From positions 7,872-71,871 of the forward strand of contig CAZVHA010000008.1 in assembly GCA_964626905.1 (NCBI GenBank): a stretch of DNA of 64,000 nt, read 5' to 3'. Within the stretch, counting starts at the first letter, position 1. Every line of letters begins with the position of its first letter. Positions 1-64,000 of the stretch are shown here, piece after piece. The notes below the pieces were generated by a model that was given only the letters and a program-made list of their open reading frames with translations, was not told the DNA's origin and did not search any database. This stretch comes from an uncultured bacterium (GTDB lineage Bacteria > Chlamydiota > Chlamydiia > Chlamydiales > SM23-39). Both the position numbers and the translations under genes were made by a program.

Positions 1-13
1 TCATTTCAGTTGC

Positions 14-36
14 AAATGTAAAGCGGCTTTACATTT
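14..36. repeat. 23-bp perfect palindrome AAATGTAAAGCGGCTTTACATTT, copy 1 (11-nt arms, 1-nt centre); ends 2 nt before the ATG at 39
   Basis: Read directly. The identical 23-mer recurs at 32095 and 41682, and as its reverse complement at 61919. Confidence 0.95.
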
Positions 37-38
37 CG

Positions 39-2435
39 ATGCGGCGGCGTCTTTTCAAGTGGGCGCTTGGGGGCGCTTTCTCATTTTATCTTCTCTTTGG
101 GACTCGAGATCGGCTCTACAAGGCGGAAGGGAGTTTTAAGGCGGAGATCGAAAAACAGGCAAGCGAGACCTTTTTTAAAGAGCTCATCGTCGGGATCACA
201 ACATCTCCTCACATTCCGATGACGCCGATTTTAAAATCTTCTTGTGTGCTGAAACCTCTCATTGAGAAGTTGGGGCTCCAAATCAAGGGACAAGCCGATT
301 TTGCGTTTACAGACGTCTATTTTGAAGGGGAAAAAAAGGGCCGGTTTTATCTGCAGTTTATCAATGAAAAAGAGTTCACCGTTTACAACGAGGAGAAAAA
401 AGGGCTCGTGAACTGTCCATATCAGCTAAAGGGGATGGAATTCACATTGATAAAGGCTCCTTCAAAAATCAAACTGGGTCGATGGTATCGCTTTGAGATT
501 GTCCACTGGAAAAAGCTGATGAAAAAGCTCAAAAAGAGGATTAAAATCAAAACGGATAAAGAAAATAAATCGATCCTCTTCATTTCGGCTTTGCATAAAA
601 ACCGGTACACAGCTGCGCAAATTGTGAATGGGTTGATGTGCGAGTATCAGGCCTATTTGAAGAAGGAATACGACGGGGTCGCAAGGGCGCAACTCAAACT
701 GCTTGAGGAGAGACAAGAGAGTCTCCTAGCGAAAATGGAGTATCTTTTCGATCAGCACGCCACCTATTTGAGCGCGAATTTAAAAAAAGGGGGATTTTCG
801 GGGCTAGATCAAGAAACGGAGAGTGTGGCGCCGCTGTATCGGGCAATGCGGGGAAGAAGTTTGGCAATCGATGTTGAATTGAATCGCTTGGGCGAGTTTG
901 AGAAGGGAGATTGGCAGCTTTTTGCGGCGAAAGAGGATTTAGTGACAGATGGGATTAAGCATCTCGTTGGGCAGCTGCAGAGTTTAACGCAAGAAAGGGA
1001 TCTGATTGAACCTCAACTCGCAATGGGGATGGATCTCCGTTTAGAAGCGCAAAATCGAGATGTGGCTCCTCTTTTAGAAGAGATCGAAGGGATCGATTTG
1101 CAAACAGCCCGCGCTCTTTGTTTGGAGTACAACGGCAAGCTCGATGGGCAGGAGGTTTATATTCGGACTTTGGCGCAAGTGAAGGGGCAATTGTTGAACT
1201 CCTCTTTTGATTTAGCGCCGCTGAGTTCTCTTTTGCCAGATCCATTGAGTCAAAAGATCATTCAAGAGGCGAGCGCGCTCGAAGTGCAGCTGAAAGATGA
1301 AAAAAACCATAGCATTAAAGAGGGGCATCGTTGGGAAAAAGAGGTGGCACATCTTCGAAAAGTATTCATCGATCATGTGGATCAATTGATGCTTGTGGCC
1401 CAGTTGAATGCGGACCGTTTTCGGCAAAAAATGGGGCAACTGCAGCGGATCACTTTGGATGGGATCCATCAACAAATGGCGGTTCTTCGCGAAGAGATGC
1501 AAGAGTGGATTCAGGGGAGGAAAAGGGCGCTTCTCATTGAAAAAGGGCTGACCGAGAAGAAAATGGAAGAGATCCGCGCTGAGATGGGGGATATTTTCCC
1601 TGAGAAGTGGCGTTTTGAAAAGGGGCTTGAGGTAAAAATCGATGCGGTGAAAAAGATGATGGCGGTGGTGACGGAGGTGGTCGAGTCGAAAAGAATTGCG
1701 AATCAGCTCCACTATGTCGAGTCAAAGCCGCTCGATTTTGCCCTTGTTCCCGAAAAAAAGGGGCTCCCCTACGTTTGGCTTCTCCTATTTTTAGGGGCTT
1801 TTACATGTCCTTTTTCCCTTTTTTCTTTCACTTTCATTCGGCAACTGATTCGGGGATTTCCTGTGAGTAGCGAGGTCCTTTCGGCTTTACAAATACCTCA
1901 CCTGGGTGAGCTCAGCTCTTTTGCCGAGCTAGAACTCTTGCGAAAAGTGGCCCTTTTTTCTGAAGGGGCAAAGACGGTTGCATTGATTTTGGGGAAGGGG
2001 GTCGATTATTCCGATGCTTTAGGGGAGAACTTGGCCAGGCGTTTTGCGAAATCGATTTTTATCCGATGTGATTTTTCTCTTTTCCCGAAGGAGGGGGAAG
2101 TTCCTGGGATTTTGCAGATGGGATTAGATGAGGCGATCATTCGGCAGGGGAAGGGATTTGACTTTATCGCGCCGGGCGGATATACCCCGTTTGGAGTGGA
2201 GATCATTCAATCGCTCTGGTTTAAAGAGATGATTGAGCGTTTGGGGAAAACGTACGATTGGGTGTTTCTCGTTTCGAAGGGATCTCTCTCTTCTGTGGAG
2301 ACGGAGGCGCTCTTGCGCCATTCGGAAAAAGCGCTCGTCACTCTCTCTGCCGAACAAATTGAGGAGTTGACACCGTTTATTCATTGGGGATACGATAAGG
2401 GGATCTGTCGAATAACTTTTATTACTCAGGTATGA
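39..2435 (+). CDS. Polysaccharide co-polymerase-like protein (Wzz/GumC/BY-kinase-type architecture)
   Basis: Basic N-terminus plus a TM helix ([20 protein letters not shown]). A long coiled region follows, then a second hydrophobic segment ([19 protein letters not shown]) and a C-terminal alpha/beta-like domain. No clean Walker A motif was seen. ATGA overlap with the downstream sugar-nucleotide gene. Confidence 0.45.
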
Positions 2436-3403
2436 GAGATTTGCAAAAGAAGAAAATTCTCGTCACGGGGGGAGCCGGTTTTTTGGGCTCGCACCTTTGT
2501 GAAAAACTTTTAGAGCAAGGGCACGAGGTCCTTTGTCTCGATAATTTTTTCACAGGGACCCGGGAAAACATTTACCATCTTTTTGATTCGAAGCGCTTTG
2601 AATTGCTGCGCCACGATATTTGTCTTCCGCTCTATGTGGAAGTGGATGAGATTTACAATTTTGCCTGTCCCGCATCGCCTCTGCACTATCAGGCAGATCC
2701 GATCCAGACGATCAAGACGTCGGTTTTAGGGGCGATGAATCTTTTGGGGCTAGCCAAGCGGCTGAATTGCAAGATTTTTCAAGCTTCCACCTCAGAAGTG
2801 TATGGGGATCCCCACATGCATCCGCAAAAAGAGGAGTATTGGGGCAATGTGAATCCGATTGGGATTCGCTCCTGCTATGATGAGGGAAAACGGTGTGCAG
2901 AGACGCTCTTTTTTGACTATCAAAGGAAGCACCATGTGAAGATCAAAGTGGCCCGCATTTTCAACACTTATGGACCGCGGATGCATCCGAATGATGGGAG
3001 GGTGGTTTCTAATTTTATTGTCCAGGCGCTTTGCAATGAACCGATCACAATTTATGGTGATGGGCTGCAAACCCGCTCTTTTTGCTATGTCGATGATCTG
3101 ATTGACGTCACGTTGCGGCTGATGGCTTCAAAGGAGTCGGGTCCGATCAACGTTGGAAATCCGAGCGAATTCAAAGTGCTCGATCTGGCCAAGCAGGTGA
3201 TTGAATTGACTGGTTCCGCATCCAAAATTGTCCATAAACCGCTTCCTTTAGACGATCCCAAACAGAGGCGTCCTGACATCGCACAGGCGCGCGCCCTTTT
3301 GCGCTGGGAGCCGCGGATCTCTCTGGAAGAGGGGCTCAAGTCGACGATCCGCTATTTTGAGACGTGTCTTAAAAAAGAGAAGTCGGAGTGTCTACCCACC
3401 TAA
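2432..3403 (+). CDS. uxs: UDP-glucuronate decarboxylase (UDP-xylose synthase), SDR family
   Basis: [12 protein letters not shown] Rossmann motif. Also [20 protein letters not shown] (YxxxK) and [19 protein letters not shown], typical of the UXS/ArnA-decarboxylase clade. Confidence 0.88.
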
Positions 3404-3568
3404 GGGATCGTAAGGACATAAATGTTACACTTCTCGAGGGAAAATTCCATTCATCTCTAGACGATTTCCCCTTGCAGGTATTCGAAGCGATACCTGCTGC
3501 GGGAAAATCCTCAAGATCTGAACGGTTTTTCTCCTCGATAAGTGTAACATTTATTTCCTTACGATCCC
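3404..3568. mobile_element. 165-bp MITE-like hairpin element with 35-bp terminal inverted repeats, flanked by TAA on both sides
   Basis: 3404-3438 (gggatcgtaaggacataaatgttacacttctcgag) matches the reverse complement of 3534-3568 at 33/35. Central hairpin GCAGGTAT..ATACCTGC at 3474-3497. TAA at 3401-3403 (stop codon of the upstream gene) and at 3569-3571. Confidence 0.6.
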
Positions 3569-3578
3569 TAAGAAAGTG

Positions 3579-5147
3579 CTAATTTCTGTATCCTTCAAAC
3601 TTTTTTTCTTCGCTCTGTCCTTGGGGCTGTAAACTTGTTCCATCGATTAAGTACGTACGGTACTTTATAAATAATGCTACCTGTTGTTCATGAGTAAACA
3701 TGTTGTGTTCGAGTCCGAATTCAATGACCTCTTTTACACATCGCGCTTGCACCTCTTCTGTCTGTGCTTGAGTAAATGCAAACAGGCCGCTTGACCTGAG
3801 ATATTCATTCCGTCTATTTTGAATCATCGCGCCCACAACTGCCAGAGCTTGTTCTTCATCACTTTTGAATGCTTCTTCCCATGTATTTTTGGTATCGGTC
3901 ACGCTTGTGTATTGATAAAGTTTTTTTTGCTTCCAAAATGCATCTTCTACCTTTCCCATGAATTCCTTTAGGCCATCAGTTGCCTTTTTGGACCAACTTT
4001 CCGTTGAGTCCAGACCCTTCCATGGGTCTATGAACATTTCGATAAAAGGTCCACCGGGTCCTTCTCCAAATAACTGGCTAGAATTAACTCTATCACTATC
4101 TGTCCCACAGATCAAAGCTCCCTGGCCGTGATCTTGTTGCGCCTTAAATCCCTTAACAACACGTCGTACAACTTGACGATTATTGCTTTGCATGTCGGCT
4201 GGGAGCAAATCGTGGATTTTTTCTGCCTGATTGCGAACGAAGTTTACGAGATCATTTTCTCCAACCTGCGCCTCATCGCTTCGATATGCTGATCGGACAG
4301 CATTTGCCATCTCATTATAGAAGGCCCCGCTCTCTTCAGGATCCTTGCCGCTAAGAGCAATCACGCTATTTATAAAAGCTCGGGCCTTGGAGTCCTCTAC
4401 GCATAGGTTTTTTAATGTTTCTTGATTTTCGTGCACGATCTTGATAAGACCCCTAAACACAGCTTTGCCCTCATTGTCTCTAATGGGATCCGAATTTTTT
4501 TCGGAAAATGATCGTATGATCCGAGTGAGTTGCCCAGCTAAAAATGGCAGAAAGTTATGTTGTCCTTCTTCGTTTTCGGCTTGGTATTGCAGATGAGGTC
4601 GCTTCGTCGCCATCTCAAAGAGTCCGCAAATCCCCTCATTTAGCTCTGCAACCTTAACTAATCTTTCTTGACGCGCCGACTCCTCTGTGAGCATGGATGA
4701 AACTTGGAGAAGTGGGTTTCGAGTGTTATCGAGATTTGAAAAATGACCCCTCACAAAGGTAACTATTTTTTTAATGAAACTAGGCGCATTCTCTTGATTA
4801 AGATTGGAAAAATCTTTCCAAACACGCACCCCTTCTTCGTGCAGGCGGCGCATTGCATTGTCATCCCCTGTATAGTACGGCTCCCCGCATGCCTTGATCC
4901 CGGTCACAGTTTTCTCTAAATGTCTGAGAGCGTTTGCATAGGCATTTCGATCTGTACTTCCAAGAAAGGTGTTCATCTGATGAAGAAACATCATTAAGTT
5001 GAAGTTCGCAGCACTTTCAGCACGCCGGTTTTCAAGACGAAGTTGACGATAAACATATCCCATTCCTGTAATTGAATAATTAAACATAAACACTCCAAAT
5101 GATTTAGATTTCGTGGAATTATAATAGACACGAATGGTTTTCGTCAA
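3579..5147 (-). CDS. Hypothetical protein (522 aa)
   Basis: Long uninterrupted ORF with no motif I recognise. Visibly more AT-rich than its neighbours. Confidence 0.6.
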   Translation of the reverse strand: MTKTIRVYYNSTKSKSFGVFMFNYSITGMGYVYRQLRLENRRAESAANFNLMMFLHQMNTFLGSTDRNAYANALRHLEKTVTGIKACGEPYYTGDDNAMRRLHEEGVRVWKDFSNLNQENAPSFIKKIVTFVRGHFSNLDNTRNPLLQVSSMLTEESARQERLVKVAELNEGICGLFEMATKRPHLQYQAENEEGQHNFLPFLAGQLTRIIRSFSEKNSDPIRDNEGKAVFRGLIKIVHENQETLKNLCVEDSKARAFINSVIALSGKDPEESGAFYNEMANAVRSAYRSDEAQVGENDLVNFVRNQAEKIHDLLPADMQSNNRQVVRRVVKGFKAQQDHGQGALICGTDSDRVNSSQLFGEGPGGPFIEMFIDPWKGLDSTESWSKKATDGLKEFMGKVEDAFWKQKKLYQYTSVTDTKNTWEEAFKSDEEQALAVVGAMIQNRRNEYLRSSGLFAFTQAQTEEVQARCVKEVIEFGLEHNMFTHEQQVALFIKYRTYLIDGTSLQPQGQSEEKKFEGYRN

Positions 5148-5320
5148 TTTTATTCTTGGAACTCATGGATTATCTATCGTGGCTTTGTTGCCGACTATTC
5201 AACATTTTGATTTTGAGCGTGTTGGATGTTTTTATTACAGTTTCTCTGATTTCTTTTTGCAACAATTAGGCCGTAACTTTACTTTGAGGTGTAGATACAA
5301 ACGAACTTTAAAGGAAGTTT

Positions 5321-5800
5321 ATGGAACAACCTCATTTTGGTCTGGGCACGATTCTTGCCCTCATCTATATTTTTCTTCCCATCTTATTGGGATGGATTCA
5401 GATCAGTTACAAAAAACATTCCCACCGTGCAAAAATCGAACTATTTTTGATTTATTATCTTGTGATTGGGGTGGGTTTTTCGGGACTTCTTTCTGGCTAT
5501 TTGCATATTTTTCATCCCACTTTTGTCTCAAATCTTTTTGGATGGGCTGAAAGTCCATTTACGCAGCAAGTGGGGATGGCAAGTCTCGGTTTTGCCGCTT
5601 TAGGAATTGGGAGCATTTGGCTTGCTGATTGGAGAAGTGCAACTGGAGTTGGCTTTACCATTTTTGCTTGGCTTGCGGCCGTTGGTCGGCTTTATGCTGG
5701 TGGGAGGCCTAGCGCATTTTTTTGGTCGGACGTGCTTGTCCCTCTTGCTATATTGATTCTTTTGGGATTGAGACATCGCCACGGGCAAAAAACCAACTGA
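5321..5800 (+). CDS. Small integral membrane protein (about 4-5 TM)
   Basis: Hydrophobic helices throughout (ILALIYIFLPILLGW, LIYYLVIGVGFSGLL, LVPLAILILLGL). Preferred over the overlapping 5134..5550 frame. Confidence 0.5.
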   Translation: MEQPHFGLGTILALIYIFLPILLGWIQISYKKHSHRAKIELFLIYYLVIGVGFSGLLSGYLHIFHPTFVSNLFGWAESPFTQQVGMASLGFAALGIGSIWLADWRSATGVGFTIFAWLAAVGRLYAGGRPSAFFWSDVLVPLAILILLGLRHRHGQKTN

Positions 5801-5808
5801 TTTACCAT

Positions 5809-5987
5809 GGCTTTGTTGCATTAAAGGCGGCAAAATAACCACCGAGGACACCGAAAACACCGAGAAAAAGGGAAGCGAGAAAAAGGGAAGAAAGTGCGCG
5901 CCTCTGAGCCTCTGAGCTCTCGGTGTGCTCAGTGGTAAAATATTTACTCAAGCCTGTTGGAACTTCGGCGATTTATGCAACAACGCC
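5809..5987 (-). mobile_element. MITE-like element, family A (TGTTGCATAA terminal-repeat core), copy 1, inverted relative to copy 2
   Basis: The reverse complement aligns along most of its length with 29544-29734. Ends are ggctttgttgcatta... and ...tttatgcaacaacgcc. Flanking 9-mers are ATTTACCAT (5800-5808) and ATTTACTAT (5988-5996), matching at 8/9. Confidence 0.75.
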
Positions 5988-5992
5988 ATTTA

Positions 5993-6784
5993 CTATCCTC
6001 TTTTGAGCTCTGGGATAAAGCGATGGATGCTTTTGTCTTCGACGAGATTCATCGCTTCGAATTTGGCTTTTCTGTCTTCTTTTTCAGGCCACCACTTTTC
6101 GAGCCTTTTGATTTTTTGTGTTGATAAGTAGTACTCATCTCGGAGGGAATAGTGGTTGATTCTCAATAAATCGATCTCAACAGTTGCAGAGGAGCACCCT
6201 TCAAAGCGCTCTTTTTTGGTATTGACTTGATAAAACCCTTCAAAAAACAGTGCAGAGTGGGCGTTGTCAAACCCCTTCACTCTTTCGGGTCTGACAATGC
6301 TCTTGACATACTGATTGGTCATTTGCATGGAGGGGGTTTTGAAATTGAGCATTTCGATCAGCAACTTATTTTCTGGTATTTTCGTGACCCGTGATGTTCC
6401 ATAGACCTGCCAATTGACGCAAACGGCTCCAAACTCTTCAAACGAGCCTAAAATCTCGATGAGATTCCCCTGGGTGGGGAAGAGGAACTCGTCGACATCG
6501 AGGATGGCGAGCCACTTTGTTTTCCCGCAGGCCCAGTGGACGGCCCTTTCGTAAGCGAGACATTGCACTTCAGTCCATTCGTAGACGTCGCTATAAGAAA
6601 TGGGCCACTTTGTCAACTTTACGAGCCCTTTTTCAATGTAGGGAAAAAGGACTTTTTCTGGAGAATCCGTGCTGAAATGGTCAAAGAGGTAAAAAAACTG
6701 GACGCCCTGAATCAAGTGGAAATCGATCCACTCTTTCAGATAGGGGGCCTCATTTTGAAAAATAGCTGTAAGGGCAAGTTCCAT
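5993..6784 (-). CDS. Glycosyltransferase, GT92/DUF23-like
   Basis: FQNEAPYLKEWIDFHLIQGVQFFYLFDHFSTD and LAILDVDEFLFP (DxD-type) follow the GT92-type pattern. Confidence 0.55.
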   Translation of the reverse strand: MELALTAIFQNEAPYLKEWIDFHLIQGVQFFYLFDHFSTDSPEKVLFPYIEKGLVKLTKWPISYSDVYEWTEVQCLAYERAVHWACGKTKWLAILDVDEFLFPTQGNLIEILGSFEEFGAVCVNWQVYGTSRVTKIPENKLLIEMLNFKTPSMQMTNQYVKSIVRPERVKGFDNAHSALFFEGFYQVNTKKERFEGCSSATVEIDLLRINHYSLRDEYYLSTQKIKRLEKWWPEKEDRKAKFEAMNLVEDKSIHRFIPELKRG

Positions 6785-6788
6785 CTTT

Positions 6789-9722
6789 TTACTTTGTCGA
6801 ATGTTTCTTTTGGAGTTCTCTCCACTTGTGGATCATTTGAGCTGCGAGTGGCGCCGCCTCTTTTCCCGAATCGCCGAAGCGAAGAAACACGGTGACGACC
6901 AGTTCTGGAGCTGTTTTCTTTAGATCTTTGAAAGAGATCCCACCGAACCAGATATATTTATAAATTTGGGGAGGGCTCGAAGGGTTTTTGGACAGGTTTA
7001 AAACGATCTCAGCAGTTCCCGTTTTGGCGACCATCTGGTGTTCCAAGGCCAAATACTCGCGCATGGCGATTGGGTTGCCGATGAGCGATCGGATGTGACT
7101 TGCTCGCGCGCTTCCGTGCGCGCCGCTGACGACTCGATCCATCCCTTCGAGGAGCGTCCCTCGGATCTTTTCATCCATTGGCAAAATGCGCTTCACTTCA
7201 ATCGGCGTCTCTTTCTTCTCCGAAATCGACGCGCGCGGCTGCATAGCAGTGAAGAGGGGGAAGGGGATCCCAATTGCATTGAGCTCCTCTTTTGCAAGGT
7301 ATGTTGGGGCGGCAAACAGGCTCAAAGGGTGTTGATCGCGTGTGATACCCCCCACCTCTTTGACAAGTTTTGGCTTTAAAACTTTGCCCCCATTGGCAAG
7401 GCTCGCGAGCATAACGGCCGTTTGAAGAGGGGTTGTTAGAAGGGTATGTTGTCCGATGGCGCTTGAATAGAGCCCGGTCCGATGGGTCCTGAGATCGTTC
7501 GGGATATTCCCCCTTTTTTCTCTTGGGAAGTCGATCCCCGTTTTTTCTCCAAATCCAAAGGCTCTTGCCGCAGCTCCCAAATCTTCTGGATCCCCGAAAA
7601 AATCTCCTGCGAGGATAGAAAAATAGGGGTTACTGGACCGTTCGATGGCCGAGAGGAGATCGAGCTTTCCCAAATTGGCCCCTGCGCTCCTCGGCAATCT
7701 CCCTCCCTTATAGTGGCGCGGATAGGGGGTCCCGTTCAAAGAAAAGGCAACTGCATGGGAGGTGATCTGATCGATGAGGGTCAGCTGTTTTTTTTGTCTG
7801 AGCGCTTCATAGGCTGTAACGAGTTTAAAAATCGATCCTGGAGGGACAGGGCATTCGAGTGCGTAGGATCTGCTAAATCCAAAGCCGCCTGTCGGATAGA
7901 AGGCAGCGGCCAAATCTTTTTCGCACTTCACCCCCCGATATTTGCCAAAAAGGGGTCCTTTAAGCTCGGAAAAAGGGCGAAATGTTCGAATGAGCTCTTC
8001 TGGCATCTCTTCATTTGCGAGGAGCGCCCACTTTTTTTCTTCCCAATGGGTGGCGAATAGTTCTTTTTCCTTTTTATCTAAATACTCGACAAGGGGCCTC
8101 ACATAGCTTTTCTTTTCTTTTTCTTCTTTTCTCTTTTCTTTCAAAAACGACTTTTCCTCTTTTTCCCTCCACTCTCTAAACTGATTTTTGCGAAATGCCT
8201 GCAATGCCTCTTTTTTGATCTCCCTCTCTTTTCTCAAAAAAACTTTGCAAAGGGAGCGGTATTTCCCAATTTTCATCGGGCCTACCCTTTCGATCAGCGC
8301 GTCGGTGAAAGCGGGGGCGTAGATGGCGAGTTTACAAAGATCTGCTGCAAATGCTTTGTCTTGGATAGGGAGGGCGATCTGATCGAGCCGCTTTTGGATA
8401 TCTGGAGGGACGCTTTGCCCTAATTTAGTAAAATAGAGCATCGCCTCAAAATCTTCTTGCAGCTGAATGGCCCCTTTCACCGTATCCAAATAGGTTCGGA
8501 TGGGACTTTCTTTGGGTAAGATTTGATCCAAATAAAACTCCCAGCTCACCTGAACCGCCTCTTCCTGGAAATTTTTGGGAGTTTCCCGTTTGAGCACTTC
8601 GTGGCCATCCCACAAATCTGCAATCAGCTGTTCGGTCTCGAGCCAGCGGTGGATTTGCCGCACCTTCCCCTCGCTAAAAATCGAGGCTGCGCTGAAGATA
8701 AAATCATTCGGGTCATAGCGGGGGTAACTGGCCATTGCGAGCACCTCTCCCGTATTTGGGTCGAGAGCGACGATCGCTCCCCCTTTAATCCAAGGCTGTT
8801 TTTGAACTTTTCGGGTTTTGGTTTTCGGATCGCTCCAAATGCTCTTGCCATCTCGCTCCCGCTCATTTTGGCAAAGGAGGTCTTCTGCAAACCGTTGCAA
8901 CTCGGAAGAGATGGAGAGGACGAGCTGTTTTCCCGAGATCGCCTCTTTGTCGGTGAGATCCTTAACAAAACGCCCTTTTTGATCGACCTCAAAAATTTTT
9001 TTACCAAAAAAGCCCCTTAACTCGCCCTCATATTGGGCCTCAAGCCCCGTTTTCCCGACGAGATCGTTCATTGAATAGGCCTTCTCTTTGAGTTCCTCGA
9101 GCCGTTTGAAATCGGACGATTCAAAAAGGTCTGCTTTGAGTTGCAATTCTTTGAGCTCAAAGGCAATTTCGTTGTACTCTCCCCTTGTGATGGCCCCCAT
9201 GGAACCGAGGAGATGGCAGCCCACTTTCCCGAGCGGATAGAAGCGGGCCGAGGCGATTTCGGCGCAAATGCCGGGCCACTCTTTTTCAAGCATTTTGAGT
9301 CGGTAGTGTTCCTCTTCGCTCAAATTGGATTTGAGGAGAAAAGGGGCGTGGGGGAAGAGGGAGGCTTTGGAGTGGATGAGGTCTTCAATGCGCTCGGGGT
9401 CCATCTGCAAGGTTTTGCTCAAAATGACCGACAGATTGCGAATATATTCTTTCCGCTCGATGGCTTTAGGGATCTCGGCGATTTGGGAGTAATAGAGGGC
9501 AGCGTTGTAGGAGATCTGGTTGATGGCCATGGGGATTTGGTAGCGATCGACAATGGTCCCCCTCGGAGCTTTGATGAGGACGGTGCGCCTTTGCGGTTTC
9601 TGCGCGTCGAGGAGCTTTTCTTCCCGTTCGATCACCCCGAGATGCCAGACCCGGATCAAAACGACGAGAAAGGCGAAAGATAAAATTTTTAAAACCTTCC
9701 GGATCTTTTGGGGGGTGTCCAT
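6789..9722 (-). CDS. pbp2: Penicillin-binding protein 2 (class B transpeptidase), large chlamydial-type form with a Lys/Glu-rich insert
   Basis: SxxK (SIFK), SxN (SSN) and KTG (KTGTAE) motifs. N-terminal TM helix after MDTPQKIRK. Start moved to the ATG at 9722 because the longer ORF (to 9836) runs into tRNA-Gly. Confidence 0.88.
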   Translation of the reverse strand: MDTPQKIRKVLKILSFAFLVVLIRVWHLGVIEREEKLLDAQKPQRRTVLIKAPRGTIVDRYQIPMAINQISYNAALYYSQIAEIPKAIERKEYIRNLSVILSKTLQMDPERIEDLIHSKASLFPHAPFLLKSNLSEEEHYRLKMLEKEWPGICAEIASARFYPLGKVGCHLLGSMGAITRGEYNEIAFELKELQLKADLFESSDFKRLEELKEKAYSMNDLVGKTGLEAQYEGELRGFFGKKIFEVDQKGRFVKDLTDKEAISGKQLVLSISSELQRFAEDLLCQNERERDGKSIWSDPKTKTRKVQKQPWIKGGAIVALDPNTGEVLAMASYPRYDPNDFIFSAASIFSEGKVRQIHRWLETEQLIADLWDGHEVLKRETPKNFQEEAVQVSWEFYLDQILPKESPIRTYLDTVKGAIQLQEDFEAMLYFTKLGQSVPPDIQKRLDQIALPIQDKAFAADLCKLAIYAPAFTDALIERVGPMKIGKYRSLCKVFLRKEREIKKEALQAFRKNQFREWREKEEKSFLKEKRKEEKEKKSYVRPLVEYLDKKEKELFATHWEEKKWALLANEEMPEELIRTFRPFSELKGPLFGKYRGVKCEKDLAAAFYPTGGFGFSRSYALECPVPPGSIFKLVTAYEALRQKKQLTLIDQITSHAVAFSLNGTPYPRHYKGGRLPRSAGANLGKLDLLSAIERSSNPYFSILAGDFFGDPEDLGAAARAFGFGEKTGIDFPREKRGNIPNDLRTHRTGLYSSAIGQHTLLTTPLQTAVMLASLANGGKVLKPKLVKEVGGITRDQHPLSLFAAPTYLAKEELNAIGIPFPLFTAMQPRASISEKKETPIEVKRILPMDEKIRGTLLEGMDRVVSGAHGSARASHIRSLIGNPIAMREYLALEHQMVAKTGTAEIVLNLSKNPSSPPQIYKYIWFGGISFKDLKKTAPELVVTVFLRFGDSGKEAAPLAAQMIHKWRELQKKHSTK

Positions 9723-9821
9723 GGTTTTAGAGCATACCAAATCATATATTAAATAGGATTCCTCTTGAGGAAAATAGGCATATAAGATAAAACTGATCTT
9801 TCGATTTTTGAATTTTGGCGC

Positions 9822-9892
9822 GCGCCTGTAGTTCAATGGTAGAACAGTAGCCTTCCAAGCTACGAGTGTCAGTTCAATTCTGTCCAGGCGCT
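9822..9892 (+). tRNA. tRNA-Gly (anticodon UCC)
   Basis: Manual cloverleaf. Acceptor GCGCCTG/CAGGCGC, D-arm GTTCAATGGTAGAAC, anticodon loop CTTCCAA, T-loop TTCAATT. One T-T mismatch in the T-stem. No encoded CCA. Confidence 0.8.
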
Positions 9893-9906
9893 AACAAACT
9901 AATTAT

Positions 9907-36173: not shown

Positions 36174-36908
36174 GCCAAAACTTGGCCCAAAAGATCCGGT
36201 CTCATCGGCCTCCTTCAGATCCACCTCTTCCCATTCGGCAAAAATGGGTCTGCGATCGGTCAGTTCCACCGCTTCTGGCGGCTCCTCTTCAACGGGCTCA
36301 AGGGATGCAAGGGCCGAAGCGAGGCCCAAAGGTGTTGCACCGTGCACGGTTGTCAGAAGGGAGATAGATTCGGGTGAAAGGGCGGCAAAAACCCACTCCC
36401 CAGCACGCCTTGTTTTCGCCGCTTTCGCAAGGAGATCACACAAAGTGGACAACGCTCCTTGCTCGGCAAAGTAGGTGGCGTGTGACTCAATCAATTTCCT
36501 CACATCTGTATAGCGCAAAACAACAAGCGATTTTTCCAACCTTTTATGGGAGGCGCGTAGACGCCCGCAAATTCCGTTTAGGTCTCCATTAGCCACAAGA
36601 ATGACTAGGTCTTTGATCGAGCGCAATTTTTTAAATAGGTCCAAATACAATTTGTCAACGTAGTAGCAAACACCGTCGTAGATGATCGTTTTGACGATTT
36701 GTTTGGGAATCGACGCGACTAAACGATCCCGCCCCTCACACAGGGAATCTTTAATGTCGGGATTGAGCGCGACGAAAGAGACGCAGCGCATCGCTTTTCG
36801 CGCAATCTGAGTCACCACCGCCCCTTCTGAAGCATTCTCAGGAGCCACAAGCTCCCAATCCTCAACGTCACCTTGGACGGCCGTCACTGTTGTTGTTATT
36901 GGATTCAT
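36147..36908 (-). CDS. Hypothetical protein with an acidic C-terminus
   Basis: ORF only. Convergent with the upstream gene and overlaps its 3' end by 27 nt. Confidence 0.45.
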   Translation of the reverse strand: MNPITTTVTAVQGDVEDWELVAPENASEGAVVTQIARKAMRCVSFVALNPDIKDSLCEGRDRLVASIPKQIVKTIIYDGVCYYVDKLYLDLFKKLRSIKDLVILVANGDLNGICGRLRASHKRLEKSLVVLRYTDVRKLIESHATYFAEQGALSTLCDLLAKAAKTRRAGEWVFAALSPESISLLTTVHGATPLGLASALASLEPVEEEPPEAVELTDRRPIFAEWEEVDLKEADETGSFGPSFGLEPLEEDP

Positions 36909-36929
36909 CAGGTGGGGGAGGATAGCACA

Positions 36930-38004
36930 TCAAGATTTTTTTTTAAATCCTTCCATCCACGGATGGGAGAGGATTTCCTCACACTTGGAAATTCGGAGTT
37001 CTAGGTTGCGAGCCATCAATTTTGCAATCAAATGAACGAGCATAGGAGAACGATTCGCTTTGGTATAGATAGAGAGCTTTTGGGTCAGAACATTTTGATA
37101 AATTTCGTACTTGTCCTTTCCGTCAAAAGGGGGCCTATTAAATGCAAGAAAATAAAGAGTAGCACCTAAACGACCAAAAATCCACTCTATGGTCATATGG
37201 GTTTAAAAGCACAAGTTCAGGAGCCGCATAGCGAAGCGTATTCCGGGGAGTATGCTTTCCTGAATATTCAATTTTCTTGGCAGCCTCAAAATCAGTTAAT
37301 CTCACAACGCCATCTTTGAAAAGAAGAACATTTTCAGGCTTAATATCTCGGTGGACGATCTCCTGTGCATGCAAATAGGCGACTGCACTCACAATCTGTT
37401 TGAAATAAGAATGAATTTCTTCTTCAGATAACGAAGGCCCCCGAGCAAGAGAAAACAGGTCACTTTCAGCAAGCTCCAAAAGGGTGTACACATAGTCATC
37501 CTTTTTAAAATAGGCATAGCACTTCACAATATTTGGATGACTGCACTTTTGGAATATCTCCACTTCTCTGTTAAGGTAAACGCTGTCTAACCTTTTCTTT
37601 TTAAGAACAAATTGTTTGTCACTTGCTTTGTGCACTACATGGCAGACGTAAGACTTTGGTGGATTCTCCCCTAGACAACGAATGATTTCATAACGCGATG
37701 GGTCCAAGTACTCTTCATACGGGCAGATCAATTCGGCTGCTGCTGGAGGCTTTTGCAGAAATAGATCCTCCTCATCGTTTTCAAAAGAAGAAATGGGCAC
37801 CCTAGGAGAACGAATGTCACGATCATGCAATGAGTCCCAATCATCTCTTTCAAAAAAAGAAATGGGTGGTATCCCAGGGGGATGGTAAGCAAGGGCTTTT
37901 AAGGCAACATTTTGGGTGGTACTATCAATGGATGAAATGAGCTCTTTTTCCAATTCCCCTTCGGGTTCTCGAGGAAAAAAGCAGGGACAAAGATACTCAA
38001 TCAT
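36930..38004 (-). pseudogene. Eukaryote-like (AGC-like) Ser/Thr kinase interrupted by a 1-nt frameshift
   Basis: ORF 37138..38004 carries HRDIKPENVLL, RLTDFEAAK, YAAPE and VDFWSF, then stops. ORF 36930..37196 continues in another frame with GATLYFLAFNRPPFDG...HPWMEG. The shift lies within gcacctaaacga (37163-37174). Confidence 0.75.
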
Positions 38005-38060
38005 AGAGGTCGGAAATTGTATTCACAACGACAAAACAAGTCAATTCAGTACTGATTTGG

Positions 38061-38255
38061 GGGTGTGTTGCATAACCCCCCATCCACGTTTTTGTGTAAT
38101 GAAGACAGCATCAACGATAAGAACGATGTAACGATATGAACGATAGTGCATTACAAAATATTTTTATCGTTTACATCGTTATATCGTTCCACCGTTTTTT
38201 TGGATAGTTGGGAGAAGGTCGTCTCTATGAGCAACAGGGGTTATGCAACACACCC
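38061..38255. mobile_element. MITE-like element with a family-A terminal-repeat core, copy 3 (195 bp): perfect 19-bp TIR and perfect 9-bp TSD, with a different interior
   Basis: gggtgtgttgcataacccc at 38061-38079 equals the reverse complement of 38237-38255. CTGATTTGG occurs at 38052-38060 and 38256-38264. The interior is rich in AACGAT/ATCGTT inverted repeats. Confidence 0.85.
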
Positions 38256-38363
38256 CTGATTTGGAGCTGCTGGGCTCTACTTGACGTCATTGACGTTATT
38301 TGATTTTTTAGGCACAATTTCTTCACAATTTAACGATTTCTTAACAACCAAGGGAGTTTTGAT

Positions 38364-38714
38364 ATGTCAGGCATAGTAATGGCAACTTTAAGGGACGGTT
38401 CTCAAGTTCCTGAGGCACTCGTAGTCGCAACAACGATGAACCTCACGGCTGCTGCCAAGGAAAGTTACGTTGCACTATTTGATTTGGCAGAAAAATGCAA
38501 AGATGCAAGCTACAAATTTTTTGTAAATCCATTTGGTGATTCCAAAGCCATTTTGAAATCACGGACACTTATTAATGAAGATGAAACAGTGGATGAAGAT
38601 GTGAGAAAGATCGTCTTGAATTCCATTGCAGGAAAAGGGCTATCTTTAAAGCTTGTGAACCCACTTCAAGGTAAAAAGGTAACTGTAGTGGAAAAAAAAA
38701 CGGACGACCAATAG
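38364..38714 (+). CDS. Hypothetical protein (116 aa)
   Basis: ORF only. Confidence 0.4.
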   Translation: MSGIVMATLRDGSQVPEALVVATTMNLTAAAKESYVALFDLAEKCKDASYKFFVNPFGDSKAILKSRTLINEDETVDEDVRKIVLNSIAGKGLSLKLVNPLQGKKVTVVEKKTDDQ

Positions 38715-38775
38715 ATTCCAAACTTTAGCTTATTTGCATACCCTTGATGCATATCGGGGTGTGCATGTGTAGTCA

Positions 38776-39084
38776 TTACGAGAATCTGTCGTTTGGAGGC
38801 CGAAAGCCCAATTCCTCGATCAATGTATCGGCTGCCTTTTGCACCTCCATGGTCACCTTGTGCCAGGGGTCATAGTTGTATTGAAATTCCACTTGCCCCA
38901 CAAAACGGAGCACTTGTCCTTGGATCGCCGTCTCCAGGTACATCGCCCGGACCATTAAATCCCCAATGAACTTTTCGGCCCGCTTCCGATCCCCAACATG
39001 CAGGTAATAAATGATTTGAACGATGTCATCCAACATTTCTAATTTAGATCGAATAGGAATTTCTGGCTTTTGGCTACTAATCAT
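38776..39084 (-). CDS. Hypothetical protein (102 aa)
   Basis: ORF only. Confidence 0.4.
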   Translation of the reverse strand: MISSQKPEIPIRSKLEMLDDIVQIIYYLHVGDRKRAEKFIGDLMVRAMYLETAIQGQVLRFVGQVEFQYNYDPWHKVTMEVQKAADTLIEELGFRPPNDRFS

Positions 39085-39140
39085 AATAAAACCGTCTATT
39101 TTTTATTATACTATTTATTGCTGAAATATACAATTGTCGG

Positions 39141-39170
39141 TTGACGTTGAAAGGGGAGGTAGAGTAAAAT
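39141..39170 (+). promoter_or_regulatory. Candidate sigma70-type promoter of the suf operon
   Basis: TTGACG (39141-39146), an 18-nt spacer, then TAAAAT (39165-39170). The sufB ATG is only 13 nt downstream and no clear RBS is visible. Confidence 0.3.
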
Positions 39171-39183
39171 CGCATCCATTCTT

Positions 39184-40596
39184 ATGACGGCAAAATACAA
39201 ATATGGGTTTGTCACCCCCATCGAGTCTGAGGTTTTTCCTAAGGGTTTAAGCGAGGAGACGATACATTCTATTTCCGAGCGCAAAAACGAGCCCGAGTTC
39301 ATGCTGAAATTTCGTTTGAGGGCCTTTCGAAAATGGCAGGAGATGGAAGAGCCCACTTGGCCGAACGTCAAATACCCCCCTATCAACTACCAAGAAATTT
39401 CTTATTACGCTGAGCCTAAGAGTAAACCGCGCTTGGAGAGCCTCGATCAGGTCGAGCCGGAAATTTTGCGCACTTTCGAAAGGCTTGGGATCCCCTTAGA
39501 GGAGCAAAAGCGGTTGACCAACGTGGCGGTGGACGTGGTCTTCGACTCAGTATCGCTCGGCACCACCTTCCACAAGCAGCTCGTTGAGGCTGGGGTCGTC
39601 CTTTGCTCTATTTCTGAGGCGATGCAAAAATACCCCGAGCTGATCGAAGAGTATTTGGGGAGCGTGGTCCCCATCGGGGACAATTTTTTTGCCGCCCTCA
39701 ACTCGGCCGTCTTTTCCGACGGCTCCTTTGTCTATGTGCCCAAAGGAGTTAAGTGCCCCATCGAACTTGCGACCTACTTTAGAATCAATGAAAAAGAGAC
39801 GGGGCAATTTGAAAGGACCCTCATCATCGCCGAGGAGGACTCGTCCGTCAGCTATCTCGAAGGGTGCACAGCCCCCGCCTATGACACAAATCAACTCCAT
39901 GCCGCTGTCGTAGAACTCGTTGCGAAAGAGCGCTCGCAAATCAAGTATTCGACTGTGCAGAATTGGTACGCGGGGGATCCGGTGACGGGGAAAGGGGGGA
40001 TTTACAATTTTGTGACAAAGCGGGGACTCGCTCTGGACGATGCGAAAATTTCCTGGACGCAGGTCGAAGTGGGCGCTGCCATTACTTGGAAATATCCGAG
40101 CTGTATTTTGAAGGGAGATCGGTCGGTGGGAGAGTTTTATTCTGTGGCCCTCACCAATGGGAAAATGCAGGCCGATACAGGGACCAAAATGATCCATATT
40201 GGCAAAGAAACCCGCTCGACGATTGTCTCGAAGGGGATTGCGGCAGACGAGTCGCACAACAGCTACCGCGGCCTCGTCAAAATCATTCCAAAGGCCAAAA
40301 ATGCGAGAAATTATACCCAGTGCGATTCAATGCTGGTCGGGAATCGGTGTTCAGCCAATACGTTCCCCTATATTGAAGTTGGGGGGAATAGCGCTCAGGT
40401 AGAGCATGAGGCGTCGACTTGCAAAATGAATGAGGAGCAAATTTTCTACCTGCAAAGCCGGGGAATTGCAAAAGAGGATGCGATCGACCTGATTGTGAAC
40501 GGGTTTTGCAAAGAGGTGATCCGCGAGCTCCCCTTGGAATTTGCCCAAGAAGCACAAAAATTATTGGCGTTGAAATTAGAAAATTCGGTGGGATGA
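39184..40596 (+). CDS. sufB: Fe-S cluster assembly protein SufB
   Basis: [20 protein letters not shown], and a C-terminal [15 protein letters not shown]. Confidence 0.95.
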
Positions 40597-40597
40597 G

Positions 40598-41290
40598 ATG
40601 TTAGAAGTTAAAAATCTTTGTGCGGAAATTGAGGGAAACCAGATCTTGAGGGGGGTCAATCTCACCATCGAAAAGGGAGAGATCCATGCAATCATGGGGC
40701 CCAATGGCGCTGGCAAATCGACCCTCGCCAAAATCTTAGCAGGCCACCCTGCCTATGAAGTGACGAGTGGCGAGGTGTGGTTCAAGGGGCAAAATCTTTT
40801 CGACATGGGCCCTGAAGAGCGGGCCAAAGCGGGGCTGTTTATGAGCTTTCAATACCCGCTCGAAATTGCAGGCGTCACAAATCGGCAATTTTTGGAAGCT
40901 GCGATGAGAGCCCTTGGCAAAGAAGGGGATATTTTGGGCGAGATGAAAAAATTGCAGATGCGCGAGGAATTTTTGGAGCGCAATCTCAATGAGGGATTTT
41001 CCGGCGGAGAGAAAAAGCGCAATGAAATTTTGCAAATGGCTCTATTTCAACCCGATCTCGCCATCCTCGATGAGACCGACTCGGGGCTCGATATCGATGC
41101 GATCCGGATCGTTGCGAACGGGGTCAACTCCATGCAAAGAAAAGACAATGCCCTTCTCATCATCACCCACTATCAAAGGCTCCTCGAATACATTAAGCCC
41201 GATTTTGTCCACGTGCTCTCCTCTGGGAAGATCATTCAAACGGGAGGAGCAGAACTGGCCCTAACCCTCGAAGAGAAGGGCTATGCTTGA
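40598..41290 (+). CDS. sufC: Fe-S cluster assembly ATPase SufC
   Basis: GPNGAGKSTL (Walker A), FSGGEKKRNEILQ (signature), ILDETDSGLD (Walker B), ITHY. Confidence 0.95.
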   Translation: MLEVKNLCAEIEGNQILRGVNLTIEKGEIHAIMGPNGAGKSTLAKILAGHPAYEVTSGEVWFKGQNLFDMGPEERAKAGLFMSFQYPLEIAGVTNRQFLEAAMRALGKEGDILGEMKKLQMREEFLERNLNEGFSGGEKKRNEILQMALFQPDLAILDETDSGLDIDAIRIVANGVNSMQRKDNALLIITHYQRLLEYIKPDFVHVLSSGKIIQTGGAELALTLEEKGYA

Positions 41291-42404
41291 ACATTTTTGG
41301 GCCGATATTTTAGATCCCAAAGATCCCCTTGTCCAATATCGGAAAAAAGGGTGGGATCGCTTTGAAGAGATCGGCCTGCCAAAGCCAAAACAAGAGGCGT
41401 TTCAATACCTTTTGAAAAAACTCTCCTTCCCCAAGCCCGCTGAAAGGAAAGAGATTGAAAAGAATGCGCTAGAGGGCCTCGTTTTTGTCGACGGATTTTT
41501 TGAGGAAAAACTTTCTCGCGTAGAGAGCCCGATCATCTGCATCAGCCTCGAAGAGGCGCTCCGGAAATATAGCCTTTTTCTACAGAATCGGCTCAGCTCC
41601 TCTTTTGCAGCGGAAAAAGATCCCTTTGCCGCATTGAATAGCGCCCTCTTTGGACGGGGGGCATTTCTCTTTATCCCATCTAAATGTAAAGCGGCTTTAC
41701 ATTTGACCCAAATTTACACTGGCGATGAGATGGCAAATGGGCGTCTTCAGATCTATTTGGGGAAAGAGGCAAAGCTCACGTTGACGCAAGAATCAAGTGG
41801 GCAAAGCGGCTTTGCCAATTTGGGGATCGATATCGTGCTCGACAGCAATGCCCATTTGACCCTGATCGATCGGGCAGAGGGCGATTTTCAAGCGATTCGG
41901 GCCACAGTGAAGAAAGGGAGTGCGTTGAAAGGGGTATTTTTGGGCCATCACTTGCGGACATCGGTGCGGGTGGAGCTGATGGAAGAATTTGCCGAGACAA
42001 CTCTTTTGGGCCTTGCCCGTTTGGAAGGGGATCAAGAGCGCCATTTTCACACACAGGTGGAGCACAGAGCCCCTTCGACCCGTTCGCAGCAGCACTTTAA
42101 AAGCGTGCTCAAAGATAAAAGTCGCTTTTCGTTTGAAGGGAAAATTTTTGTCTCCTCTGAGGCGCAAAAAACAGAAGGGTATCAAAAAAATAGCAATCTC
42201 ATTTTGAGCGATGAAGCGCTCTCTTTCGCAAAACCGAATCTCGAGATTTTTGCCGACGATGTTAAAGCATCGCACGGCTCCACAACAGCCAGTCTCAGTG
42301 AGGAGGAACTTTTTTACCTTCGCTCTCGGGGAATTCCACGCAATATGGCCCAAGAGTTGCTCATCCAAGGATTTTGCAAGGAGATCACCGACCATGCGCC
42401 GTGA
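41283..42404 (+). CDS. sufD: Fe-S cluster assembly protein SufD, carrying palindrome copy 3 in-frame
   Basis: Position between sufC and sufS. C-terminal DVKASHGSTTASLSEEELFYLRSRGI is typical of SufB/D. Confidence 0.85.
   Translation: MLEHFWADILDPKDPLVQYRKKGWDRFEEIGLPKPKQEAFQYLLKKLSFPKPAERKEIEKNALEGLVFVDGFFEEKLSRVESPIICISLEEALRKYSLFLQNRLSSSFAAEKDPFAALNSALFGRGAFLFIPSKCKAALHLTQIYTGDEMANGRLQIYLGKEAKLTLTQESSGQSGFANLGIDIVLDSNAHLTLIDRAEGDFQAIRATVKKGSALKGVFLGHHLRTSVRVELMEEFAETTLLGLARLEGDQERHFHTQVEHRAPSTRSQQHFKSVLKDKSRFSFEGKIFVSSEAQKTEGYQKNSNLILSDEALSFAKPNLEIFADDVKASHGSTTASLSEEELFYLRSRGIPRNMAQELLIQGFCKEITDHAP
41682..41704. repeat. 23-bp palindrome, copy 3, inside sufD
   Basis: Exact 23-mer, read as KCKAALHL in the sufD frame (41682-41705). 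Confidence 0.95.
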
Positions 42405-43566
42405 ATTTCCCATCTTCAAAAAACATCCCGGTTTCATCTATCTCGACAGCGCTGCGACAGCGCAAAAGCCGAAATGTGTGATCGATGCCCTTGTGAAGTT
42501 CTACTCTCAAGATTACGCAACGGTTCATCGAGCCCTCTACAGCCATTCAATCAGAGCGAGTGAGCAGTACCATTTAACAAGAGTTGAAGCGGCCCATTTT
42601 TTAAATGCAGATCCCGATGAGATTGTCTTTACCCGCGGGACGACCGATGCGATCAATTTGGTCGCGCAAAGTTACGGCAGGACATTTTTAGAGCCGGGAG
42701 ATGAGATTCTCATCTCCGAAATGGAGCACCATTCCAACTTTGTTCCCTGGCAAATGCTCGCGAAAGAAAAATCGCTCTCTTTAAGGCTCATCCCGATGGA
42801 CGAAAGAGGGGTACTTCAATGGGAAGGGCAAATCACACCGAAGACTAAAATCGTCTCCCTTGCCCACGTTTCCAACGTGACGGGAACGATCAATCCGATC
42901 CGAGAAATTGCCGCCGCCGCCCACGCCGTTGGAGCGAAGATGGTCGTCGATGGAGCGCAAGCGGCACCTCATATGAGGATCGATGTCCGTTCGCTAGGCG
43001 CCGATTTTTACGCTTTTTCAGGACATAAATGTTATGGCCCAACGGGAGTTGGCATCCTCTTCGGCAAAAGGGAGCTGCTCTTCTCGATGCCTCCGGTTCA
43101 AGGAGGGGGGGATATGATCGCATGGGTAGAAGAAGAGGGGAGCGCCTATCAATCACCTCCGATGCGCTTTGAAGCGGGAACGCCGATCATCGGATCGGTC
43201 ATTGCCCTGCGCTCGGCGCTCCAATTTGTGCAAAAAAGTGCATATCATCTGGGCCCCCACCCACTCTTAGAATATGCGACCCAAGAACTCAAGGCTATAG
43301 CGGGGTTAAGAATCATTGGAACAGCTCCAGAAAAAGGGCCCATCATCACATTTCACATCGACGGCATTCACCCGCTCGATCTGGCCACATTTCTCGATCT
43401 CAAAAACATCGCCATTCGCTCGGGCCATCTTTGTGCGCAGCCACTTCTCAAAAAATTTGAGCTCGATGCAGCTGCCCGCGTCTCCTTCGGCATCTATAAC
43501 ACATTAGAAGAGATCGATTCCCTCGTCGAAGCTGTGAAAGAGGTTGTCGCCGTCGTGCACGCGTAG
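42394..43566 (+). CDS. sufS: Cysteine desulfurase SufS (class V aminotransferase, group II)
   Basis: IYLDSAATAQKP, the SGHKCYGPTG pyridoxal-Lys context, and RSGHLCAQP (catalytic Cys loop). ATG at 42394 overlaps the end of sufD. Confidence 0.9.
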   Translation: MRREFPIFKKHPGFIYLDSAATAQKPKCVIDALVKFYSQDYATVHRALYSHSIRASEQYHLTRVEAAHFLNADPDEIVFTRGTTDAINLVAQSYGRTFLEPGDEILISEMEHHSNFVPWQMLAKEKSLSLRLIPMDERGVLQWEGQITPKTKIVSLAHVSNVTGTINPIREIAAAAHAVGAKMVVDGAQAAPHMRIDVRSLGADFYAFSGHKCYGPTGVGILFGKRELLFSMPPVQGGGDMIAWVEEEGSAYQSPPMRFEAGTPIIGSVIALRSALQFVQKSAYHLGPHPLLEYATQELKAIAGLRIIGTAPEKGPIITFHIDGIHPLDLATFLDLKNIAIRSGHLCAQPLLKKFELDAAARVSFGIYNTLEEIDSLVEAVKEVVAVVHA

Positions 43567-43636
43567 TGCTCGATCAAGCTCAAAATGCGGAGTCGGACCG
43601 CGCCAAATGCGATAGCTACCACCTGTAAGACGCCCT

Positions 43637-44179
43637 CTAAAAGCCGTTTTGAGGCTCTTCCAAGAACAGGATAGAGCGAAGAGCTGCGATCACCCCCGCT
43701 TCGTCAAGGGCGTCGGTGTCGATCACTTGTGCTGGGATCGATCGGTAGATTGGATCCCTTTCTTGGATCATGTCGTGAAACGATTTTTCTGGATTTTTTG
43801 GATCTAAAAAAGAGGGGAGCTCGCCTGAGAGCATCTTTTTCTTCAATTTTTCAACCGATGTTTTGAGGTAGACAAGCGCGCCCATTTTCTGCAGATAAGC
43901 GACGTTTTCAGCTCTTAAAGGAGCGCCTCCTCCGAGAGCGATGATCGAATGGTCTATTCCCTTCAAGAGCAAAAGAGCTCGCGTTTCGAGATCGCGAAAG
44001 GGCTTTTCTCCCAGTTGCTCATGAATATGGCGCAAAGTCCCTTGATGTTTCGTCTCTTTTTTATAAAGTTCTAAGATAAGATCGTCCGTATCGATGAAGG
44101 GGCGATGGATTTCAGCCGCGAGCTTTTTCCCAAAATGGGTTTTTCCCGCCGCTTTGTAGCCGAAAAGGATCAAGTTCAC
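43637..44179 (-). CDS. aroK: Shikimate kinase
   Basis: LFGYKAAGKTHFGKKLA (P-loop), IDTDDLI, ALGGGAP. Confidence 0.85.
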   Translation of the reverse strand: MNLILFGYKAAGKTHFGKKLAAEIHRPFIDTDDLILELYKKETKHQGTLRHIHEQLGEKPFRDLETRALLLLKGIDHSIIALGGGAPLRAENVAYLQKMGALVYLKTSVEKLKKKMLSGELPSFLDPKNPEKSFHDMIQERDPIYRSIPAQVIDTDALDEAGVIAALRSILFLEEPQNGF

Positions 44180-45465
44180 ATGAGCTCCATTTTTGCGCCG
44201 AGTTTTGCCAAGTGCTCAAAGAAGTTGGGATAGCTTTTGTCGACACATTCCACCCCATGAATCACGCTTTCTCCTTGCGCGCCTAAAGCGGCGACGCTCA
44301 GTGCCATTGCAATGCGGTGATCGCAATGCGCGTCGAGCTCAGCTCCTTTGAGTTTAGAAGAGTGGACGATGAGTCCATCGGGTTTTTCCTCGATATGAGC
44401 CCCCATTTTTTTCAGCTCATTCGCAATGGCAAAGATCCGATCACTCTCCTTCTCTCTTGCAATTTTGCCGTTCACGATTTCTGTTTGTCCGCTCGCAAAA
44501 CAACCGATCACCGCCAAAATTGGCAAGGCGTCGATAAAATCGTCGACATCGAGGCGCACCCCTCTTAAAGGCCCCCCTGCTTTGATGTGCAAAGTGGTCC
44601 CTTCCCTCTCAAATTTTGCCCCCATCGATTCGAGTGTCGGCAAGATTGCTTTGTCTCCTTGAACATCATTGCAATTGAGTCCTTCGATGGCAAGAGCTGT
44701 GTTTGTGATCAAAGCGGCGGCAATCGGAAAAGCGGCAGAGCTAAAATCTCCCGGCACTGTGTATTCAAACGGCTCAATACGGGCCCCTCCTTTCATCGTG
44801 TAATGCTCAAAATTGTCCATTTCGTAGGGGATCTTCAGCCGATCTAACCAATCGAGCGTAAGCCGAATCCACGGTTTTTCTCCTGGGTTTATTACGGAAA
44901 ATGAAAAGGGAGTAAAAGCGCCCAACATGAGGAGTCCCGAAACAGGTTGCGAATCTCTTCCATCTAAAGTGGCCTTTCCCCCCTTCACAGGCCCCCGAAT
45001 AATGATAGGAGCAAAGCCGTCGCCCCGCGATGAGACGGCCCAAACGCCGAGCTCGGTTAAAGAAGAGAGCAAAGGGAGGACGGGGCGGTTATGCCGAATG
45101 GATAGATCCCCTGTCAGAACCGTGTAATTTTCACAAAGGGCGCAAAGAGCTCCAATAAAGCGGAGCACTTGTCCCGAATTGCCGCAATGAATGACATCTT
45201 CTGCCGGTTGTAATTTCCCTGCCACCCCCTCGACGATGAGCGCATTTTGCTCTGTCTCGATCACAGCTCCGAGATGCCGGATCGCCTGAACTGCGTGAAC
45301 CGTATCTGCAGAGGGGAGAGGATTGACAATTTTACTTTTTCCCTTTGCCATAAGGGCAAAAATAAGCGCCCGAATCGTGTGCGATTTAGAGGTCGGAATG
45401 GCCACTTTGCCGACAAGTTTGCCCGGCCACATTTTCAGTTTAGCCATGTCGATGCATCCATTCAA
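44176..45465 (-). CDS. aroA: 3-phosphoshikimate 1-carboxyvinyltransferase (EPSP synthase)
   Basis: PTSKSHTIRALIFA, LGNSGQVLRF-like (CGNSGQVLRF), DHRIAMALSVA. The true start is probably at 45447 or 45432. Confidence 0.9.
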   Translation of the reverse strand: MNGCIDMAKLKMWPGKLVGKVAIPTSKSHTIRALIFALMAKGKSKIVNPLPSADTVHAVQAIRHLGAVIETEQNALIVEGVAGKLQPAEDVIHCGNSGQVLRFIGALCALCENYTVLTGDLSIRHNRPVLPLLSSLTELGVWAVSSRGDGFAPIIIRGPVKGGKATLDGRDSQPVSGLLMLGAFTPFSFSVINPGEKPWIRLTLDWLDRLKIPYEMDNFEHYTMKGGARIEPFEYTVPGDFSSAAFPIAAALITNTALAIEGLNCNDVQGDKAILPTLESMGAKFEREGTTLHIKAGGPLRGVRLDVDDFIDALPILAVIGCFASGQTEIVNGKIAREKESDRIFAIANELKKMGAHIEEKPDGLIVHSSKLKGAELDAHCDHRIAMALSVAALGAQGESVIHGVECVDKSYPNFFEHLAKLGAKMELM

Positions 45466-46483
45466 TCATCTGATCGATTTTTTTTGGCTCTACTTCAGAA
45501 CAATATTCCCCATTAAAACTCAAAGGATGTCCAATTTGATCGATCATGACAAAGCGCACCAGGCCATCCTTCCCTTTTTTATCGTAAGACAAAGCCTCTT
45601 TGAATGCATGGGGATCTATTTTGTTGAACCGAAAGCCCATCTCTAAAAACGGGGTCACAATCAGATCCAAAGTCTCTTTCGGCAGATACCCCATCGCATA
45701 GCTCAAATAACTCTCCGCCATCAGTCCCAGCGCAACCGCCTCTCCATGAGGCATGTGGTAATTGGATAGCACCTCGAGTGCATGCCCCACCGTGTGTCCA
45801 AAATTGAGAATGCGCCTATACCCCTTTTTCTCTTCAAAATCGGCTTCGACAACCTTGCATTTTAAAGAGACCGATGCCTCAATGAGGGCCAAAAGATCGT
45901 TTTTCCAGTCCTTGGCTCTTTCCCAAATGAGCGGATCCCCAATGAGACCATATTTTAAGATTTCACTCATCCCATTTTTGAGCTCTTTTTCCGACAAAGT
46001 AGTTAAAAAACTGGGATCGATAAAGATTGCTCGAGGCAAATAAAAGCTCCCAATGAGATTTTTCCCGAAAGGCGTGTCAATTCCCGTCTTCCCCCCAATG
46101 GCCGCATCGACCATACCAAGCAGCGTTGTCGGAATTAAAACAAGAGGAACTCCCCTCATGTAAGTGGAGGCGCTAAAAGCGACGAGATCTGTGATCGTCC
46201 CGCCGCCAAGGGCGATCAAGAGGGTCTCTTTGCCACACTTTTTTTTTAATAGCTGATCCTCGAGGTTCATCAGGGCTTTGCGGCTTTTTTCATTGGGGAT
46301 GGCAATCATTTCAAAAGAGAGCTCTTTTTCGATTTTTTCCCCGTGGGTATCTGCAATTCTCTCATCTACAATGAGCACCCCCTTTTTAGAAAGCTTAAGA
46401 CAGACCTGATCTAGCTGATCCAACCCGAAATAGATTTCGCATAAAGAAGAAAAAGGGGGAGAAGTTAAAGTCAAAGGTTTCAT
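45440..46483 (-). CDS. aroB: 3-dehydroquinate synthase
   Basis: ALGGGTITDLVAFSASTYMRGV, GGKTGID, NFGHTVGHALE. Confidence 0.9.
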   Translation of the reverse strand: MKPLTLTSPPFSSLCEIYFGLDQLDQVCLKLSKKGVLIVDERIADTHGEKIEKELSFEMIAIPNEKSRKALMNLEDQLLKKKCGKETLLIALGGGTITDLVAFSASTYMRGVPLVLIPTTLLGMVDAAIGGKTGIDTPFGKNLIGSFYLPRAIFIDPSFLTTLSEKELKNGMSEILKYGLIGDPLIWERAKDWKNDLLALIEASVSLKCKVVEADFEEKKGYRRILNFGHTVGHALEVLSNYHMPHGEAVALGLMAESYLSYAMGYLPKETLDLIVTPFLEMGFRFNKIDPHAFKEALSYDKKGKDGLVRFVMIDQIGHPLSFNGEYCSEVEPKKIDQMIEWMHRHG

Positions 46484-46501
46484 AAAGAGCGGTGGCTTTT
46501 A

Positions 46502-64000: not shown

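Follow-up and report, generated by a model that had tools for sequence, protein, structure and literature searches.

A probable chimeric MITE of the IS903 group between two convergent genes of an uncultured chlamydia

Results

Structure and setting of the element

The window, that is, the whole stretch of 64,000 nucleotides analysed here (positions 7872-71871 of contig C8), comes from a 94.8% complete MAG of 1.72 Mb with 11 contigs and 47% G+C, and its source is an uncultured chlamydia, named Waddliaceae and Rhabdochlamydiaceae MAGs being members of the same order. Two convergent genes enclose the element under study: upstream lies a DUF6790 family gene (159 aa, 5321-5800, plus strand, stop TGA at 5798-5800), and downstream a gene for a GT92 or GT2-like glycosyltransferase (263 aa, 5993-6784, minus strand, stop CTA, TAG on the minus strand, at 5993-5995). 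The element itself, copy 1, is visible in the window sequence as a 179-bp stretch at 5809-5987 on the plus strand, below the limit of about 300 bp for a MITE, and has no coding capacity, ORF calls yielding only spurious overlapping ORFs; an Rfam scan of the window returned four tRNAs only and no family at copy 1. It is bordered by the 9-mers ATTTACCAT (5800-5808) and ATTTACTAT (5988-5996), which agree at eight of nine positions, as the initial annotation had claimed, the chance of a match of at least 8/9 for one such pair being about 1e-4. The same annotation described the duplicated target as overlapping the stop codons of both genes, which is borne out: the first base of the left 9-mer is the A of the DUF6790 TGA, a shared length of 1 nt, and the GT92 stop lies wholly within the right 9-mer.

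The termini of copy 1 are 13-bp inverted repeats, GGCTTTGTTGCAT at 5809-5821 (plus strand) and ATGCAACAACGCC at 5975-5987 (minus strand), with 12 of 13 positions in common when GGCTTTGTTGCAT is set against GGCGTTGTTGCAT; the first 10 nt of the left repeat are exactly those of the IS903B inverted repeat, and the right end reads GGCGTTGTTGCATAAATCG inward. A 20-mer taken from the right end is found at two places in the window (0.01 occurrences expected). Internally, a left hairpin arm (5838-5864, plus strand; ACCACCGAGGACACCGAAAACACCGAG) consists of three CACCGAG-type boxes with a 9-nt period, and a right arm (5910-5936, plus strand) is degenerate, with CTCAG for CTCGG, and pairs imperfectly with the left one. 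The loop between them measures 45 nt. Both internal tandem duplications previously reported for the element are real, namely that of GAGAAAAAGGGAAG (5862-5875 and 5877-5890, a 15-bp period; 5862-5890 overall, plus strand) and that of CCTCTGAG (5901-5908 and 5909-5916). The predicted fold has an energy of -55.5 kcal/mol (z -2.4), the arms now pairing poorly; the corresponding values for a related element in the window, copy 2, are -83.3 kcal/mol and z -7.9. U-rich tracts (TTATTTT) are visible in the sequence after the arms.

A MITE family of three subfamilies

BLAST and motif searches of the same genome recovered about 30 related elements on 8 contigs, which share GGnnTTGTTGCAT ends and fall into three subfamilies. 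Type A elements are 191 bp long and number eight copies, including copy 2, the canonical member (29544-29734, minus strand), which sits between a converging hypothetical gene and an EamA transporter gene and is flanked by a perfect 9-bp duplication, AATAGGATA, at 29535-29543 and 29735-29743; four further full-length 191-bp copies are 97-99% identical to it. Type B elements, about 200 bp long and present in approximately 15 copies, carry a 57-bp inverted repeat at both ends (GGCCTTGTTGCATTAAAGGCGGTAAAATAACCACCGAGGACACCGAAAACACCGAGG), and the four type C elements, of 195 bp, have GGGTGTGTTGCATAAC ends, as exemplified by the one at 38061-38255 (plus strand) with its perfect duplication CTGATTTGG. 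Internal inverted arms of three boxes with a 9-nt period are found in all subfamilies; types A and B have the box CACCGAG, type C the box AACGAT. Of the 42 CACCGAG arms in this genome, 41 fall within elements that have TTGTTGCAT ends.

Flanking 9-bp duplications that match at 8/9 or better were found for twelve copies, and the twelve 9-mers are all distinct. By subfamily, they accompany all six type A copies scored (at least 8/9; a count that takes in the chimeric copy 1) and all four type C copies (perfect), and among type B elements two are perfect and several reach 6-7/9. As the sequence differs in every copy, the flanking 9-mers lie outside the repeat itself, which rules out their being a part of it. 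The assembly is interrupted at MITE copies in several places (the starts of contigs C3 and C4, and the end of C2 with the start of C7), and inspection of these breaks also brought to light a fourth, unrelated MITE family.

Composite structure of copy 1

Alignment divides copy 1 into three parts: a type B end module, a loop and a type A right half. The end module (bases 1-56, 5809-5864, plus strand), which takes in the terminal repeat, a spacer and the left arm, shows 91-98% identity to either end of the approximately 15 type B elements and 98% identity to the ends of a 727-bp cassette described below; the loop resembles that of a short-loop element at C1:487050; and the right half (5876-5987, 112 bases), which includes the type A-like right arm, is 88% identical to copy 2. 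The duplicated GAGAAAAAGGGAAG stretch marks the junction of the type B-like and type A-like parts. This combination of ends was not found in any other copy in the whole genome. The initial annotation described the element as collinear, in reverse complement, with 29544-29734; this is true only of the 13 terminal nucleotides and of 5876-5987, and 5822-5864 is not homologous to copy 2. Similarly, the differences between the two copies had been put down to divergence after transposition, and they appear instead to reflect mainly the joining of two subfamilies.

On the alignments, copy 1 is thus best described as a chimera whose left end is of type B and whose right half is of type A, and it is an older, decayed insertion, more than a drifted type A copy. 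Its origin most likely lies in recombination within the shared loop, where the 15-bp tandem duplication is now seen, and the element may either have transposed as a chimera or have been converted in place. Because its target duplication is mismatched and its hairpin weakened, copy 1 is at present best read as an immobile fossil.

Relationship to IS903-group insertion sequences

The inverted repeats of IS903B begin GGCTTTGTTGAATAAATCGAAC (IRL) and GGCTTTGTTGAATAAATCAGAT (IRR) and the element generates a 9-bp direct repeat (PMC10569121); a copy in E. coli SK1144 has the same ends, with GGTTAACTA duplicated. The right end of copy 1, GGCGTTGTTGCATAAATCG, matches the IS903B IRL at 17 of 19 positions, and its first 18 nt are exactly the IRL of a two-gene IS from Waddliaceae (L075). 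The IRL of element L077 (GGCTTTGTTGCATAATTCCT) agrees with the type A left end at 20 of 21 positions. A search with the IS903B protein covered 401 genomes of the same order and detected related transposases (36-46% identity) in 125 of them. These chlamydial IS903-group elements are about 1.1 kb long, have ends of the form GGCnTTGTTGC(A/G)nAA, and are often flanked by perfect 9-bp duplications. The same ends were identified on about 20 IS903-group elements from chlamydiae and other bacteria, including some from Acidobacteria, cyanobacteria and Aeromonas. Related chlamydiae, but not the assembly studied here, contain autonomous IS903-group elements that have GGCnTTGTTGCATAA ends and are flanked by perfect 9-bp duplications, the kind of element for which a search had been suggested at the outset. 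Beyond about 20 nt the type A ends depart from those of every IS sampled, and the exact parent is not among them.

Neither PF01609 nor the IS903B protein identified an IS903-type transposase (NF033579, or PF13737 with PF01609) in the assembly, a 94.8%-complete MAG from which a copy may be missing. The IS903B protein search took in five genomes of the same genus and detected none there, and a PF01609 scan of four further ones was likewise negative. With three IS903-group transposases as queries, tblastn against this genome gave only an 18-aa match (E 0.4-2.3, C5:85033-85086), which in frame belongs to a 33-aa N-terminal relic. A search for long elements with MITE ends and matching 9-bp flanks in the same genome returned only MITEs and one chance pair. 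Since the assembly holds no cognate transposase, the MITEs of this genome are orphans. Two candidate sources were considered and rejected. A full IS903 copy hidden at contig breaks was dismissed, the MITE copies accounting for the breaks examined, and a transposase found beside a MITE end in genome G041 (L061, L065) proved to belong to an IS4-like element inserted into the MITE, the insertion point lying just after ACCACCGG in both orientations.

Two-gene elements, a passenger cassette and the type B MITEs

The best-scoring chlamydial relatives of IS903B are two-gene elements of 1564 bp in the Waddliaceae MAGs G122 and G143, with similar ones in G182 and G269. Their order is IRL, an arm (ACCACTGAGACCACCGAGCTCACTGAG), a GxxExxY gene, the transposase gene, a second arm and IRR. 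The GxxExxY gene, on the minus strand, encodes 135 aa (TIGR04256, 147 bits; PF13366), and the transposase has 314 aa (NF033579, 289 bits). Perfect 9-bp duplications flank eight of the ten copies, and therefore the whole two-gene unit transposes. In L121, a related element, the arms are present and the GxxExxY gene is lacking.

The genome of the window itself contains a 727-bp cassette (G000:C2:151110-151836) in which type B ends and arms surround an intact GxxExxY gene; its product reaches 152 bits with TIGR04256 and shares 58-67% identity with the passengers encoded by the two-gene elements. Of this cassette, the type B MITEs still contain positions 1-84 and 558-639, among them the final codons of the GxxExxY gene. 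With both the two-gene elements and the cassette intermediate found, a series from two-gene IS to passenger-only cassette to MITE may be drawn, and the internal hairpin arms of copy 1 appear, as comparison shows, to derive from the lineage of the 1564-bp Waddliaceae elements.

Empty sites

The type A copy at C1:148784-148974 follows the first gene of a tandem pair of paralogues, and the second paralogue is uninterrupted, reading "...cataaaacgGTATTTTGCatcagcattgcgatgg..." with a single 9-mer, GTATTTTGC. This paralogous empty site, which is regained by taking out the whole element, ends included, shows insertion with a 9-bp duplication. For copy 1, no orthologous empty site was found in 13 same-genus genomes, in which synteny is lost: a GT92 orthologue (54-73% aa identity) occurs in seven of the 13, always with different neighbours, and the DUF6790 gene was not found beside GT92 in any of them. 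Scans of metagenome contigs for exact patterns gave no match to the empty-site junction of copy 1 or to a type A end. The comparison of empty sites proposed in the initial annotation has thus succeeded for one type A copy and not for copy 1.

GxxExxY genes and their inverted arms

GxxExxY genes were identified in 28 of 61 relatives, and about 22 of 30 loci are tightly bracketed by inverted arms of 30-214 bp composed of periodic boxes, most without IS903-type ends. The boxes at these loci are of the CACnGAG, CGCAGAG, AACGAT and CAGGAT types. All seven GxxExxY loci in Acidobacteria and Saprospiraceae genomes are bracketed by arms as well. In the genome of the window, a GxxExxY gene on contig C7 has AACGAT arms like those of the type C MITEs, and in genome G046 an unrelated IS427-like element, present in about 40 copies, contains a truncated GxxExxY module. 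Copy 1 has the arm design of the module (5838-5864 and 5910-5936) with no gene between. The function of PF13366 is given as "Unknown" (PMC3424549), and in the literature searched for GxxExxY, PF13366 and TIGR04256 nothing was found on mobility or flanking repeats. From these patterns, the arms would be part of a GxxExxY module that recurrently lands inside insertion sequences.

Discussion

The stretch at 5809-5987 is best explained, with a probability of roughly 0.85, as a non-autonomous derivative (MITE) of an IS903-group insertion sequence of the IS5 family, and the reading as a MITE that was first put forward for it finds support in about 30 family members, terminal repeats, 9-bp duplications and one paralogous empty site. 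By analogy with the family, an IS903-type DDE transposase acting in trans would recognise terminal inverted repeats of about 18 bp (GGCnTTGTTGCATAAATC). Insertion would have followed a cut with a 9-bp stagger, made in the 5-nt gap that separated the two convergent genes, whose stops were five bases apart before the event, and repair would have duplicated ATTTAC(C/T)AT, leaving each gene with its own stop codon. On comparison, the parent lineage is an IS903-group element with subterminal inverted arms of CACnGAG boxes, to which the Waddliaceae forms add a GxxExxY passenger. Loss of the transposase gene then produced a GxxExxY-only cassette, of which G000:C2:151110-151836 is a survivor, loss of the passenger gene the type B MITEs of about 200 bp, and short-loop forms type A; copy 1, finally, unites a left end of type B with a right half of type A. 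Mobilisation in trans by an IS903-type transposase is presumed for this lineage, and the 97-99% identity of type A copies in a genome with no resident transposase suggests that the cognate enzyme was recently lost or was supplied from outside.

The arms invite another view of what moves, namely that the mobile unit is the CACCGAG-box hairpin, a remnant of the GxxExxY module spread in a nuclease-dependent manner, for which the TTGTTGCAT ends are only an incidental shell. Arms of like design do bracket GxxExxY genes at about 22 of 30 chlamydial loci, nearly always without IS903-type ends, and at 7/7 loci in Acidobacteria and Saprospiraceae; solitary gene-less hairpins exist in genomes G017 and G042, the truncated module of G046 lies within an unrelated IS427-like element, and the type C arms resemble those of the C7 GxxExxY gene. 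This explanation is nevertheless improbable, as 41 of the 42 arm copies in this genome are enclosed by TTGTTGCAT ends, the 9-bp duplications lie directly outside those ends and not outside the arms, the paralogous empty site requires removal of the whole element with its ends, and the duplications of the two-gene IS are found at these same ends.

The location of copies 1 and 2, each between convergent genes, the very stable folding of canonical copies (z -7.9) and the U-rich tracts (TTATTTT) after the arms would fit a functional hairpin maintained by the host, such as a bidirectional terminator, an RNA-stability element or a small RNA gene, which would not be selfish and would owe its position to selection. 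However, no Rfam family matches, a scan for promoter and simple terminator consensus sequences found nothing within copy 1, the hairpin of copy 1 is degraded (z -2.4), and no element lies 3' of the GT92 orthologue in same-genus genomes; moreover, terminal repeats, variable 9-bp duplications and full-length parents account for the dispersal without invoking a function, so that this reading is more improbable still. Least probable of all is that copy 1 arose during assembly of the MAG, as an artefact in which type A reads were joined to type B reads. Its combination of ends is indeed unique in the genome and MITE copies break the assembly elsewhere (starts of C3 and C4, C2 end and C7 start), but copy 1 sits 13.7 kb inside a 76-kb contig, possesses private features (two tandem duplications and CTCAG variants) and has matching 9-bp flanks of its own. 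The MITE reading does leave room for a local effect, and copy 1 may serve as a putative hairpin barrier or terminator between the two convergent genes.

As an IS903-group MITE, copy 1 belongs to a known class, and what is new is its traced origin and its chimeric structure. Bacterial MITEs that form hairpins include the Correia elements, RPEs and bcr1, the duplication made by Correia elements being TA. The present elements resemble them in the near full-length hairpin, the intergenic or gene-end site and a possible role in termination, and are distinguished by their ends and duplications and by a hairpin whose descent can be followed back to the subterminal arms in one defined lineage of IS. 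Mobile insertion cassettes such as MIC231 of the Bacillus cereus group belong to the IS231/IS4 family, and 'transporter' IS carry passenger genes. The 727-bp cassette is like MIC231 in having IS ends around a passenger gene without a transposase, and the 1564-bp Waddliaceae element, an IS with an extra gene, is like a 'transporter' IS; here, however, the IS903 group is involved, and the passenger is a GxxExxY PD-(D/E)XK protein with inverted box arms of its own.

IS903 and IS903B themselves, members of the IS5 family in Enterobacteriaceae, share with the chlamydial elements an inverted repeat (GGCTTTGTTGAATAAATC, 17/19 to the right end of copy 1), the 9-bp duplications and the NF033579 transposase model common to IS903B and the chlamydial parent elements. 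In contrast, IS903 is an autonomous element of 1057 bp without arms or a passenger gene, and the transposases of the chlamydial elements share only 36-46% identity with that of IS903B. MITEAba12 and ISAba12 of Acinetobacter (Adams & Brown 2019, PMC6382973) offer a close parallel, as MITEAba12, like copy 1, is short, non-coding and IS-derived, has imperfect terminal inverted repeats of about 16 bp and 9-bp target duplications, and is presumed to be mobilised in trans by a DDE transposase. Unlike the chlamydial MITEs, which measure 179-191 bp, have box-repeat arms, form three subfamilies plus a chimera and have no resident parent, MITEAba12 is 113 bp long, AT-rich and without a long internal hairpin, and its parent is in the same genome (PMC6382973).

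A wider interpretation of the arms, tentative and to our minds rather doubtful, would make the CACCGAG arms the footprint of an undescribed selfish module, in which a gene for a GxxExxY PD-(D/E)XK nuclease is combined with inverted arrays of 7-9-nt boxes. Such a module would span phyla (Chlamydiota, Acidobacteriota and Bacteroidota), ride on at least two IS types (the IS903 group and IS427-like elements) and leave gene-less hairpins behind, and its boxes might be recognition sites of the nuclease or form an RNase III-type stem as found around 23S rRNA intervening sequences.

The locus itself is ordinary, an orphan IS903-type MITE inserted harmlessly between two genes. The near-identical type A copies without a resident transposase point to past IS activity, and around them a full decay series can be followed from two-gene IS to passenger-only cassette, to MITE of about 200 bp, to short-loop MITE and to chimera, the parts of which survive in one small chlamydial genome and its relatives; the series shows how, in obligate intracellular bacteria, hairpin MITEs originate and recombine. 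A more novel lead than copy 1 itself is the arm-bracketed GxxExxY module. It gives GxxExxY a testable handle, as arms regularly flank the genes and transposases accompany them. If the proposed module is real and its boxes are nuclease recognition sites or an RNase III-type stem, GxxExxY would be a homing-type or accessory transposition nuclease and not a housekeeping protein.

Arm-bracketed GxxExxY genes in insertion sequences

In Waddliaceae MAG MFD05684.bin.1.376 (G143), an IS903-group insertion sequence of 1564 bp was identified at positions 944-2507 of locus L075, and the same element was also found at loci L110-L119, L072 and L074. It carries a transposase gene and a GxxExxY gene of the PD-(D/E)XK type, both enclosed by inverted arms of CACnGAG boxes. 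There were ~29 candidate matches per genome to this two-gene element, with protein-level identity of 98-100%; 10 loci were examined, and eight of these 10 copies were flanked by perfect 9-bp duplications.

Inverted arms of periodic 7-9-nt boxes regularly flank GxxExxY genes in chlamydial relatives, Acidobacteria and Saprospiraceae (L189-L225), where the box sequence varies from paralogue to paralogue; no account of this arrangement turned up in the literature searched. A GxxExxY module is nested, in truncated form, within an IS427-like element of the IS5 family in genome G046 (L238, 2198-3668; ~1470 bp); it includes arms and a 64-aa C-terminal fragment, and the element is itself present in ~40 near-identical copies.

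Related elements in the source genome

The window contains a type C MITE (38061-38255; 195 bp) of the same superfamily as types A and B, with ends GGGTGTGTTGCATAAC and a perfect flanking 9-bp duplication, CTGATTTGG. Its AACGAT-box arms are similar to those flanking the GxxExxY gene at C7:54720-55043. A 727-bp cassette lacking a transposase (C2:151110-151836) combines type B ends and arms with an intact GxxExxY gene that scores 152 bits on TIGR04256, and its right end module is duplicated in tandem with an 81-bp period. A third GxxExxY gene lies at C2:56995-57351, beside a sequence (GCGTTATTGCACAAATAGCTGCGGATGAGG) resembling a degenerate IS903-group right inverted repeat. At C5:85033-85130, a 33-aa reading frame (MSRRKSKAPKKLQSREYNQLLINRGSNTFWFNV) similar to the N-terminus of IS903-group transposases (E ~0.4) may be the relic of a lost transposase gene.

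Other repeats, assembly breaks and insertion into MITEs

A fourth MITE family, unrelated to types A-C, is represented by ~22 ends genome-wide (ends TTATTAACCCGGCATGCAAATAGGTGACAA; ~160-200 bp). Members are located at C1:35835-36032, C3:4708-4865, C4:35233-35430, C4:170437-170595 and C5:18768-18966, with a degenerate end in the window at ~26915-26950; nested copies are hosted by type B elements, and the contig break between the end of C2 and the start of C7 is explained by this family. Another cause of assembly breaks is probably a multi-copy gene family with a filamentous-haemagglutinin-type TPS secretion domain (window 63128-64000; C5, C9, C11 and the end of C8), whose copies lie at contig ends and share 75-94% identity across several kb. 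Two mutually related palindromes of ~600 bp each were also observed (C1:85205-85785 and C1:190089-190692).

In genome G041, an IS4-like insertion sequence sits in a related MITE directly after ACCACCGG in both orientations (L061 and L065), which suggests that it targets the MITE arm.

Follow-up and report, generated by a model that had tools for sequence, protein, structure and literature searches.

A short interval with repeated ends (positions 38061-38255) lies beside a kinase gene in the 64-kb stretch of DNA analysed here, referred to as the window. Two questions arise from it: (i) whether the interval is a mobile element or a fixed structure; and (ii) if it is mobile, whether it was moved by the same transposase as two other short elements of the window, copies 1 and 2 (5809-5987 and 29544-29734).

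The ends of the interval are exact. The left terminal inverted repeat (38061-38079, + strand; GGGTGTGTTGCATAACCCC) has a perfect reverse complement, 19 of 19 nt, in the right repeat at 38237-38255 (- strand; GGGGTTATGCAACACACCC as read on the + strand), and the match grows to 20 nt if G38060 and C38256 are counted, both of which overlap the flanking duplication. That duplication, CTGATTTGG, occupies 38052-38060 on the left and 38256-38264 on the right, with 9/9 positions identical. Inside the left repeat come a subterminal segment (38080-38112), four copies of the hexamer AACGAT beginning at 38113, 38122, 38130 and 38139 (38113-38144, + strand; period 8-9 bp) and an AT-rich centre of 21 nt (38145-38165) that forms the loop of a predicted hairpin. 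These are followed by an inverted array at 38166-38196 (+ strand), made up of ATCGTT at 38166, 38175 and 38183 and a degenerate ACCGTT at 38191, and by a right subterminal segment (38197-38236). A preliminary description of this DNA had reported perfect 19-bp ends, a perfect 9-bp duplication and an interior of AACGAT/ATCGTT inverted repeats, and direct reading of 38052-38264 confirms all three, with four AACGAT and four ATCGTT-type hexamers. The 19-mer end occurs at only two sites in the window with up to 3 mismatches allowed (0 expected by chance), and the window holds no second AACGAT/ATCGTT array. At 195 bp the interval is within the size range of MITEs (below ~300 bp); it is non-coding, no ORF lying wholly inside it, and has the inverted ends and target-site duplication of such elements. 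Pieces resembling the element end occur also at 38732-38763, where TTTGCATACCC is followed 13 nt on by GGGGTGTG; they may be a scrambled remnant or chance, and were rejected as a second end for their wrong order and short length.

Evidence for mobility comes from the four groundwater metagenomes that are the source runs (X1-X4). Contigs of all four stop exactly at 38061 and at 38255. In run X2 the word depth is ~53 in the flanks, 312-405 at the ends and 123 in the interior, and the ratios in X1, X3 and X4 are similar, so that the element stands at ~2-8 times flank depth; these depths are taken from metagenome contigs and are summed over all organisms in a sample. At least two other left flanks and at least three other right flanks adjoin the same ends in these runs. 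Because some of the contigs with other flanks (15-35 kb) have a depth equal to that of the window's own contig, further copies are probably present in the same genome. A 231-bp contig from a second study spans the full element, differing at 1 base, with ...ATTCTGACT on one side and ATTCTGACT... on the other, which is a second 9-bp duplication, and the right flank of this copy is also present in the source runs. Two other assemblies of the window locus have the element at an identical position and differ from it at two bases. Multiple copies at distinct sites are thus indicated by depth, other flanks, the second site and six further full copies described below, and the flawless ends and duplication mark the insertion as recent. 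The interval 38061-38255 is a recently inserted MITE, multicopy in the source samples and found there with several flanks.

One might suppose instead that the interval is a fixed, non-mobile regulatory structure (a terminator, for instance, or a small RNA gene) whose inverted ends arose by chance. Its predicted fold is indeed very stable (-79.8 kcal/mol as RNA, z -9.4; -43.5 as DNA, z -8.5), and it is located between two promoters. Nevertheless, its exact ends are common with insertion sequences, 9-bp duplications accompany it at several unrelated sites, it has many flanks and it is absent in a relative, all of which run against a fixed element. An Rfam search at a permissive threshold gave two sub-threshold matches to microRNA hairpins and nothing else, which we read as chance. 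No RNA sequencing runs holding the element were found. We consider a fixed regulatory element extremely improbable.

As the preliminary description had it, the element is just upstream of a frameshifted kinase gene, its left end being 56 nt from the ATG at 38004. The gene (36930-38004, - strand) encodes a eukaryote-like Ser/Thr kinase split into two ORFs, 37138-38004 and 36930-37196, and Pfam Pkinase matches both pieces. The further statement that the element lies in the promoter region of the kinase holds only loosely: a promoter-like -35/-10 pair, TTGACT-17-TACAAT (38016-38044, - strand; a consensus match only), is downstream of the element and remains intact between it and the ATG. On the other side is ORF116 (38364-38714, + strand; no Pfam match), preceded by TTGACG-17-CACAAT at 38290-38318, again a consensus match only. 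The element therefore sits between two putative divergent core promoters, those of the kinase and ORF116, and not within either one; no outward promoter-like site was seen inside it. The kinase frameshift, at the ORF overlap 37138-37196, is ~0.8 kb from the element and is a separate lesion, not caused by the insertion. A relative (L041, ~91% identical) has an intact kinase homologue of 363 aa that is 80% identical. Apart from this one relative, the best matches of the window kinase (37138-38004) are eukaryotic kinases of the Aurora and calcium-dependent types, at 33-44% identity.

The relative also bears on how the element arrived. In L041 an ORF102 homologue is followed by 41 bp and then by the intact kinase gene, and both the element and a ~520-bp segment containing ORF116 (38265-38786) are absent; a contig of run X5, from another study, has the same join, from 38057 to 38795, and likewise no element. 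Since 737 bp in total are missing, more than the element alone, neither L041 nor the X5 contig, the relatives compared, offers a clean empty site (...CAGTACTGATTTGGAGCTGCTGG...). It is conceivable that the element and the ORF116 segment arrived as one unit (38061-38786), by one-ended or composite transposition through the element's left end: the relative is without both, its junction falls within 3 nt of the insertion point, and the element adjoins the left edge of the indel. A joint arrival is nonetheless improbable. The 9/9 duplication brackets the 195-bp element alone, which is why we treat the two as separate events; at the far edge only 6/9 positions agree with it (GTCGTTTGG), and there is no second end near 38786. 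In addition, direct repeats of 7 bp (TTTGGAG, at 38258-38264 and 38782-38788) surround the ORF116 segment and would fit an ordinary deletion in the relative, or an insertion, at microhomology.

The preliminary description had proposed identifying the cognate transposase, and the same 18-nt end does bound insertion sequences of 1.06-1.18 kb with intact IS5-family transposases of 299-313 aa, in other genomes. A scan of one genome per species with the 18-mer found 35 loci, about 20 of them in Chlamydiota MAGs, as judged from record titles and flanking sequence, and often at contig ends. About a third of the 35 (L005, L009, L015 and L035; L006, L008, L021 and L033) are conserved coding sequence from other phyla and were put down to chance, as were the matches in viral contigs, where the 18-mer fell in a single GC-rich phage gene region, present in five copies and lacking any feature of an element. 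The full-length elements include one of 1058 bp with an intact 299-aa transposase gene (L032, which has the 18-mer at both ends, and L174-183); one of 1182 bp with a 313-aa transposase (L054); an intact 299-aa transposase gene next to a perfect end in a Chlamydiota MAG (L020); and one of 1136 bp with the 18-mer at both ends and a frameshifted transposase gene (L010). Next to the 1058-bp element, TGGTAACCA stands on the left in one contig and on the right in a second, which indicates a 9-bp duplication. The inverted ends of full-length elements in this lineage are long, ~75-100 nt, and reach well past the 18-nt core (L010 3539-3615/4598-4674; L054 1358-1460/2440-2539), and the same long end occurs in several Chlamydiota loci (L013, L016, L014, L025 and L024) with no transposase gene nearby. 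The 1058-bp element (L032, L027, L174-L183) is found in many aquifer metagenomes and in MAGs that bear the labels Bdellovibrio and Chitinophagales; contigs that pass through it join different flanks, a pattern due either to spread across phyla or to artefacts of binning and assembly.

The transposase of the 1058-bp element (L032) has the Pfam domains DDE_Tnp_1_5 and DDE_Tnp_1 and scores 217 bits against the NCBIfam model NF033579 (IS5 family; cutoff 140). Aligned over 89% of its length, it is 33% identical to the transposase of IS903B (E 5e-41). Its 468 homologues at E <=1e-30 are mostly on contigs of ~1.1 kb, the pattern to be expected when an insertion sequence has many copies. No transposase gene or transposase similarity is present in the 64-kb window, and the source runs gave no match at >=80% DNA identity to three reference insertion sequences (L020, L010 and L032). 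Run X5 contains low-depth fragments of a related transposase, and when sequencing runs were searched with the L032 insertion sequence, only other aquifer studies matched.

These relatives place the element in the IS903 group. IS903B, as read from a plasmid (L053), is 1057 bp long with ends GGCTTTGTTGAATAAATC. The element end agrees with it at 13/18 positions, keeping the GG tip and the TGTTG.ATAA core and differing at positions 3, 5, 11, 16 and 17. A 9-bp duplication, a trait of the group, is present in the window (9/9), in three further copies (L023 9/9, L051 9/9 and L049 8/9) and in a contig of run X5 (9/9). The other hallmark, a single DDE transposase of ~300 aa in an element of ~1.05 kb, is seen in the full-length relatives (L032) and does not apply to a MITE. 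The relatives and IS903B are alike in size (1058 versus 1057 bp) and in transposase domain layout; they differ in that the transposases are only 33% identical, and the element itself, unlike IS903B, is geneless. Since it shares its ends exactly with an IS903-group insertion sequence, we regard the element as a non-autonomous derivative that uses those ends. Taken as a whole, the observations are very probably explained by a non-autonomous IS903-group (IS5 family) MITE that uses the ends of full-length relatives.

In the mechanism that we propose, the two 19-nt ends would be the sites recognised and cut by the DDE transposase of a full-length relative of ~1.06-1.18 kb, carrying one gene of 299-313 aa between the same 18-nt ends. 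The transposase would insert the element, whether excised or copied, by staggered cuts with a 9-bp offset, which on repair would leave the CTGATTTGG duplication. The element encodes nothing and would be mobilised in trans, which would imply that a source of the transposase exists, or recently existed, in this genome. In these respects the element is selfish DNA of an ordinary sort, its one unusual feature being the conserved internal hexamer array.

The second question is whether this transposase also moved copies 1 and 2. The three elements share a 10-nt core, TGTTGCATAA, which occurs at five sites in the window against 0.1 expected, and all five are ends of these elements (5973, 29549, 29720, 38066 and 38241). 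The preliminary description noted that only this core is common to the element and copies 1 and 2; their interiors, read directly, indeed show no similarity beyond it. It also allowed that the core might be coincidental. This has not proved to be the case: the ends of all three elements can be aligned with GGCTTTGTTGAATAAATC, the end of the IS903 group, and each element gives a 9-bp duplication, and the core is for these reasons best read as homology within the IS903 group.

Homology of the ends does not make them one type. The ends of copies 1 and 2 (GGCTTTGTTGCATAAATC type) are ISAba12/IS903-like and agree with IS903B at 15-17 of 18 positions. ISAba12, ISAjo1, ISEcl7 and ISNov2 have ends close to this type, all with 9-bp duplications (PMC6382973). 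The element end, GGGTGTGTTGCATAACCC, agrees with the consensus of copies 1 and 2 at 14/18 positions, differing at 3, 5, 16 and 17, and is identical letter for letter to the ends of a separate full-length lineage (L010, L020, L032 and L054). Between the two types, GGGTGTG and GGCTTTG, no intermediates were seen among ~40 ends of the element's type in the Chlamydiota loci fetched, all of which keep GGGTGTG. With ends alike at 14/18 and unrelated interiors, the element does not belong to one family with copies 1 and 2.

The preliminary description had proposed that a single transposase mobilises all three elements, as three subfamilies of one system. End positions 6-15 (TGTTGCATAA) and the 9-bp duplication are common to the three, both end types belong to the IS903 group, and all three elements are in one genome, as such a system would have it. 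In the IS903 end genetics of Derbyshire and Grindley, the outermost 3 bases reportedly matter for cleavage and positions 6-16 for binding. Set against a single system are the four differing positions, the separation of the autonomous relatives (ISAba12, ISAjo1 and ISEcl7 on the side of copies 1 and 2; L010, L020, L032 and L054 on the side of the element) and the uniform GGGTGTG ends, and we consider it unlikely. As the ends differ at 4/18 positions with no intermediates, two related transposases, one for the element and another for copies 1 and 2, appear more likely than one. What stands of the earlier proposal is that the element is a MITE and that its end bounds several unrelated interiors; a common transposase for all three elements is not supported in the form proposed.

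The interior of the element has its own family. A metagenome scan for the end together with two hexamers yielded six loci, which with the genome loci gave seven full copies: the window copy (195 bp; duplication 9/9), L050 (195 bp; 94% identical to the window copy), L023 (205 bp; CGCGAAGGG, 9/9), L048 (192 bp; no recognisable duplication), L049 (204 bp; 8/9), L051 (191 bp; ATTCAATCG, 9/9) and L030 (188 bp), in which one end has decayed and only 2/4 inverted hexamers are kept. Six of the seven follow a common plan. On each side there is a 19-nt end and 27-45 unconserved nt; further in are four AACGAT-type hexamers with an 8-9-bp period, an AT-rich centre of 18-26 nt and four inverted hexamers. 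The AACGAT array is kept in all seven. Among five sublineages the mean pairwise identity is 0.86 for the ends and 0.80 for the hexamers, and it falls to 0.37 for the subterminal segments and 0.42 for the spacers and centre. A blastn search of the element against plasmids and phages gave no match, and a search of the literature found no description of this hexamer family. The hexamer-array pattern has more than 118 matches in viral contigs, many of them GVMAG; most cover 24 nt, in keeping with a 9-nt period, and they were taken for tandem 9-nt repeats and set aside.

The copies differ in how far the two arms of the array are complementary. The stretches that separate the hexamers are non-complementary in L023, L048 and L049, so that only the hexamers pair; in L051 the arms form a perfect palindrome, complementary over 38 bp. 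Two hexamer changes are matched on the opposite arm (AATGAT/ATCATT in L051, AACGGT/ACCGTT in L050). To judge from these alignments, the conserved unit is the hexamer, its number and its spacing, and arm complementarity comes on top of these and varies, a pattern that fits putative protein-binding sites better than a mere hairpin. The array is also not simply a deletion remnant of the full-length elements that we examined, because these have no hexamer array.

A function need not be invoked at all if the interior is a palindrome whose likeness among copies comes from common descent and from correction of one hairpin arm by the other within a strand. This is possible, although we find it doubtful. 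The matched changes of L051 and L050 and the 38-bp complementary arms of L051 are what such homogenisation would give, yet the hexamers, the 4+4 number and the 8-9-bp period are kept in L023, L048 and L049, whose spacers are non-complementary. Moreover, the hexamers are conserved across sublineages whereas the neighbouring sequence is close to random; correction between arms would produce likeness within a copy, not the same hexamer across lineages that are ~60% identical elsewhere. We favour a functional array, which would most likely serve the element's own propagation, for example through putative protein-binding sites or through a fold-back that would bring the ends together.

A bolder and rather doubtful idea, which we put forward tentatively, is that the 4+4 array is a conserved protein-binding cassette carried around environmental chlamydial genomes by this MITE family. 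Such a cassette could consist of subterminal sites for the transposase or an accessory protein, a feature that would be undescribed in the IS903 group. Alternatively, the cassette could act as a mobile operator recognised by a chlamydial DNA-binding protein, in which case new regulatory sites would be seeded next to genes. In maize Ac/Ds, a eukaryotic hAT element, multiple subterminal hexamers inside the ends bind the transposase; the transposases are unrelated, and the likeness to the AACGAT array is a functional analogy only, as a putative binding array. The array is the one feature of the element that could repay further work, being kept about as well as the ends while the lineages are otherwise near-random, and if it binds protein it would give a handle on how such elements compete for transposase or spread regulatory sites.

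Small hairpin-forming repeats near or within genes are known from other bacteria. The Correia (NEMIS) elements of Neisseria and the Rickettsia palindromic elements are of this kind, and the Correia elements have an internal IHF-binding site and a TA duplication. Both differ from the present element in their ends, their duplications and their transposase, which is different or unknown, and to our knowledge the hexamer array is in none of them. A closer parallel is MITEAba12 of Acinetobacter, a short, non-coding element of 113 bp with imperfect 16-nt ends of the GGCTTTGTTGCAYAAA type and 9-bp target duplications, which adjoins genes and is mobilised in trans by a co-resident IS5-family insertion sequence, its parent being ISAba12 (PMC6382973). 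The element described here is likewise short, non-coding and next to genes, with ends of the IS903-group type and a 9-bp duplication, and trans mobilisation would apply to it as well. It differs in its length of 195 bp, its 19-nt ends (GGGTGTGTTGCATAACCCC) and its conserved 4+4 hexamer array, and in that intact insertion sequences with its ends were found in other genomes, while none turned up in the 64-kb window or, at >=80% DNA identity, in the source runs. Copies 1 and 2 of the window are closer to MITEAba12 than this element is.

Expansions of insertion sequences in Chlamydiota have already been reported (PMC9723776); our search of the literature found no report of MITEs in this phylum. 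The element is a clear example of transposable DNA that was recently active in an uncultured chlamydia-like bacterium, and it is one member of a family that is widespread in environmental Chlamydiota. Its exact end sequence connects dozens of fragmented Chlamydiota MAG contigs, which aids their annotation, and its presence at so many contig fragments explains assembly breaks.

Within Chlamydiota MAGs and metagenomes the GGGTGTG end bounds several unrelated interiors, among them the hexamer type and a second type represented by L002 and L003. Others are 116 bp (L022 7683-7798 and L029 4481-4596), 166 bp (L025 5526-5691) and 235 bp (run X8) in length; the 116-bp and 166-bp elements, from Rhabdochlamydiaceae and Parachlamydiales MAGs, have GGGTGTGTTGCATAAC ends and unrelated interiors. 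Two of the types are combined in L003 (4008-4226) and L047 (2560-2760), where an element of the hexamer type is cut off behind its third hexamer by another element, the end of which is a variant (GAGACCGTTGCATAATCCC / GAGACCATTGCATAAC). The remainder of the interrupting element matches L002, and the arrangement, which occurs at the same point in two samples, is either a nested insertion or a chimeric element.

What the first reader, a model, noticed from the sequence alone, without database searches (positions are those of the whole stretch)
41682..41705. Palindrome copy 3 inside sufD, within the beta-helix core region
The local protein sequence is [24 protein letters not shown]. In SufD proteins I know (for example E. 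coli), the segment after the ..VP motif is a native strand of similar length that reaches the ..HIT.. region. The repeat-encoded peptide therefore seems to stand in for structural sequence in an essential Fe-S assembly protein rather than sitting in a disposable loop. This argues that the peptide is structurally tolerated or even selected.
Basis: partly seen in the sequence, partly recalled or inferred. Interest (0 to 1): 0.62.

Follow-up and report, generated by a model that had tools for sequence, protein, structure and literature searches.

The report
Genome-wide DNA palindrome encodes a SufD strand
A 23-base DNA palindrome found across the genomes of a group of uncultured chlamydiae has overwritten, not been inserted into, the codons for a structural beta-strand of the essential iron-sulfur protein SufD, and for a long time selection has held the DNA letters fixed, not the peptide.

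Summary
AAATGTAAAGCGGCTTTACATTT lies at 41682-41704, in frame in an intact sufD of a sufBCDS operon, and reads KCKAALHL. It occurs four times in the window where chance expects none.

The peptide is not a loop insertion and sufD is not a pseudogene.
- It aligns without gaps to E. coli SufD residues 150-157.
- In a confident AlphaFold model it forms the turn and the start of the long strand that opens the beta-helix.
- The nearest SufD without the palindrome has 10 native residues (KCQIEMPLQM) where this one has 8.

New results:
- The palindrome arose once, at the base of a well-supported SufD clade, and is still present in 59 of 113 homologues.
- In ten orthologues (mean 67% protein identity) the codons TGT AAA GCN GCT TTA are identical. 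The only exception is the palindrome's centre base. Elsewhere only 5 of 131 invariant residues keep a single codon.
- Where the palindrome is lost, synonymous and non-synonymous changes both appear.

So the DNA or RNA is what is selected, and the peptide is a tolerated by-product. What reads the palindrome is unknown. The copies in pyrC and rmlD also replace native sequence without changing protein length. A roughly 60-nt hairpin module inserts beside the palindrome in those two genes but never in sufD.

The parts
41682..41704 (.). Palindrome P, copy 3: AAATGTAAAGC-G-GCTTTACATTT. The core conserved across sufD orthologues is TGTAAAGC-N-GCTTTACA (41685-41701).
41682..41705 (+). Eight sufD codons, K134-L141 (KCKAALHL). 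K134 and C135 lie in the turn. K136-L141 are the first six residues of strand E136-145.
41283..42404 (+). sufD, 373 aa and intact. H331 corresponds to the essential E. coli SufD H360.
39184..40596 (+). sufB
40598..41290 (+). sufC (ABC ATPase). It overlaps the sufD start by 8 nt.
42394..43566 (+). sufS (class V aminotransferase). The likely start is the ATG at 42394, which overlaps the sufD end by 11 nt, as in relative L262.
32095..32117 (.). Palindrome copy 2, in frame (KCKAALHL) in rmlD/rfbD (dTDP-4-dehydrorhamnose reductase).
61919..61941 (.). Palindrome copy 4, in frame (KCKAALHL on the - strand) in pyrC (dihydroorotase).
14..36 (.). Palindrome copy 1. It ends 2 nt before the ATG at 39 of a long ORF and is probably intergenic.

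Best explanation
The sufD palindrome is an old copy of a short palindromic DNA signal, P. Its consensus is C-AAATGTAAAGC-S-GCTTTACATTT-G, with a functional core TGTAAAGC-N-GCTTTACA. P is shared by one clade of uncultured environmental Chlamydiae, and the sufD copy sits at the same position in their orthologues. In the ancestor of that clade P overwrote the native codons at the N-terminal edge of the SufD beta-helix. KC-QIEMP-LQM (10 aa) became KC-KAA-LHL (8 aa). This was not an added insertion. (Shown.)

The frame-1 translation keeps the native turn residues K and C. It shortens a five-residue bulge to three small residues, and it replaces LQM with the similar strand residues LHL. SufD therefore still folds, and it keeps its one known essential residue. 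(Shown by model and alignment; function inferred.)

Since then, selection has acted on the nucleotide sequence of both arms and has left the centre base free. (Shown.) This most likely reflects a sequence-specific reader that recognises P, either a dimeric DNA-binding protein or a hairpin-binding protein. The part of SufD it occupies has no known catalytic residues.
For: - Alignment: gap-free to E. coli SufD 150-157.
- Structure: AlphaFold model has pLDDT 95.2. Residues 136-145 are a strand in blocks with pLDDT 97-98. TM-score is 0.80 to 2ZU0_B and 1VH4.
- Sister comparison: the model of the sister without the palindrome shows turn PPKC, bulge QIEMP and strand L142-L147.
- Single origin: the 9 palindrome-bearing SufD sequences form one clade (support 100/99). 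The palindrome-free L064 is their sister (100/99).
- Persistence: 59 of 113 homologues carry CKAAL, and 88 of 113 have the 8-residue form.
- Codon test: TGT, AAA, GCT and TTA are fixed in 10 of 10 orthologues (mean 67% aa identity). The centre codon is GCG, GCT or GCA. Only 5 of 131 other invariant-residue columns keep one codon (Fisher p = 4.5e-5). The two longest all-identical nucleotide runs in the gene are the two arms.
- Loss: the SSF52 sufD site reads AAA TGC GAA GCT GTT TTG, with both synonymous and non-synonymous changes. That genome still holds exact P copies elsewhere.
- All-or-none pattern: 78 exact copies, 6 with one mismatch (outermost base only), 1 with two mismatches. No compensated variants were seen in 0.92 Mb. 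These loci were partly ascertained by exact match.
- Sparseness: in about 75 kb around sufD in 9 relatives of the palindrome-bearing clade, the only cores are the sufD ones.
- Length: P-bearing PyrC and RmlD are not longer than P-free orthologues (medians 403 vs 407 aa and 280 vs 281 aa).
- Essential residues: only H360 of E. coli SufD was found essential by systematic mutagenesis (PMC5571166). It is conserved here as H331.
Against: - No reader protein was identified. The whole-genome tools (genome search, the fetch from genomes) were closed, so I could not take a genome-wide census, map P against the origin and terminus, or search for candidate binding proteins or RAYT genes.
- The way the overwrite happened is unresolved. 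It could be templated patch replacement, insertion followed by deletion, or point mutation of a proto-site. The sister sequence matches P at only 15-16 of 24 positions once a 6-nt gap is allowed, which is not decisive.
- A composite mobile-looking module inserted beside P sites shows that part of the family behaves like mobile DNA.
- SufD function with this strand is inferred, not tested.
- An RNA-level reader cannot be excluded.
Confidence: 0.7

Rival explanations
1. Concerted evolution of selfish DNA. P is the REP-like unit of a mobile hairpin family. A dedicated enzyme (RAYT-like or other) or gene conversion between copies keeps all copies identical. The host gains nothing, and the sufD copy survives only because its peptide is harmless.
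For: A composite unit of about 88 nt recurs in frame in pyrC, rmlD and other genes. It consists of P, then GGGGNCC, then a second hairpin (CCCAAAGACG-NNN-CGTCTTTGGG), then TGTATTGC-S-GCTTTACAT. It adds about 20 aa, reading ..GVPKDASSLG.CIAALH. Copies show an all-or-none pattern. One contig breaks at a P copy. Intragenic REPs are known in print (PMC3733652).
Against: - In sufD orthologues the outer arm bases drift (AAA to AAC, AAT or CAA; TTG to CTC, GTG or ATT) while the inner 17 nt never change. That is the pattern of site-by-site selection, not of conversion from a 25-nt donor.
- P is sparse in relatives: none in about 66 kb of sufD flanks.
- Its positions are conserved between species at 58-70% protein identity, unlike proliferating repeats.
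- It has no GTAG or CGTC tag.
- Solo copies add no length.
Confidence: 0.2
2. RNA-level element. The transcribed hairpin (11-bp stem, 3-nt loop) acts in the mRNA, for example as a processing or stability signal, a translation pause, or a binding site for an RNA-binding protein. In the sufBCDS transcript it would tune sufD/sufS expression.
For: The hairpin has a predicted free energy of -8.5 kcal/mol (z = -3.2), whereas the native sister sequence does not fold (-3.1, z = +0.7). In phage contigs the 19-nt core sits 3-16 nt upstream of start codons of recurring genes, including a virion protein. Copy 1 ends 2 nt before a start codon.
Against: There are no G-U or compensatory variants among more than 80 copies. 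The innermost C and G, which would lie in the loop, are invariant while only the centre base is free. The stem is weak and AU-rich and lies inside a translated ORF. No terminator-like or promoter-like pattern was called at P. No RNA data exist; all 9 runs returned look like DNA.
Confidence: 0.15
3. Peptide-level selection. KCKAALHL is a useful protein module, for example with Cys and His as metal ligands in an Fe-S scaffold, and the DNA identity is secondary.
For: The peptide contains Cys and His in an Fe-S assembly protein. It is invariant in many orthologues.
Against: Synonymous sites are fixed while the centre base is free. The Cys is native, since the sister has KC as well. The same peptide occurs in RmlD and PyrC, where its alignments to solved structures place it in different contexts. 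Lineages without the palindrome have quite different peptides at this site, such as KCEASIHL, KAKVDLQL and NTSLDLSL.
Confidence: 0.04
4. A simple recent 8-codon insertion into a surface loop, or a decaying sufD pseudogene (the outcomes the first reader named as refuting).
For: The element is exactly 24 nt and in frame.
Against: There is no length gain; the segment is 2 aa shorter than in the sister and outgroups. It lies in a strand with pLDDT 97-98. The ORF is intact, coupled to sufC and sufS, has the H360 equivalent, and scores PF01458 at 6.6e-56.
Confidence: 0.01

Closest known systems
Intragenic REP elements and Rickettsia palindromic elements (RPE), as surveyed by Di Nocera et al. 2013 (PMC3733652)
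   Same: They are short repeated palindromes found inside ORFs of known proteins. They are read in frame, and some form dimers or composites. The PVC superphylum, which includes the Chlamydiales, is among the groups that carry REPs.
   Different: Those elements are insertions that add residues, and they carry GTAG or CGTC tags. I know of no report that they stay fixed at synonymous sites at the same position across species (from my own knowledge). P here is a perfect palindrome without a tag. It does not change protein length and it replaces a structural strand. It is sparse, and its nucleotides are frozen across orthologues at about 60-70% protein identity.
Chromosomal protein-binding palindromes inside genes: parS/ParB, Noc-binding sites, matS/MatP, SlmA sites, the KorB operator (from my own knowledge)
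   Same: They are perfect palindromes of 13-16 bp, few to about 100 per genome, and often lie inside coding sequence. They are conserved as DNA, and plasmids and phages also carry them. As I recall it, the KorB operator TTTAGC-S-GCTAAA shares the odd centre and the inner AGC-S-GCT.
   Different: P does not match the parS consensus. No cognate protein is known. P also occurs in a mobile-looking composite module.
DNA uptake sequences (USS of Pasteurellaceae, DUS of Neisseriaceae) (from my own knowledge)
   Same: They are genome-wide signals that sit in coding regions without changing protein length. They impose particular peptides in preferred frames, and related species share them.
   Different: Uptake sequences are 9-12 nt, not palindromic and occur about once per kb, with many imperfect copies. 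P is 17-25 nt, palindromic, about one per 16 kb or sparser, and all-or-none.

Membership tests
SufD (SUF Fe-S assembly, PF01458) | SUFBD core domain and SufBD N-terminal region | tested here: met
   PF01458 at 6.6e-56 (residues 148-364). PF19295 at 4e-07 (residues 68-136).
SufD (SUF Fe-S assembly, PF01458) | Parallel beta-helix fold flanked by helical domains, matching solved SufD structures | tested here: met
   AlphaFold pLDDT 95.2. Foldseek TM-score 0.80 to 2ZU0_B and 1VH4, E = 1e-16.
SufD (SUF Fe-S assembly, PF01458) | Essential histidine (E. coli H360) and sufBCDS operon context | tested here: met
   H331 aligns to H360 and is invariant in 113 homologues. sufB, sufC, sufD and sufS are contiguous and overlapping. 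The role of H360 comes from PMC5571166.
REP/BIME elements mobilised by RAYT | GTAG or CGTC tetranucleotide tag at the foot of the stem | tested here: not met
   In the consensus of 65 copies the flanks are C/G and then random. No tag is present.
REP/BIME elements mobilised by RAYT | Predominantly extragenic, with tens to thousands of copies, often as dimers or clusters | tested here: inconclusive
   By my count, about 25 of the 62 copies lie in ORFs of about 190 aa or more; the rest lie in short ORFs or at gene ends. Density is about 1 per 16 kb in the window and zero in about 66 kb of relatives' flanks. Composite P-H2-P2' units exist.
REP/BIME elements mobilised by RAYT | Cognate RAYT (Y1 HUH transposase) gene flanked by the repeats | not testable with these tools
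Rickettsia palindromic elements (RPE) | An in-frame insertion of about 100-150 nt that adds a peptide segment to the host protein | tested here: not met
   P is 23-25 nt. The SufD segment is 2 aa shorter than the native one. P-bearing PyrC and RmlD are not longer than P-free orthologues. Only the composite module adds about 20 aa.
ParB/KorB/Noc-type chromosomal binding sites | A perfect palindrome, low copy number, location tolerated inside genes, conserved as DNA at orthologous positions | tested here: met
ParB/KorB/Noc-type chromosomal binding sites | Binding by a cognate ParB-family protein; match to the parS consensus TGTTNCACGTGAAACA | not testable with these tools
By eye, the P half-site TGTAAAGC matches the parS half-site TGTTTCAC at 4 of 8 positions, so P is not a canonical parS.
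DNA uptake sequences | A short non-palindromic core at about 1 per kb, with many near-matches | tested here: not met
   P is a palindrome, occurs 4 times per 64 kb, and has an all-or-none mismatch spectrum.

The most novel reading that the evidence does not exclude
P is a cis-acting chromosomal address for an as yet unknown sequence-specific dimeric protein, possibly of the ParB/KorB type. It has been kept at fixed positions inside housekeeping genes (sufD, pyrC, rmlD) throughout the history of a chlamydial clade. A DNA-level signal would then dictate six to eight residues of essential proteins, including a beta-helix strand. A group of roughly 40-kb tailed phages carries the same 19-nt core in front of its structural genes and would use or mimic the same reader.
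Probability: 0.35. Interest if true: 0.8.

Novelty: new variant of a known kind. Interest (0 to 1): 0.56.

Why it matters
This is a clean natural case of two codes overlapping in one stretch of DNA. A nucleic-acid signal of at least 17 nt lies inside an essential gene and fixes both the codons and the residues of a structural strand. The protein shows that a beta-helix edge strand, together with a bulge, can be swapped for a foreign 8-residue sequence.

The contrast with pyrC and rmlD gives a direct reading of how much change each site tolerates. Those genes hold the palindrome in stretches that aligned with gaps to solved structures and also accept a 20-residue companion insertion there. sufD never does.

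It also marks sufD, pyrC and rmlD as anchor sites for finding whatever reads this undescribed palindrome in environmental Chlamydiae and in a group of unknown phages. I found neither the sequence nor the peptide in the paper library.

Tried and rejected
- Rfam search of two loci with the composite element: no match at E <= 1.
- Promoter and terminator scan at P: nothing was called at P.
- Origin or terminus location: the GC skew of the window shows no switch.
- RNA evidence: only metagenome runs that look like DNA hold the stretch.
- Proto-site test for origin in place: the sister and outgroup sequences match P at 15-16 of 24 positions after a 6-nt gap. This is suggestive but not significant.
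- Link between the phages and Chlamydiae: no phage-like genes occur in the chlamydial loci except L033, a 2.7-kb contig binned to Ignavibacteriaceae. Phage loci have GC 39% against 47.6% for the chlamydial loci. The phage host therefore remains unproven.
It is not a rule.
I modelled the natural palindrome-free sister instead.

Full report
**Observation**

Positions 41682-41704 are the perfect palindrome AAATGTAAAGC-G-GCTTTACATTT. With base 41705 it makes eight in-frame codons, K134-L141 (KCKAALHL), of a 373-aa ORF (41283-42404). That ORF is SufD: PF01458 scores 6.6e-56. It lies in a tightly coupled sufB-sufC-sufD-sufS operon.

The 23-mer occurs four times in the window, at 14, 32095, 41682 and 61919. 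None was expected in 100 shuffles. The three copies inside genes (rmlD, sufD, pyrC) all read KCKAALHL in the sense frame. Four groundwater metagenome assemblies hold this sufD with no differences.

**Is it a loop insertion or native structure?**

- phmmer aligns residues 133-150 without a gap to E. coli SufD 149-166, so KCKAALHL aligns with KPLLLMHI.
- The AlphaFold model was built from 113 sequences and has mean pLDDT 95.2. It shows strand 127-131, a turn at 132-135 (P-S-K-C) and a long strand at 136-145. The ten-residue blocks covering 131-150 have pLDDT 98 and 97.
- The model superposes on E. coli SufD (2ZU0_B, 1VH4, 5AWF_B) at TM-score about 0.80.
- Pfam's two SufBD models leave 11 residues between their matches where the profiles have 13 positions. 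So no extra length is present.

I also modelled the closest orthologue without the palindrome (L064 = P0065; pLDDT 92.6). It has strand 128-132, turn PPKC, a one-residue bridge, the bulge I-E-M-P and strand L142-L147. The palindrome codons therefore supply three things:
- the native turn residues K and C;
- three small residues (KAA) in place of the five-residue bulge QIEMP;
- LHL in place of LQM at the start of the strand.

The net change is minus two residues.

The gene is not a pseudogene. It is intact, and H331 matches E. coli H360. H360 is the only SufD residue found essential by systematic mutagenesis (PMC5571166). It is invariant in 113 homologues.

**History**

I took 80 sufD loci from metagenomes and one from genome contigs. 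The nine palindrome-bearing SufD sequences form one clade (support 100/99). L064 is their sister (100/99), and all outgroups carry the longer native form PK-x-x-I-E-x-P-L-Q-I-L. One origin is enough to explain this.

Among 113 protein homologues, 59 carry CKAAL and 88 have the 8-residue form. Several lineages have drifted variants such as KCEASIHL, KAKVDLQL and NTSLDLSL. The two-residue-shorter form also occurs in separate branches that lack the palindrome (L071/L081; L082/L083/L105). So this turn tolerates some variation in length.

**What is conserved?**

Ten orthologues have pairwise protein identity of 58-85% (mean 67%). In all ten the codons TGT, AAA, GCT and TTA are identical. The centre codon varies (GCG 4, GCT 5, GCA 1). 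In the rest of the gene only 5 of 131 invariant, degenerate residue columns keep a single codon. Mean pairwise codon identity there is 0.46, and all synonymous codons for K, C, A, L and H are in use. Fisher's exact test gives p = 4.5e-5. The two longest nucleotide runs identical in all ten sequences are TGTAAAGC and GCTTTACA.

The outer arm bases do drift (AAA to AAC, AAT or CAA; TTG to CTC, GTG or ATT). In genome SSF52, which keeps exact copies elsewhere, the sufD site has decayed to AAA TGC GAA GCT GTT TTG CAT CTG. Both synonymous and non-synonymous changes are present.

The constraint is therefore on the nucleotide sequence of a 17-nt dyad with a free centre, not on the peptide.

**The family**

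- Sixty-five copies give the consensus C-AAATGTAAAGC-S-GCTTTACATTT-G with random flanks. No larger element surrounds solo copies.
- The exact 23-mer occurs in 58 stretches of about 17 species-representative MAGs. All are Chlamydiota or likely mislabelled chlamydiae, except one 2.7-kb contig binned to Ignavibacteriaceae.
- In 0.92 Mb of chlamydial loci the 19-nt core has 78 exact copies, 6 with one mismatch (always the outermost base) and 1 with two mismatches. There are no compensated or G-U variants. These loci were partly ascertained by exact match.
- Around sufD in nine relatives of the palindrome-bearing clade (about 75 kb) the only cores are the sufD ones. The element is sparse and positionally conserved.
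- In long ORFs frame 1 (KCKAALH) is about twice as common as frame 2 (NVK[R/P]LYI). Frame 3 contains TAA, and frame-2 copies often end genes.

**pyrC and rmlD**

The palindrome peptide is present at the same site in 38 of 121 PyrC homologues and 31 of 121 RmlD homologues, and is absent in more distant ones.

P-bearing proteins are not longer than P-free ones. Median lengths are 403 vs 407 aa for PyrC and 280 vs 281 aa for RmlD. Alignments to solved structures show little or no length excess there: one extra residue in RmlD, and a 2-residue or 11-residue excess just before the palindrome peptide in PyrC, depending on the structure used. Solo copies therefore replace native sequence in general. 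Different lineages hold the peptide in different registers (for example ECKAALHLGAxxHS against QCKAALHS). In each case the TTA codon falls on a native Leu.

**A companion module (new here)**

In pyrC (P0133, P0170), rmlD (P0266, P0290, P0298, P0328) and other loci (L004, L006, L008, L016, L017, L049), P is followed by three parts:
- GGGGNCC;
- a second hairpin, CCCAAAGACG-NNN-CGTCTTTGGG;
- a fixed variant, TGTATTGC-S-GCTTTACAT, which has two T-T mismatches.

The variant's centre lies 57-61 nt from P's centre. The module adds about 20 residues in frame, reading ..GVPKDASSLG.CIAALH. This part of the family looks mobile. None of the 120 closest SufD homologues carries it. That fits the view that the sufD site is structurally constrained, while the pyrC and rmlD sites appear to lie in more length-tolerant stretches.

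**Phages**

The 19-nt core, with any centre base and without the AA/TT extension, occurs in more than 120 IMG/VR contigs, many of them 38-40 kb. It is mostly intergenic. It often sits 3-16 nt upstream of the start codons of recurring small ORF families and of a phrog_280 virion protein.

Their host is unproven. Their GC content is 39% against 47.6% for the chlamydial loci. The only phage-like fragment in the chlamydial set is the contig binned to Ignavibacteriaceae.

**Mechanism**

Several observations point to a sequence-specific reader and away from mere hairpin stability:
- the dyad symmetry with a free centre base;
- invariance of the innermost C and G, which would lie in the loop of a hairpin;
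- the absence of compensatory variants;
- conservation of position across species.

The RNA hairpin is only -8.5 kcal/mol. No promoter or terminator pattern is called at P.

A dimeric DNA-binding protein is my preferred reader. From memory, the KorB operator TTTAGC-S-GCTAAA shares the odd centre and the inner AGC-S-GCT. That is a lead, not a test. A hairpin-specific enzyme of a mobile-element system, or an RNA-binding protein, remain live rivals.

How the native codons were overwritten is unresolved. The options are templated patch replacement, insertion followed by deletion, or mutation of a proto-site.

**Limits**

I therefore have no genome-wide census, no mapping against the origin and terminus, and no search for candidate readers.
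- No RNA data exist for this organism.

**Literature**

Neither the sequence nor the peptide occurs in the searchable paper library. Intragenic REPs and RPEs are described there as insertions (PMC3733652). I found no description of a length-neutral palindrome that encodes a strand and is frozen at synonymous sites.

Noticed in passing
L259:1983-2070 (pyrC of a relative); also L049:323-400, L017:6459-6541, L260:~690: A composite module of about 88 nt. It consists of the palindrome, then GGGGNCC, then a second hairpin CCCAAAGACG-NNN-CGTCTTTGGG, then a fixed imperfect variant TGTATTGC-S-GCTTTACAT with two T-T mismatches. It is inserted in frame, adding about 20 aa (GVPKDASSLG...CIAALH), at palindrome sites of pyrC, rmlD and other genes. 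It is never seen in sufD.
   Followed up: partly
L139-L258 (IMG/VR contigs): The 19-nt core ATGTAAAGC-N-GCTTTACAT occurs in more than 120 viral contigs, many 38-40 kb with GC about 39%. It is mostly 3-16 nt upstream of start codons of recurring small ORF families (109 aa in 13 cases, 121 aa in 9 cases) and of a phrog_280 virion protein. The host is unproven.
   Followed up: partly
L033 (DATKLQ010000235.1, binned to Ignavibacteriaceae): This 2.7-kb contig carries the exact 23-mer. It is a fragment of that phage group (up to 69% protein identity to L248), not a bacterial chromosome piece.
   Followed up: partly
L031:4367-4657: Three palindrome copies lie 144 and 124 nt apart with identical flanks (..ricKCKAALHLnfst..). 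This is a tandem array that contains the palindrome. Part of the locus is masked with N.
   Followed up: no
window 14-36: Copy 1 ends 2 nt before the ATG at 39 of an 798-aa ORF, which leaves no room for a Shine-Dalgarno sequence. This resembles the phage arrangement, where the core sits just upstream of start codons.
   Followed up: no
window 41643-41672: A terminator-like hairpin plus T-run (GCCCTCTTTGGACGGGGGGC ATTTCTCTTT) lies inside sufD, 20 nt upstream of the palindrome. It covers the conserved GRGAFLF codons and is probably a chance match.
   Followed up: no
L029, L039, L051 (all from one MAG, CAZVVT01): All three palindrome copies share a left flank, GTGGAACAATTGATTCTCC. This suggests a second, larger repeat unit that carries the palindrome in that genome.
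   Followed up: no
L071:4144: A chlamydial relative outside the palindrome-bearing SufD clade has a core copy (tTGTAAAGCCGCTTTACAT) downstream of sufD, probably in sufS.
   Followed up: no
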